Part shown: positions 1-58,829 of the stretch, in pieces
Layout of the letters: each line of letters begins with the position of its first letter
Numbering within the stretch: the stretch's first letter is position 1
The notes under the pieces: generated by a model
The model's database searches: none
What the model was told of the DNA's origin: nothing
Seen by the model: the letters and a program-made list of their open reading frames with translations, nothing else
Made by a program: the position numbers and the translations under genes
Virus record (IMG/VR): IMGVR_UViG_3300050139_000074
Location: 1-58,829 of that record
Direction: 5' to 3' (one strand)
DNA: 58,829 nt
Source: a virus
Taxonomy: Duplodnaviria > Caudoviricetes

Positions 1-720
1 GTGACTGCTCCGATCTCAGGGGTAACTGCTCCGGTCTCAGGGGTAACTGCTCCGGTCTCAGGGGTAACTGCTCCGGTCTCAGTGGTAACTGCTCCGGTCT
101 CAGTGGTGACTGCTCCGGTCTCAGTGGTGACTGCTCCGATCTCAGTGGTAACTGCTCCGGTCTCAGTGGTGACTGCTCCGATCTCAGGGGTAACTGCTCC
201 GATCTCAGGGGTAACGTCTCCGATCTCAGTGGTAACTGCTCCGGTCTCAGGGGTGACTGCTCCGATCTCAGGGGTGACTGCTCCGATCTCAGGGGTGACT
301 GCTCCGATCTCAGGGGTAACTGCTCCGGTCTCAGTGGTGACTGCTCCGGTCTCAGTGGTGACTGCTCCGATCTCAGGGGTGACTGCTCCGGTCTCAGGGG
401 TGACTGCTCCGGTCTCAGGGGTGACTGCTCCGATCTCAGTGGTAACTGCTCCGGTCTCAGGGGTGACTGCTCCGGTCTCAGGGGTGACTGCTCCGGTCTC
501 AGGGGTGACTGCTCCGATCTCAGGGGTAACTGCTCCGGTCTCAGGGGTAACTGCTCCGGTCTCAGGGGTAACTGCTCCGGTCTCAGGGGTAACTGCTCCG
601 GTCTCAGGGGTAACTGCTCCGGTCTCAGTGGTAACTGCTCCGGTCTCAGTGGTGACTGCTCCGATCTCAGTGGTAACTGCTCCGGTCTCAGTGGTGACTG
701 CTCCGATCTCAGGGGTGACT
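1..720 (+). repeat. 21-nt tandem repeat (~34 units), consensus GGT RAC TGC TCC GRT CTC AGK
   Basis: Directly visible; units are contiguous with no spacers and vary almost only at three positions. Confidence 0.98.
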
Positions 721-788
721 TAGACGAAGCTGAAATCACAGATGAAGAAAGAGCGCAGGGGGTAAATATAAATGAACTTATCCAATAG
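3..788 (+). CDS. C-terminal part of Cys-containing heptad-repeat protein (G-D/N-C-S-G/D-L-R/S)n, ending GDLDEAEITDEERAQGVNINELIQ*
   Basis: Same frame as the ORF starting at 58316 across the contig junction; stop TAG 786-788. The ORF track frame 1..723 is the wrong frame. Confidence 0.85.
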   Translation, partial: DCSDLRGNCSGLRGNCSGLRGNCSGLSGNCSGLSGDCSGLSGDCSDLSGNCSGLSGDCSDLRGNCSDLRGNVSDLSGNCSGLRGDCSDLRGDCSDLRGDCSDLRGNCSGLSGDCSGLSGDCSDLRGDCSGLRGDCSGLRGDCSDLSGNCSGLRGDCSGLRGDCSGLRGDCSDLRGNCSGLRGNCSGLRGNCSGLRGNCSGLRGNCSGLSGNCSGLSGDCSDLSGNCSGLSGDCSDLRGDLDEAEITDEERAQGVNINELIQ

Positions 789-1110
789 GCAGCAAGATGT
801 GGTAACCATGTGTGACTCAGCACTCAAAGAGGCAGGGCTCAATACTTACACCATGCTCGGTGAGACGTGCGGCTTCTTGGGTGCCCAGGCTCTCGAAGCG
901 GTGCAGATCGCAAAGGACCTGATGACCAAGGTCCAGGCAAAGGGCGAGAACGAGAAGAGGAACCCTGAGCTGGTGGGGCTGAGAACCCACCTCGTACCCG
1001 GTTGCGATGCAACTACGTTACTTATGGCCCAGATGTGCCTGGATGAGCTCATCGATCTTCGAGAGACGGGGATGACGCCCCGCATCGATCCTACGGAGCT
1101 GCAGAAGTGA
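772..1110 (+). CDS. hypothetical protein
   Basis: 112-aa ORF, stop overlaps polymerase start (GTGA). Confidence 0.7.
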   Translation: MNLSNRQQDVVTMCDSALKEAGLNTYTMLGETCGFLGAQALEAVQIAKDLMTKVQAKGENEKRNPELVGLRTHLVPGCDATTLLMAQMCLDELIDLRETGMTPRIDPTELQK

Positions 1111-3158
1111 AGATTCTAACTATCGACTTCGAAACGTTTTGGGATATTGACTTCACCCTGTCCAAGATGACGACCGAGGCGTACGTAAGAGACGCCAGGT
1201 TCAAGACTCATCTTGTAGGTGTGAAGAACGGAGATGCCGAGACGGTGATCCTCCCTGCCAACAGGATACAGGAGATCTTTAACAAGATTGATTGGGCAGA
1301 TACCGCCGTACTCTGCCAGCACGCACACTTCGACGGCCTGATCCTCTCCCACGGCTACGACGTTCATCCTGCGTTCTTCTTTGACACGCTCTCAATGTTT
1401 CGGCACCTTTACCCGGCGGAGAGTGCCTCGCTTATGAACCAGACCAAAGTTTTAGGGCTGCCGGCCAAGGGCAATGGCTATGACATTGTGAACACGAAAG
1501 GACTTACCTCCTTCACACCACAAGAATACGCCTCCTGCGCGGCATACTGCAAACTGGACTGTGATCTCACTTGGCGCATCTTTAATATCCTGAAGCCGAA
1601 GTTCCCCGTCTCCGAGATGCGCCTCATCGACATGACAGTGAAGATGTTCACAGACCCGATTCTCAGGCTAAACGTGGATCTGCTGGAAGAAGCGAAGCAG
1701 GATGAGATAGAGACTAAGAGGCTGCTTATGGAGCGAGTGGCGCACGACAAGGATGCGCTTGCTTCAAACCCTAAGTTTGCCAACATCCTCATGTCCATAG
1801 GCATTGATCCACCAAAGAAGATCAGCCCCGCCGCTATAAAGAACGGCAAGGTGCATGCGGAGACCGCAGGAGAGGCACCTATTGGCATCATCCCCACGTT
1901 GACCAAAAAAGAAAAAGCGGAGTACTTGGAGCGCGAAGGGGTTCCGCACGTCTCTGATGTTTGGGCCTACGCCTTCGGGAAGAGCGACGAAGAGTTTAAA
2001 CGGATGCTGGAGCATGATGACCCCACGGTCAGGGCACTCGTAGAGGCCAGGATGGGGGTGAAGTCTACCATCAAGAGCACCAGGACCGAAAGGTTCCTCG
2101 GTATCGCGGAGCGGGGGCCATGGCCGGTGTACTTAAACTATGCTGGTGCCCACACGCTCCGTTGGAGCGGCGGTGATAAGATGAACCCACAAAACCTCGT
2201 GCGTGGTAGTAAGCTCCGGGAATCCATTGAGGCTCCTGAAGGGCATGTCATAGTGGTGCGCGACCTCTCAGCAATCGAAGCGAGGGTACTTGCCTGGCTC
2301 TCGGGGCAGGAGGATGTTGTCGAGACTTTCCGACGCGGGGAGGACGTATACTGTGACATGTTCAAGTCGATCTCGGGGCGGGTAATAACCAAGAAAGATG
2401 CAAGTGAACGCTTCCTCGGAAAAGTTGTGGTTCTCGGTTGCGGATACCAGATGTCGTGGAAAAAGCTGCAGTCCATGCTCCGCATCGGGATGCTTGGAGA
2501 CTCAGGAAGAATCCTCGGGGAAGACATCGCCACCCCACTCGGAGTGAACCTTCAAGGGTTCCTCCACCGCTTCGCCGGGTACGTACAAGAGACATTACCC
2601 CCCGGTGGGGATCTCGCCGCCCATGCACTCCATTGTGCCTGTACTGAGGCAATTATCCGAGCGTTCAGAGACAATAAGCCGATGATCCCCCGTTTCTGGC
2701 AGACCTGCCAGGAGAGCTTTGAGTACATACTCCGAGGGGAGTCGTTCAAGTTTGGTCGGTTCGGAGTAGTAGAGACTTGCCGGGAAGGACTCAAGCTGCC
2801 GTCGGGTATGCTCCTGAGATACACCGAGCTTGAGTGCAAGGCCGAGGGCCGGCGCAAGGAGTACTCCATCCTGAAGAATCGTAGGAAGGGGGAACGGGGT
2901 AAAATGTATGGGGGTCTCTGCTGCGAGAACATCGTCCAGAGGCTATCCAGGGACATCATCGCGGAGCACATGCTGAAGATCGGCGCCCGGTATCATGTCG
3001 CTACCATGACCCACGATGAGATTGTCTGTGTCGTTCCAGAAGAACGGGCAGAGGAGTGCTACTCCTTCATGGGGGTGGTTATGGCTACACCACCAGTATG
3101 GGCTCCTGACCTGCCTCTGGGTTCCGAGGGGGGCTTCGCCCGGAACTACAGCAAATGA
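1107..3158 (+). CDS. polA: family A DNA polymerase with 3'-5' exonuclease
   Basis: ExoI IDFET, motif A DLSAIEARV, motif B RFLGKVVVLGCGY (Leu at the E. coli 762-equivalent position), motif C THDEIV. Confidence 0.95.
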   Translation: MKILTIDFETFWDIDFTLSKMTTEAYVRDARFKTHLVGVKNGDAETVILPANRIQEIFNKIDWADTAVLCQHAHFDGLILSHGYDVHPAFFFDTLSMFRHLYPAESASLMNQTKVLGLPAKGNGYDIVNTKGLTSFTPQEYASCAAYCKLDCDLTWRIFNILKPKFPVSEMRLIDMTVKMFTDPILRLNVDLLEEAKQDEIETKRLLMERVAHDKDALASNPKFANILMSIGIDPPKKISPAAIKNGKVHAETAGEAPIGIIPTLTKKEKAEYLEREGVPHVSDVWAYAFGKSDEEFKRMLEHDDPTVRALVEARMGVKSTIKSTRTERFLGIAERGPWPVYLNYAGAHTLRWSGGDKMNPQNLVRGSKLRESIEAPEGHVIVVRDLSAIEARVLAWLSGQEDVVETFRRGEDVYCDMFKSISGRVITKKDASERFLGKVVVLGCGYQMSWKKLQSMLRIGMLGDSGRILGEDIATPLGVNLQGFLHRFAGYVQETLPPGGDLAAHALHCACTEAIIRAFRDNKPMIPRFWQTCQESFEYILRGESFKFGRFGVVETCREGLKLPSGMLLRYTELECKAEGRRKEYSILKNRRKGERGKMYGGLCCENIVQRLSRDIIAEHMLKIGARYHVATMTHDEIVCVVPEERAEECYSFMGVVMATPPVWAPDLPLGSEGGFARNYSK

Positions 3159-3322
3159 TCAAACACATAACCCCAGAGCATCCTGATTTCGCAGAGATCT
3201 CGAAGCGGGTAACGCCAATTGAGAAGGTGAAAGATCAGGCGTTCCCGAGAACAAGTATCTACGCTGAACGTGAGACGTCGTATAAGACAAGTCGGACTCG
3301 GAAGGAGACGATGGACAAATGA
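3155..3322 (+). CDS. small hypothetical protein (55 aa, MIKHITPEHPDFAEI...)
   Basis: ATGA overlap with polA stop; fills the gap exactly; below ORF-track cutoff. Confidence 0.65.
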   Translation: MIKHITPEHPDFAEISKRVTPIEKVKDQAFPRTSIYAERETSYKTSRTRKETMDK

Positions 3323-3372
3323 GAGAAGAAGACGAGAGCAGGGAGACTGATGCCTCCGAGGAGGAAACCAGA

Positions 3373-3804
3373 ATGAGCTACAAATGTGACCACAAATGGA
3401 ATCTATTAGATCGAAATAGTGGTGGATATTATTACTGTTTCAATTGCAATTCTGTGATATCTTTAGAAGTTTATCAAACAATAGCCGGACTAGAACAAGA
3501 GCGCAACGAAGCCAAAGCGGAAATCGTAGCACTAAAGGAAATTATAAGAGCCTCGTGTTCTGATATGGATGGTTTCGACAGGCGATATAAATGCCCTGAA
3601 ATTCGCGAGTCAAAAGCGGAAATAGATCGGCTGAATAACAAGATCAAGGAATTGATCGAGGAGGCTGACGACGATCATAATGAGATAGAGCGGCTGAAAG
3701 ACGGCCTGATAAAGATCAAATTAATCACTGAACCGCGCGATAGTGGCATGGGGCATGAATGTTGGAAGATTGCCAAATCCGCATTAGAAAGGGAACCAGA
3801 ATGA
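3373..3804 (+). CDS. hypothetical coiled-coil protein with N-terminal Cys/His zinc-ribbon-like motif
   Basis: GAGGAGG RBS before ATG 3373; CDH...CFNC; lower GC. Confidence 0.65.
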   Translation: MSYKCDHKWNLLDRNSGGYYYCFNCNSVISLEVYQTIAGLEQERNEAKAEIVALKEIIRASCSDMDGFDRRYKCPEIRESKAEIDRLNNKIKELIEEADDDHNEIERLKDGLIKIKLITEPRDSGMGHECWKIAKSALEREPE

Positions 3805-4181
3805 AGGAGATATTTGATAAACTGGTTAAAATTGCAAAAGAACAAATCGAATCATTTAATGATTTTTCAGACGACAGGGCGATAGTGTGGGCTGATAATG
3901 AAATTAAGCGGCTTCAATCAGAAATATCCGCCCTTAAACTCCAACTCTCAGGCCGCACCTATTGCCGTAGCGATGAGGCGGTAGAAGCGAGGTGTAAGGA
4001 GTTGGAAATCAGATGCACCAACTTCCAGATCGGTTTGCAAGCCATTGCAAGCGATGCCGAAACTCAAACATCTGGAAACTTTGGGATGAAACGACTTTCA
4101 GGGTATGCTCGGGATACATTGTCCGGCGTTGAATGGCTTGATGAGTTCGCAAAAGATGAGCCTCCTACGAGGCGCAGTTGA
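3801..4181 (+). CDS. hypothetical protein
   Basis: ATGA overlap with previous ORF. Confidence 0.6.
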   Translation: MKEIFDKLVKIAKEQIESFNDFSDDRAIVWADNEIKRLQSEISALKLQLSGRTYCRSDEAVEARCKELEIRCTNFQIGLQAIASDAETQTSGNFGMKRLSGYARDTLSGVEWLDEFAKDEPPTRRS

Positions 4182-4260
4182 CCTCACGCCTCCGGCGCCG
4201 TGCCGTCGTTACACGCCTGGAGATCCTGGGTTCGAAGAATTGAGAAAATTATACGCTTGA
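4156..4260 (+). CDS. small hypothetical protein (34 aa, ...RYTPGDPGFEELRKLYA)
   Basis: Read manually; shares a TPxxPxFxE motif with 3155..3322. Confidence 0.4.
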   Translation: MSLLRGAVDLTPPAPCRRYTPGDPGFEELRKLYA

Positions 4261-4329
4261 TGTGGGAAATTTGTTCAATCTGTGGGTGCGCCTACTATGC
4301 ACAAAAAGAGACGTACGAAAATAAAATTC

Positions 4330-4364
4330 TTGACAAACAAAGATTATGTGTTAAGCTCTTTACA
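4330..4364 (+). promoter_or_regulatory. sigma70-like promoter with overlapping palindromic operator
   Basis: TTGACA-16-TAAGCT; TGTTAAGCTCTTTACA at 4349-4364; AAGGAGG RBS follows. Confidence 0.8.
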
Positions 4365-4385
4365 AATAGCTAAGGAGGTTCCAGC

Positions 4386-4574
4386 ATGCGACTGACCAAT
4401 GAGAGACGAGATTTAATCCTGAACAAGACAGTAATGGGCGTTTTTGCATCGCCCAGACCCAAGAAGACCCTGCTCCAAGTTGACGAAGAGATTGATGCCG
4501 CGCGGCGCCGGCAGCGTGAGGCGAGGAAGCGCGTTCAGGCGCTGGACCGGCCTGAGAAGAAGGGGATGATATGA
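4386..4574 (+). CDS. hypothetical protein
   Basis: Strong RBS AAGGAGG, first gene after promoter. Confidence 0.7.
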   Translation: MRLTNERRDLILNKTVMGVFASPRPKKTLLQVDEEIDAARRRQREARKRVQALDRPEKKGMI

Positions 4575-4765
4575 CTGAGCAAGAGGCACGGCAAAAATGG
4601 TGCCCAGTGGTACGCGCCGAGAACGGTGCCAATCACACCTTTAAAATGGGTGCTAATGAGTGCTACAATGTATGCATAGGTTCTCGGTGTATGATGTGGC
4701 GTGATCAAGGCTCAGGGCCAAGAGGAAGTGGATATTGCGGTCTCGGGGGCAAACCATGCTTCTAG
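4571..4765 (+). CDS. small Cys-rich hypothetical protein
   Basis: KWCP...CIGSRCMMWR...GYCGLGG; ATGA overlap. Confidence 0.7.
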   Translation: MTEQEARQKWCPVVRAENGANHTFKMGANECYNVCIGSRCMMWRDQGSGPRGSGYCGLGGKPCF

Positions 4766-5760
4766 CCCACCAACTTACATATCCACAGCTCTTCACCGCG
4801 AAAGAAGGTGTCATCACACGACAAGGGGTAATGATCGGTGGCCCGGACCGGCGGCACATGGACGACAACGCCGTGGTTAGCTGGCTATACTGGCAGAAGG
4901 AGGTTCAATTCGCTTCCAAAGAGCCGGGAGTCGTGCCGCCTGCAGTAATGAGTTACTTCCAGACAACGAAGCATCTTAATCGACCGCCCAAGGAGGGTGA
5001 TGTGAATATTTTAGGAACTGATGTGGTTGAAGATGCTATTATCATCGCGACAAAGGTGCAGTTCACCCCGCCCAGATTCACCTGGAGCCACACAGCTCTC
5101 GACCAGTTCCTCAACACTTGTGCCTGTCAGGCTGCCGCCGCACGGTATTTCAAGACAACCTCGTATCAGGAGACTGAAGCGACTCGTGCAGGGAACCGAG
5201 TGCATAAGGCAGGCGAGAACTACCTGCTGAACCCCACCGCAGCAACTGCGGCGATCCTCGACAAGGAGGAGCCAAGGGCGAGGAAGTTTGATGATCTCAT
5301 TCTCAATGCTGCGGCAAAGTCCGGCGGGGTGCTCCTCGTTGAGAAGAAGATGTGCGTCAATGATAAGTGGAAGACTACCGGGTACTTCGACTCCGATGCT
5401 TGGGGCCGGGGTGCTGCTGACATCGCGCTCATTCGTGGAGAGACTGCCAACATATGGGACAGGAAGACTGGGAAGCGGAAGGATAACCCACAGCAGCTCC
5501 GTCTGATGATTCTCTTCCTCGCCCTCTACTACCCCGAAGTGCAGGAGTTCAACGCGGCGAATATCTGGTATAAATATGCAGAGCCGGTGCAGAGCATACC
5601 GACTGTGAAACGGGCAGAGGTTAAAGAGATCTTCCTTGAGACGCGGAGCATGATCGAGAGAGTACAGGCGATGTGGGAGTCAGGTAACTTCCCGGCGAGG
5701 AAGTCGGGTCTCTGCCGTCAGTGGTGCCCTAATACTGCTTGCCCACATTGCGGGCGTTAA
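4756..5760 (+). CDS. Cas4/RecB-like PD-(D/E)xK exonuclease with N-terminal extension
   Basis: WSHT..C, GNRVH, E..RGAAD..DRKTGK..QL, C-terminal CRQWC...C cluster; start uncertain. Confidence 0.85.
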   Translation: MLLAHQLTYPQLFTAKEGVITRQGVMIGGPDRRHMDDNAVVSWLYWQKEVQFASKEPGVVPPAVMSYFQTTKHLNRPPKEGDVNILGTDVVEDAIIIATKVQFTPPRFTWSHTALDQFLNTCACQAAAARYFKTTSYQETEATRAGNRVHKAGENYLLNPTAATAAILDKEEPRARKFDDLILNAAAKSGGVLLVEKKMCVNDKWKTTGYFDSDAWGRGAADIALIRGETANIWDRKTGKRKDNPQQLRLMILFLALYYPEVQEFNAANIWYKYAEPVQSIPTVKRAEVKEIFLETRSMIERVQAMWESGNFPARKSGLCRQWCPNTACPHCGR

Positions 5761-5788
5761 ATTAATTTAACAAAAAAGGAGCTGAAAC

Positions 5789-5983
5789 ATGGAAATGGAA
5801 GCCGTTGAATCAAGTGCAGTGTCGGCCTTGGGGTACGAGGCCGATTCAGAGGTAATGATGGTCCGGTTCAAAACAGGGGCTGAGTACGTCTATCACAACG
5901 TATCATATGATACGTTCATGTCCATCAAGGAGTCTCCGTCCATCGGGCGGGAGATCCGGAAATATCAAGGGGTGGCTGCGTGA
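5789..5983 (+). CDS. KTSC domain protein
   Basis: VESSAV..GY....V.FK.G..Y.Y..V........SPSIG pattern. Confidence 0.9.
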   Translation: MEMEAVESSAVSALGYEADSEVMMVRFKTGAEYVYHNVSYDTFMSIKESPSIGREIRKYQGVAA

Positions 5984-6612
5984 GTAAAAAAATACTCGGG
6001 ATTTCAGGCAAGAGTGCATCCGGAAAAACGACCTTCGCAGACCTCGCAGTCAAAGAGTTCGGAGCGACGAAGCTCTCATTCGCTTCTTCCTTGAAAGAGG
6101 AAGTCGCAGAGTTTCTCACGAAGCTCAACGTGGCCTTTGAGCCACGGCATCTGTACGGCGTAGCCGCTGATAAAGAAGAGACGTTCATCGTGGAGCATAT
6201 TGAGTGGGAGCATCTAACTACACATGAATTCTCCGCAATCTTCCTGCACCACATGGGGCTCTCGCCCTGTGGCAAGTTCCTCACGCTGTCCTACCGGCCC
6301 CTGATGCAGCTCTGGGGCACTGAGTACCGGAGAGCGCAGGACGAGGCGTACTGGACGAAAAAGTTGCAGGAGAGGGTGCAGAGCACCGAGGGGCTCATAG
6401 TCATCGATGACGTACGGTTCAAGGACGAGGCCGAGATGATCGAGGATCTGGGCGGCACGCTGATACGGGCGGTACGAGGCCATTCGGCCTCTAAGCATCC
6501 TTCGGAGACGGAGCTTGACGACTTCAACCGGTTCTCCTGGATGATTCAGAATTACGAAGGGCTACCTGAGTACGAGAACGAGGTACGCCGCTGTTTGGGG
6601 GTTCTTTTATGA
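5980..6612 (+). CDS. deoxynucleoside monophosphate kinase
   Basis: GISGKSASGKTT, SFA..LK, MQLWGTEYRR, DDVRF..E, HPSE. Confidence 0.9.
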   Translation: MSKKILGISGKSASGKTTFADLAVKEFGATKLSFASSLKEEVAEFLTKLNVAFEPRHLYGVAADKEETFIVEHIEWEHLTTHEFSAIFLHHMGLSPCGKFLTLSYRPLMQLWGTEYRRAQDEAYWTKKLQERVQSTEGLIVIDDVRFKDEAEMIEDLGGTLIRAVRGHSASKHPSETELDDFNRFSWMIQNYEGLPEYENEVRRCLGVLL

Positions 6613-6866
6613 TTGAGGTATTTGCGCGGCGGGCCACTCTCGCAGTGATGTGGGGCACTGTTCTTTACTTCGGAATCGCCCTGATTGCACATGTACATAA
6701 TAAGAATGTCGCTGAGAAGTTTCACAAGTGCGCTAGGTGCCACTGTACCCCTCCGCCGATTATAAAGAACCTGCGTGAGTACAAGGACGTACACCAGAAT
6801 AGGCAGACGGACAGGGCGAGGCAGATTAGGGTGCAGCTCGCAGAGCTCGTGAGGGTGCCAGAATGA
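6609..6866 (+). CDS. hypothetical membrane protein
   Basis: N-terminal hydrophobic segment, CARCH motif, ATGA overlaps both sides. Confidence 0.6.
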   Translation: MIEVFARRATLAVMWGTVLYFGIALIAHVHNKNVAEKFHKCARCHCTPPPIIKNLREYKDVHQNRQTDRARQIRVQLAELVRVPE

Positions 6867-7231
6867 CCCCAGAGAACAAGGTTAAGAAAGAGCTTCGCTC
6901 GTACCTCGAAATGATAGGCTGCGTCCCGGCAGCAAAGGCAGCACTTGCTACGCCGGCGCATCACGGTTGGTACTTCATGCCTGTGCCTATGGGCACAGGA
7001 GTCTCCGGTATCGCCGACGTCATCGGGCACTATAAGGGGCGGCTCTTCGCCATCGAGGTCAAGGCACCGGGTCGGCGAGGGCAGAAAGATCGAGGCATGT
7101 CAGCACATCAGGTGCATCAGTCCGAGGCGATACGCCTCTCCGGCGGGTTCTCTATGTGCTTCGACGGCGGTGAGTATGATTGGTTGGTTTTGAAGAATTG
7201 GGTGAAAGAGGTAACGCATGCTAACCGATGA
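6863..7231 (+). CDS. VRR-NUC domain nuclease (putative Holliday junction resolvase)
   Basis: TPE.KVK, GIAD, AIEVKAP, Q. Confidence 0.9.
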   Translation: MTPENKVKKELRSYLEMIGCVPAAKAALATPAHHGWYFMPVPMGTGVSGIADVIGHYKGRLFAIEVKAPGRRGQKDRGMSAHQVHQSEAIRLSGGFSMCFDGGEYDWLVLKNWVKEVTHANR

Positions 7232-7418
7232 ACAGATTTTACAGATCGCTAAAGAGAAGGCGTTCTTTGGCCTTTACGGACCGAGTAAACTTACTGATAT
7301 GGGTAACGGCACCGCGAGGTGCCTACCATCTACTACGTTGACCTACTTTGGCGAGAATCTTCTATGCTTCGCTAGAGCTGTTGAGCTATTGGTGATGAAG
7401 GAGGTTGATCATGTGTGA
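7218..7418 (+). CDS. hypothetical protein
   Basis: GAGG RBS; LTDEQI...FARAVE. Confidence 0.65.
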   Translation: MLTDEQILQIAKEKAFFGLYGPSKLTDMGNGTARCLPSTTLTYFGENLLCFARAVELLVMKEVDHV

Positions 7419-7433
7419 TATGATGTTGTACGG

Positions 7434-7616
7434 GTGCGGTTCTTGAAGGGAATTTATGTTGATCCTTTTGCGCAGCCCTACATCCCACCTGAAGGCACGA
7501 AACCTCCTGCGGAGCAGATTGCCTTTGCCCGCTACGTCAATGCGAAGCAAGCGTTCAAGTCGCTCACTTGGGAGGAGTACGATTATAATCCTGAGAACCG
7601 AAAGGCGAAGTCTTGA
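7434..7616 (+). CDS. hypothetical protein
   Basis: Stop overlaps helicase start; start uncertain. Confidence 0.5.
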   Translation: MRFLKGIYVDPFAQPYIPPEGTKPPAEQIAFARYVNAKQAFKSLTWEEYDYNPENRKAKS

Positions 7617-9166
7617 AACCACGCATCGTAAACTCCCACATAATATTCACCCCAGAAGATCCTTCCAAGATCGCGCCGGTGTTCCCAGGGTTCAAGCAAG
7701 CCATGATCGACGGGCAACTCGTCTGCGCCGTGCCTTTGGGTCTCGACTCTGCCAGGCTTCTCCGCAACATGGGTATTGAGGCACCAAGTCCTATTCGTAC
7801 CGAATATAATTGGCCGATCATACCGGGCCGTACACCCGGCTGGTGGCAGATAGATACTGCGGAGTTCTTCACACTGAACCCGAGATGCTTCTGCCTCAAT
7901 CTCCCGAGAACTCGGAAGACCCACTCATCGCTCTGGGCCGTAGATTACATGCAGAAGATTGGCAAAATGGGTCGCTGTCTCGTAGTGGCGCCGCTCTCCA
8001 CATTGGAGATTGTCTGGACCGACACCATCTTTATGAATTTCCCTGGTAAGAGTTACGCTGTACTCCACGGCTCCGCCGAACGGCGCCGGATGCTCCTCGC
8101 GCAGAAACATGACATCTATGTCATTAACCATGACGGGGTTGAGATACTGCAAGAAGAGCTGAGGGCGCGGAACGACATCACGCATATCGTGATCGACGAG
8201 ATCAGGACGTTTTTTAACGCAAAAACTAAGCGGTGGAAGGCGATGAAGTCCATCATTACACCTGAACGTACTGCATGGGGCTTAACCGGGACTCCAACAC
8301 CCAACGCTCCGACTGATGCTTACGGACAGATGAAACTAATCAAGCCTGAGAACTTCAACGGTTCATTCACAGCGTTCAAGAACACGATAATGCAGCAGTT
8401 CGGAACTTATAGTTGGGTGCCCCGCAGAGGGCATGAAGAGATCGTCAAGAAGTGCCTCTCGCCGGCAATACGTTTCGACCGGTCGGTTGTCACCGATATG
8501 GAGCCACAGCTCATTGAGCGGCATGTTGAGCTGACTGCGCAGCAGCGGCATCATCTTACTGAGTTGCTAAAGCAATCGGTGACAGAGATCAACGGTTCGG
8601 TGGTCACCGCTGTTAATGCTGCGGTGCTCATCCAGAAGGTCGTGCAGGCATCGCTCGGCTGCGTTTACGGTGCCGGCGGAGAGATACTTGAGATTGACTT
8701 TGGGCCACGGCTCAGAGTCGTGGAGGATCTGATCACTGAGAACTCAGATTCCAAGACTATCGTGTTCTTCCCTTTTACCGGAGCTCTTGATGCCTTCGCT
8801 CGCGAACTCAGCAAGAAGTGGAGCGTCGCCGTCGTTGACGGTGGAGTGAGCGCAGGGAAACGGACTCAGATCTTCGGCGACTTCCAGAAGAAAAAAGACC
8901 CTCATATCCTTGTGGCGCATCCAGGGTGCATGGCGCACGGATTGGAGCTCACCGCCGCGAGCCTCATCATCTGGGCAGCGCCGTGTAATAACTCCGACAC
9001 TTACGGGCAGGCGTGCGCACGCATCGACGGTGGTGGGCAGAAACTCAGGATCGACATCTGCCATGTGTCGGCTACGCCGACCGAGCGTAGGATCTATGCC
9101 GCAGTGCGTGAGAAGAGAAAGCTGCAAGATGTGGTGTGCGAATTATTTATGAAGAAAGGAAATTAA
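7613..9166 (+). CDS. SNF2-family helicase/ATPase
   Basis: VVAPLS, IDE, LTGTP, HGLELT, QACARI motifs. Confidence 0.9.
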   Translation: MKPRIVNSHIIFTPEDPSKIAPVFPGFKQAMIDGQLVCAVPLGLDSARLLRNMGIEAPSPIRTEYNWPIIPGRTPGWWQIDTAEFFTLNPRCFCLNLPRTRKTHSSLWAVDYMQKIGKMGRCLVVAPLSTLEIVWTDTIFMNFPGKSYAVLHGSAERRRMLLAQKHDIYVINHDGVEILQEELRARNDITHIVIDEIRTFFNAKTKRWKAMKSIITPERTAWGLTGTPTPNAPTDAYGQMKLIKPENFNGSFTAFKNTIMQQFGTYSWVPRRGHEEIVKKCLSPAIRFDRSVVTDMEPQLIERHVELTAQQRHHLTELLKQSVTEINGSVVTAVNAAVLIQKVVQASLGCVYGAGGEILEIDFGPRLRVVEDLITENSDSKTIVFFPFTGALDAFARELSKKWSVAVVDGGVSAGKRTQIFGDFQKKKDPHILVAHPGCMAHGLELTAASLIIWAAPCNNSDTYGQACARIDGGGQKLRIDICHVSATPTERRIYAAVREKRKLQDVVCELFMKKGN

Positions 9167-9167
9167 G

Positions 9168-9383
9168 ATGCGCCCAGACCCAGTAACCAGAAACACCATC
9201 CAAGCGAAGCACGACAGAACCAAGTTCATGCTGGAGAAACTCGAAGATCAACTTGCCAGAGGCTCCATTGAGAACTCATTTGCCGAAGAGTTCGTACCGT
9301 CGATCAGAGCGCGACTCAACGCAGGTATCCCATTGACCGACAAGCAACTTTCCACACTTGAAAAATTATTTGAGCAGTACTGA
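9168..9383 (+). CDS. hypothetical protein
   Basis: AAGGA RBS; FV.SI......LTDKQ...LEK. Confidence 0.7.
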   Translation: MRPDPVTRNTIQAKHDRTKFMLEKLEDQLARGSIENSFAEEFVPSIRARLNAGIPLTDKQLSTLEKLFEQY

Positions 9384-9393
9384 AATAAAACTC

Positions 9394-9428
9394 TTGACAA
9401 CAATGAAATATGTGTTAAGCTCTTAACA
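9394..9428 (+). promoter_or_regulatory. sigma70-like promoter with overlapping palindromic operator
   Basis: TTGACA-16-TAAGCT; perfect inverted repeat TGTTAAG-CT-CTTAACA at 9413-9428. Confidence 0.85.
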
Positions 9429-9446
9429 GAAAGAGGGGTGCATACC

Positions 9447-10085
9447 ATGAGCGACAATATCCTGCAAAGAATTATAGACAAGCATATAGAAGATCGTGAA
9501 GTACTGAAGGCGCTCCGAGCGAAACATGCCGAGGAGCTCAGAGGCATTGAGGAACTCCAGAAGAAGCGGGAGGATGCGCTTCTTGAACGCGGAGACATGA
9601 CATGCTTCGCATACCTGACTGACCTCTTCGTCAACGGGCGTGACGGCAAGGCCGAGGTGAAGAAGAAGGAAGAGAGCATATCGCTCGACCAGAGCCGTAT
9701 TGAGTCCTGGCTCCTGAAGATGCTCAAGGGTGTGGGCGAGGGCATCAAGACTGAGTTCGGCACAGTGTACCTGACTCGGAAGGAAAGCGTCACTTGTAGT
9801 GACTTTGAAATCTTTTTTAACCAGAATCTTTTAGCCCCAGCGGTGAGTGCTTTAAAAACTGAGTTGGAAGCGCGGGCCGGGATAGAACTCCCGCCCAAAG
9901 AATTTTTTATGCTCCAGCTCTTCGAGCATATGCACCTGGAGTTTCTGACGAAGGCTGTCAGGAAAGAATCAGTTCTTGAACTGATGGGTGAGCAGAGCAA
10001 AGATGGGTCGAGACCGAACCCGCCGCCGGCGGGGGTCAATTATGTCGCCGTTCAGACCGTTGGGGTGAGGAAGGCTACGAAATAA
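9447..10085 (+). CDS. phage replication-module protein (coiled coil, KTEFGTVY motif)
   Basis: GAGGGG RBS; position upstream of SSB-like gene. Confidence 0.7.
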   Translation: MSDNILQRIIDKHIEDREVLKALRAKHAEELRGIEELQKKREDALLERGDMTCFAYLTDLFVNGRDGKAEVKKKEESISLDQSRIESWLLKMLKGVGEGIKTEFGTVYLTRKESVTCSDFEIFFNQNLLAPAVSALKTELEARAGIELPPKEFFMLQLFEHMHLEFLTKAVRKESVLELMGEQSKDGSRPNPPPAGVNYVAVQTVGVRKATK

Positions 10086-10087
10086 GT

Positions 10088-10300
10088 TTGGGTAGTCGGA
10101 GCTGCCATCCGACATAAGAGACACCTTAGGGAGCGCGACCCTACGTGAAAAAGAATGTGGCAACGGGGCGTAATAACTGGTCTGATATTATATGCGCTGC
10201 ACTGCGCGGCGACCCGAGAGGGTTGGATTCACACTGGTGAACTACGTAGTAGGAAGAGATCTCGCCCGATTCAAAATTAACCCGCCCTTCGGGGCCAAAC
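10088..10300 (+). ncRNA. candidate structured RNA / 5' leader
   Basis: About eight hairpins in 210 nt of non-coding DNA including GAGA and UUCG tetraloops and a possible pseudoknot. Confidence 0.5.
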
Positions 10301-10318
10301 CACAAAGGAGAAACAACC

Positions 10319-11350
10319 ATGAGTAACTTTCCAGCATTACCTGATCAAGCACCAAACTATGCAGCACTTCTGTCCCAGTGCCCAGAACTCGCCCTGATTA
10401 ATCAGGAAGCGGCAGCAGGCATCTCTTCTGGCATGCCGCCATCAATCGTCGCGGCCAAGGGTCGTTTCACCATCAAAGAAGGTGGCGTTGATACTCAGTG
10501 CGTCTTCCCCGCAGTTACACCGCAGGGCGAACCCCACCCCGCCGCAGGCCAGCCGATCTCAGTTCTGAGCACCGTGATTCTCAGAGGTAAGCCTGCCATT
10601 GAGAAGGTCTGGTACGCAACCAAGTTTACACCTGGGCAGGAACCACAGTCGCCCGACTGCTTCAGTCTCGATGGTGTTAAACCTGACAGTGCGGCGAAGA
10701 TCAAGCAGTGTGAAGCCTGCGCCGGTTGTGCCCAAAACGTCTTCGGCTCGGGAGCGAACCAGGACGGTACGCCGTCCAAAGGCAAGGCATGTACTGACCG
10801 CAAGATCATCGCCATCTACGCTCAGAACTCGGTCTACCGCTTCGCAATTCCGCCGGCGTCACTCGGCAACTTCGTTTCATATACGAAACAGCTTGATGCT
10901 CGGGGCATACATCTGCCTACCGTCATTACCGCCATTGGCTTCGACGCTGTTGACGACTATAAACTCACCTTTAATTTCGGCGGCATGCTGGCCGAGGCAG
11001 CAGTAACCGGTAAGATCCTCCCGATGCTTACTTCCCCAGAGGTGATGGAGATCGTTGGGGCAAAACCATCTGCGACGCAGATCGCACATACTCCGGTGAA
11101 CCAGGTAGCTGACCTGGACGCTGCGCGTCAGAAGAAGGAACAGGAGGATGCTGCGGAGAAGAAAGAGAAGGCAGATAAAGCAGCTGCTGCGAAGAAGGCG
11201 AAGGATGATGCGGCTAAGGCGAAGGCAGCTACTACTGCGCAGGGTGATGGTCTCGGTCTCGACATGGGTGCCGCAGATCCTGTGAAGCAGGAAGCAGGTG
11301 CTACCTCCGGTCCTTCGGACGACGAGATCGCCAATCTTTTAGGGTTGTAA
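10319..11350 (+). CDS. putative single-stranded DNA-binding protein
   Basis: PDCFSLDG, CxxCxQN..GS, GKAC, PPASL core; low-complexity linker and acidic C-terminal tail; AAAGGAG RBS. Confidence 0.7.
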   Translation: MSNFPALPDQAPNYAALLSQCPELALINQEAAAGISSGMPPSIVAAKGRFTIKEGGVDTQCVFPAVTPQGEPHPAAGQPISVLSTVILRGKPAIEKVWYATKFTPGQEPQSPDCFSLDGVKPDSAAKIKQCEACAGCAQNVFGSGANQDGTPSKGKACTDRKIIAIYAQNSVYRFAIPPASLGNFVSYTKQLDARGIHLPTVITAIGFDAVDDYKLTFNFGGMLAEAAVTGKILPMLTSPEVMEIVGAKPSATQIAHTPVNQVADLDAARQKKEQEDAAEKKEKADKAAAAKKAKDDAAKAKAATTAQGDGLGLDMGAADPVKQEAGATSGPSDDEIANLLGL

Positions 11351-11359
11351 AAGCATGAA

Positions 11360-11388
11360 TCTACGCCCCTTATTCCGAGGGGCGTAGA
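11360..11388 (+). terminator. hairpin, possible terminator or processing site
   Basis: TCTACGCCCCT-7-AGGGGCGTAGA 11-bp stem, no U-tract. Confidence 0.45.
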
Positions 11389-11407
11389 ATCTAAAAGGAG
11401 GCAGCAG

Positions 11408-12310
11408 ATGGAAGAACAAAAACAAAAAATAGCAGTTCTACACCACAACGATGCTGACGGTTTCGGAGCCGCATACGCCTGCCGGAAAGCTCTGAGCGAT
11501 ACCTCGGAGATGATCTACTTGCCGGTGCAGTACGGGCAGGAACCGCCATATGAGGCGCTCCGTGCCTTCACTCCTGAGATGGTCTACATCGTAGACTTCT
11601 CCTACAATCTTGAAACCCTGTTGATGCTTGAGTCAGCCTTCGGAGCCCTTAGGGTCATCGATCACCACAAGACTGCGGAAGAGCCTTTGATGGCGTTCGA
11701 CGCACAGAAAACGAACGAGTTAAGCGGGGTGCTATTTTCGCTCACACGCTCTGGTGCAGTGCTCACCTGGGATTTCTTCGGGGACATACATGGTCTGCAA
11801 GCACCTCCAATCCTTCAGTATGTGCAGGACAGAGACCTCTGGAAGTTCGAACTCCCGGATTCAAAAGCGGTGAATGCGTATATTGCGACTCTTCCGGAAG
11901 AGTTTGAGGCATGGGACAACTTCAACGTGGATGAGGCTGTGCGACAAGGAAATGCAATTCTCGCCTTCCAGAAGCAGCAGATTGAGTGGAGGTTAAAGGA
12001 TGTGGTGGTGCTATACTGGAACTTCTTTGAAGGGGCTTTTCAACGAGGTGAAGGTAGCGGTATTAACCGCACATGTCCTGTACCCTTCGTCAACGCCACA
12101 GACAACATCTCGGAACTCGGAGAGGCAATGTGCTTTGCATACCCCGATGCACCGTTCTCAGTCAGCTACGCTGATCGTCCAGACGGCAAGAGAAGTTACT
12201 CGCTCCGAAGCAGGAACGGTTTTGATGTGAGTGCAGTTGCGAAGGCGTTTGGAGGTGGGGGACACAGCGCCGCCGCAGGATTCACTTTAGCAGCACCAGA
12301 TATTATTTAA
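11408..12310 (+). CDS. DHH/DHHA1 family phosphoesterase
   Basis: HHNDADG, VDFS, IDHH, DRDLW, SLRS, GGGH. Confidence 0.92.
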   Translation: MEEQKQKIAVLHHNDADGFGAAYACRKALSDTSEMIYLPVQYGQEPPYEALRAFTPEMVYIVDFSYNLETLLMLESAFGALRVIDHHKTAEEPLMAFDAQKTNELSGVLFSLTRSGAVLTWDFFGDIHGLQAPPILQYVQDRDLWKFELPDSKAVNAYIATLPEEFEAWDNFNVDEAVRQGNAILAFQKQQIEWRLKDVVVLYWNFFEGAFQRGEGSGINRTCPVPFVNATDNISELGEAMCFAYPDAPFSVSYADRPDGKRSYSLRSRNGFDVSAVAKAFGGGGHSAAAGFTLAAPDII

Positions 12311-12415
12311 CAGTTTGGGGCACGGTTCGGGTAGCGCGTCTAAAGCCTCTGCGTCCGGAAAAACTTAAAGCTGTGAATACCGACCCCAATTCAACTTTTC
12401 AAAAGGACGTAACAA

Positions 12416-12940
12416 ATGTTCAAAACGATCCTAAATAAAGTGCTCGCCCGATGGGTTCCAGATTACGGCTTGATGATGGCACAGCAGAAGATGTTTAACA
12501 AGCTGGAGCGGAGTTGCGTTGACTTCGAATACAGACTTACTGCGGCGCACAATGATTTTAAGAACGGCGTGTCAAAAGAGTTTGACGCATTACAGGCAGA
12601 TTTAGCTCTCCGTGTCAGGAACGACCTCGACAGGGCGGTTACGCATTTACAGGGTCTAAACAATATATCAGATCTCCGTAGTGACATAGTTAATTTTGAG
12701 CTCCGGGTAGACGCCCTTTGCGCGGTCTGTGGTGTCGAAGTAGTAATCAGCATGGGTGAAGTATTTACCAGTGAAATCAGTGAAGAATCGGTGGCGCGTA
12801 TGCAGGCTGCTGCCGCAGTTTGGGAGCTGAAAGCAGAGACCGAGAGAGCGAAGCAGGTTGCGGAACGCCTGAGGGGTACGCTGCTAAAACTTGAAGCAGA
12901 TTTGAGACAGAGGAGCAAAACCAATGAACGAAAAATTTAA
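12416..12940 (+). CDS. hypothetical coiled-coil protein
   Basis: AAGGA RBS, 174-aa ORF. Confidence 0.7.
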   Translation: MFKTILNKVLARWVPDYGLMMAQQKMFNKLERSCVDFEYRLTAAHNDFKNGVSKEFDALQADLALRVRNDLDRAVTHLQGLNNISDLRSDIVNFELRVDALCAVCGVEVVISMGEVFTSEISEESVARMQAAAAVWELKAETERAKQVAERLRGTLLKLEADLRQRSKTNERKI

Positions 12941-13205
12941 AGAACTCGGTCCGCTCCTTGAGAGGGCAGGAATCACCAAAGGTGAAGCCTCGGAGATTTT
13001 CCGAACTTCCCGGCCTACAATATATACGTGGTGTGAAGGACACGGCCCGACGCAGATGATCGTTCAGGACGCTGCTCTCCGTGTGATGTGTGCCATCGGC
13101 AAAGCGTGTGATGCCGGAGCACTGCCTCTGATTGACGTCGAGAAGGATGAGCGGGTAAAGCTCCTCCGCGGGGTACTGCGTACCCACTTGAACAGCGGGA
13201 AATAA
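12924..13205 (+). CDS. Cro-like helix-turn-helix protein
   Basis: GITKGEASEIFRTSRPTIYTW HTH pattern; GAGGAG RBS. Confidence 0.75.
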   Translation: MNEKFKELGPLLERAGITKGEASEIFRTSRPTIYTWCEGHGPTQMIVQDAALRVMCAIGKACDAGALPLIDVEKDERVKLLRGVLRTHLNSGK

Positions 13206-13290
13206 ATTCCCTCTTGACACACCTATGGTTCGGGAGTACTCATTGACTCCCGCCTTTCTGCTATGTCTCTAAACCCTCGGAGGCTTCACT

Positions 13291-14025
13291 GTGATTTATT
13301 TTTCCAAACCTGGTTCCGGCATACTGCTACACGGTGACTGCCTCGAAGAGATGAAGCGATTGCCAGCCCAATCGGTTGACATGATTCTTTGTGACTTGCC
13401 CTACGGGACAACAGCTTGCAAGTGGGACACAGTAATCCCTTTTGAGTCGCTTTGGGCGGAGTATGAAAGGCTTTGCAAGGGGGCAATAGTGCTGACAGCC
13501 TCACAACCTTTTACTTCGGCGCTTGTAGCGTCGAACATAAAAAAATTCAAGCATGAGTGGATCTGGAAGAAGTCGCGGTACACCGGGTTCCTCCAATCGA
13601 AGTTTATGCCGATGAAAGCACATGAATCAGTGCTGGTATTCAGCTTCTCAGGGAAGACCGCAGTATATAACCCCCAGAAAACAGTAGGACACATACCTAC
13701 AAACAGTGCCACTGGATACGGCCACTCCCCCACTTTTGGCGCTTCAAAGGAACGTAACTACCGTGGTGGTGACACCACTAGGTTCCCCCTGAGTGTACAG
13801 CATTTCAAAAATGAGCGGGGGTTGCACCCCACCCAGAAACCCGTCGCCCTCTTTGAGTACATGATCAAGACGTATACAAATGAGGGGGCGCTCGTCCTTG
13901 ATAACTGTGCCGGTTCAGGTACTACAGCCGTCGCTTGTGAGAATCTTAATCGCCGTTGGTGCTTGATTGAGAAAGAGCAGAAATATTGTGACGTAACAGT
14001 GGCACGGCTCCGAGATAACGCATGA
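13291..14025 (+). CDS. DNA adenine/N4-cytosine methyltransferase (beta class)
   Basis: GDCLE, DLPY, HPTQKP, VLDNCAGSGTT. Confidence 0.93.
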   Translation: MIYFSKPGSGILLHGDCLEEMKRLPAQSVDMILCDLPYGTTACKWDTVIPFESLWAEYERLCKGAIVLTASQPFTSALVASNIKKFKHEWIWKKSRYTGFLQSKFMPMKAHESVLVFSFSGKTAVYNPQKTVGHIPTNSATGYGHSPTFGASKERNYRGGDTTRFPLSVQHFKNERGLHPTQKPVALFEYMIKTYTNEGALVLDNCAGSGTTAVACENLNRRWCLIEKEQKYCDVTVARLRDNA

Positions 14026-16826
14026 GCGTTACATTCATTCGCAGGCTCCTTCCCAGTTCCGGGGTTCTCTGTTCAGGCATACTCCAAGCAGGCGGTGGGT
14101 TCAAGCATCGCTGGTTCTCCACACCGGAAGACCTTTATGCTCAGGTACTCGCTGCTGACCAGCAGGGTGCTACGGTCTACATCGCCCAGGCTTCTTTTAA
14201 GACGCAGGGGTCAAGGGCGCAGATTAATGCTTCGCTCCTTCGTAATTTCTTCTTAGATCTCGACTGCGGACCGGGGAAACCATTTGCCACACAGATGGAC
14301 AGCTACGCAGCACTTAAAGAGTTCTGCGTTACAACCGGGTTACCCTTCCCCTCCTTCGTGTCCTCAGGACATGGCACCTACGCCCACTGGATAATGGACC
14401 AAGATATTGAGGCTACACAGTGGCGCGGTGTAGCCACCATCCTGAAGAAGCTCACGCTGCACCACAAGTTTGAAGTTGATCAATCCCGTACCTCGGACTC
14501 CTCCTCGGTGCTCCGCCCCATCGGTGTACATAACCGGAAGCATGGTCTGGTGAAGCCGGTAAGGCTGCTCTTTGACGCTCCTGACATTTCGTTCTCCTAC
14601 TTCCTTGAAGTGCTCCACAAGGCAGCGCACAAGGCAAAGATCGAGACGCAGATCCTTGAGCCTCCGAAGGAGTCCTTGTTCAAGGGATTAAATGATGAGT
14701 TCTCGTCGGGGATCGCTGGTCCTGAGTCCTCGCTCCTCCTTGTCGCAGACAAGTGCGCTCAGGTTAAGTTGGTGCGCGCGAAGCGGGGAGATGTTTCTGA
14801 GCCTCTCTGGTATGACTTCATTGGTCTCGCCAGGCACTGTTCCGAAGGAACAGACCTTATCCACGAGTGGAGCGCGGGGCATCCGGACTACACCCCCTCT
14901 GGGTGTGATACAAAGATCCAGCATCACATAGCCTCCGGTGTCGGCCCGACAACCTGTGGCAAGTTCGGCGCAGATAATCCTGAAGGCTGCGTTGCCTGCC
15001 CTTACGTGAACAAGGTCAAGAGTCCTATCGTTCTTGGCCGGCCAGAGGCACCGATACTTACGGCGGAAGCCGTAGGATCTGAAGAAGAGGAACATCACAC
15101 CCCGTACGGTTTCCAACGTCGTGAAGATGGGCTCTGGTTCAGCAATGAAGGTGTGTGGCAGCGCTTCTACCCATATGATATGTATGTCGCCCGTCTCGCC
15201 TACGATAGGTCGGTAGGTTACGAAGTAGCCACGGTGAGACACAAGGCACCGTTCGAGTCGCAGTACAAAGAATTTAATCTCCGGAGCGCGTTACTCCACG
15301 ATACCAAACAATTACTCATGGCGCTGGCAGACAGTCACGTACACACCCCTGCGGGCGAGCCAAGAAAGCAGATGGTGAATTATATGGATGGCTGGTTGAG
15401 CGACCTCCGGGCGAAGAGAGCACTCTCGAATCTTCATTCACAGATGGGGTGGTACGAGAAAGATGGCGAACTATCATTCGCCCTGGGCGCCAAGGTGTTC
15501 AGGAAAGATCAGGAAGTGATGGATGCAGGCCTCGCCCGGAACGTGCCTGATATTGCCAAGTCGTTCAGAAAGGAAGGTGACAGTGATGATTGGAGCGATG
15601 CTACGAAATATCTGGGCATGGGTGGCATGGAGCCTATGGCGTTTGCTTTTCTCGCCGGTGCCTTCGGGGCGCCTCTTCTCAGGTTCACAGGTTACGCTGG
15701 TGCGATGGTGGCGCTCGTGGGTGACTCAGGCATCGGTAAAACGCTTCTGGGCGAGTGGATCATGTCGATGTACGGAGATTCTAAACAGCTTATTCTCCAG
15801 AAAGAGGATACGAAGAACTTTTTGGTTCAGAGGCTAGGTCTCTACGGCTCCCTCCCACTCTACGTCGATGAAATCAGTAATATTGATTCACAGGAATTCT
15901 CCGACTTGGTCTACCGTGTCACGCAAGGCAGGGACAAAGGAAGGTTGAACCGGAGCGGGGTGGAGCGGGAGTTCACGAACTCTTGGAACACCATCGCCGT
16001 CGTATCATCCAATCATTCATTGATGGACAAACTCTCGACGTTGAAGGCTGATGCCTCCGCCGAGATCAACAGGATCTTTGAAGTGCAGTGCCCACGACTC
16101 TCCGCCTTCGGTCGTGAAGAAAGCACCTACGTATACCGCACGCTGCGGAATAACTTCGGAGTCGGCGACACCTTCATCCAGTATCTGGTTGATCACCAGG
16201 AGCAACATCAGGAGAAGATAGACATGCTGATTGCCCAGATCGACCAGAAGACAGGGGCAAGACCAGAGGAAAGGTTCTGGTCAGTCGTGGCCGGTACGGC
16301 CATCTACGGAGGTCTCATCGCACATAAACTAGGCATCATTAAGTTCTCACCGGCGAAGATCCTCTCGTGGGTCGTCGAGCACATTCTCTCCATGCGCGAG
16401 AACAAGAAGGAGCAGGTGACGAACCAGATTGACTTCCTCGGCCAGTTCCTCGATGAGCATCTGCAGGGCGCCATGATCTGCAATAACAACGGTAAGGGTG
16501 AGATGCCCTCCATGCTCAAGGAGCCTCGTGGCAATCTGGTGTACCGCATTAATCTCGATACGCACAGACTGTACATTGCTCGTAACGTCCTGAAGAAATA
16601 CCTTGATAAGCATTACGGCAGCTATACGAAGTTAAAGGCGGAGGTTCAGGCAATCGGAGCGCTGGTAAATGCGGATTCACGCAAGGTCCTCGGCGCAGGT
16701 ACATGGCTCAGCGGTTCGCAGACGCCGGTGTGGGAGATAGACCTCAAGGTGCCGGCCCTCGGACGTACGGCCCTGACCTTGGTAAGGAAGGCGGCTGCTG
16801 AAGATCTAGGGGTGGGTAAGGTATGA
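14022..16826 (+). CDS. primase-helicase (RepB-like primase plus DUF927-type helicase)
   Basis: FLDLD, SGHGTYAHW, VLR, Cys cluster, Walker A GDSGIGKT, VDE. Confidence 0.88.
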   Translation: MSVTFIRRLLPSSGVLCSGILQAGGGFKHRWFSTPEDLYAQVLAADQQGATVYIAQASFKTQGSRAQINASLLRNFFLDLDCGPGKPFATQMDSYAALKEFCVTTGLPFPSFVSSGHGTYAHWIMDQDIEATQWRGVATILKKLTLHHKFEVDQSRTSDSSSVLRPIGVHNRKHGLVKPVRLLFDAPDISFSYFLEVLHKAAHKAKIETQILEPPKESLFKGLNDEFSSGIAGPESSLLLVADKCAQVKLVRAKRGDVSEPLWYDFIGLARHCSEGTDLIHEWSAGHPDYTPSGCDTKIQHHIASGVGPTTCGKFGADNPEGCVACPYVNKVKSPIVLGRPEAPILTAEAVGSEEEEHHTPYGFQRREDGLWFSNEGVWQRFYPYDMYVARLAYDRSVGYEVATVRHKAPFESQYKEFNLRSALLHDTKQLLMALADSHVHTPAGEPRKQMVNYMDGWLSDLRAKRALSNLHSQMGWYEKDGELSFALGAKVFRKDQEVMDAGLARNVPDIAKSFRKEGDSDDWSDATKYLGMGGMEPMAFAFLAGAFGAPLLRFTGYAGAMVALVGDSGIGKTLLGEWIMSMYGDSKQLILQKEDTKNFLVQRLGLYGSLPLYVDEISNIDSQEFSDLVYRVTQGRDKGRLNRSGVEREFTNSWNTIAVVSSNHSLMDKLSTLKADASAEINRIFEVQCPRLSAFGREESTYVYRTLRNNFGVGDTFIQYLVDHQEQHQEKIDMLIAQIDQKTGARPEERFWSVVAGTAIYGGLIAHKLGIIKFSPAKILSWVVEHILSMRENKKEQVTNQIDFLGQFLDEHLQGAMICNNNGKGEMPSMLKEPRGNLVYRINLDTHRLYIARNVLKKYLDKHYGSYTKLKAEVQAIGALVNADSRKVLGAGTWLSGSQTPVWEIDLKVPALGRTALTLVRKAAAEDLGVGKV

Positions 16827-18367
16827 ACTACCTTTCAATCTGCAGCGGGATTGAGGCCGCATCGGTAGGGTGGCAGCACCTTGGATGGAAAGCTCTCGGT
16901 TTCTCAGAAATTGAGTCCTTCCCTTCAGCGGTGCTGAAGCACCACTACCCTGAAGTACCGAACCTTGGCGACATGACGAAGCATAAAGACTGGAGTTTCG
17001 ATGAACGCATTGATCTATTGGTGGGTGGCTGCCCATGCCAGGCATTTAGTGTTGCAGGTGCAAGACGGAGCCTGGACGACGAAAGAGGGAATCTCACCCT
17101 CACCTTCTGTAATATCGCTGATCAGTTTGAGCCTCGGTTTACCCTTTACGAAAACGTCCCAGGAATACTCAGCACCAAGGATAACGCCTTCGGCTGTCTC
17201 CTCGCTGGCCTTGCAGGACTCGATGAAGCCCTTGAAACTGAAAAAGGCAAATGGCCTGGTAACGGTCTGGTCATCGGCGGAAGACGGAGAGTGGCGTGGG
17301 TCACTCTCGACGCTCAATTTTTCGGTGTACCGCAGCGAAGACGCAGGGTGTTTGTCCTTGCCGTCGATGCCCAATCTGTCGCAGATTCTCCAAACCTCTG
17401 CCCATCCAAGATTCTATCTATCGGCACGAGCATGCGCCGGGATACTCCGCCGCGCAGAAAAGCGGGGGAAGAAACTTCCTCCTCAACTGGAGGAGGCGTT
17501 GAGAGCTGTTACGGCATAGACGAAGAATGTAACGCCTCGGATAATCATTTTGGTCCTTTACTGCGAGGCGGTCAAGGTGGAACGCGACAGCCTGTCGCGT
17601 TCCAGCAGAATACGAGGGACGAGGTTCGTTTGATCGGCGGAGAGGGGCTCCTGCCAGGAGCCCTTGCGGCACAGGCGGGGATGAAGCAGACGAATTATAT
17701 TGCTGAAGGCTACCACACCACCGGAGCCGGTTACTGGCAGGAAGGTTCAGGAACTTTAAGAGCGCGGGAGCAGGACTCGCATGAGAATCTGGTTACAATA
17801 ATGGCCCACGGACAAGCCAATGCCGAGATACGAAGCGACGGCGAACCGCCGTCGCTGACTTGTAACCATGAGGCACCTATTGTGGTTCACGGCGCACAAG
17901 ACCCTTGCACCTCTGATATTGCTTTTGCACAGGGTAGGAATAATGGTGGTGAGAATGTTGTCGCTTATTCGATGATAACCGCGAACACAGGTGCTAACGG
18001 CCTCGGACTCGGATTCGAAATAAACCCTACTCTTGACCGAGCGCAGCCTAACGCTGTTGCTTTTCAACAAAACGCTTCCGGTGAAATTTTCACCGGAGCG
18101 TTGGCAGGTACAGTCGGTACAAACCCAAATGCATCGGGGCGTAATACTCAGATGATTTTTACAGGGGTGGGAAAAACGCCGTTTACGGTGCGCAGACTTA
18201 CTCCCGAAGAATGTGAAATTTTAATGGGATTTCCGGTCGGGTACACCGACATTAAGCTGAAAGGTAAACCTACACCTGACGGGCCGAGATATAAGGCACT
18301 TGGTAACTCAATGTGCACATCAGTGATGCGGTGGGTCGGAGGTCGAATTGAAATGGTACGAGATTGA
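16823..18367 (+). CDS. dcm: C5 cytosine DNA methyltransferase with long variable region
   Basis: CSGIEA, GGCPCQ, ENV, QRRRR, RRLTPEEC..LMGFP, YKALGNS. Confidence 0.93.
   Translation: MNYLSICSGIEAASVGWQHLGWKALGFSEIESFPSAVLKHHYPEVPNLGDMTKHKDWSFDERIDLLVGGCPCQAFSVAGARRSLDDERGNLTLTFCNIADQFEPRFTLYENVPGILSTKDNAFGCLLAGLAGLDEALETEKGKWPGNGLVIGGRRRVAWVTLDAQFFGVPQRRRRVFVLAVDAQSVADSPNLCPSKILSIGTSMRRDTPPRRKAGEETSSSTGGGVESCYGIDEECNASDNHFGPLLRGGQGGTRQPVAFQQNTRDEVRLIGGEGLLPGALAAQAGMKQTNYIAEGYHTTGAGYWQEGSGTLRAREQDSHENLVTIMAHGQANAEIRSDGEPPSLTCNHEAPIVVHGAQDPCTSDIAFAQGRNNGGENVVAYSMITANTGANGLGLGFEINPTLDRAQPNAVAFQQNASGEIFTGALAGTVGTNPNASGRNTQMIFTGVGKTPFTVRRLTPEECEILMGFPVGYTDIKLKGKPTPDGPRYKALGNSMCTSVMRWVGGRIEMVRD
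17223..17519 (+). CDS. overlapping-frame ORF resembling beta subunit of split C5 methyltransferases
   Basis: +1 frame inside dcm; LSQILQ...FYLSARACAGILRRAEKRGKKLP; AGGA just upstream of ATG 17223 (frame open from 17001). Confidence 0.6.
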   Translation: MKPLKLKKANGLVTVWSSAEDGEWRGSLSTLNFSVYRSEDAGCLSLPSMPNLSQILQTSAHPRFYLSARACAGILRRAEKRGKKLPPQLEEALRAVTA

Positions 18368-18518
18368 ACCAAAGGACCGAATATCTTTCTCCCCGAGTCC
18401 AGGGGAGTCGCAGACCCGGACAGTTCTGTCCGTACATGAAGGGTGGGTCAAGGTCTGGTGCGGCGGGGTGGAGAGAATCGTATTCGATAACGAGATTACA
18501 GGATTGGTGAGGAAATAA
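18348..18518 (+). CDS. small hypothetical protein (56 aa, MKWYEIEPKDRISF...)
   Basis: GGAGGT RBS before TTG; read manually. Confidence 0.55.
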   Translation: MKWYEIEPKDRISFSPSPGESQTRTVLSVHEGWVKVWCGGVERIVFDNEITGLVRK

Positions 18519-18546
18519 ATTATTGAGGCTCTGCCTCGCCGAGAAG

Positions 18547-18566
18547 GGGCACCCTACGGGGTGCCT
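18547..18566. terminator. hairpin at the convergence of the two transcription arms
   Basis: GGCACCC-TACG-GGGTGCC stem-loop. Confidence 0.5.
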
Positions 18567-21500
18567 CAACGCTCTACCCCATACTCACTCTTCACAATCT
18601 GTTCCCGCTTCGAGAGTACTCCAGCCTTCTTATCACGTTCCCGTTTAACTGCAGATGCCAGCTCCTGCGCCGTCACCTTGAGAGCAGGGTTCTTCTCTGA
18701 CCAATGATTCAGTTTCTCTATGGCTTCTTCCTGCCCGTCAACATCCTGCTCGGCACTCGCCGTAGCGAGTCCTTTGACGAGCGAGGCACGCCTCTGCGAG
18801 AGCGAAGTAGAGATATTTTTTAGATACCGTGACTCTTGCTGCGCCAGAGAAACGTCCATAGGATTGATGCCAGCGAGCATCAAGGCGAAGCTCCACGGAG
18901 AGACATCTTCGCTCTTCAAGAGTGTCTTGCCGCCACCCTGTACACCATTATTATACACCTCCGCCGTCTTGAACAAGTCGCGTACTGGCTTAGGAGACGT
19001 CATGCGCATGTACTCTGACAGGTCACCATCGGCCAAGGCATCCATGCCCCGAATAGTATCGGAGGCTACACCCCACGCAGGGCCGAGAATACGTCCGGCG
19101 TACCAGTTCGCCTTGGCAGTGCCGGTGAGCCCCGGAGGTGGGTCGCCTTGAATTATGTCCATCATGCCCCCGGCTCCGATGCGCCTTGATATATCAGCAC
19201 CGACAAGAGAAGGCAGACCTTTCATAAACAGGTTGGCCGTCGTATCCCCCACAGCTTCTCTGAGACCTTTCTCGAAGTCGCCTGCTACATTCCAAGGGTC
19301 GTCCGGGTCTTCAAACATGGCGGAGATGCCAGCCCACAGTGCGCTGGTCACTGAGTTAGAGAGCATCATAGCAATGGGAGTGCCGCCGGCGCCGGCAAGG
19401 GCGAAGGCCGACCCCATCTGGTAAGCCAGTTCCTGCCGTGCTTCGCTCTTCATCTGCTCCGCACCTTCCATACTAGAGAAGAAGGCCTTCACATCTTCAG
19501 GCATGCCCTCACGTGTTTCGGTTGAGTGGTAGGCTTTTCCATCCTTGGTGAGCCGGTGCTGAGATTCTCCGTTTTTTGTAATACTCATTACGTCGTAGCC
19601 GTTGGCTTCTGCGGTCGCCTTTGCATCGGAGATGCTTCGGTCGTACTCACCACCAGCAGCGTCCTTCAGGAGCTGGATCGTCTTACCTACCATGTGGAAG
19701 CGGAAGAACTGGAACTGCCCGAGGATACGCCCGGTGTTGCCTCGCCACATCTCGCCCCGGTTCTGGGAGTCGAAATTGAACAAGGTGTCATCAATGATGT
19801 CTGCGGCGTAGTCATGCGCCTTCAAGAACCCGTCCTTGGCTGCGAGGCCAAAAGATGAGATAGCTGCCGCCCGGCGCGAACCGGTCTCGGACTTCTGCAT
19901 GAAGATGCCAGCCTTATCAATTATCTTATTCATAGTCTTGGTGCCGTTGTCCGACCCTGCGATCTCATCTCCGACCATGTGCGACATGGAGAGATCTATC
20001 GCTCCCTGGTGCGAGAGCACTTTGAGCACGAGAAGTTTCTGGTTGTCCGACATGACCTTACCGGGCTCGCTAAAAGAGTTATACATCGCAGTCATCTGGG
20101 CTTCAAGAGCCTCGCGCTCTATCGGCAGTGCCTCGCGGCTCTGCTCGACCAGCTTAGATAATTTCTCTCCTATGTAGTCATTCTCTCGATCAAAGGCATC
20201 GATCTTCTCATCCGAGTACCGGCCAGCCATGTACTCTTTGGCGGAGCGGCTGTAAGATGCGAGGGATGTGCCGTACCCATAACGTGCAGCAAGTTTCGGT
20301 ATGGTGGTCATGTAAGGCTGTGCCCACTGCACGGCAAAAGTAGAAGGGCTGGATAGATACCACAGGAACGTAACCTTGCTGACAGCCTTGGTCAGCTCAT
20401 TGATCTTCTCAGTGTTCCCCGCCTTCTCATTGACGTACAGGTGATTATACAGCTTGTACATATCACGGATGTCGTCAGGGTTAGCAGGGCGAGAAGAGTC
20501 GGAGTCTCGGGCATCTATCTCGTTCCGCATGTCTCTGAACGTCTGCTCAACCTTGGAGCCATAAAGGAGTTGAGCGTTCGCAATCGAGTGGTTCCTGATG
20601 TACGTGAGGTACGAGCGCACTACATCAGTGCTGTACCCTTCTATATTCTCACGGTGGAGCTTGTTACCCTTGGTGGTGGTGCGCGGCAACGTATTAATCC
20701 TGAGACCCTCCGCCGACTGCATGAGACCCTGCAGAGCCTCGCCTGTGAAACCCTTGGCCTCCGCCGCAGCCCTGAACTTGTCGAGGAACGCCGCCGGGAT
20801 ATTAATCACATCTCTTCGCGCATCAAGACGTTCCTCAATCTTTGCATGAAGATCGTTCGTCTTATCCTGATTAATCCTGTTCACCGCATCTATCGCGGCC
20901 TTCGGACTTTCAAAGAACTCAGTCTTGACCCGGTTACCGATCTCACCGTTGGATGTCTCGTAGGTACGCACGGCGGTGTCTCCGAACCGCATAAGGGGCA
21001 TGTAGTCACCTTGCAGCTTCGGGTAGCGCATATCAACAGCTCTTACGAGTGGCGCCACGTCCTGAGCATCTTGGGAGAAGCCCGAGAGATCCTGTTTCGC
21101 GTCCAACGCCTTATTATACGCCTCCGCCTCCTTCACCACATCTTCGCCATGAACCACTTTCAACGGTGCCAGCTCCGCCTCCCGCCCTTTCTCATACATC
21201 TGGGTGACGTGATCAATCATCTCACGGTGGGCGAGGCGCTGCGCGGGGTCAAGTTTTGAGTAGAGGTTTTTGATCTCAGCCTGTGCATCTTCCAGACTCT
21301 TACCTGTAGATTCTTCAAGCCCTGCGGATTTCCAAGTCTCGGGTGTCCAGTTGTCCTTGCCGTCTGCACGCAGCTCGTAGGTCGTCGCCTTCCACACAAG
21401 ATCGGATAGAGTCTTCGCCTCTCCCTCAGTCTTAAAAGCCTTGGAGACCGCCTGCCACTTGATACCTGCGTCTCTGAGTTCCGACGACTTATACCCTGCC

Positions 21501-24500
21501 ATCTCTTTATGCTGCTGCATGAGTGCATTAAGATGCGCCTTGATCGGCGCGTAGGGCGCCTGAGACGCAGCGAGCCGGATGGATCTGTCCACAGGGAAGA
21601 GGTAACGATAAGTGGAGTCGATGATGCCTTTGACGAGCCTCTTGGCTGAGACTCCGTCTTTGAAGAAGTTGGTAACGCCTTTGGCTACCTTCTCCGAAGG
21701 GGCGGCAACATCTACCATTGAGGCGGCGAACTTCATAAATGATGCAGGCGTAGCCTGCGTGATTGGTATGTAGGGGACGGCTTGTAACCCGCCTCGCTGC
21801 TCCTCGGAGGCGATCTGTTGCGCCGCGTCTTGAGCTTCTCGGAGCGACTTAAACCCATTCACTAATTCCCCAGAATCATATAGCACGTATTCTTTACCGT
21901 CGGTTCGGATTCTAAATCCTTGAGGCTCGTTCCGCCACTGGCTGAATCCTGTAGTTGCGTCAGGGGTCTCATTGAACTTGACTCCGCCTAAGTCGGTTCT
22001 CTCAACCCCCTCGCCACCATACTTCTTGAACAGCGAGGGGAGAGTCTTGTCGTAAAGGGACTTGAGGCCTTCGCCACCTACTTTTAAATCCAACCCTGAA
22101 TACTCCAAAGGCACTGCGTCGCGGGTTGCGCGCAACTTGTCATACTCCGCTTCGGATATACTGCCATCTGTCTTTCTCAAGGCATCTCGATACGCTGTGT
22201 TGGCGGCTGTCCATGTCTTAGAATCATCGACAATCTTCTTGGCAAGTTCTTTACCTACGTTGTCCTCAACTTCCTGTACGGTTAGGTCGTGTTTAGTCAC
22301 CCTACCGTGGTTCTTCATGTCAAACACAAGCTCATAAGTCCCGTTGGAGTTTGGAGCAGCCTCAATACTGTCTACTTCCTTACTCAGATCGTACCGCTTC
22401 GCCTGCATTTCACCAGGCGTCCACGCCACACCATCGAACCCGTTCTCTTTAGCGTAGCTAAGGACTCGCTTAACCCCAAGATCATAGATCCTGTTCCGCA
22501 GGAACTGCGGCATGTTCTTCTGGTTGGCGTCACTCGGGCCTTGCATCTCTTCAACGAAGAGAATTTTTTTACCGTCAGTTTCTCTTTCATTGAACCTGAC
22601 GCGTACCACTGGGTTCTGAATATCTGAGTACTGGGAGTGTCCGTCTTGCCACCGAGAATCTTTTTGGTTCATCGCGTCGTTTTCCGCTGCCACCCTGCGA
22701 GCTTCTTCCTCAGTCAGATGCGAAGTCTGGTGCTGCTCATCGCCTACAATCCGTACGCGCCACGGCCTCCCTGCCCCTTCTTGCTTGTAGACTTCGTGAC
22801 GGCGGGTTACGTCGTTTGGAGCCGTTACAAACATCTCACGATACGACCCCTCTTTGGCACCGGGTTCGGTGTATTGGGAGAAGTGGGTTGGTGCTTTTGG
22901 TGCAGCACTTTCGCGCACTTTGTCTTTTTCTGTGCTGTTGAGTCTGCTGTAGGGTTGACCATACAGCTTCTTGGCATACGCGTCCAAGTCAGATTCGGTC
23001 AAATTCTCTACCGGAACATCCCCCAAAACCACATCCTTCAGCTCAACGGCGTTCGCCTTCAACTCATCCTGAACCTCTTTAGCTGTGAACCGTTCTCGCG
23101 ATGCGAGAAACTCTTCGAGTCCTGATGCCTTGACTTCATCAGCCTTCAGCCCCTTATCCTTCAGGATGTTCTCGAAGTGTGAGCGTGGTAGAGGTTTATC
23201 TTGGTTCACAGATTTCAAGCGTTCTGAGAACAGGTCTTCCAGCTTTGAGTACCACGGCTTCGCCTCCGGTGCTACGGAGAACTGCGTACCACCATCACCT
23301 GCGATGACGTTCTCTTTCTGGGCCTTTGCTAGCATCTCTGTGGCAGCTTTCTCGATGCGGGAATAATCCTTGAATATGCTAGCACTGAGCTGTGCGTGGT
23401 AACGTGCCGTGGTGATTGGCTTAAGAATATCCAGCACGACCTGGGCAATCTTCTCGATGAGCGTAGGGTTCTTCTCATGCAGAGCAGACCACACAGCAGG
23501 GTCGGTCATCAGATGCCCAACAGTCTCAGCCATTGCCTCGGATGGAAAGGTCTCCGCATCGTAGGATGTGCCATGCGCCTTATTATAACTATCCATGTAC
23601 TTAGAGAACTTATCAGTAGCGAGTTCTTCCTTGAACACTTTATGGAAAGCGTCGTAGACACCATCCCCACTCTGCTTCGAAGCAAATTCAATCGCATGGG
23701 TGAGCTCATGCCCAAAGATAACCAAGTGTGGATCTTTAGTCGTCGCCTTTATGTAGATGGTGTCAGGTGTACCGCCGTTGAAAAAGCCAGCAGGCGCTCC
23801 TGATACTCCGCCGGACTCTTCAAAAAGGTATACTTTTCTGCCCCAAACCGAAGCGATTTTGTTAAGTTTAGCCGCTGTATTATCATGTCCCTCAGCAGGT
23901 CGCAAGCTGCCTGGAGGAAAAGACTGTCCGGTCGTTTTCGCAAGGTCCTTCTCTGCCAGACGTAGGACTTCATCATTTGTGAGACGGTACTTTCCGTTGA
24001 CGGGTTCACTTGGATTTCCGGCGGGGTTGGGTCTGACAGGTTCACTATTATTGTTACTGGCCGCGTTATCCCCTCCGGTGGCGGTAGGCGCACCTGGTGC
24101 GCCTGTCTCAGATTGGCCTTGAAGAACTCCCCCATCGCCTACTCCTTTCTCAATTTTCGCAACAAGATCCTGCGCCCCTTGAATCTGCTGCTCCCGGTCG
24201 TAACCATCCCCGGCGGTCGCCGCAGTCTTGAAGTTCTGGATCTTGCCATTGATCTTCTCGAACGTAGCAACGTCCACGTTATTACCGGAAGAATCTTTCT
24301 CCCGCAGGGTGTAGACACCCTCGTTGGTATCATGCGTAATCACGGAATTGTCATCGACCTTGTAGACGTCAACGCCGTCTCTTGAGGCGACAGGCTTCGG
24401 GGCTACCGGTTCTTCAACCGGTGTAGCCACCACCTCACTTTCCTTAGGTTTAATCACCCACTTACCATCAGTGTCGCGCTGCACCACCTCATGCGTATCC

Positions 24501-25906
24501 GCCTTACTGCCGAGCTTCTTGGTTGCCGTCTTCTCGTCCTTGTATCCTTTATAGGCGACAAGCGGGTTCGTAATGAGTGGTGCCGGGGTGATTTCACCTG
24601 TGGTGTAATCTACGTTTTCAACAGGTGTTGATAAGTCTGTGGATAACTCCTGCGGAGCGGGAGCCTGCTCCACCGGAGCCGGGAGATCTTCGATATGCTG
24701 CGAAGCAGCAGCCTCGCCCCTCAGGGCGGAGTCCTGAGCCAGAGTATCCATCACACCTTCACCAGTAGTGGCACTCTTTGCCAAGGCAGTAAGTGCTTGA
24801 CTCTGCACTTCTTCGATGGTAGGAGGTTTCGCCCCCGCCTTCTCCTGTGCCTCGGCAGCAAGTTTGTCCATGACCGGTTTCAGCATGTCAGAGCTGGTGT
24901 CTATCGGGTTCTTTAAATTAACGTCCTGAAGAGCTTCGCTCCGCCACAGGTTAGCGGCGGAAGGATCGGCGGCATACATATGCTCGTAGAGAGCATTGAC
25001 GACCTTTGCGCGTTGCTCCGGGTTAAACTCCCCATCACTTAATACGCCTTTAAAAGCCTGTGCTGCGCCGGCTCTCTGAGCAGCGGTAAAGGCACCAAAA
25101 GCTCCGCCGGTAAGGGCTGAAGAGATCCACGCCTTGGGGTTAGCCAGCACCTCCTTCATCGGGTCGGCGTCGGGTCTTGCCCCGGTGTATTTCTCAGCAG
25201 CAGCGGTCGCCGCACCTTGGGCCTGCATGATCGGTGCATCTACGAGGACGGAGGAGCCTACGTCACCGGCCAAGGAGCGTAAAGATGGGCGCACGAGGTT
25301 CTGTGCTACGGCCTCAATACCGTGGGCCACCGCCTTCATGCCGAGCGACTCGGCCCCTGCTCGGAGCAATCCCTTCGCAGCGTGAGAAGCTGGACCCATG
25401 AGAGCCATGCCTGCACCAGAGGCAACGGCAGGGAGAATTGACGCCTGCATCGCATCGCCATCCGACATGCCGTTCGTCTTCGCACTCTCAAAGGAGCGTT
25501 CACCTTGAGACCCTGCGGCCTCCGCCGTAAGTGCTACGAGACCGGGGAGACCGGCAGCGAGGTACGGCACCATCTTGCCAACGCCTTCGGCGAGCTCTCC
25601 ACCTTGAGCGATGTAAGGGTGCGCCTCTTTGAACCCCGGAGTCATTGCATAATCTTTTTGCAACTCTTCACTCGCACGGCGTAACCCGCCGCCGAAGGTG
25701 CCGTCACCACCGAGAACACGAGAGGCGTACTGCCCAGCCTCACCTATGCCTTGACCGATGAGCCCTGCAACACGAGGAATGGCCTTGACCGTCTCTTGTG
25801 CAACCGTGGAATTACTTGGAGGGGCGCTGAGAATATCGTCGTAGGTGCCGGGAGACTTAAGCTCCGGAGCGGTGCCGTTCAGAATGTCGTCAAACATCCC
25901 GGCCAT
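18566..25906 (-). CDS. giant internal virion/ejection protein of polyvalent type
   Basis: 2446 aa, last gene of virion arm; zincin motif HELTH; YMPLMRFG (PLxRFG) motif. Confidence 0.8.
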   Translation of the reverse strand: MAGMFDDILNGTAPELKSPGTYDDILSAPPSNSTVAQETVKAIPRVAGLIGQGIGEAGQYASRVLGGDGTFGGGLRRASEELQKDYAMTPGFKEAHPYIAQGGELAEGVGKMVPYLAAGLPGLVALTAEAAGSQGERSFESAKTNGMSDGDAMQASILPAVASGAGMALMGPASHAAKGLLRAGAESLGMKAVAHGIEAVAQNLVRPSLRSLAGDVGSSVLVDAPIMQAQGAATAAAEKYTGARPDADPMKEVLANPKAWISSALTGGAFGAFTAAQRAGAAQAFKGVLSDGEFNPEQRAKVVNALYEHMYAADPSAANLWRSEALQDVNLKNPIDTSSDMLKPVMDKLAAEAQEKAGAKPPTIEEVQSQALTALAKSATTGEGVMDTLAQDSALRGEAAASQHIEDLPAPVEQAPAPQELSTDLSTPVENVDYTTGEITPAPLITNPLVAYKGYKDEKTATKKLGSKADTHEVVQRDTDGKWVIKPKESEVVATPVEEPVAPKPVASRDGVDVYKVDDNSVITHDTNEGVYTLREKDSSGNNVDVATFEKINGKIQNFKTAATAGDGYDREQQIQGAQDLVAKIEKGVGDGGVLQGQSETGAPGAPTATGGDNAASNNNSEPVRPNPAGNPSEPVNGKYRLTNDEVLRLAEKDLAKTTGQSFPPGSLRPAEGHDNTAAKLNKIASVWGRKVYLFEESGGVSGAPAGFFNGGTPDTIYIKATTKDPHLVIFGHELTHAIEFASKQSGDGVYDAFHKVFKEELATDKFSKYMDSYNKAHGTSYDAETFPSEAMAETVGHLMTDPAVWSALHEKNPTLIEKIAQVVLDILKPITTARYHAQLSASIFKDYSRIEKAATEMLAKAQKENVIAGDGGTQFSVAPEAKPWYSKLEDLFSERLKSVNQDKPLPRSHFENILKDKGLKADEVKASGLEEFLASRERFTAKEVQDELKANAVELKDVVLGDVPVENLTESDLDAYAKKLYGQPYSRLNSTEKDKVRESAAPKAPTHFSQYTEPGAKEGSYREMFVTAPNDVTRRHEVYKQEGAGRPWRVRIVGDEQHQTSHLTEEEARRVAAENDAMNQKDSRWQDGHSQYSDIQNPVVRVRFNERETDGKKILFVEEMQGPSDANQKNMPQFLRNRIYDLGVKRVLSYAKENGFDGVAWTPGEMQAKRYDLSKEVDSIEAAPNSNGTYELVFDMKNHGRVTKHDLTVQEVEDNVGKELAKKIVDDSKTWTAANTAYRDALRKTDGSISEAEYDKLRATRDAVPLEYSGLDLKVGGEGLKSLYDKTLPSLFKKYGGEGVERTDLGGVKFNETPDATTGFSQWRNEPQGFRIRTDGKEYVLYDSGELVNGFKSLREAQDAAQQIASEEQRGGLQAVPYIPITQATPASFMKFAASMVDVAAPSEKVAKGVTNFFKDGVSAKRLVKGIIDSTYRYLFPVDRSIRLAASQAPYAPIKAHLNALMQQHKEMAGYKSSELRDAGIKWQAVSKAFKTEGEAKTLSDLVWKATTYELRADGKDNWTPETWKSAGLEESTGKSLEDAQAEIKNLYSKLDPAQRLAHREMIDHVTQMYEKGREAELAPLKVVHGEDVVKEAEAYNKALDAKQDLSGFSQDAQDVAPLVRAVDMRYPKLQGDYMPLMRFGDTAVRTYETSNGEIGNRVKTEFFESPKAAIDAVNRINQDKTNDLHAKIEERLDARRDVINIPAAFLDKFRAAAEAKGFTGEALQGLMQSAEGLRINTLPRTTTKGNKLHRENIEGYSTDVVRSYLTYIRNHSIANAQLLYGSKVEQTFRDMRNEIDARDSDSSRPANPDDIRDMYKLYNHLYVNEKAGNTEKINELTKAVSKVTFLWYLSSPSTFAVQWAQPYMTTIPKLAARYGYGTSLASYSRSAKEYMAGRYSDEKIDAFDRENDYIGEKLSKLVEQSREALPIEREALEAQMTAMYNSFSEPGKVMSDNQKLLVLKVLSHQGAIDLSMSHMVGDEIAGSDNGTKTMNKIIDKAGIFMQKSETGSRRAAAISSFGLAAKDGFLKAHDYAADIIDDTLFNFDSQNRGEMWRGNTGRILGQFQFFRFHMVGKTIQLLKDAAGGEYDRSISDAKATAEANGYDVMSITKNGESQHRLTKDGKAYHSTETREGMPEDVKAFFSSMEGAEQMKSEARQELAYQMGSAFALAGAGGTPIAMMLSNSVTSALWAGISAMFEDPDDPWNVAGDFEKGLREAVGDTTANLFMKGLPSLVGADISRRIGAGGMMDIIQGDPPPGLTGTAKANWYAGRILGPAWGVASDTIRGMDALADGDLSEYMRMTSPKPVRDLFKTAEVYNNGVQGGGKTLLKSEDVSPWSFALMLAGINPMDVSLAQQESRYLKNISTSLSQRRASLVKGLATASAEQDVDGQEEAIEKLNHWSEKNPALKVTAQELASAVKRERDKKAGVLSKREQIVKSEYGVER

Positions 25907-25907
25907 G

Positions 25908-27485
25908 TTATGGTGCTCCTGTCAGAGATGCAGCCATGCGCTGCCTGATCGCTCTTTGTTTCACAGGATCGGCGATAACCGAAGGATCTCTTAACGCCTT
26001 CTGGAACTCGGCAAGAACCGCAGGATCTATGGTCTGCCCCTTCTGCCCGAAGATCGCAGGCATTGGATCAACAGGAGCCTCATCACCATACCAATGCTTC
26101 TTGCCTGCTATACCTGGGAGACCAGCGGCGACCAGAGGAACACCAGCGGCGAGGTTACGGCCAAGAGTTCCAGCGGCAAAGGCGCCAGCATCGTCACCGG
26201 GATGCGCGGCGAGGTAAGTCTCCAGAGCCTTCTGCCCTGCGAGTGCGATCTTCGTCTCGTCACCCTCTTTTTTCATGTCCAGTTTTGTCGGCTGGTTCTC
26301 GAAGTAACTGGCATGGGCATTTTGCAACCGCGCAGCGGCGCTCACCTGTAAATCATGTACTGCTGCCATACGCTCTAAACCTTGCTGAATATAATCAGGA
26401 TCTCCGGGCTTCGCAGTTACCATAGGTAACCCTGCTGCCTTCGGTGCTGGAGTATCGTCCTCTGCATCGTCCTCCTGGGCAGGTGCAGCTTTAAATAACT
26501 GCACGCCCAAACCATGTGAGGGTAGCATCGCAGGTGTAGATGCGGCGGGGGTGCTAGGAGCCACTTCAGCATTACGCCGGAGCATCCCGGTGGTCATGTT
26601 GCCATTGAAGTAGTTGGGGTCTCCGCCGAGCAGATAATTCCCGGCGTTCAGAGTTCTCGCCCCGGCATCGTTGGCGATTGCCACCGGAAGGGCTGCGCCC
26701 ACGGCGAGGCTCTGTACCAGACCCTTGGTGCCTTGAACGAGAGGAGAGTTCGAGATATTATCAAGAACGCCACCATCAGCCATACCCATCATACCAGGTG
26801 CGTTCATACGCCCTTCAGCATCAGGCTGGTTCAGCCCTTTCGGCCCTAGAGCTGTAGGCAGTCCCAGTTTCTTACGCACTGTAGTAACGATGCTATCGAA
26901 GAACTGCGGATGGAGAGCGGAGACCACTTCCTGCGGCACGACGTACTCGCCCTTCTTGGCGGCGATCATGGTGTCATCCGCAACGGCGGGGTTCGGTGTT
27001 CCAGAGATGAGTCCTGCGTTGGCGTAGCCACTGATCGTGTCCATGTGAACCGAGCCGGCAGGAGGCAGCTTCGCCGTAATGAGCGGGTCGGAGTCCATAG
27101 ATGTACTCAGGCTCGGGGTCTGAGTCAGTGAGGTGGTGAGGCCAGTGGCGCGTGGTAGTAAGGAACTACCTGTGGTTACGGCTGCATAAGGGTCAGGAGT
27201 TTTAGAACCCCCACCTGTGATATAAGGCGCTCCGCCTGCACCGACCAATGCAGTATTGAGCCCACCCTGATTAACCAGCCCTTGATGGGTAAGGCCGAAC
27301 TGCCCCGCCTGTTTGCCCACGGCGAGCTGGTTCTCACCAGCGGCTGCGATATTTTGGAGGCCGAAGTTACCCTGCTGATCGCCCACGGCGAGCTGGTTCT
27401 GGCCTTGGAGACCTACTATCTTCTCCCGCCCTGCCTGCTCGGTCGCTCGGAGATTCTGAATTAACCCTACATCGTATCCTGCCAT
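25908..27485 (-). CDS. putative internal virion/ejection protein
   Basis: Position; Gly/Ala/Gln-rich; NQLAVG repeats; GEYVVP and MADGG motifs. Confidence 0.65.
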   Translation of the reverse strand: MAGYDVGLIQNLRATEQAGREKIVGLQGQNQLAVGDQQGNFGLQNIAAAGENQLAVGKQAGQFGLTHQGLVNQGGLNTALVGAGGAPYITGGGSKTPDPYAAVTTGSSLLPRATGLTTSLTQTPSLSTSMDSDPLITAKLPPAGSVHMDTISGYANAGLISGTPNPAVADDTMIAAKKGEYVVPQEVVSALHPQFFDSIVTTVRKKLGLPTALGPKGLNQPDAEGRMNAPGMMGMADGGVLDNISNSPLVQGTKGLVQSLAVGAALPVAIANDAGARTLNAGNYLLGGDPNYFNGNMTTGMLRRNAEVAPSTPAASTPAMLPSHGLGVQLFKAAPAQEDDAEDDTPAPKAAGLPMVTAKPGDPDYIQQGLERMAAVHDLQVSAAARLQNAHASYFENQPTKLDMKKEGDETKIALAGQKALETYLAAHPGDDAGAFAAGTLGRNLAAGVPLVAAGLPGIAGKKHWYGDEAPVDPMPAIFGQKGQTIDPAVLAEFQKALRDPSVIADPVKQRAIRQRMAASLTGAP

Positions 27486-27495
27486 ATATCACCCC

Positions 27496-28803
27496 TTACG
27501 CCGAAATGTTCTGGGACTTGGAAACGTCGCCATTTGTGACGTTGAGGTTCTCGGACTCACTGCTGCTGGTGGACGCCGACCAGCCGAAGGAGCTGGAGAC
27601 GGAGACGCTGTTCAGCGATGAGGCGATCATCTGAGCTGCTGACTGTGCCAGTCCTTGCAGGGTCGAGACCTCAAGGGTCAATTGCCGGAGTGCAGTCTCG
27701 ATGACTACGTTCGCTTCTTTGAGCGCGATCTCGGCTTTCGTCCCGCCGATACTTGCATTGGCCTGAACACCCTTGAGCTTCAACTCCTCTGGAATCGTCT
27801 GAGCTTGTAGCGAAGCTACGGCGCCCTTCACTGCGGCATCATACGATGTGGCGACCGCCTGGTTCGTTTCTGCAATTGCCTTCATCGGTTCGATCTGCCC
27901 TGCAAGTTCCGCTTTGAAAACATCAACTACACCCTGGTTCGCCTGAACGGTAGCGAGTATCGCAGTCTTATTGATGTCAGCCTTTGCCAGAGCAACGGAG
28001 ACCGTGGACTTGAACCCTTCAAGGTTCAACGTAACCTGGGTCTTCGCAGCATCGAAGTCACGCATGATCTTGGAGTCAAAGACTCTGGAGAGCAGGTCAA
28101 GGAGCTGTGTGGACGAAGCGAGAACTGCCTTATTGTAGTCAACTGCGAGCCGTGCTGACTCCGCCATGATCTGCGAAGAGGAGTCGGAAAGGCGTATACC
28201 TGACTCATTATTCATCTCAGTCTGCTTCGCAGAGAGCGCGCCGGGAGGCATGTCGAAACCCCGAGAAGAGAAGATAGTCGTAGCCTCTGTGTACGCCTGC
28301 GCCCTTGCAGAGTTCTGCCTTGCCGTTTCACGAGCAAAGAGCGCATCTTCGGCGGAGCCGAGACCGGTGCTCGCAGTGGTTATATCAGCTTCGAGTCTGT
28401 TCCGAAGCGATGTGAGCAGATCGTCGGTGAACGCAGAGTTCGTAAAGGAGACCGTAGTGCTGGGCACATCGGGGATATTGATGTCTGCGACCGCAGGAAT
28501 CTCGTGAATCGTGCCGAGAGTCTGGGGTGTAAATGATGGCACCGTAGTGTATGTCGGCGCAGTCGGGGCGTCGTAGGTGAACTCCCCTGTAGGGGAGTAG
28601 AGAGTGATCGCATCGAGCGCAGCAGCTACCGCCGAGAGATCGGTGGCAACGGTGTCAGACCCGAGCTTACTTTTAATTTCTACAAGATCAGTATTAAGCA
28701 TATTTCTAGCCCAGTCGGCCCACGACGAGGCTAAAGCGTACTTACTTTGTAAGATACCATCTGCCGTTACAAATGTTTGAGGCATTAATGTATTGCTGCT
28801 CAC
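27496..28803 (-). CDS. putative virion protein (helical, Ala-rich)
   Basis: RGFDMPPGAL motif; position in tail/ejection module. Confidence 0.65.
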   Translation of the reverse strand: MSSNTLMPQTFVTADGILQSKYALASSWADWARNMLNTDLVEIKSKLGSDTVATDLSAVAAALDAITLYSPTGEFTYDAPTAPTYTTVPSFTPQTLGTIHEIPAVADINIPDVPSTTVSFTNSAFTDDLLTSLRNRLEADITTASTGLGSAEDALFARETARQNSARAQAYTEATTIFSSRGFDMPPGALSAKQTEMNNESGIRLSDSSSQIMAESARLAVDYNKAVLASSTQLLDLLSRVFDSKIMRDFDAAKTQVTLNLEGFKSTVSVALAKADINKTAILATVQANQGVVDVFKAELAGQIEPMKAIAETNQAVATSYDAAVKGAVASLQAQTIPEELKLKGVQANASIGGTKAEIALKEANVVIETALRQLTLEVSTLQGLAQSAAQMIASSLNSVSVSSSFGWSASTSSSESENLNVTNGDVSKSQNISA

Positions 28804-28815
28804 AACGGCCTCCTG

Positions 28816-29454
28816 TTAAATCAGGGTGCTTATATCAATCGTGGTGTGCCCGGTCGTGACTACCGTTACAGTCTCACCGAACACAGGGCAGGTCAGCTTC
28901 GCTGTAAGCCCTTCAATAACATATATTTCGAAATAACCCAACTTATTTGTTATCGTTGAGATTGTCTCGATGTCCACGACGTCAGAGTTGTTCGCAGCAG
29001 CGGGTGTGACTGCGGCAGTAACTACCACGCCGATCCAGTTTACGACTTCCGGAGTTCCGAGGAAAGGGTTCGCAGGGGTGATAACCGCTTGACCCGCAGC
29101 GGTGCCGTCAGGCTTGATTACTGTGCCGAAGATCTTGCACATCGGCTCCGTTGAGATGCGGAGCGGGGAGACATTCGCAGTATCCAGGGTGATGATCGTA
29201 ATGCCGGTCACCGAGTTCACGAACGTAGAGACGAAGGAGTAGGGGCCCACGAGGAGCGAAGCGAGTTCTACGCCGAGGATCAGGAGATCGAACTCATTGA
29301 CGTTCCGTACCATGTTCTTCGTGAACAAGGAGGAGCCATTCGGGTAATCGGCATAGATGTCGATCTTCGCGGCCCAATCATCCGAGAGCGTGGGGAACTG
29401 AGAAGATGCGTATGTCGCTGTAAAGTCCTGCCCCTGCTGAAGTGCTACGGTCAT
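28816..29454 (-). CDS. putative virion protein, two beta-sandwich-like domains
   Basis: Beta-rich; TITNKLGYFEI motif. Confidence 0.6.
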   Translation of the reverse strand: MTVALQQGQDFTATYASSQFPTLSDDWAAKIDIYADYPNGSSLFTKNMVRNVNEFDLLILGVELASLLVGPYSFVSTFVNSVTGITIITLDTANVSPLRISTEPMCKIFGTVIKPDGTAAGQAVITPANPFLGTPEVVNWIGVVVTAAVTPAAANNSDVVDIETISTITNKLGYFEIYVIEGLTAKLTCPVFGETVTVVTTGHTTIDISTLI

Positions 29455-29455
29455 A

Positions 29456-29590
29456 TCATGCTCCTATTTTAAAACTCGGAGGAGTCGTTACTGTCCGGAC
29501 GAAGATGGTGTTCGAATGGAGAATAAGGGCAACTGGAGTGATGCCTCCGCCGACTGCGCCCCCAGATGTAGTTACCGACGTAGTAGCCAT
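29456..29590 (-). CDS. small protein (44 aa) resembling C-terminus of upstream propeller protein
   Basis: MATTSVTTSGGAVGGG...NTIFVRT; GAGG RBS; fills gap exactly. Confidence 0.55.
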   Translation of the reverse strand: MATTSVTTSGGAVGGGITPVALILHSNTIFVRTVTTPPSFKIGA

Positions 29591-29591
29591 A

Positions 29592-30665
29592 TTACGACCT
29601 CACGAAAATCTTGTTGCCTTTGTAGCACTGGTATGTCTTCAGGCTCCCGCCTGCTACGGCTCCACCAGTGAAAATAAAAGCCCTCACAATCTCACGAGCA
29701 GTAATAGCACCTCCACCAACTCCGCCTCCTGTTAGTGTGTAAGCCGTTGGAGCAGCATAATTGGTTTCAACACCATCTGTTGCATACCCTACAACCACTA
29801 TACTTCCAGAGTAACTCGTGGTAACTGTCTGCCAAGAATTAGTATTTCCCAGTTCAGTTATATTAGACCATGTAGCTCCATTGTCTAAAGACTTTTGTAT
29901 GTATGAAGTGCCGTCATTAGCGAGAACATATATTGCTGACCCGTTAGGTACTACAACAGCCTGATAAAAATACAAACTTGTTATGCTGGAGTTGAGCGCC
30001 CAAGTCGCACCATAATCTACAGATATGTACAGATGCGTATCATCAGTAATAAATGCTTGTATTGCACCGTCCGCGGACATTGATGGTCGTGCCCAAGTTT
30101 GAGTTCCGGGCGCTGTTATACTTGTGAAACTGCCACCATGGTTACTTGATTTTCGTATATATCCTGCGTAGTTTGCCGTGGTTATATAGGTGCCGTCTGC
30201 GGATATAGCAAGTCCTGTATAGTTGTTGCCGGTGAAAGAATCTATAAGTGACCATGAACCACCGCTGTTGGTAGACTTATACAGTTTTGCCGCGGTTCCA
30301 GTACTCATAGCAAAGAGCATAACTGACGCATCTTTGCTGATGGCGATCTGCGTAACCCAACCACCCCCGATTTTTGTTGTAGCATCAGTAGATGTCGTTG
30401 CCGATACCCCACCATTCGCTGATGTAAGTATGTGACCTGAGTCATAGTCATAAATTACAAGGTTGTCGCCTGACGCATCACAACAAACAATACCACAACC
30501 ACCAGTTTGTATCTGGTTCCATACAAAACCACCATCTACAGCTTTTACGAGAGCACCAGTTTGTCCGTCTGAATTGTACACTACCAAACCGCTAGATGAG
30601 CAGTCGAGAATATCAACTCGGCCTAATCCACCTGATGTTATATGTGGTATATTGGAGAAACTCAC
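29592..30665 (-). CDS. Asp-box/BNR beta-propeller protein, putative receptor-binding
   Basis: Repeated S.(D/N).G.(S/T)W and ISADG units; AT-rich. Confidence 0.75.
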   Translation of the reverse strand: MSFSNIPHITSGGLGRVDILDCSSSGLVVYNSDGQTGALVKAVDGGFVWNQIQTGGCGIVCCDASGDNLVIYDYDSGHILTSANGGVSATTSTDATTKIGGGWVTQIAISKDASVMLFAMSTGTAAKLYKSTNSGGSWSLIDSFTGNNYTGLAISADGTYITTANYAGYIRKSSNHGGSFTSITAPGTQTWARPSMSADGAIQAFITDDTHLYISVDYGATWALNSSITSLYFYQAVVVPNGSAIYVLANDGTSYIQKSLDNGATWSNITELGNTNSWQTVTTSYSGSIVVVGYATDGVETNYAAPTAYTLTGGGVGGGAITAREIVRAFIFTGGAVAGGSLKTYQCYKGNKIFVRS

Positions 30666-31096
30666 GCTGGAACGCCCTTACTGAGTTGGAATACCGGCGT
30701 AACTGCGAGCGTGTCGCCTGATGCTGCTGGTGTGTATTTCGTTGCGAGCCGGTCAGCGTAGACCAGTGTGCCGTCAGCATCAACAACGAAGCAACCATAA
30801 ATATCAGCAGGGCCTGTGAGCGCCCCGGAGAATATAAATGACTGTGCAGCATAAGCTACTTGAGCGATACCTGACGCGATTGAGCAGGTAAAATTTGCAG
30901 CAATCAGCGTGACTGAAGCATACCCCCCACCTGCCGCCTCGGTGTATGTACCTGCTGTGTCACTTCCGTCTGAAGCTGGTGTTACATTATTTGTGAACAA
31001 CTTAAGAGTATAGTTATTACCCCCTGATGGGAGTACGTTTTTAAAATACTTATTGAGCATTGCAAGTGCTCCTACATCTGCGAGTACGATTGACAT
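30662..31096 (-). CDS. putative tail protein
   Basis: LKLFTN..TP, TEA.GGGYA, GDTL.VTP; AAAGGAG RBS. Confidence 0.7.
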   Translation of the reverse strand: MSIVLADVGALAMLNKYFKNVLPSGGNNYTLKLFTNNVTPASDGSDTAGTYTEAAGGGYASVTLIAANFTCSIASGIAQVAYAAQSFIFSGALTGPADIYGCFVVDADGTLVYADRLATKYTPAASGDTLAVTPVFQLSKGVPA

Positions 31097-31119
31097 GGTG
31101 TTTCTCCTTTAATTTAAAC

Positions 31120-32271
31120 TTACGCCAAAACAGCAATATCTAAACATCCATGCGCCATGTTGGGAGGCTCGGCGACCCAATCGCTGCCGTTACGCGACGA
31201 TGCGAGCTCGCCTAAAAGTCCTACTGACATGAAAACTCCTGCCCCATAAACTACCTTTTTGTAGTTACCTGTAGGCATTGTGTGAGAGGTAAACGTAGTT
31301 CCGTCAGTGGTGCGCAGTGCTACGGACGCTCCTACAAGCACCAGCGCACCATCACCGAAGGCAAAAGACCGCAGCGTGGACGTTCCTGTAACAGTGAGTA
31401 TTCTGGACCATACCACACCATCTACGGACTCTGCTATACCGTGCGGTTGCCCTACTGTGTCTACAAGTATTACGTAGAATTTACCAAAAGCGTACACCAC
31501 ATCCCCAAAAATGCCTGTAAAGCCTGATGGGTTCGACACCGCTGACCAGCTATTACCGGCATCAGTGGATACTAAAAAATGTGGTCCATAAAGGCTTATT
31601 ACAAAAGTGCCTTTGCGATTATCTGCCATACCGTAAGCATTAAGGTCCCAGTCAGGTATGGACGTATACCCAGGCATCGCCACCCAAGAAATACCGTCAC
31701 GTGACATTTGAAGTTCAGTCACAGGTTCTCCTAGTGCGTAGGTTCTGTCATTATTGCACCTGATGAAGATTCCGCCAGAGGCATATATCCTAGATATTAA
31801 TGGCGAAGTGTACTGCACCCAATGTACACCATCCCCTGATAGGGCATATGTGTAGCCTCCTATATCCACTGCCGCAAAAAGACTTCGACTCGCAGCGAGG
31901 AAAACTGATACAAAAGGCACAGTGGTCACAGGGATCCATCCCTGCCCGTTTAACGACAGTGCTGAATAATTCGTTGCACCCAAACCAGCTCCGTATATGT
32001 AACTGCTTGATACCAAAAATAGGGCGTGGACTCCGAGTTCTTCCGGGGCCCCAACAACTCTCGGAACCTGCACATAAACATCTTCTTTATTGAAACAGAT
32101 CGAGCATGTGATGACGGCCCCATCAGGAGCGCTTACGATCCTGTTACCGATCTTCAGACCACCGAGCCTCATCTGCTCACGCAGAATAGCAAGTTGCGCC
32201 ATGGCAAAGCCACGGTACTTGTTCTTATCAGCATCCGCTTCGCGGAGTATCGGTGTAGGCAGTACCGACAT
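31120..32271 (-). CDS. beta-propeller (S.DG..W repeats) tail-associated protein
   Basis: Repeats SGDGVHW, SRDGISW, STDAGNSW, SVDGVVW; start reassigned to ATG 32271. Confidence 0.7.
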   Translation of the reverse strand: MSVLPTPILREADADKNKYRGFAMAQLAILREQMRLGGLKIGNRIVSAPDGAVITCSICFNKEDVYVQVPRVVGAPEELGVHALFLVSSSYIYGAGLGATNYSALSLNGQGWIPVTTVPFVSVFLAASRSLFAAVDIGGYTYALSGDGVHWVQYTSPLISRIYASGGIFIRCNNDRTYALGEPVTELQMSRDGISWVAMPGYTSIPDWDLNAYGMADNRKGTFVISLYGPHFLVSTDAGNSWSAVSNPSGFTGIFGDVVYAFGKFYVILVDTVGQPHGIAESVDGVVWSRILTVTGTSTLRSFAFGDGALVLVGASVALRTTDGTTFTSHTMPTGNYKKVVYGAGVFMSVGLLGELASSRNGSDWVAEPPNMAHGCLDIAVLA

Positions 32272-32272
32272 C

Positions 32273-32608
32273 TTACGGCTCAGACGCGACATCCTGCGCG
32301 GTGATGCTGTTCTTGAACGTGAAAGTGTAGACGTTGGTGACGAGGCCGCTTGTGGCATCTACCGACGAGCTCTTCGTGAGCACCATCTTAGTTGGCCGGT
32401 CACCCGACACCAGAGCGTTCCAGCGTTGCCATGCCTGTTCACAGATGGCATAGAGCATCTTCCTGACGTCGCCCGTTGATGCGTCGATCTCGGATGCCTG
32501 GAGTTCAGGGAAAGAGGCTATCGGCACCACCATATCAGTTGTGAGGCAGGTCGTGCCCCCGTGGGTTAAACCGGTGAACCATGTTGCGGGCAGAGGATTC
32601 CAAGCCAT
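32273..32608 (-). CDS. hypothetical virion protein
   Basis: AAAGGAG RBS; coupled to neighbours. Confidence 0.7.
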   Translation of the reverse strand: MAWNPLPATWFTGLTHGGTTCLTTDMVVPIASFPELQASEIDASTGDVRKMLYAICEQAWQRWNALVSGDRPTKMVLTKSSSVDATSGLVTNVYTFTFKNSITAQDVASEP

Positions 32609-34005
32609 TATCTACTCCTTTGAGAGCCGACGAAGCTGGCTCTGAGTTCTTCGATACGAAACTGCCCCGAGAAGCACTCAATCTTGATCGACACATGATT
32701 GCCCGTACGCACCCGTGGGGTCTTCATCCTCATCCGAGAGACTCTTCCAACCGATGAAATCGGCACCGACCATGCCTCTACAGGATCTCCGGTATTCGAA
32801 GCATTATCAGACACGGTGATCAGGACTTCGCCCTCAATTATGCCGGTAAAGTAGAAGGCATCGAAGATCTTCGCACCCTGGGCACCGAGGTTGTTGAACG
32901 GCAGGACCATCATGGCGTACGAGTCAGTGTCAGGCTGAGTGCTCGGCGTAACGAGCGTGTTGCCTGTTGCGAAGTAATTGACGTTGTTCCACGTCGTAGC
33001 CCCGACACAGGCGAAAGGCTCCCGTTTCAGAGCAGTCTTGGTCCTGAAGTCATACTCGATGCAGACCTTATTGCCAAAGGCGAGATACTTGCCCTCTTGC
33101 ACCACGGCATCATAGTAGGAGTCGTTCAGCGTGTCAATATGCTGCAGAGTATTAAGTGTGAGATTCGTCACATTGCCCGAGGGGTCAATAAAGAAGATGC
33201 CGTCAGCGCAGAGAAATATGTGGCCGTAGCCATACGCCTTGCTGATGAACCCGGAGAACATCGTCTCTTTGTACGGGTGGCAGGAGTAGAACTTGGTGGT
33301 GAAGTCAGAAGGCCCAGAGCCGTCGTAGAGGGTTACCCCCTCATTGTGCATACAGAGGATGCACCCTGAGTCACCAGGCTTCTCAGAGTATATCGCGCCG
33401 GCATTGATAATTGGGTCTACGTGACCATAGAAGTTGTCGGCCAGATTGTACACGTCGTAGAGGTAGTCCTCTGAGTGCTGGAGGAACCGTGGGTCTGCGG
33501 CATTGACTGCGTACATCTTGGCGTTATAGACGAACGCCTGCGCGTATGGCGGCATCTTGGCAAAGGTCTTGGATGTAGGAGGTATCGCCGTCAGACTGCC
33601 GATCAGAGCTTCCTGCATGGTAGGCGCTGAGTTCAGGCTCTTGTAGATCTTAGAATTACTGTTCGAGACTCTGACATCGATGTTGGTGTGGCAGACCGAT
33701 CCGCCGACCAGAGGCATGAGCTGGATGTTATTCGTTCCGTCCCACTCACGAGTATCCACAGCGTCTTGAAAAATAAGACGCTCTCCGGAGGAGAGCGAAG
33801 TGATGGGAGCGGAGTGCGTCAGTACCGTAGTGAACTTCGGGATCTTCTCAAGGCAACCATCAGGTGTGGTGGTGAGGTTCAAACTGTCAATCAGTTCAGC
33901 CTCACCTGCGTGCTCATCACGAGGATCAGTCAGCATCTTCTGCGATGCGAAGGCTACGGTGTCGTTCAAGCCCAGACATTTTTTGAACAGCACCGCTTCC
34001 GACAT
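32608..34005 (-). CDS. putative tail nozzle/tubular protein
   Basis: Follows adaptor; GLN N-terminus, beta-rich. Confidence 0.6.
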   Translation of the reverse strand: MSEAVLFKKCLGLNDTVAFASQKMLTDPRDEHAGEAELIDSLNLTTTPDGCLEKIPKFTTVLTHSAPITSLSSGERLIFQDAVDTREWDGTNNIQLMPLVGGSVCHTNIDVRVSNSNSKIYKSLNSAPTMQEALIGSLTAIPPTSKTFAKMPPYAQAFVYNAKMYAVNAADPRFLQHSEDYLYDVYNLADNFYGHVDPIINAGAIYSEKPGDSGCILCMHNEGVTLYDGSGPSDFTTKFYSCHPYKETMFSGFISKAYGYGHIFLCADGIFFIDPSGNVTNLTLNTLQHIDTLNDSYYDAVVQEGKYLAFGNKVCIEYDFRTKTALKREPFACVGATTWNNVNYFATGNTLVTPSTQPDTDSYAMMVLPFNNLGAQGAKIFDAFYFTGIIEGEVLITVSDNASNTGDPVEAWSVPISSVGRVSRMRMKTPRVRTGNHVSIKIECFSGQFRIEELRASFVGSQRSR

Positions 34006-34045
34006 AGTAATTACCTCATTGCGCCCCTGCGCCTCTCTGGCCCGA

Positions 34046-34702
34046 TTAGACTACATACAACGTATTTGGCACCACGTTACCTACACCACCGGAAAGCCTC
34101 TGGAAGTCGCGCTTACCCTCGCGGGCCAGCACCTTGTAATTGTTCAGATGCTCCAGAGCCTTGACAGGATCTTGCAGTTCCCGGTCGTGGTCACCCAGAG
34201 CCTTGTACGCTGCGTATTCTACGCAAGCGAGATGGTGCGAATCATCCGGCAGTTCGAACTCAGTATCGTAGACCGTACCCCGCTTATGATTCAGGGGGAG
34301 GAGACTCCGGCGCCACACTCTGAGACTGACCTGATATACGCCGTTGAGCGCAGGCCAGAAGGTGAGCTTCCCCGTCTGCTGATCAGTCTGCCACTGAATA
34401 GGCTGCCCCGGTGAGGGCGGGAGAGATACTCGCTGTCCTTGATAGAACTGCTGGAGCTTGATGTCACCATACCACGCTTCAAGAACCTGAATAATCCGGG
34501 GATCAATGGCGTAGGATGCTACGTTCGCCTCGGTAGCGAGGGTGTACGTACTGAAGTCGGTGAAGAACCCGGTATCTTTGCAGAACTGATCCTGCCCGAT
34601 GGACAAGAGGCGCATTAGCCGGTCGGTGTCCCACGCATAACGCGGCCCTATGACATCTGCGAGCACTCTTCTAAGTTCTTCAACCGCCTCAGTACGTGTC
34701 AC
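34046..34702 (-). CDS. putative head-tail adaptor
   Basis: Helical N-terminus W....L..LL..GQ..FC, LTFWP, C-terminal helices; position. Confidence 0.65.
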   Translation of the reverse strand: MTRTEAVEELRRVLADVIGPRYAWDTDRLMRLLSIGQDQFCKDTGFFTDFSTYTLATEANVASYAIDPRIIQVLEAWYGDIKLQQFYQGQRVSLPPSPGQPIQWQTDQQTGKLTFWPALNGVYQVSLRVWRRSLLPLNHKRGTVYDTEFELPDDSHHLACVEYAAYKALGDHDRELQDPVKALEHLNNYKVLAREGKRDFQRLSGGVGNVVPNTLYVV

Positions 34703-34704
34703 AA

Positions 34705-35073
34705 TTACACCTCTTTACGTTTCTGGTACGGGCCTTCGACTAACTGCCAAGGAATAGCAGGATACGGCACCCACTCGTAATACTCGGTCTGGTCAGGGTT
34801 CCGTCGCTTTACCTGCCTGGATGCTATGGCATTGCGCAGCACCTGGATAAATGCTTCCGGGATATTCAGAACGTCCACACCACGTTGGATCTGGAGTACT
34901 TCGCCGTTCACACCGATCACCTCATACTCAGGAGCGTACTCTACGAACGCGATCTGAATGGTGTAGAACGGGCCGGCATACTCTGCTTTTCCTTTGTAGA
35001 ACTTGTTGGAGAAGGGTTCCGCTGCCGGAACGGTGGTCGGGCCTAAATCAAGGTCCAGATTGAGATCATTCAT
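34705..35073 (-). CDS. conserved capsid-module protein
   Basis: GVNG...QIQRGVDV..IPE.F..VLRNA motif. Confidence 0.7.
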   Translation of the reverse strand: MNDLNLDLDLGPTTVPAAEPFSNKFYKGKAEYAGPFYTIQIAFVEYAPEYEVIGVNGEVLQIQRGVDVLNIPEAFIQVLRNAIASRQVKRRNPDQTEYYEWVPYPAIPWQLVEGPYQKRKEV

Positions 35074-35082
35074 TTTTCGTGA

Positions 35083-35442
35083 TTACCTTTCTTCGTTTTT
35101 AATTGCGCCTTTGATGGCGTGATAAACTGGTTCAGAAACTTCGATCTCTACTCCCATAGGCAAGGACCCCATTACGCCGTTGATGCCGTACGGCAGCATC
35201 TGCCCGAGAGGACCGAGGATCGTGACCCTGAACGTCGTGGGCTTCGCTTCTTCGAAGAGATTGATGTTGATTTCGGGTGCCGGAGCCTCCTCTTCGACCG
35301 GGGCTTCTTCCACCGGAGCTTCTTCAGCCTCTTCGACCGGAGCTTCTTCAGCCTCTTCGACCGGAGCAGGTTCACCTGCGATCACATCTTCACCAGAGTC
35401 TTCAAAATAATGCCCTGCGAGGGTCTCGTCAATCTCACTCAT
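35083..35442 (-). CDS. acidic protein with PVEEAEEA repeats, paralogue of 34705..35073
   Basis: GING....LPMGVEIEVSEPVY..IK.A; GGAG RBS before ATG 35442. Confidence 0.65.
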   Translation of the reverse strand: MSEIDETLAGHYFEDSGEDVIAGEPAPVEEAEEAPVEEAEEAPVEEAPVEEEAPAPEININLFEEAKPTTFRVTILGPLGQMLPYGINGVMGSLPMGVEIEVSEPVYHAIKGAIKNEER

Positions 35443-35722
35443 TGCCTTCTCCATCCTCAACGTCGTTGGATGCAGCATCGAACGCCTTGTCAAACTCATC
35501 CTCAGTCTTGAAGTCTTGGTCGAGGAGGGGCATGATGTCGTTGACTAGATCTGCGACTTCTTTGGCATCCTTGGCAATGTAGGTCTTGTCTCTTGACGGG
35601 GAGCCGCACATAGTCATCTTATCAGACTTCTTGGCATCAGGCTTGAGTGGTACGTTGCAACTTACTACGAACCCGTTGGTTGCCTTGCCTATCGTTATCA
35701 TCTGGTCCATATACATAATCAA
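35435..35722 (-). CDS. hypothetical protein
   Basis: ITIGKATNGFVV; first gene after terminator. Confidence 0.7.
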   Translation of the reverse strand: MIMYMDQMITIGKATNGFVVSCNVPLKPDAKKSDKMTMCGSPSRDKTYIAKDAKEVADLVNDIMPLLDQDFKTEDEFDKAFDAASNDVEDGEGNE

Positions 35723-35748
35723 CCCCTTTCAAATAAGGCTTTTACCCC

Positions 35749-35780
35749 AAAAGCCACCCCAATTTTGTCGGGGTGGCTTG
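35749..35780 (-). terminator. intrinsic terminator
   Basis: AAGCCACCCC stem followed by TTTT on the minus strand. Confidence 0.7.
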
Positions 35781-35799
35781 GGCTCTGTTCGGAGTCGGG

Positions 35800-36558
35800 T
35801 TAGGCCGGGTAGCCAGCTGTCGGTACGACCGACAAGTCGAAGTACGTAGTGGTGATGCCAGCGGCGTTCAGCGCCGTGGTCGCCGGGGTGAAAGTATGAG
35901 TCGCGTCTGTCACGACCTTGACCGCCCCGATGATCACATTTAAATCACTCGGAGGTGCCAGCCATGCGGAGTTATCCGCGTTTGCAACCGTGGTGATGGT
36001 GCCTGCGGCGTTGATCTGAACGGTGTACCAGCGGTATGAAGAAACCGGGAGTACCTGACCCGCAAGAGCGATCGCAGTTGTGGCAACCTTGGAATACACC
36101 GTACCATCGATGCTGTACGTGATGGTATTTACAGTTTCCAGCTCTTTGACCGAGTTATGTGTGTTCGCCAGAGCAGCAGTTGTAGTAGCCCCGGTGCCGG
36201 TAACCGCAACCGAGATGGTAAATGCTACGGTAGCGACTGAAGCGGTGATGGTGATAACTGCACCTGTAGCAGAAGCGGCGACATTCGCATCAGCATCAAT
36301 GACTGCTGCGAGCGCGGTAGCAACGGCGGCGAGATCCGCGTCGGTTACAAGAGTGGTGTAAGCATACGCCGTACCATTGACGGTAGCAGTGATTACGTCA
36401 CCGGTATGCTTCGTTCCGGCCAAGGTGATTGTGGCAGTCTGGGTAACTGAACTGAAGGCTACGAGGCCCGAAGCGTTCATGCACCGGTAGCCAAGCATCT
36501 TCTGTAGCGCCTTGGTGGCAATGTCGCCAAGGCAGATTGCACGAGGATTAAAAGCCAT
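35800..36558 (-). CDS. putative capsid decoration protein 2 with inserted Ala/Thr-rich domain
   Basis: Paralogue of 36570..37118 (FNPRAICLGD; NTI.Y.IDG..Y.K; TFTPAT; Y..LS.VP). Confidence 0.65.
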   Translation of the reverse strand: MAFNPRAICLGDIATKALQKMLGYRCMNASGLVAFSSVTQTATITLAGTKHTGDVITATVNGTAYAYTTLVTDADLAAVATALAAVIDADANVAASATGAVITITASVATVAFTISVAVTGTGATTTAALANTHNSVKELETVNTITYSIDGTVYSKVATTAIALAGQVLPVSSYRWYTVQINAAGTITTVANADNSAWLAPPSDLNVIIGAVKVVTDATHTFTPATTALNAAGITTTYFDLSVVPTAGYPA

Positions 36559-36569
36559 GACCGGCCCCC

Positions 36570-37118
36570 TTATGCCGGCAGGCCGATAGTCGGCACGCAG
36601 GACAGATTGTAGTAAGTGGTGGTTACACCGGAGGCGGCCTGACTGTCAGTAGCAGGAGTGAATGTGACTGCGACGGTTACGACCTTGATGGCTCCAATGA
36701 CGGTCTGAGCAGAGTCAAGTTTTGGTAGAGGGCAGAGCTTACCTTCTGCTATGTTCGAAGCATCGGTGGAAGAATAACCAAGTGCTACGAGACGTGCAAT
36801 CTCCGCCGTCAGCGTCGCAGTCAGGACTGAAACGCCCTGAGTGATCAGACCGTTGCCACTCTTGTCCAACGAGAGCAGGTAGAACTTGGTGGTGTCAGCA
36901 GCCTGAACTGCGAGATTCGTGTGAGCGATCTCGGCGGAAGTCTTGGTGTACAGGATACCGTCGATGCAGTAGTTGATGGTGTTGGCGATCTTGACCTTAG
37001 CGGGGGCGCTGGAACCGATGACAAGACCGGCGGTGTCAAAGCAGCGGTTGCCGAGCAGGTTACGGACTTCCTCGGTTACGACATCACCGAGACAAATTGC
37101 ACGAGGATTGAAAGACAT
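36570..37118 (-). CDS. putative capsid decoration protein 1
   Basis: Directly after MCP; AGGAGG RBS before ATG 37118. Confidence 0.65.
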   Translation of the reverse strand: MSFNPRAICLGDVVTEEVRNLLGNRCFDTAGLVIGSSAPAKVKIANTINYCIDGILYTKTSAEIAHTNLAVQAADTTKFYLLSLDKSGNGLITQGVSVLTATLTAEIARLVALGYSSTDASNIAEGKLCPLPKLDSAQTVIGAIKVVTVAVTFTPATDSQAASGVTTTYYNLSCVPTIGLPA

Positions 37119-37175
37119 AATAGACCTCCTTTGAGGTTCCCATTGCATGATGGGATTTTTGGTTGGTATTACTGG

Positions 37176-37203
37176 AAAAGCCCCACCCCTTGTGAGGGTG
37201 GTG
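37176..37203 (-). terminator. probable terminator after major capsid gene
   Basis: CCACCCT stem-loop followed by GGCTTTT on the minus strand. Confidence 0.55.
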
Positions 37204-37229
37204 ATGTGTTTCTGAGTAACCTTACGGGG

Positions 37230-38243
37230 TTACGCGATGTCGGTGGCCCCTACTTCTGCCCTCGACATAAAAAGTTGATTCAAAATGACACACCCGAAGT
37301 ATGCCTTCCAGCCAACATGACCGCGCTGCCCCAGTTTATCGGAGTCGCTGATCGTGCCGGGGTTGCGGACGATGGGGGCCGTAACTGCGTTCTTGCCCTT
37401 GAGAGGCACAGAAGCTGCGCAGTGAGCACCGAGGAACAGGACAGGGTAGACGTCACCAAGAGTCCCTGATGTGGAGACCATCGTGGTAACGCCGTTGCTC
37501 TTGGCAGCACCAGCATCGGGGAAAGACTCGAAGATGGTCGAACGGATGTAGCGAACGTCTTCAACAGCACCGATTTCGAAAGCATCAACAGGAACCTTTG
37601 CGCCGTAGTCAACGGCATCCTTGAAGCCCGCCATTGCGCGAACGTCGTTCTCGCAGTCCGGGTGGATCAGGCCCACGTAACCAGCACGAACCGACACAGT
37701 GCTGAAGTTCGGGGTGGAAGCGGTCTGCTGTGTGATGTAGCCGACGTTCTGCCGTTTGAATGACCGTGTAACCTTGCGCTGGAGATTCAACGTCAGGGCC
37801 GTATTAACGTCGGTACGCTGAGTACCGTTGCCGTAGAAGACGTTGGTGCCGGCCTTCAGAACATTGTATCGCAGGGTCTCAAGGGTCTGAGCAGTCTGCT
37901 CTGCGATGATGGTGGTGTACTCCTGAAGAACAGGGTCGTTGTGGAGATCCTGAATCTGATCAGTGAGCTGGATGAAATCGCCATACTGCTGGAGAGTACA
38001 CTGAACGTCGGTGTACCGCATGGACTTGCCAACCGGGGTAACGCCCTCTACGAGGGGGGTCAGTGCCTTCTCCAACGCTTCATAGCGACGGAAGATGGTA
38101 ACCTTGGTCGAGTTCGACGGCAGGGGTTTCATGTCCAGAAACTTCTCAAGGACCAGGTAAGGAAGGGCTCGCATCAAAAAGCCAGGCATTGCGTAGCCAG
38201 CGGTACGCGGGGTGATGTCTCCGTAAACGTTCAAAGAGCCCAT
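37230..38243 (-). CDS. major capsid protein, N4-gp56 family
   Basis: FRRY..L, L.EGVTP, LQQYG, EIG.V..VR.I, DKLGQRG.VGWK; AGGAGG RBS. Confidence 0.92.
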   Translation of the reverse strand: MGSLNVYGDITPRTAGYAMPGFLMRALPYLVLEKFLDMKPLPSNSTKVTIFRRYEALEKALTPLVEGVTPVGKSMRYTDVQCTLQQYGDFIQLTDQIQDLHNDPVLQEYTTIIAEQTAQTLETLRYNVLKAGTNVFYGNGTQRTDVNTALTLNLQRKVTRSFKRQNVGYITQQTASTPNFSTVSVRAGYVGLIHPDCENDVRAMAGFKDAVDYGAKVPVDAFEIGAVEDVRYIRSTIFESFPDAGAAKSNGVTTMVSTSGTLGDVYPVLFLGAHCAASVPLKGKNAVTAPIVRNPGTISDSDKLGQRGHVGWKAYFGCVILNQLFMSRAEVGATDIA

Positions 38244-38297
38244 AGGGCACCTCCTGGCGGGTTGTTATCCCGCAATGGTTTTGGCCTTACGGCCTTC

Positions 38298-39107
38298 TTA
38301 TGCTGCTTTGAGATCCTTCGCACCTTGCTCGAAGGCTGTATCAAAATCATTTGGATCAGGCTCCGCTGTTGCCGAGGTTCTGCGGGTGTCGGCTACTGCC
38401 ATACGTTGGAGCCGTGTATCAGGTATTACCTGTGCAAGTGGCGCAGGCTCTGCCACGCCTGTCGCTGCTTTAAAAGCGGTGAGGAAAGCATTTACATCTG
38501 CGGCGGAACCGTTCTCAAGTACGTTCTTGTACGCCGGTTGAAGATACGTAGGTTGCTGCTCCACCCACTTAACGATAGCCGGGGCGATGTCGAAGGCGTC
38601 TTTATGTACTGCCAGTATTGCCTGTTCGTGCGCCGTAGCTGCTGAAGTATTAACAGACTCCACAACGGGGGCGATCTGAGTTCTGATTGATGTTACGGCT
38701 TCCGTCAGAAGGGTTTTAAGCCCTTCGACTTCTTTCTTCAACTGATCTTCACGCCGGGCATGTTCCGGCCAATCCTTGCGGTACTGCTCTTCGGCGGCAA
38801 GCTCCTCTGCGGTCGGTGCGACTACTACGTCTTCAACCTTTACCGGTTCAGGCTTTGAAGCCTCCAGAGCCGCCTTGACGATGGCGGCGATGTCAACGGG
38901 TGCCGCAGGAGCAGCAGGGACTACAGGTTCAGGAACCACAGGTTCCGGAGCCGCCGGAGTTTCCAACTCCGTCTTAATGGTACTCTCTTCAACTGGGACG
39001 ACAGGTTCAGTTTTCTCGCCTTCAGGCTTAATGGCCTCATCGAAGGCGGAGTCGAAGGACTCATCAAGTACGGCGTTAGTCAGATCATCTGTTTCAGGTG
39101 TAGGCAT
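38298..39107 (-). CDS. scaffolding protein
   Basis: Acidic/Pro-rich N-terminus, helical, immediately upstream of MCP. Confidence 0.75.
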   Translation of the reverse strand: MPTPETDDLTNAVLDESFDSAFDEAIKPEGEKTEPVVPVEESTIKTELETPAAPEPVVPEPVVPAAPAAPVDIAAIVKAALEASKPEPVKVEDVVVAPTAEELAAEEQYRKDWPEHARREDQLKKEVEGLKTLLTEAVTSIRTQIAPVVESVNTSAATAHEQAILAVHKDAFDIAPAIVKWVEQQPTYLQPAYKNVLENGSAADVNAFLTAFKAATGVAEPAPLAQVIPDTRLQRMAVADTRRTSATAEPDPNDFDTAFEQGAKDLKAA

Positions 39108-39173
39108 CGGTAGCTGCTCCTTTCATATTGCGGGTGAGTAGAGTACAAAAACAACACATTGTCAAGCAAAAAG

Positions 39174-39401
39174 TTACTCAGTTTTAAACACATTCTTGAG
39201 TAAAGCCTTTAACTCCTTAGCGGCTCCACGCAGATCTGGATCGTCACGTTCCGCGAGTTTCTCCTTGAGGATCTCCCGCCGTAGCATGAGCAACGTCTTC
39301 ATCTTGTCAAGAAGCTGATCCCCCAGACGTTCCTGAAGCTCCTTCCGAAGCTCCTCCTCCCGCTGTTGCATTGTTGAACGGCTAAGATGTGAGTCTGTCA
39401 T
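39174..39401 (-). CDS. small helical protein between portal and scaffold
   Basis: LRGAAKELK.LL; conserved position. Confidence 0.7.
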   Translation of the reverse strand: MTDSHLSRSTMQQREEELRKELQERLGDQLLDKMKTLLMLRREILKEKLAERDDPDLRGAAKELKALLKNVFKTE

Positions 39402-39724
39402 TGCTGTGCCCCTTCCGGTAAAATGAGATTATTCCCCTTCTCATAGGTATTAAAATATTGTTGCATTTCTTCGGCGCTGTGCTGCGCCAAGTTATGAGGC
39501 GAGGCATAGAAGTTCCACTGCTCCTTCCCTGGTAGCCCCGCTATCCCCGAACCTGGAATCTGCACCCACCGACCACCTTGCTGCTCAGGAGTTGAGTACT
39601 TGCTTTGGTCGCTGAACGTCATGTGGTTGGGGTATTTGAACTCATCGCTAAAATGTTGCCCGGGCATACGCATAACCGGCAGCCCATATTTTTGCTGGTA
39701 CCCTGCCATGTCATAGTCAACCAT
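39398..39724 (-). CDS. domain probably translated as -1 frameshift extension of portal
   Basis: Frame is open upstream through the slippery site at 39772-39778; no well-spaced RBS for ATG 39724. Confidence 0.7.
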   Translation of the reverse strand: MVDYDMAGYQQKYGLPVMRMPGQHFSDEFKYPNHMTFSDQSKYSTPEQQGGRWVQIPGSGIAGLPGKEQWNFYASPHNLAQHSAEEMQQYFNTYEKGNNLILPEGAQQ

Positions 39725-39746
39725 GCCGCCATCTGCATATCCTTGC

Positions 39747-39795
39747 GGGGCTGTTTCACCAGCCCCTAAGACTTTGGGTTTGGTACTGATCCCCC
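39747..39795 (-). other. -1 programmed ribosomal frameshift signal
   Basis: SD-like GGGGGA, 11 nt, in-phase C CCA AAG, 5 nt, 7-bp hairpin GGGGCTG-GTGAAA-CAGCCCC. Confidence 0.75.
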
Positions 39796-41874
39796 AGGGG
39801 CGGTAGTCTGCCCGATCTGTTCAAGTAAGAGCTTGAGAGAGTCTCGTTGGCCGGCATCATTTACCCCTTTCCCTTTTGCAAGTGCCTCGGTAGCCTTGGC
39901 TACGAGGGCGTTGATCTTAGCGTTCTGTGTAGCAAGTATCTCCTGAGCCTGAGCCGCAGCTCTCTGGCCCTCGCCGGTGAGTTTCCCTGTCTTGGCCTGT
40001 TGCTCCTGAGTAGCGAGCTGCGCCTGCTGTGCCTGCTGTTCGTCCATCTGGGCAAATATCTTCTTGCAGTCGTCAGGACTCGCCACGTAATCAACCGGGA
40101 GGTCGCGTGATTTCAGACGGTCGAGGAGCATCCTGCGTTCGTCCACGATGGCGCGTTCCCTCGGAGTGAGTGAAGCATTGAGCTGGTCAAGAGCTGCACC
40201 ACGAACTTCTTTCGCTACCAGACTGATACTGCCCTGTGGTTGCACGTCGAAGTCACCCTTGATGTCCTTCTTCGGGTTAAACTCCATGTTCCAGGTAACC
40301 AAGGAACCAATCAAGGACTTTACAAGGCGGTCAAAGGCACGAACGTCGTCCTTCGTCACCATGTCTCCGCCCTGTTGCATCATTGACATATTGTTCGTCG
40401 TCCTGAACGCCTCCCCAAGCGGTTGAGCGTTACCCATGCGCCATGCCGGCAGGTTGCTCTCCTGATCGAAGATCTCGACATATTTATCTCTGAGTCTGAT
40501 CAGGGATTCCGTATGATTCGGCACATCATAGCACCGCACCGCAGGGTAGTTCGCCTCATTGCCGTCACCCGTACGCTGTATGGTCATGCCCCCAGAGATG
40601 TCACCAATAGCTTGCCCAGATGCGAGAAGGTCCTTATTCACTTCCTTGATGCTACTCGCGCTCTCAGCCATGTTATCCATCGTGGCGCGATCCACCGAAC
40701 AGATCTTGAGCTGCGAGTCCCTCAGATTCTCGACCTTGGCAGTACCTGTCAGCGGTCCGTCTTCGTCCTCTTCCGGGATGTAGACGTGAAACATATCAGA
40801 GATCTTCTCTCCGAACGGCGCCATGTCCGCCTTGATCGGGATGCCATCGAGCAGCCATATATCAGAGAGAATATCCTTCTGCATCGCAGACTCGGGAACC
40901 GCAACACCGATCTCAGCAAGATCCTTCGCCGGGATGTACCCATACCATCGGTAGATCTCATACTGCCGGGTCATGTCCGGAGGGGTACGCTCTGTGTGCT
41001 TCACCACCATGAGTTCTGGCTCGTATGGTCTGTACTGGTAATTCCCCTTCTGATGTTCTGAGAGGTATTCGTCGATCACATCACCGAAGAAGTCATCTCG
41101 TTTGCCGAGGTTGAGCAGGCCGTGCCGAGAGAATATCTTTCTCGTGAAGAGGCCATCCTGGTCTTCCCACCGCCTCGCGGAGAGGTCCGGATAAATATCC
41201 CACGCCTTCACCGTCTCATAGTATGGCCTCGGTACGTCTCTGGAAATTGCTACGAATTTACCCGTAGCATCAGGCTCCCACACACGCTCTCGGGTCATCT
41301 TAACAAGCGGCCCCTCAATGACTCCAAAGCCGTAGATACCAGCTCTCCTGATTGTCTTCTTGCATAGTTCCGGGTAGTCAACACCTTCGTCACAGAGCTG
41401 ATCTTCGCACTCCTGTTCCATCTTGAGCGCACGCTGCTCGGCGAAGTCCTTGACTGCTTTCTCAATGTCGTCGGATGTAGGGGGAACGAAGGGGGCAGGT
41501 GGTTGCCCCGGTTGAGTACCTTGCTGCTGCGCCTGTACCGCCTGATCCTGAAGGTTCTTAAGCACCTGCTGCAGATCCTGCTCAGAAATATTTGGCACCG
41601 AGGTACTCCCCAAGCTCCAGTTCTTCTCCTGCGCCGGGAACATCATCTCCATCATCTTCGCCACCCATCCGACGATCTTGGTGTGGGTATCCTTCGGGTA
41701 GACGCGGCTCCGCCCTTCGGGGATCTTCACCTCCGGGTCATAAATGCCTTTGTACTGCCGCAAGTTCTTGAGCCACTGGATCTCAAGCTGCCGGCGTTCT
41801 GCCTCCAGCATGGAGAACTTTGACTTGAGCCGGGTGCCGAGCTGGAGCAATTTATCTTTATCGAGAACCTGCAT
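39766..41874 (-). CDS. portal protein
   Basis: 702 aa after TerL; W...LRQY.G, G.GVIEGP, DIYPD, DN.A, WNM.F...DIKGDF. Confidence 0.88.
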   Translation of the reverse strand: MQVLDKDKLLQLGTRLKSKFSMLEAERRQLEIQWLKNLRQYKGIYDPEVKIPEGRSRVYPKDTHTKIVGWVAKMMEMMFPAQEKNWSLGSTSVPNISEQDLQQVLKNLQDQAVQAQQQGTQPGQPPAPFVPPTSDDIEKAVKDFAEQRALKMEQECEDQLCDEGVDYPELCKKTIRRAGIYGFGVIEGPLVKMTRERVWEPDATGKFVAISRDVPRPYYETVKAWDIYPDLSARRWEDQDGLFTRKIFSRHGLLNLGKRDDFFGDVIDEYLSEHQKGNYQYRPYEPELMVVKHTERTPPDMTRQYEIYRWYGYIPAKDLAEIGVAVPESAMQKDILSDIWLLDGIPIKADMAPFGEKISDMFHVYIPEEDEDGPLTGTAKVENLRDSQLKICSVDRATMDNMAESASSIKEVNKDLLASGQAIGDISGGMTIQRTGDGNEANYPAVRCYDVPNHTESLIRLRDKYVEIFDQESNLPAWRMGNAQPLGEAFRTTNNMSMMQQGGDMVTKDDVRAFDRLVKSLIGSLVTWNMEFNPKKDIKGDFDVQPQGSISLVAKEVRGAALDQLNASLTPRERAIVDERRMLLDRLKSRDLPVDYVASPDDCKKIFAQMDEQQAQQAQLATQEQQAKTGKLTGEGQRAAAQAQEILATQNAKINALVAKATEALAKGKGVNDAGQRDSLKLLLEQIGQTTAPGGSVPNPKS

Positions 41875-42133
41875 GAGGAACCCCCTTCACCACCGGGCAA
41901 CACCACGAGAAAACTGTAAAAGATATGCAGAAACAGAGCCAGTGAAAATTAATATCGGTATTTTCGCACGAACGAAATCTACCACCATTTGAGCAGAGAC
42001 TCGGCCACCAGTACCACCAGTTTCTGCCGAACCTCGGTCTGGTGTGTGCATCTAATTCCCACTGTTCAAATATTTCATTTGTGCTTTTGCCTGCAACTAC
42101 GAAGCTGGCAAAGATATTTTTTGATATTTGCAT
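41858..42133 (-). CDS. hypothetical protein
   Basis: AGGAGG RBS; between terL and portal. Confidence 0.6.
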   Translation of the reverse strand: MQISKNIFASFVVAGKSTNEIFEQWELDAHTRPRFGRNWWYWWPSLCSNGGRFRSCENTDINFHWLCFCISFTVFSWCCPVVKGVPHAGSR

Positions 42134-42143
42134 GGTGTGCCTC

Positions 42144-43616
42144 CTAATAACCTGTGTACGAGTCAGCAGGTCGTCGAGCAGGTATATGCTCGGTTTGGCT
42201 CATAAAGTCAATACTTCTCTGGTAATCTGATGCGTTGTAGTGCTTGCTCAAGATGAATAAAGTTCCATATTGGTCTGCGTCCACCACGTCCGACCAAGGG
42301 TGAGTCTTATCTGGAGCATCCTTGAATTTTCCATCTGCGGTCTTCTGCCTCGTATAGCGGTATTTACTTCTAAGGGATTCAATACACACCCTACAAGAAA
42401 CGTCATACAGCACACCAGGTTCTCCATCAGGCCACATGTTTCTGAAAGGCTCATCTAGCGCATTTATCCGCGCTATAGGGTCATTGGTTTTAGCCATTTT
42501 CACTGAGTTCCCTGCACCGGGCATGTCGGTGACAAACGCCTTCTTCAGCTCTTTCATCGAGCTGTTGTCATCACCGTCTCCCATTCGTACCCAACTTGGA
42601 TCTCCAATGAATACCAGCGGGTTGGTGGAAAAGCAGTTTTTTATTACAGGCATAAGTTTGGTAGGTATAAATGTTCGCATGCTCATATCTGTGCCTACAG
42701 CTTCTCGTAGCTTCCTTAGTTTGCCATCATGCCCAAGCTGCATGAACACCATTGCAGGATTACGTGCCGCGTCTACACCTATGATTACCGGCAAAAAGGG
42801 GTCGATCTTCAGGTCTCTTGCCACCCTCCTCTCGTATTGAAAGGATTTTTCATACACAGGTTTTCCATACTGAGACTTACTGTACATATTATGGATGTTG
42901 GTATTAATCCAATCTTCAGATTTACCTTTCATCAAGTCTGTGTAGTAGTCCTTGTGCAGGTACTCAAGGTTCTCCGCTTCTGGCGACATGGCTGAGGGCT
43001 GTGCAAAGAACGCTACTGGAACTATGGTGTCTGGCTCGTCGTCTTTTTGTGGTAGGTGCTCCATGAGCCTATACCATTCAGAGTCAATCTCCGGCGGGTT
43101 GGTGGCACAGATCATCCCACTCCAATACTCAGGAACATCTTGAATACGCGGATACCGCCTAAGGCGCGTTTGCGCTTCAAGTACCAACGTTAAAGGAATT
43201 TCACGACATTCCTCGATAAAAATTCCGCTCAGCTGCAAACTCAAGAGGCGTTGAATATCTTCAGGAGTGTCGAGACTGCGGAACAACCATTCCGCATGTA
43301 CGTCGTTGAAAGAAATTGTGTAGATGAAATCCCCTTCTTTCCAAGTCCCCAATCCTTGTGGAAGAAGTTCGAACACTGAACGAAGCAGCGTATCCTTCAA
43401 CTGAGACCTAGTATTTCTGGCGAACACCCACCGACTACGGCGCACTCCGTCCGGACCCTTAGGCATTTGAATACACCTACGCAGTACCTCCATAACACAC
43501 CCTGTAGTTTTTCCGGAACCATATGGACCCTTGATCACGCGGAAGAAGGATTCGTCCAGCATGAATTTTTTAATTGTCGCGCTTGGTGTGTAGTTGATTT
43601 CTCCCGCCATCACCAA
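42144..43616 (-). CDS. terL: terminase large subunit
   Basis: Walker A GPYGSGKTT, RNT..QL.DT, IEE, ATNPP, nuclease IGVD, GDP, DADQY. Confidence 0.93.
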   Translation of the reverse strand: MVMAGEINYTPSATIKKFMLDESFFRVIKGPYGSGKTTGCVMEVLRRCIQMPKGPDGVRRSRWVFARNTRSQLKDTLLRSVFELLPQGLGTWKEGDFIYTISFNDVHAEWLFRSLDTPEDIQRLLSLQLSGIFIEECREIPLTLVLEAQTRLRRYPRIQDVPEYWSGMICATNPPEIDSEWYRLMEHLPQKDDEPDTIVPVAFFAQPSAMSPEAENLEYLHKDYYTDLMKGKSEDWINTNIHNMYSKSQYGKPVYEKSFQYERRVARDLKIDPFLPVIIGVDAARNPAMVFMQLGHDGKLRKLREAVGTDMSMRTFIPTKLMPVIKNCFSTNPLVFIGDPSWVRMGDGDDNSSMKELKKAFVTDMPGAGNSVKMAKTNDPIARINALDEPFRNMWPDGEPGVLYDVSCRVCIESLRSKYRYTRQKTADGKFKDAPDKTHPWSDVVDADQYGTLFILSKHYNASDYQRSIDFMSQTEHIPARRPADSYTGY

Positions 43617-43701
43617 AACCTCTCAAGCTCATACCCGTTAAAATAACCCCATTCCGCTGATGTACCTCTGGTTGTAGAAATGATGTACCCGTAGATCACT
43701 G

Positions 43702-43827
43702 TCATTTCTTCACCTTTTCAACGTAGGCCGTACACCACTCCCACGCTTGTTTTGTGCCGAACATTATTGGGCACTTCTTCTCTTTTGCGGCATACTTGCC
43801 GCATTCCTTGCACGAAGGTTCGCTCAC
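43702..43827 (-). CDS. small Cys-rich protein (41 aa)
   Basis: GTGA overlap; CKEC..CP..WC; read manually. Confidence 0.45.
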   Translation of the reverse strand: MSEPSCKECGKYAAKEKKCPIMFGTKQAWEWCTAYVEKVKK

Positions 43828-44177
43828 GATAGGTTCTCCAGTTTGTAAAGAGTCTGTGCGTAGATGCCTTCAAGGGCGTCGATCTCATTGTTCACCGCTC
43901 CTGAACCCTTGGCGATCTTCTCCTTATTCGCCGTGAACCAGGTCATAGTAGCACGAAGCTGCTTCGTAATGTCGGTTGGGGTGGTGACGTCGGATGTCAC
44001 GCTCTTGATCTTCCCGAAGCGTCCTTGGTACACCTCAACAATGGTATCAATCTGCCCTACTACGTCATCGTAGAACGAACCGAGAGCCATGTGCTCAGAG
44101 TATGAGTCGGTGGCCCAATGCGCAAGATGCGCAGCATGCCGGTCGGCGAACACTTTCTTTATGAGATCTTCTATCAT
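43824..44177 (-). CDS. ferritin/Dps-like four-helix protein
   Basis: H..HW...SYSEH.AL..FYD......D...E.YQG. Confidence 0.75.
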   Translation of the reverse strand: MIEDLIKKVFADRHAAHLAHWATDSYSEHMALGSFYDDVVGQIDTIVEVYQGRFGKIKSVTSDVTTPTDITKQLRATMTWFTANKEKIAKGSGAVNNEIDALEGIYAQTLYKLENLS

Positions 44178-44836
44178 AACATCCCCCTATACTTCTCAGC
44201 TCTTTTGAATATTACCCTTGGGTACTCGTTGACCGCCTCGTACAGCGGTCTTCCATACAGCAGTTTTGCTTCTCCGGCGGGATACGCCTGATCGAGCCCA
44301 TCGTCCCACCGATCGGCGGGTAGGCTCTTTGTCTTTGCGTTGTGCCGTCTGGATAACCAGCGCCCTTGGCCTGCGTTGTAGCAAACAAGGGCCATCTTCC
44401 ACGCCTGGTAGTCGTTGACAGCGTAAGGGCGCACAGTGCTGAAATTTGACCTATCGGTCAGTACCGAAAAAGTAAGCTGGTACTTGACGTTGTATGGATC
44501 ATCGCGCCAGTTCCAATCTTTTAGTACCTTCATCTTTACCGCGTCTCGGTAGATGTTGAACCTTTCAGAGCCGTCCGCACGATACGTAATTGTCATTTGC
44601 CCTAGGCCTCTACCGAGTTCGCGCGAAGTCTTGAGTGTGGCCTTTTCCTTCCATGACGATTCCTGCTCAATCTTACCTGCCATGATAGGGCGCCCCGGAG
44701 CTGTAGGCCAGTATGATAAAATTACATTGGATAGCGTTGGCAGGTACACCCCTGCACGGTTCATTACTGTATCGCCTGCGAATACTGGTTCACATGAACT
44801 GAGTGCGAGGAGTATGGTGAGGAGCAGCAGTCTCAC
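44174..44836 (-). CDS. endolysin, SLT lytic transglycosylase with N-terminal signal
   Basis: EQESSW, GLGQ, YNAG; hydrophobic leader ending LSSC. Confidence 0.85.
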   Translation of the reverse strand: MRLLLLTILLALSSCEPVFAGDTVMNRAGVYLPTLSNVILSYWPTAPGRPIMAGKIEQESSWKEKATLKTSRELGRGLGQMTITYRADGSERFNIYRDAVKMKVLKDWNWRDDPYNVKYQLTFSVLTDRSNFSTVRPYAVNDYQAWKMALVCYNAGQGRWLSRRHNAKTKSLPADRWDDGLDQAYPAGEAKLLYGRPLYEAVNEYPRVIFKRAEKYRGML

Positions 44837-45180
44837 CTCGGTGCCACCAAAAAGGAGACTACTATCAGGAAGACACTGAACATTATGAAGAAGGCTGCTA
44901 CAACTATGGCCGAGGCAGTAGCTTCGCTCTCGGCGCGGTCCAGCATAGGTTTCAGCGAGAAATCTGGTAGTAGGCCCTTTCCCGCTTTATCCGACAGGAG
45001 TAGGAAGAAGCACCAAGAAGCACCTGCAATCATGCTGAGGAACATCACCAGCACTCGAATATGTGCCCAATCACCTTTATCCAGTATTACAGGAATGAGT
45101 AGGAAGATCAGAGGCATTAAGTACCGCTTCAATCCTACTAACCACCCTTTGACTTCTTCGTCAGTTGGCAACAGCATCAC
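44833..45180 (-). CDS. putative holin
   Basis: Three hydrophobic segments; between spanins and endolysin. Confidence 0.65.
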   Translation of the reverse strand: MMLLPTDEEVKGWLVGLKRYLMPLIFLLIPVILDKGDWAHIRVLVMFLSMIAGASWCFFLLLSDKAGKGLLPDFSLKPMLDRAESEATASAIVVAAFFIMFSVFLIVVSFLVAPR

Positions 45181-45442
45181 GAACCCCTTTCACCCAGGCC
45201 GAGTACTCCGCGAAGCACGCCCGATGTGTTTCATAATTTGCCAGAATATTTCTGGCTGATTTATCGTTACTGAGGCAGTATGTCTTTTGTCCCTGCCACT
45301 GCACCAGCAGTATCTCCGCTTTTCTGCACTGCGGCTCCGGCGGTAGCGTTGGGTGTACCTTCACCAGTTTGACCACCGGGGCACATGCCATTAAGAGAAG
45401 CGAGGATAGGATCGTCAGAAGTAATATTGCCTTTTTCATCAC
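45161..45442 (-). CDS. o-spanin (Rz1-like lipoprotein)
   Basis: Lipobox LMAC, Pro-rich, overlaps i-spanin in another frame. Confidence 0.8.
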   Translation of the reverse strand: MMKKAILLLTILSSLLLMACAPVVKLVKVHPTLPPEPQCRKAEILLVQWQGQKTYCLSNDKSARNILANYETHRACFAEYSAWVKGVRDAVAN

Positions 45443-45722
45443 GTTTACTCTCCATCGACATTATTTTTTTCAACTTATTATCTGACTCAATACGTCGCTG
45501 TTCTGCCTCGACCTGATACTTCTTCGCCACTTCAGCTTCATGTATCTTATCCGCAACGATCTGCTGCTGCTCGCTGATAACCTGATCGCGCAATTTTAAC
45601 TGTTGCTCCTGCGTTGCAGCTTTGCTTACAAAGTGGTTGTACGATAGAACGGCGGTGCCACCTATCCCAAGTAGTACAGAACCCAAAATAACGTATGCAA
45701 TTAACCTGTATTCTCCGAACAT
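45267..45722 (-). CDS. i-spanin (Rz-like)
   Basis: N-terminal TM then coiled coil; GAGGAGG RBS. Confidence 0.8.
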   Translation of the reverse strand: MFGEYRLIAYVILGSVLLGIGGTAVLSYNHFVSKAATQEQQLKLRDQVISEQQQIVADKIHEAEVAKKYQVEAEQRRIESDNKLKKIMSMESKRDEKGNITSDDPILASLNGMCPGGQTGEGTPNATAGAAVQKSGDTAGAVAGTKDILPQ

Positions 45723-45754
45723 TCCGCCTCCTCTTTAACCGGCACAGCCGGTCA

Positions 45755-46144
45755 TCAGTGTACTCCGAACATCTTTTTTAAAAGACTGCCCCAGAAGATA
45801 GGGTCGGTGGACTTGAGTACTACCGTACCTACCCACGCGAGCACTGAAACAAAGGCGGCGCCAATCAGGGCCAACATTCTTCGGCGCTCTTTTACCATGG
45901 CCTTAACGCTCCGTATGTCTGACGCATGTAACTCCTTCAATGCTGATGCCTGGGTGTCATTAAGCCCTATGTGGCATATATGGTGCGATGCAATAACCAG
46001 CATCATATTCGCGAGCCACCTAGCATCTTGCTTCGTGAGCACATTCTTTCTATGCTCTCCATTCGCCGGTGTTTCTGGTAACTCATCCAGCATGTTCTGT
46101 ATCTGCTCGTTGAGTGTCATCTCAGTTGGCATAAGTGGCCTCAC
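45755..46144 (-). CDS. membrane protein, possible holin/antiholin
   Basis: C-terminal TM segment; lysis module. Confidence 0.55.
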   Translation of the reverse strand: MRPLMPTEMTLNEQIQNMLDELPETPANGEHRKNVLTKQDARWLANMMLVIASHHICHIGLNDTQASALKELHASDIRSVKAMVKERRRMLALIGAAFVSVLAWVGTVVLKSTDPIFWGSLLKKMFGVH

Positions 46145-46389
46145 TTTATAAGTTCATAACCTAAGTAAAATAACTCACCCTGTGCTGACTTCATACAATG
46201 GTCTTTCTGACCGAAAAGATTTAATGCCAACCAGTCAACCAGATACATTGCGTAACGTCCTTGCCAGCAATCTCTATGCCGATAACACCGGCTGCTCATT
46301 GTTTCAAAAGGACTTGAGCCAAATAGGATTGAGTCAATGGCACAATCAACTACTATTAATAGGTTCCAGATATACCTTTTAAGAAACAA
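46141..46389 (-). CDS. conserved small phage protein
   Basis: D.....G...ETMSSR.YR.....VD......DHC pattern. Confidence 0.7.
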   Translation of the reverse strand: MFLKRYIWNLLIVVDCAIDSILFGSSPFETMSSRCYRHRDCWQGRYAMYLVDWLALNLFGQKDHCMKSAQGELFYLGYELIK

Positions 46390-46446
46390 AAGTGACTCCC
46401 AGTTACAGCTATTATACCGTTTTTGGTGTGTGCCTGCACGGTAGCA

Positions 46447-46935
46447 TCAGTTAGCTGTCCAAGTAATGTTGTCAATAATTGCAGTTGAACCGTCGTCTGC
46501 ACCATAAACATTAAATTTCCAAACATTTGTACCTGCTGCGTATGAAATTCCAGTTACGTGTATTTGCCCACTTGTATTTGTAACCCTTATATATTTGCTA
46601 ACTCCGTTTAGAGAGACTTCGAATCCTGGCGCACTGTCAAGCGTGAAGCTGTAATCTAAATAGAAATCTAATGTTCCGGCAGACTGGCTTGTAAATGTAA
46701 TAGTGATATACCCGTCCTCATCGTTGTCGCTGGCAACGACGGCAGTTCCTAATGATATAGTAGCTGAGCCATTTCCACCACCGCTCTGGCCATATGCCCA
46801 TGTACTCCCTTTAGGGGCTGAACCAGTAGCACTACCTGTGTATGGAAATGATGAAAAAGTGGGGGTGAAAGTTTCTACAATAGCCGAGGTTCCTACGGTT
46901 ATTGCTTTCACCATCCTCATAAGATTCGCGATCAT
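46447..46935 (-). CDS. beta-rich putative fibre-associated protein
   Basis: ATGA overlap at 46935; Ser/Thr/Gly-rich, AT-rich. Confidence 0.55.
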   Translation of the reverse strand: MIANLMRMVKAITVGTSAIVETFTPTFSSFPYTGSATGSAPKGSTWAYGQSGGGNGSATISLGTAVVASDNDEDGYITITFTSQSAGTLDFYLDYSFTLDSAPGFEVSLNGVSKYIRVTNTSGQIHVTGISYAAGTNVWKFNVYGADDGSTAIIDNITWTAN

Positions 46936-47453
46936 ACAGGCCACACAAAGGCTGGGAGAAGTGCAAGGAGTTCGGATTCAGTAGGCTTCGCTCTTGCCCC
47001 TGCTTTAACCTCAGACATTACGGTGTAACAAGTTGACCAGACAGCATCCCTCCAATCAACACCCGCTTTGCCTTCTGCTGCAAATTTTGTGTTTGAACTG
47101 GTTGCATAGGAAGCAAGTGAAAGAATCCCATCATAGTTTCTTTGTCTTGGTACGGAGTCAAGTTGGTTCTGAACAGCCTGTGTTAATAGGGCAATCCATT
47201 GAGTATCTGACACATCGGTTATAGCATAACTGCCAACCGGTTTACCATCCACAACATCTTTAGCCAAAGAGTACGTATGGTACGCGTCACGAGGTATGTT
47301 AGTAATTGTTACAGTGAAAATGTTCTGCTCAGCATAAAGCTCATCACTCACACCATCAGGGAATCCTACACTAAACCCGTCAGGATAACTCACACTACAA
47401 GGGGCTGAATCCCAATCCTGTACCCACACACCATCTATAATTTGAGCGTACAT
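46932..47453 (-). CDS. tail fibre assembly-like protein
   Basis: C-terminal VQ..LD......YD.ILS..SYA.S...F.AEG......WRD.VW...P...ELLA.LP..W. Confidence 0.7.
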   Translation of the reverse strand: MYAQIIDGVWVQDWDSAPCSVSYPDGFSVGFPDGVSDELYAEQNIFTVTITNIPRDAYHTYSLAKDVVDGKPVGSYAITDVSDTQWIALLTQAVQNQLDSVPRQRNYDGILSLASYATSSNTKFAAEGKAGVDWRDAVWSTCYTVMSEVKAGARAKPTESELLALLPAFVWPV

Positions 47454-47938
47454 AACGCCTCCATGACTACTTCAGGTTCTACAAATACTTTAGGATCGTA
47501 CTTAACACCTTCCCAGATTCCGAACTGATCAGGCCGGAGGTTCTCTCGGCTCTTGAGGATGTTCACATTCTCTGGATGCCCGAAGATCAGGGGGTCCGAT
47601 TTTCCCCACAGAACTATACCCTTCTTCCCCGTCGACCATCCTAGGTGCTGGAGGAAAGAGTCACCTGAGATGAAGGTGTCATACTCCTGCACGAGTTTTT
47701 GTAGTTCTACGTAGGGTACATTTATTCTGAAGTCGGGGACCAGTTGCTCTTCATCTTTTACACCAACCTGGGTTACATAATACCCCGCCTCGTCCAACAA
47801 TTTTACCACGGCACCCCAGAAGGGGTAATTCTTGGCATTATATTTTCCGTCTCTGAGCCTTCTAGCGAACGGTTGAATAACTATTCTCCCACCATAACCT
47901 CTCTGACCCCTAACACCTTCATACCCTGGTCCACTCAT
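47435..47938 (-). CDS. glycosyltransferase GT9-like, C-terminal Rossmann domain
   Basis: I.IQP, KNYP.W, QVG, FISGDSFLQH, GIVLWG; ATG 47938 overlaps upstream stop. Confidence 0.85.
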   Translation of the reverse strand: MSGPGYEGVRGQRGYGGRIVIQPFARRLRDGKYNAKNYPFWGAVVKLLDEAGYYVTQVGVKDEEQLVPDFRINVPYVELQKLVQEYDTFISGDSFLQHLGWSTGKKGIVLWGKSDPLIFGHPENVNILKSRENLRPDQFGIWEGVKYDPKVFVEPEVVMEALCTLKL

Positions 47939-49533
47939 AAATAAAGTCTCCGATACGCGTCTGCCAGTGAGTCGGTCCAGCCCCATTCAGCCATCTTTCG
48001 GTAGACGTTCCACTGCTCAACATCTATAAGCATCTTTGCCTGGTTAATGTTGATCACTTCTTCTCCGGCGAACACTTCAGGATAGCAGCAGGCAACAGTG
48101 ACCTTGCTGTACTTCTCTTTAAGCTCCGGGAGTAGCGCTGCGGCTACAATATGATCACCGAGGCCGTTATCGAGAACGATGATCTTACCAAGATCCAATG
48201 AGAGGAGCCGACTGGTCTCGGAGAACACAGCTTCGTCATGTGCAAACAAGTCTTTTGCCCTCTCTCTGATTCCGCCAAAGGGGTTCTTGAGGTGCCAAGT
48301 GACGCAGGGAGTCACCAAGACTTTGTACCCAGAGCATCGGAGTTTCCATGTGAAGTCCGTCTCTTCCCGGTGAGCCGCACGACTGAGTAGCAAGTTATAA
48401 TCTGCAACTCCGGCCCGGTACAAGAAAGAGCAGTGGAGATGCTCAACTTCCTGAGTCTCCTTGATTTTGCCCCACTGGATGTTTGGTTCGGAGAACAGGT
48501 TCTCCAGCTTGCCTGTAGCATTTATTGTTGGTACTGACGGCGGGGTAAGTATAGATCCACCTACGGCGCCTACACCATCGGCCATCTGCGCAAGAAGTTT
48601 CTCCAGCACATCAGGATTCGGCATGCAATCGTCGTCAATGCGCCACACGAAGTCATAACCCGATAGGTTCGCCCTCTGATGATTAAAGTGCTGCCCTCTT
48701 GGCTCATCTGGGTAGTACACCTCCCACTGAACGCCCTTCATCTGGAGCATCTGGAGGAGGTAAGCGTAGTGGGGCAGTTCTCTGAGATCTACTCTCGTCT
48801 CCGCCTCGTTATCGTCATAGATAATCAACTTCTCAGGCAGTCGTGTCTGCATAAGAACTGCTTGCAGGGCAAGGGGCAGAGTCGTCTCATATCTACCACG
48901 GGTAGAGATAGAGCAGAGAACCGAAGGCTCCGCCGTAAGTACCACACCTTTTTGCCACTTGAGGAGCATGAGGTTCTTGCCACATCCCTCTTCCGGTACA
49001 GAAATTATCTGGCCGTCGAAGCTGACATACTCAGTCTTCACATCTTTAAACTGTGCCACCGTCAGATGGTGCAACTTATGGTGTTCACCCCAGAATCCAG
49101 GGGTCTCGTCGTACGGGCAGGAAACGAGCAAGGTATTGCAATGCTCCTTCAGGATCTCTACGAGTTCAAGGCCGTTTTCAAGATGCTCGATTACTTCGAA
49201 AGCGATGATGGTATCTGCGTAGTAGTTGGGGAATAGCTCGAACAGGCGGTTCACATCACAGCAGCGGAACTTTGTACCTGGTGCTTCGAAGTTCACCTTG
49301 GCAACTTCAATGATCTTACGATCAAGGTCCACGCCTGTATAGTCAAGGGCCTCTGGCAAGAACTGCCGGCCATACCCGGTAGAGCACCCAATCTCAAGGA
49401 CAGAAGATCCTGTGAGGTTCTTGGCCGCCCACTCGTAGCGGGCGCGTTCACGGGGGAGAACTTCGTCTCCCTGAAGGAAGACGGCTCTCTCATATTTATT
49501 TGACAGCATGTAACGGTACTCTTCAGGCCGCAT
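47935..49533 (-). CDS. fusion: SAM methyltransferase + GT2 glycosyltransferase + GT9 N-terminal segment
   Basis: VLEIGCSTGYG, FEVIEHL; IYDD, RIDDD, REETD; NGLGDHI. Confidence 0.88.
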   Translation of the reverse strand: MRPEEYRYMLSNKYERAVFLQGDEVLPRERARYEWAAKNLTGSSVLEIGCSTGYGRQFLPEALDYTGVDLDRKIIEVAKVNFEAPGTKFRCCDVNRLFELFPNYYADTIIAFEVIEHLENGLELVEILKEHCNTLLVSCPYDETPGFWGEHHKLHHLTVAQFKDVKTEYVSFDGQIISVPEEGCGKNLMLLKWQKGVVLTAEPSVLCSISTRGRYETTLPLALQAVLMQTRLPEKLIIYDDNEAETRVDLRELPHYAYLLQMLQMKGVQWEVYYPDEPRGQHFNHQRANLSGYDFVWRIDDDCMPNPDVLEKLLAQMADGVGAVGGSILTPPSVPTINATGKLENLFSEPNIQWGKIKETQEVEHLHCSFLYRAGVADYNLLLSRAAHREETDFTWKLRCSGYKVLVTPCVTWHLKNPFGGIRERAKDLFAHDEAVFSETSRLLSLDLGKIIVLDNGLGDHIVAAALLPELKEKYSKVTVACCYPEVFAGEEVININQAKMLIDVEQWNVYRKMAEWGWTDSLADAYRRLYL

Positions 49534-51807
49534 TTATGCCTCTTTCCACACCTGACTGCACAGCCAGTTGCTACCTGCGATTGATGTTGCAACTACAAGA
49601 ACTCTCTTACCCGCCGATGGTGTAAATGGGTTACCTGAGAACCCCGAACCGGACATATCTGTCGCCCCGCTGCCGGCGATTCCTCCGGAGATGCCTACGG
49701 TGTACCCTGATGTTGCGTGCCCAGTGAGAAGAAGGGTAAGCGACTTGGCCCCGGAGGCTGAGGAAACTGCGGGGAACCCGAGTACAATATTTGCTGTCAG
49801 CGGCCCGATACTCTGTACGTTCGCGTTCGCGTAGTTAATTGGTATCCAGCCCGATGTAGCTGTCGGATAATCAGTCTCGATGTACCCCGGCGAGACGCCG
49901 CCGACTGCTCCGGAGAATCCTGAGTAACCCGATATACCGGAACCGGAGTAACCGGAGTAACCTGATATGCCACTCCATCCTGAGAACCCGGATGTACCTA
50001 CCGCTCCGGAGAATCCTGAGAATCCAGAACCTGAGAAGCCGGAGTAACCAGAGGTGCCTGCGGCGCCGTTCGTACCTGAGTACCCGGAGAAGCCTGATGT
50101 TGCTACTCCTGTGGGCCCTGAGTACCCAGAGTACCCTGAAATTCCGGAACCTGAGTACCCGGAATATCCTGATGTGCCGGCACCCGTTGCTCCTGAGTAC
50201 CCAGAATAACCGCTTACCCCTGAGCCTGAGTACCCAGAGAATCCAGATAAACCTGACGTACCTACACCGGTTGCACCTGAGTAACCGGAGATCCCGGAAC
50301 CTGAATACCCGGAGTAGCCACTTATACCTGAGGCTCCTACGGAGCCTGAGTACCCAGATAAACCTGACGTACCTACACCAGTTGCTCCTGAGTACCCAGA
50401 ATAACCGCTTACCCCCGAGCCTGAGTACCCGGAATACCCACTGTAACCTGATTTCCCCGAAAGCCCTTGGAGACCGGTGCCGCCCGCGCCTACTGCGTTC
50501 TGTGCAACGGCGTAATCGACAAAGATCTCGTGCCCGGAGAACCCACTGGATATGTGGTAGATGCGCGAAAGTACTGCCCCTCCGCTGATGTAGTTTGTGC
50601 CTACTGGCACCGGTATGATGACGGCGTTAAGAGCTGTTGAAGGTGGTATGACACCTACGGTGTCCCACGCTGCTGTGCTATTATTATAGAGCTGAAGATC
50701 CACAATATGCGCGGATGACCCCGTGTACCAGACGTTCAACGTGATCTGGTTCAGCTCTGTTACCCCAGAGAAGTCTACTCGTATATCGAAGCCGGGAACC
50801 CCTGAGACTTCTTGCACGTCGTAGACGTTGCCATCGTTGTACGTCTGTATCGAGGTGAGATCCCCACCGTTGAGCGTCCCGGTTGTGAGCGAGACTGATC
50901 CTGCTGCGAACGTCTCTGTTACTGGTGTGAGCCCCGAGTAACCCGACTTCCCGGAGAATCCAGAATAGCCGCTGTACCCTGCGCCCGATACTCCAGAGTA
51001 TCCTGAATACCCACTTATACCTGAGCCGGAGAAACCCGAGGCTCCTACGGAGCCGGAGAACCCAGAGAACCCGGAGGTTCCACTGAACCCGGAAGTGCCT
51101 ATGCCTGAGAACCCGGAGAACCCACTGAACCCAGAAGTGCCTATACCAGAGAACCCGGAGGCTCCTGAAGCCCCATTGAGACCAGAGAACCCTGAGGTGC
51201 CAGTGCCTGAGTAACCAGAGAACCCGGAGGCTCCGGAGAAGCCGGAGTATCCCGAAGCGGTAGCGAGACCGTCGAGACCCGAGAAGCCGGAGTACCCACT
51301 TATACCTGAACCTGAGAACCCAGAGTATCCCGAGAACCCGCTTACCCCTGAACCCGAGTACCCGGAGGCTCCCGCGGAGCCGGAGTACCCAGAGAAGCCA
51401 CTCTTGCCTGAGTACCCTGACGTCCCGACCGGAAGGTCAATCGGGGGGTACAGTGTACCTTGGATATTGAACTCACTCCATGAGATGGGTGTGAGATCCC
51501 CGGTGAGTAGTGCTGCTGAGAACGGGGTGAAGTTTCTATGCACTACCTCGCACCGGTAAACGGTGAACGTCGCACCACGATCATTCGGCCACAGGTTGAC
51601 AGAGAACTCACCATTCTGGTTGGTGGTCGCTGTTATTACGGATGTGATTATTCGTTCCCGGTTGATCGCGTCCCACGTATCTGAGGGCTGGTCGTACTCA
51701 TCTGTAAGGGTGAATTTGATGAGGATATTTGCAAGCGGTGTGCCGGTGGCATCCACAAGAGGTTGGCCGGAGTTTGTTATGGTGCGTACAATTGATGGGC
51801 TTGGCAT
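49534..51807 (-). CDS. Gly-X-Ser repeat (collagen-like) fibre protein
   Basis: Two blocks of SGYSG/SGFSG repeats separated by a globular domain; CAGGAG RBS before ATG 51807. Confidence 0.8.
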   Translation of the reverse strand: MPSPSIVRTITNSGQPLVDATGTPLANILIKFTLTDEYDQPSDTWDAINRERIITSVITATTNQNGEFSVNLWPNDRGATFTVYRCEVVHRNFTPFSAALLTGDLTPISWSEFNIQGTLYPPIDLPVGTSGYSGKSGFSGYSGSAGASGYSGSGVSGFSGYSGFSGSGISGYSGFSGLDGLATASGYSGFSGASGFSGYSGTGTSGFSGLNGASGASGFSGIGTSGFSGFSGFSGIGTSGFSGTSGFSGFSGSVGASGFSGSGISGYSGYSGVSGAGYSGYSGFSGKSGYSGLTPVTETFAAGSVSLTTGTLNGGDLTSIQTYNDGNVYDVQEVSGVPGFDIRVDFSGVTELNQITLNVWYTGSSAHIVDLQLYNNSTAAWDTVGVIPPSTALNAVIIPVPVGTNYISGGAVLSRIYHISSGFSGHEIFVDYAVAQNAVGAGGTGLQGLSGKSGYSGYSGYSGSGVSGYSGYSGATGVGTSGLSGYSGSVGASGISGYSGYSGSGISGYSGATGVGTSGLSGFSGYSGSGVSGYSGYSGATGAGTSGYSGYSGSGISGYSGYSGPTGVATSGFSGYSGTNGAAGTSGYSGFSGSGFSGFSGAVGTSGFSGWSGISGYSGYSGSGISGYSGFSGAVGGVSPGYIETDYPTATSGWIPINYANANVQSIGPLTANIVLGFPAVSSASGAKSLTLLLTGHATSGYTVGISGGIAGSGATDMSGSGFSGNPFTPSAGKRVLVVATSIAGSNWLCSQVWKEA

Positions 51808-51842
51808 GACATACTCCTGGCCGATGTTCGTCGGCAAAGGGG

Positions 51843-52337
51843 TTACAGATTTATTTGGATATTCACCATGTTCGCCGGTCCGCTGCCCTTTTCTTCCTTC
51901 GGCTCAAGCCGGCCAAGGCGCGTGACGATCTTGAAAGCATCCAGTTTCTGGGCAAAAGGGATGTTGCTGTGCAACGCCCCGTCGAGTTCTGGTAACCAAT
52001 CTTCTGCGATCATCTCACATTTCTTACTGAAGATGAGCCCCTCATCACGCACTACTTTCTGCGCTGCGGAGAGTTCTCGGCGGAACGCTTCCGACTGCTT
52101 TAGGGTCTCATATTGGCTAAGTGTGAGCGAGTATTTAAAGAGCAGTTCTTCCTCAGTCTGAAGATTGAGTGCCAACTCCATTGGCAGGCGCACCGGCCAC
52201 GGAGAGAGCTTTTCATGTACTGGAACGAGATCCAATACCAGAGGCGGAGAAGCCTCTGGGAGACCGAGATGCTCTGCGAGCAACGCATCGTCGTAACCGA
52301 ATCCAAGATCTTCATTTTCAAATGCTAAGGAGGCCAT
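51843..52337 (-). CDS. putative terminase small subunit
   Basis: First gene of late arm; helical core, C-terminal VNIQINL beta tail. Confidence 0.6.
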   Translation of the reverse strand: MASLAFENEDLGFGYDDALLAEHLGLPEASPPLVLDLVPVHEKLSPWPVRLPMELALNLQTEEELLFKYSLTLSQYETLKQSEAFRRELSAAQKVVRDEGLIFSKKCEMIAEDWLPELDGALHSNIPFAQKLDAFKIVTRLGRLEPKEEKGSGPANMVNIQINL

Positions 52338-52344
52338 GCGGGGG

Positions 52345-52373
52345 AGGGTAGTGAATTAATTCCTGTGTGTCAA
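52345..52373 (-). promoter_or_regulatory. putative late promoter
   Basis: TTGACA-17-TACCCT on minus strand. Confidence 0.5.
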
Positions 52374-52390
52374 GGTAAAAGTGAGTTGAT

Positions 52391-52642
52391 TCACCACTCA
52401 CTCTTACGGGCTGCGTTCGGGCACCCGTTCGGCCCAAGGGCTTCGTCCACTCGTAGGGGTAGTTCTTTGAAGAACCTTGAGTCACGTTTCTGCGCATCCT
52501 GTGCTTCGCGTAGGAGCTTCTCTGGCGTTCTTGAGTTCCCGCTGTCGTACCCTTGGTACGTAGGTTTCAGGATGCCTAAGAGCTTTGCGAACTCGCCTAT
52601 AGAGTACTTCATCTGGAGGCGTATCTTCTTTATTTGGGTCAT
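52391..52642 (-). CDS. XRE-family HTH regulator
   Basis: IKKIR....SI.EFAKLLGI...TYQGYDSG...P; AAGGAGG RBS. Confidence 0.85.
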   Translation of the reverse strand: MTQIKKIRLQMKYSIGEFAKLLGILKPTYQGYDSGNSRTPEKLLREAQDAQKRDSRFFKELPLRVDEALGPNGCPNAARKSEW

Positions 52643-52973
52643 ACGCTTTCCTCCTTTTTCGTACACAATATCACCGTTTCAAATGTTTTACAAGTGTGAA
52701 ATTTTGAGGGTGGTATTTTTAGGCATTGATCTGCACCCCCCGCCCCTTGTCATACGGTGCGTGGTGCTCTGGGGTTGCAATTTTACGTGTAAAATTCTTT
52801 ACTTTTGGATTCTGAGAGGGCTTGTGTTACGCTCCGCATGAGTAGCCTCTGGGGGCGGGGCATCGAAGCCCCCATTCGTTATCTGAGAAAATCTGACTGT
52901 GCAATCATAATGCCTGGAATGATTCATCGTCACGTAGTGACTACTTAATCCCGAGCGTAGCGAGGGCGCCCGC

Positions 52974-53005
52974 AAAAAAAGAAGGGGCCGATGTTTTGGC
53001 CCCTC
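52974..53005 (-). terminator. intrinsic terminator of leftward early operon
   Basis: AGGGGCC stem followed by TCTTTTTTT on the minus strand. Confidence 0.8.
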
Positions 53006-53100
53006 AATGCTTCAATTATGCCTTGTGTTCCACTCTAAACACGCCGCTTCAAACTCCGACGACCCGCGCTCCGCCCGTGGTGTGCTGTCTATCCAGCGCC

Positions 53101-53346
53101 TTAGGTCTCTATCTGACATTGTTTTGAACATCTTCTCACCTCCTCCTGAACCTTCCTAACGATGGCTGTGCAATCGAGTTTTCTATCCTCTGCGAAGTGT
53201 AACAGGTCGGTCATAAGATCTTCTATACCTTCCTGGAGCTCTTCATTCCTGCTCGTGAGGTTCGCATACCCTGCTGACATAAGCGCGTGTAGCGCATCGG
53301 CTCTTCTTTGTCGTGGTGACATGGTCTTAGTACCTCCTGGAGACAT
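53101..53346 (-). CDS. hypothetical protein
   Basis: DLMTDLLHFA motif; likely start is internal ATG after AGGAGG. Confidence 0.65.
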   Translation of the reverse strand: MSPGGTKTMSPRQRRADALHALMSAGYANLTSRNEELQEGIEDLMTDLLHFAEDRKLDCTAIVRKVQEEVRRCSKQCQIET

Positions 53347-53379
53347 AAATTAGTACAACTATGATTGCTAATATAGGGA

Positions 53380-54135
53380 TCACGGCGTCGGCTCCCATAA
53401 CATGCCGATACGCTCCATGTCTGCTTTAAATGCTTCGATAAGCGCGGGAGATCGGGCCTCGAGTAATGTTCTGAGCTCTTCTTTTGGCAGACACAACTGA
53501 TCGTCTGTTGCTTCGGGCCATACCGCGCTGGACCGAGCGTAGTCTAGTCGACGCTCTTTACCCTCTCCAGTACGCAACCATGGAACGTATCGCGTGGCTG
53601 CCTGCACTTCTGGGCATGTAGCAGAGTCAACGTACTGCTCTAACTTCTCCGTCGCTTCCGGCTTCCAGGCAAGAAGACCTGTTTTACCATTTCGAATCTG
53701 CCTTGTCTCGCCCTTACGCAGTCCATTACAGTCCTGGTCTCCTGCGTGATACAGTGTGTTAGCGATATAATGCATCGGCCCGTCTGCGTCCATTAAATGC
53801 CATTTTATAAGTGGCGCAAGCTCGGGAAATCTCTTTGCAATCTCCTCGTGCATACACCCGCCCGCCGCTATGTCGCGTTGTCTCCTGGATTCGTCGGTAT
53901 AAACGTACGCTGTGATACTGAATGACTGATGACCGTTGCCGCACCGGTCGTCGAAACGGATAGATACAATCATCGTGCCGTTTGTTCCGTAACCCTTGAT
54001 ACGTCGTGACACGCTTTTCCATTCCTGAGACCTGTGTACGAGTCGGCCTCTAACGTCTTTCGGCTCGCTTACAGTTCCCATCTCACCCGCTACGCCGTTG
54101 ATTGTGTGGTTATGCTTTTCAATTGGGTAACTCAT
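53380..54135 (-). CDS. hypothetical early protein
   Basis: D.CGNGH.SFSIT, GGCMHEEI...FPEL.PLIKWHL....GPMHY.AN.LY; GAGG RBS. Confidence 0.75.
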   Translation of the reverse strand: MSYPIEKHNHTINGVAGEMGTVSEPKDVRGRLVHRSQEWKSVSRRIKGYGTNGTMIVSIRFDDRCGNGHQSFSITAYVYTDESRRQRDIAAGGCMHEEIAKRFPELAPLIKWHLMDADGPMHYIANTLYHAGDQDCNGLRKGETRQIRNGKTGLLAWKPEATEKLEQYVDSATCPEVQAATRYVPWLRTGEGKERRLDYARSSAVWPEATDDQLCLPKEELRTLLEARSPALIEAFKADMERIGMLWEPTP

Positions 54136-54256
54136 AGTCCTAGCACCTCTTTCCATTGATTTATGAATCTCTGAATCTCTGCCGCGCTGGTAAAATTGGC
54201 GGCTCTGTTTGCGTCGGTAAATGCCTGTTGAAAATCATAGCTGCTGACGGTGGTTT

Positions 54257-54442
54257 TCATGGTTGGTACTCCTTGTGTATTTCGTCGTCTTTTATCATCG
54301 TTACAGGCTCATTTCCTGCGCGTCCAATACCTCTTTTTGATATGCCGACATAACTGTTATAGTCTCGCGTTGCTGTAAATCCGTTTGTTCCTTCATACAC
54401 CGTGCCGACGTTGCCGACAATCACCTGGTAGTTATGGTTCAT
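54257..54442 (-). CDS. hypothetical early protein
   Basis: YQVIVGNVGTVY; GGAGG RBS; ATGA overlap. Confidence 0.65.
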   Translation of the reverse strand: MNHNYQVIVGNVGTVYEGTNGFTATRDYNSYVGISKRGIGRAGNEPVTMIKDDEIHKEYQP

Positions 54443-55383
54443 AGTCCTAACACCTCCCGCCATTGATTTATAAACCTGTCAATCTCTTGAGCTGTAAACG
54501 TGTGGCAACCGGCACGGACCGTGCCGTGTTCGTCGATTGCATCGAGCGTGAAAACTCCAAGCGGGATCTTGTGGCCGTTGGTGTGGTATGGTGTCCAAGT
54601 GCCGCACGGCTGTAAACCCTCGTACTGCTGGCGCGATAACCAGAATTTAAGAGCTGTCACAGCATGATCCAGCGGGCAACGTGCACCTTGACTGGTTAGT
54701 ATCTCCCCGGCGCGGATAGCGATTTGATCCGTGCCGTACACTCTGTAGCTGGTCGGATAATAGCCGGCGCCGGTCGTTAGCCATGTGGTGTATGCTTCCA
54801 GGTCATCAGCACGTTGTGCGGCTTCGCGGGCCTGTTTTGCTTCTCGTGCGGCTTTCTGCTGGCTGGCGGCTGCCTCGGTCCATTGTTTAGTCACTGCTTC
54901 GTTAAAGCCTGGCAGGTCGGCGGCTGGTAGATTAAATGCTGCAAGTGCTGTCTGGATCGTGTCACGCCTGGCGTTATACTGGTTTATCGCATTTGCTTTT
55001 GTGGTTGCTCTGGTACGTGGTTTAAATGCGTCTTGTAGGTCGGCGGCTGCCTGGTCGATGGCGGCCTGTATTATTGCTGCAGGTGTGCGGCTGTAACTCT
55101 GCCAGTGGTTAGCAAACGCAGGAGTGTAAAACCGGTTTAAATGCTGGGTTGCCTGTCGGCTGGTGCTGACATGCTTTCCGGTGGTGGGTGTCAGACTGGA
55201 ATCAGACAAAAAAGCCCAGCGGTTGCCTGCTGCGTCGTCTTCAATCTGTGCGATCACAGTTGAATAGCTGTAAAGCAATTTACCCTCGAATGATACATTT
55301 GAACCGCTCCGGGCGTCGTCCTGGCTCTGGTGTGCCCATAGGTGGATTACTTGAGCTGCTGGGAATACGTGGCGTTGTCTCAT
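54439..55383 (-). CDS. hypothetical early protein
   Basis: HLWA.Q, SF.G..LYSY, TSQGA..P, AGCH; AGGAG RBS. Confidence 0.75.
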   Translation of the reverse strand: MRQRHVFPAAQVIHLWAHQSQDDARSGSNVSFEGKLLYSYSTVIAQIEDDAAGNRWAFLSDSSLTPTTGKHVSTSRQATQHLNRFYTPAFANHWQSYSRTPAAIIQAAIDQAAADLQDAFKPRTRATTKANAINQYNARRDTIQTALAAFNLPAADLPGFNEAVTKQWTEAAASQQKAAREAKQAREAAQRADDLEAYTTWLTTGAGYYPTSYRVYGTDQIAIRAGEILTSQGARCPLDHAVTALKFWLSRQQYEGLQPCGTWTPYHTNGHKIPLGVFTLDAIDEHGTVRAGCHTFTAQEIDRFINQWREVLGL

Positions 55384-55449
55384 GTTATAGTTCTCCTGTT
55401 ATTGTGTGGTATGCCGCTACTATGATCCATGATAGTAAGAATATGCCAG

Positions 55450-56136
55450 TTAGCATCTGGTATGCTCCTCGTCCGGCGTGCTCTGCTCTATAAAGATTCT
55501 CTCCAGCTCCTCCGCCGTATAACCATCATACCCGTGGTACCCCCAGCACTCGTCGCGCCCCGGTTCGGTCCATGGCTCTGCTATCGATCTGCGCTCATAT
55601 ATCCAGACAACTACGCCATACACCTCGCCGTTGCACCATTGCGAATATGTTTTAAGTGCTCCATGTGCGTAACTGTACGCGTCCGTCACGTCCTCGGGTA
55701 CTATGTAATATCCTAGGCAGCCGTCCAGGACGCGCTCCGCTTCGGACTCATACCCATCGATGATCGTCCTACCTCCGGCGCGTTTGCCGGGGCGGCAATC
55801 TTTAGCAGTTAATAACACGCCCGCTGAATAGTCAGGACTCCCGCCGTCAACCGTGACAACTCTGCCCGGATTCGCTCTGACAGTCCTTTTAAACTCTTCA
55901 AAGTCAGGCCGGGGCGTGGCGTGTTTGTACGACCGGTCAAACTGGTAAAAATCGCCATCTTCTGATATTTCGAACGGATCTTCGCCGCACTCGTCCTGCA
56001 CCAGGAAGGCCAGCACTGCTTTTAAACCGTTGGCGGCAACATAAACGTGCGCTGGGTCTCCTTCTGGATCGAACGGAAGCGGAAACGTTTCCTCATCGAT
56101 CTCTAGACTGTAATCGGTATGTTTTCTAAGTTTCAT
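55450..56136 (-). CDS. hypothetical early protein
   Basis: Y.QW.NGEVYG, ECWGY.G; GAGGAGG RBS before ATG 56136. Confidence 0.75.
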   Translation of the reverse strand: MKLRKHTDYSLEIDEETFPLPFDPEGDPAHVYVAANGLKAVLAFLVQDECGEDPFEISEDGDFYQFDRSYKHATPRPDFEEFKRTVRANPGRVVTVDGGSPDYSAGVLLTAKDCRPGKRAGGRTIIDGYESEAERVLDGCLGYYIVPEDVTDAYSYAHGALKTYSQWCNGEVYGVVVWIYERRSIAEPWTEPGRDECWGYHGYDGYTAEELERIFIEQSTPDEEHTRC

Positions 56137-56171
56137 TTTGAACACCTCCTCGTGGTTTTTTATTTGATCTA

Positions 56172-56199
56172 AGTATACCCGGAATCGTCTGTTTGTCAA
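56172..56199 (-). promoter_or_regulatory. strong leftward early promoter
   Basis: TTGACA-16-TATACT with AT-rich upstream element. Confidence 0.85.
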
Positions 56200-56825
56200 A
56201 TAAATAAATATAATTTATTTATTGATTCTGGTGAGTTACGTAGGATGTGACCCTCTGGGTTAAGCCTAGCGTCGTAGAACTAAGAATTATGAGCTTTATT
56301 TTTATTGAAGTAGCCACCAAAAAACAGTGCTATTGAATCAAACCAGTAACTTACGCTAAAAAGTAGTTCGTAGTATCATCGTGCTTTAGCCATCGTGTGT
56401 CAGAGAACAGCCACGTAAGTAGCTAGAATTTAGTATGTTATGTTTAGTATATCTATTAATAATGAGTAGTATGCTAAATTATAGATGACCATATAAACTA
56501 AACAACCGACGAGTTACGTAAAATACGAAGCAAACCGCGACGCCCTTCCTCGCCACGTTTCTACAACTCGACGGTTGTTTAGTTTTTGTGGTCTATTGTA
56601 TTTTGACTAACTTAGCTCTATCTCTATGAAATACGAACACGTCGATTCGTAACACGTCGATATTACAACACATAACACCAAATACATAGTACTGCCTCCT
56701 AGCACGACACAAAATTGCACGATGATTATCATAAATATAGCTACAACACCGCGTCGTATTTAGATACAACAACCTCCCATGTCAAAAATTTTATGCTCAC
56801 CTTACGCTATACTAAAAATAAACGC
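56200..56825. other. AT-rich non-coding region with nested inverted repeats, candidate replication origin
   Basis: 29-bp IR 56487-56515/56565-56593 (26/29), 10-bp IR 56375-56384/56717-56726; between divergent promoters. Confidence 0.5.
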
Positions 56826-56853
56826 TTGACTTTATCGTGTTTATTGGTACAAT
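56826..56853 (+). promoter_or_regulatory. rightward early promoter
   Basis: TTGACT-16-TACAAT. Confidence 0.75.
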
Positions 56854-56881
56854 TCAGCATCAAAACAAGGGGGTCTACTCA

Positions 56882-57808
56882 ATGGGCCGAAACAGGGACG
56901 ACAACAAGAAGCGGTTGATTTTGGACAGGTTCAAAGCGCTCCAAAAAGAGATGACTGTGGGCGATGGTCTTATTATAGACGCTCTCGCTAGAGAGTTCGG
57001 GGTTACAGCCAACACTATTCGCTACCACATGAAGACACCTGGGTCTGGTGATATGCGTCGTAGATACTCTGACGAGGAGTTATCCAAGGTAGCCTTGTTC
57101 AGCCCAAGCGAGCGCAAGGATTACGCCACCCGGTGTGGTATCACCACCAAGAATCTGCGTGACGCGCTATTCTCTTGGAACCGCAGACAACGCCTATGCG
57201 TTACTCCTTTGGGCAATGCTGCTACGTTGGGCGAGGTGACTGCTCGTGGGTATATGAACTTCAGTTCCCGCAGAGACTTGGCAGCGGTGCAGCTCACGCT
57301 CCAAGATGTACGCAATGCAAGAACCGCGATCAGTAGCAAGTATAATTTATCCCTGCGAGCCCCGAACTACATCTACCACTCCAAGACCCGAAGATATTAT
57401 GCATTGTCACTGCTAGAGCAGATCCCGTTCATTAAGAGCCCTATCAAGTTCTTGGCGGAACGCGCTGCGCATATAGCAGCCAACTGGGTGGTCAAGACAG
57501 CGGTGGAAGAAACGGCGGAGCTTTATAATAACTCAGAGCTGAGGCTCAAGCGCGTCAACATGAGCAGGGCGCGGGCCTCCGCGGACTCCTTGGGGTTCGC
57601 TGACAATGTGCGAGGGACAAAGGAGTACGCCGCCTCTACAACAGAGGAAACTCGCCGGATGCAGAGGGACGCGGAGCACATCGTAGATAAATGGGAGTCC
57701 AGAGTCAAGGATCTCACCGAGTTTGCAGAGGACACATTCACGCCGAAGAACGAGAAAGAGTGGGGCGCGGCGTTGCTTTCATTTGAGGAGGTGGTGGTAG
57801 ATGGCTAA
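56882..57808 (+). CDS. basic protein with N-terminal HTH
   Basis: IDALAREFGVTANTIRYH; start reassigned downstream of promoter. Confidence 0.7.
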   Translation: MGRNRDDNKKRLILDRFKALQKEMTVGDGLIIDALAREFGVTANTIRYHMKTPGSGDMRRRYSDEELSKVALFSPSERKDYATRCGITTKNLRDALFSWNRRQRLCVTPLGNAATLGEVTARGYMNFSSRRDLAAVQLTLQDVRNARTAISSKYNLSLRAPNYIYHSKTRRYYALSLLEQIPFIKSPIKFLAERAAHIAANWVVKTAVEETAELYNNSELRLKRVNMSRARASADSLGFADNVRGTKEYAASTTEETRRMQRDAEHIVDKWESRVKDLTEFAEDTFTPKNEKEWGAALLSFEEVVVDG

Positions 57809-58070
57809 AAGATCATTACTAATTGGTGATGTAGTTCGGTGCTACACTTGGGTGGAGCTCTTGGCGTCCAACCCTAAGTACTACGTTACATGTGACGATG
57901 AGATACACTTAGGTGCTGGTAAGTACTTCCCTCGGAGGCACGAGGAGCATGTTTGCGGAAAGGACGTAATGGTACGTGCCTTGTACCGTGGCAGGTTCGC
58001 CATCGAGGGGGACGAGGATCATTATTTCTTGAGGCATGTGATTAAAGAGAATCTCTCCAGGAGCGTATGA
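57801..58070 (+). CDS. hypothetical protein
   Basis: GAGGAGG RBS. Confidence 0.7.
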   Translation: MAKRSLLIGDVVRCYTWVELLASNPKYYVTCDDEIHLGAGKYFPRRHEEHVCGKDVMVRALYRGRFAIEGDEDHYFLRHVIKENLSRSV

Positions 58071-58258
58071 GATGCCATCATTAAGTGAGTGCCAGAGAGC
58101 GTACGACGCACAGGAATCACCAGATTATTATAAGCCTGACCACCCTGAGTGCGAGAAATGTAATGGGTTCATGGTGTGGAACGATGGGATTGAGGATTAT
58201 GTGTGTGAGGAGTGCACCGGAGCGGCTGCTCCGGAATAAAGATCTTAAATTTAAACGC

Positions 58259-58293
58259 TTGACAAACAGAGAAGGTGTGTTAAAGTCTTAACA
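58259..58293 (+). promoter_or_regulatory. sigma70-like promoter with overlapping palindromic operator
   Basis: TTGACA-16-TAAAGT; TGTTAAAGTCTTAACA at 58278-58293. Confidence 0.8.
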
Positions 58294-58315
58294 AATACAT
58301 ACTAGGAGGCGTCCG

Positions 58316-58829
58316 ATGAAAAAAGTACTGACAAAGCAGGTTTCAGAGTTGTATCATTTTATAGATGGTGAGCGCGTAGAAGGAGTAAGCTCCGGTCTCA
58401 GTGGTGACTGCTCCGATCTCAGTGGTGACTGCTCCGGTCTCAGTGGTAGCGTCTCCGGTCTCAGTGGTGACTGCTCCGGTCTCAGGGGTGACTGCTCCGG
58501 TCTCAGGGGTGACTGCTCCGGTCTCAGGGGTGACTGCTCCGATCTCAGGGGTGACTGCTCCGATCTCAGGGGTGACTGCTCCGATCTCAGGGGTGACTGC
58601 TCCGATCTCAGTGGTGACTGCTCCGGTCTCAGGGGTAACTGCTCCGGTCTCAGTGGTGACTGCTCCGGTCTCAGGGGTGACTGCTCCGGTCTCAGGGGTG
58701 ACTGCTCCGATCTCAGGGGTAACTGCTCCGGTCTCAGGGGTAACTGCTCCGGTCTCAGGGGTAACTGCTCCGGTCTCAGTGGTAACTGCTCCGGTCTCAG
58801 TGGTGACTGCTCCGGTCTCAGGGGTGACT
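58316..58829 (+). CDS. N-terminal part of Cys heptad-repeat protein (MKKVLTKQVSELYHFIDGERVEGV then repeats)
   Basis: AGGAGG RBS, ATG 58316, open to contig end, continues in frame at position 3. Confidence 0.85.
   Translation, partial: MKKVLTKQVSELYHFIDGERVEGVSSGLSGDCSDLSGDCSGLSGSVSGLSGDCSGLRGDCSGLRGDCSGLRGDCSDLRGDCSDLRGDCSDLRGDCSDLSGDCSGLRGNCSGLSGDCSGLRGDCSGLRGDCSDLRGNCSGLRGNCSGLRGNCSGLSGNCSGLSGDCSGLRGD
58389..58829 (+). repeat. 21-nt tandem repeat (~21 units), same family as 1..720
   Basis: Directly visible; 58698-58829 matches 1-132 at 131/132 positions. Confidence 0.98.

Follow-up and report, generated by a model that had tools for sequence, protein, structure and literature searches.

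The portal gene of the uncultured phage analyzed here probably ends in a programmed −1 frameshift site, by which a minor portal isoform of 825 aa would be produced next to the 702-aa protein that stops in the 0 frame. The additional C-terminal domain belongs to a large uncharacterised family with a strong link to portals, which had not been described previously as far as our literature searches reached. Portals are usually viewed as homo-dodecamers of a single gene product; if the proposal is right, a long isoform made by frameshifting would deliberately break the symmetry of the portal ring, and a few, counted accessory domains would be covalently placed at the vertex through which DNA enters and exits.

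The Portal Gene and Its Genome Setting

The window, i.e., the whole stretch of 58,829 nt that was analyzed, is an uncultured virus record that is 97% complete and in which no tRNA gene can be found. The features needed for the argument are listed here, from the portal gene toward the next gene of the head module.

39766..41874, minus strand: portal gene, 0 frame, 702 aa (ORF, PHROG match and related portal loci)
39790..39795, minus strand: possible 5′ stimulator, a Shine-Dalgarno-like GGGGGA that precedes the heptamer by 11 nt
39772..39781, minus strand: slippery run A AAC CCA AAG, in which 39778-39772 form the main heptamer, C CCA AAG, in X XXY YYZ phase
39766..39768, minus strand: 0-frame stop TAG of the 702-aa portal (read from the sequence)
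39747..39766, minus strand: hairpin GGGGCTG/GTGAAA/CAGCCCC with a 7-bp GC stem and a 6-nt loop (predicted fold)
39725..39772, minus strand: −1-frame linker, 16 codons before the ATG, ending in GYADGG at 39742-39725 (motif kept with the relative L161 and with fused proteins)
39398..39724, minus strand: 108-aa ORF with the domain, core at about 39718-39416 (homologue family)
39174..39401, minus strand: small head-module gene, 75 aa, coupled to the domain ORF through an ATGA in which its start and the stop of that ORF overlap

A preliminary description had taken the 702-aa ORF for a portal gene, and this identity is borne out by PHROG profile matches of 39766..41874 (phrog_332, 1.6e-11; phrog_1216, 1.5e-4) and by its position in a head module with the order large terminase, portal, small gene, scaffold-like gene, and major capsid gene. 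No Pfam match was obtained for the portal protein at E 0.01. In IMG/VR, 77 related portal loci can be found, with up to 61% identity to the window portal. The cultured relatives are distant, the best one being Pseudomonas phage Rollin with 32% identity. With its 702 aa, the window portal corresponds to the portals of its relatives in length and end point, the tails being variable. In the 77 loci, a homologue of the 75-aa gene comes next after the portal, and the two genes overlap at the portal's 3′ end, as read by eye.

The extension domain is absent from all 77 related IMG/VR portal loci. It is likewise found in none of five related genomes (four of them complete), in a search that recovered five of five known carriers. 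This absence from related portal loci and related genomes makes the domain an accessory acquisition of the window's lineage. When the C-terminus of the window portal was used as a query, no in-frame fusion beyond the one described below was found among the 120 listed of 167 matches (415–763 aa), and none of the 152 listed domain carriers was matched by the window portal in phmmer.

A Candidate Frameshift Cassette at the Portal 3′ End

On the minus strand, the portal gene ends with AAC CCA AAG TCT TAG. The elements that had been reported on first reading, namely an in-phase heptamer, a hairpin at a spacing of 5 nt and a GGGGGA 11 nt upstream, are all present in the places given for them. Their spacings are the canonical ones of a bacterial −1 cassette, for which a stable RNA structure is expected about 5–9 nt after the heptamer. 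The gap between heptamer and hairpin covers 39771-39767, and the first base of the stem is the last one of the stop codon. A second in-phase heptamer, A AAC CCA, is located at 39781-39775, three bases upstream of C CCA AAG. The predicted stability of the hairpin is −14.6 kcal/mol alone (z −3.9) and −17.5 with a lower stem of 4 bp (z −3.8), in which 39771-39768 pairs with 39743-39740 and which covers an AAGGA; only one of 200 shuffles folds as well as the hairpin. The hairpin is not called as an intrinsic terminator in a terminator scan because no T-tail follows the stem; nothing was found at the hairpin in a promoter scan, and Rfam gave no match in 39300-40000.

The heptamer C_CC.A_AA.G is reported to rank in the top three of −1 motifs by efficiency in E. 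coli, in measurements where frameshifting reaches 54% with the IS3 pseudoknot vs. about 0.3% without a stimulator (PMC4066793). Such a ranking of motifs in E. coli may not hold for the phage's own host (peat metagenome) and its set of tRNA-Lys.

Regarding chance, in-phase heptamers occur 54 times in the 18,731 codons of 71 ORFs, only four being of the X XXA AAG type, and about 0.05 heptamers would be expected by chance in the stretch of about 18 codons in which the two frames could be joined by a slip. Among 300 XXXYYYN sites, considered on both strands and in any frame, the C CCA AAG site is the one followed by the most stable hairpin (3–9 nt downstream). The site is read identically, with zero indels, in contigs from three runs of three studies, all of them peat metagenomes. 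One contig spans the whole stretch at a depth of 135 and may be the source sample itself (X1), and the two others cover 39657-39849 at a depth of 2.8 (X2) and 39749-39899 at a depth of 2.6 (X3). No RNA run was listed among those that contain the sequence. Given these identical contigs without an indel, the out-of-frame state is not an assembly slip.

In the proposed mechanism, most ribosomes would stop at the TAG at 39768-39766 and release the 702-aa portal. Some would slip by −1 on C CCA AAG, with tRNA-Pro re-pairing from CCA to CCC and tRNA-Lys from AAG to AAA. Stimulation would likely come from the GC hairpin 5 nt downstream, and the GGGGGA 11 nt upstream could possibly add to it. The slipped ribosomes would then read 124 more codons to complete the 825-aa portal, in which a flexible linker of 18 residues, ending in GYADGG, would lead to a domain of about 100 aa from an unnamed family. 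Mixed portal rings would thereby present the domain in a few copies at their C-terminal face, pointing into the capsid. Their presence on the interior side is suggested by analogy with the portal of phage P22, for which inward-pointing C-termini have been reported (PMC4992974).

The −1 Reading Frame and the Start of the 108-aa ORF

The −1 frame is open from a stop at 39823-39821 to 39398, with 124 codons after the slip. As previously noted, it runs through the 108-aa ORF, whose own ATG has no well-spaced ribosome-binding site: the sole sequence of this type upstream of ATG 39724 is the AAGGA, which sits 15 nt away and is paired in the lower stem of the hairpin. Well-spaced purine-rich sites of the GGAGG/GGGGG type can be found ahead of the portal, capsid, scaffold-like, and small neighbouring genes. 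At the other end, the stop TGA of the 108-aa ORF (39400-39398) overlaps the ATG of the next gene (39401-39399). The methionine of ATG 39724 is also present in fused homologues and consequently did not originate as a start codon.

The end of the linker is part of a wider pattern. In fused proteins, the domain is repeatedly bordered by a linker motif, GY[AES][ED]GG, which was found in 10 of the 152 listed representatives; these 10 are all large fused proteins. In the window, GY.[EDQ]GG occurs at this site and in one place outside the called genes, and nowhere else. Cleavage sites shared with the giant protein were considered as well and have no support, GY.[EDQ]GG not being found there. The preliminary description had also considered that the domain may be cleaved at YADGG and ejected; neither evidence of cleavage nor a protease gene came up in the head module in Pfam and PHROG profile searches.

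An In-Frame Relative and Selection on the Domain

The nearest relative found is L161, a metagenome contig of 1707 bp in which the C-terminal part of the portal is homologous to that of the window. In L161, the portal C-terminus, a linker of 18 residues, PQGYADGG, and the domain (78% identity to the window's) follow one another in a single frame. Beyond the domain, an ATGA-coupled small gene (71 aa) and then a scaffold-like gene can be found, a layout as in the window. When the DNA of both is compared, the flanks align, the linker of about 54 nt cannot be aligned, and a length difference of exactly 1 nt is left, the window being the shorter. If a −1 slip at the heptamer is allowed for, the window linker equals the L161 linker in length. 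The L161 linker has no significant fold (z −0.10) and nothing comparable to the window hairpin, and no relative was found with the out-of-frame heptamer and hairpin layout of the window.

Between the domains of the window and L161, synonymous sites are saturated (65.8/67.8 differ) and dN is 0.15. With L080 as the outgroup, 114 sites could be aligned: 73 are identical in all three sequences, 11 are different in all, and those changed in one sequence only amount to 3 in the window, 12 in L161, and 15 in L080. On this comparison, the domain copy of the window is an old one which is constrained by purifying selection, and no decaying remnant. The segment PQGYADGG, which lies before the ATG, is identical in the window and L161, with nucleotide differences that are all synonymous. 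Such synonymous-only change suggests translation of the −1 frame ahead of the ATG, although all these differences could lie on the L161 branch.

The proposal of a minor 825-aa portal, already made in the preliminary description, thus gains from the in-frame L161, from other portal families carrying the domain (see below), from selection on the domain, from the conservation of PQGYADGG, and from a heptamer of an efficient type. The slip itself, its rate, and the sub-stoichiometric amount of the long form are what we infer from the sequence.

The Domain Family

In a HMMER search against 1.84 billion representatives, the domain was found in 868 clusters at E<=1e-3 and in 183 at E<=1e-10. Many of the family members are free-standing proteins of 100–190 aa, and others form modules of larger proteins, the longest having 4230 aa. 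Some of the free-standing ones start right at the domain (P0039, P0022, P0069, P0091, and P0106). An alignment of 82 members (A1), in which the window domain is the reference row, has 12 invariant residues, i.e., Y20, H40, D43, K46, P48, H50, F53, S54, S57, G66, G67, and W69, and the window has all of them. The invariant His/Asp/His pattern (His40, Asp43, and His50) hints at metal binding.

No consistent Pfam or PHROG family can be assigned to the domain among the 82 members, and a PDB sequence profile search with the domain gave no match at E<=1. The ESM Atlas contains no usable match to the domain, and its own model has a pLDDT of 0.41. A word-based search for homologues at similar length returned the window's own protein only. 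With tblastn against 50,697 cultured-phage records, no match was obtained for the window domain, the C-terminus of L105, or P0043. The domain is present in 20 loci of bacterial genomes.

The closest homologues of the domain are embedded in large proteins. Of these, the giant protein P0002 (locus L080) has a segment in common with the 2446-aa ORF of the window, and P0042, another large carrier, has one in common with the 525-aa ORF of the window. Pfam and PHROG searches gave nothing informative for nine large carriers and, for ten fused proteins of middle size, only short tape-measure-like stretches, in one protein. As to function, our guess from these sequences would be a virion-internal accessory module or an ejected one.

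Association of the Domain With Portals in Other Loci

The setting of the domain was classified in 101 loci (L081-L182 without L162), some of which are near-duplicates and one of which, L082, duplicates the contig of L080. To tag portals, phmmer (E<=1e-5) was run against seed portals, and seeds were checked by PHROGs or Pfam. Portals made up nine of ten in one set, two of them being P22-type by Pfam, and among upstream neighbours three of ten (one weakly) and three of seven. A linkage to portals, which belong to several families, was found in 36 of the 101 loci, distributed as follows.

16/101 loci: in-frame portal-domain fusion
8/101 loci: portal directly upstream, domain out of frame and with no own start
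12/101 loci: portal upstream, domain gene with its own start, in 9 of them within 3 nt of the portal stop
65/101 loci: no tagged portal

Among the 65 loci with no tagged portal, four tested neighbours are "virion structural protein" (phrog_3287). The in-frame fusions include P22-type portals in L091 and L094 (PF16510 at 3.6e-174 and 8.9e-123, respectively) as well as phrog_1216 portals. Separate domain genes are located directly behind portals in L088, L098, L118, L123, L129, L132, L142, L164, and L168. Of these loci, L164 belongs to a prophage of Inquilinus ginsengisoli strain 584 and L168 to one of Sphingomonas asaccharolytica NBRC 15499.

The out-of-frame loci are diverse. In the contig sequence of L154, an in-phase A AAA AAG lies two codons before the portal stop and the domain is in the −1 frame. 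In L136, the A-run has a length of 7 vs. 8 in its in-frame relative L109, and given this single-A difference the out-of-frame state could be a sequencing error. Six contigs, representing three distinct sequences, have AGG GGG CCT CTT TAA C and encode the domain in the +1 frame; in L147-149 among them, no start codon can be found ahead of the domain. The release factor 2 gene is described as having a CUU_U shift site before a stop codon and a Shine-Dalgarno-like GG_GGG as a stimulator (PMC5009743), and the six contigs match this layout with CTT T before the stop and GG GGG upstream. The portals of these contigs are 91–96% identical, so the conservation of the cassette there is weak evidence.

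In 11 of 13 in-frame fusions with phrog_1216 portals, an in-phase A AAA AAG is present 42–45 nt before the domain, where the −1 frame stops after one codon. A slip at these sites would yield a portal that lacks the domain, which suggests that both forms are wanted. In a tree of the domain with 81 rows, from which matches of <75 residues, rows with stops, and exact duplicates were dropped, the window, L082 (giant protein), and L161 form a well-supported clade. The in-frame-portal label requires at least six changes on supported branches of this tree, and portal-domain fusions have therefore arisen several times.

A joint reading of these loci is possible and is offered here tentatively: recoding would mix long and short portals, would have evolved several times and by four routes, and would bring the domain in low copy number to the inner face of portals in at least three portal families, as a new portal-anchored, virion-internal module. 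The routes would be a −1 slip that adds the domain (window and L154), a dnaX-like −1 slip that removes it (the 11 of 13 phrog_1216 fusions), a release-factor-2-like +1 slip on CTT T before the stop and behind GG GGG (the six contigs), and a separate coupled gene. The module may bind metal and may travel with the genome, and appears to be interchangeable with domain modules of giant, ejection-type proteins.

Alternative Explanations

For the window, the arrangement could also be that of a split gene, where a once-fused domain was set apart by a 1-nt change and is now a 108-aa protein made from ATG 39724, through weak initiation or through re-initiation after the portal stop 42 nt upstream. This protein would be in the virion, if at all, non-covalently, and the heptamer and hairpin would be there by chance, or the hairpin for mRNA stability. 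Such a history agrees with the common occurrence of free-standing family members, some of which begin at the domain boundary, and with the separate domain genes that adjoin portals in other loci; moreover, the domain is under selection and hence expressed somehow, and its stop is coupled to the next ATG, as in ordinary genes. However, the 108-aa ORF lacks a well-spaced ribosome-binding site, although strong sites are the rule elsewhere in this genome, its AAGGA is buried in the lower stem of the hairpin, and free-standing genes behind portals start 0–3 nt from the stop and not 42 nt away across a hairpin of −14.6 kcal/mol. A split would also leave unexplained both the conservation of PQGYADGG upstream of the ATG and the meeting of an efficient in-phase heptamer with the most stable hairpin of 300 in a stretch of 18 codons, and we regard it as unlikely. 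Given the free-standing members and the separate genes behind portals, initiation at ATG 39724 could nevertheless coexist with frameshifting, which is the reading that we favour.

Much less probable still is a frameshift that is dead or erroneous, so that the gene would really be an in-frame fusion, with the domain on all 12 subunits, or the domain would be a decaying remnant. While the in-frame state does exist in L161, from which the window differs by one nucleotide only in length, and while the linker contains runs of C, A, and G, the identical contigs of three runs from three studies have no indels, and one of them has a depth of 135. The linker, which is unalignable with that of L161 over about 54 nt, is no mere 1-nt variant, and the saturated synonymous sites speak for old lineages, with private changes at 3 of 114 sites in the window vs. 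12 in L161. The 0-frame end of the portal is, in addition, the portal end of the relatives. It is equally hard to credit a role of the hairpin as a transcript 3′ end or as an element of RNA processing or stability, unrelated to decoding. Its stem does start on the final base of the stop codon, where such elements are commonly found, and there are no relatives with the layout in which covariation could be sought. Against this, the hairpin has no T-tail and no terminator call, the scaffold-like and capsid genes follow directly on the same strand and there is no promoter-like site on it in between, and the in-frame L161 has no comparable structure there. Compared with these, a programmed −1 frameshift that gives a minor portal isoform is the more probable reading.

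Comparison With Known Systems

With regard to function, the nearest analogue of the domain is gp7 of phage SPP1 (MuF), whose gene lies immediately downstream of the portal gene, as the domain here lies next to the portal or is fused with it. The likeness is one of gene position only, no sequence relation being found: the MuF profiles PF04233 and PF06152 match neither the window protein nor any of the 82 members. In contrast to MuF, the domain has about 100 aa and can also be found inside giant proteins. Our literature searches gave no description of MuF being attached by recoding, and no paper on frameshifting in a portal gene was found by full-text searches. The word "portal" has no occurrence in the part of a recoding review that was available to us (PMC5009743).

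Frameshifting in gene 10 of phage T7 and in G/GT of phage lambda is described in the same review (PMC5009743). As in 10A/10B of T7 and gpG/gpGT of lambda, the slip proposed here would be a −1 slip near the end of a structural or assembly gene, giving a minor, C-terminally extended isoform at a fixed ratio, but it would concern the portal instead of the capsid or the tail chaperone. In the transposases of IS3/IS911, a motif of the same class as C CCA AAG likewise precedes a 3′ structure; they differ from the window in that a simple hairpin, and no pseudoknot, is predicted here, and that structural genes rather than transposase ORFs would be fused.

In dnaX of E. coli, a heptamer is combined with a stem-loop on its 3′ side and a Shine-Dalgarno-like element on its 5′ side, at set spacings. 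The window resembles this system (tau/gamma) in these elements, the heptamer being of the X XXA AAG type, and in products which would have a common N-terminal body and differ in a C-terminal domain. The differences from dnaX are that the presumed target encodes a virion portal instead of a polymerase subunit, that C CCA AAG takes the place of A AAA AAG, and that in the window the long form would require the shift. Reversed forms of dnaX occur in other bacteria, and the portal loci likewise include out-of-frame (window and L154) and in-frame (L161 and L105) states. If the proposal holds, trans-frame portal extensions of this kind in metagenomic phages will be missed by gene callers.

Portal-domain junctions in related loci

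The portal-linked domain is joined to portals in more than one reading-frame arrangement. Of the 13 loci in which a phrog_1216-type portal is fused in frame to the domain, 11 (L104, L105, L106, L109, L111, L113, L116, L117, L120, L121, and L140) retain A AAA AAG in phase at the portal-domain junction, approximately 42-45 nt 5' of the DYD motif. GGAGGAG stands a few bases 5' of this heptamer, and the -1 frame after it offers a single codon and then a stop (GCC TGA). With this dnaX-like layout, a -1 slip at A AAA AAG would yield a short portal without the domain. In L105, the fold 3' of the heptamer was not significant.

A second arrangement is found in six contigs with the domain (L112, L114, L127, L147, L148, and L149), in which the portal ORF is followed at its 3' end by the domain in the +1 frame:

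about 3985-4000 of the locus (752-772 in the contig copy of L149): AGG GGG CCT CTT TAA C, end of the portal ORF

This layout resembles the +1 frameshift signal of release factor 2. A 34-nt block is invariant across the +1 contigs and its flanks are rich in indels, although the portals themselves are 91-96% identical. A start codon ahead of the domain was looked for in L147-149 and none is present.

Linker segment ahead of the domain

A short segment, consisting of [RFY]AEGG followed by YLVGEKGPE.IVP-like residues, is located 5' of the domain in loci L091, L094, and L143 and in the family members P0004, P0005, and P0126; in L091 and L094 it lies between a P22-type portal and the domain. Across approximately 40 residues, it matches PHROGs annotated as 'tape measure'. 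The GY[AES][ED]GG motif adjoining the domain of the window appears to belong to this recurring linker.

Large proteins and a tail-fibre ORF

Two large proteins with the embedded domain, P0002 and P0042, share segments with adjoining ORFs of the window:

18566-25906, minus strand: giant 2446-aa ORF
25908-27485, minus strand: 525-aa ORF

P0002 and the 2446-aa ORF have in common a 270-residue segment with an HExxH-like motif, and P0042 shares a segment with the 525-aa ORF, so that in each protein the portal-linked domain and a segment matching one of these ORFs belong to one polypeptide. The C-terminal third of the 2446-aa ORF also matches phrog_11358 (a 3431-position profile).

Elsewhere in the window, two neighboring ORFs are of interest:

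51843..52337, minus strand: 164-aa ORF, with an in-phase A AAG GGC 13 codons ahead of its stop
49534..51837, minus strand: 767-aa tail-fibre ORF (phrog_5073/6320)

Past A AAG GGC, the -1 frame of the 164-aa ORF is open for 783 codons, into the tail-fibre ORF, and the TTG start listed for the latter is without a ribosome-binding site. The region 49534-52337 (minus strand) may be a second trans-frame fusion, or the start may have been called wrongly.

Bacterial and closest viral relatives

In bacterial genomes, the domain gene is found directly 3' of portal genes from three different PHROG families, namely in L164 (Inquilinus ginsengisoli strain 584), L166, and L168 (Sphingomonas asaccharolytica NBRC 15499). 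These loci are presumably prophages and could be used as culturable test systems.

By-eye reading of the portal 3' ends of the closest portal relatives (L003, L005, L006, L008, L010, L011, and L012) suggests a conserved L.ERL stretch 5' of the portal stop. In the same loci, the homologue of the small gene at 39174-39401 of the window appears to overlap the portal, starting within its low-complexity tail in the +1 frame.
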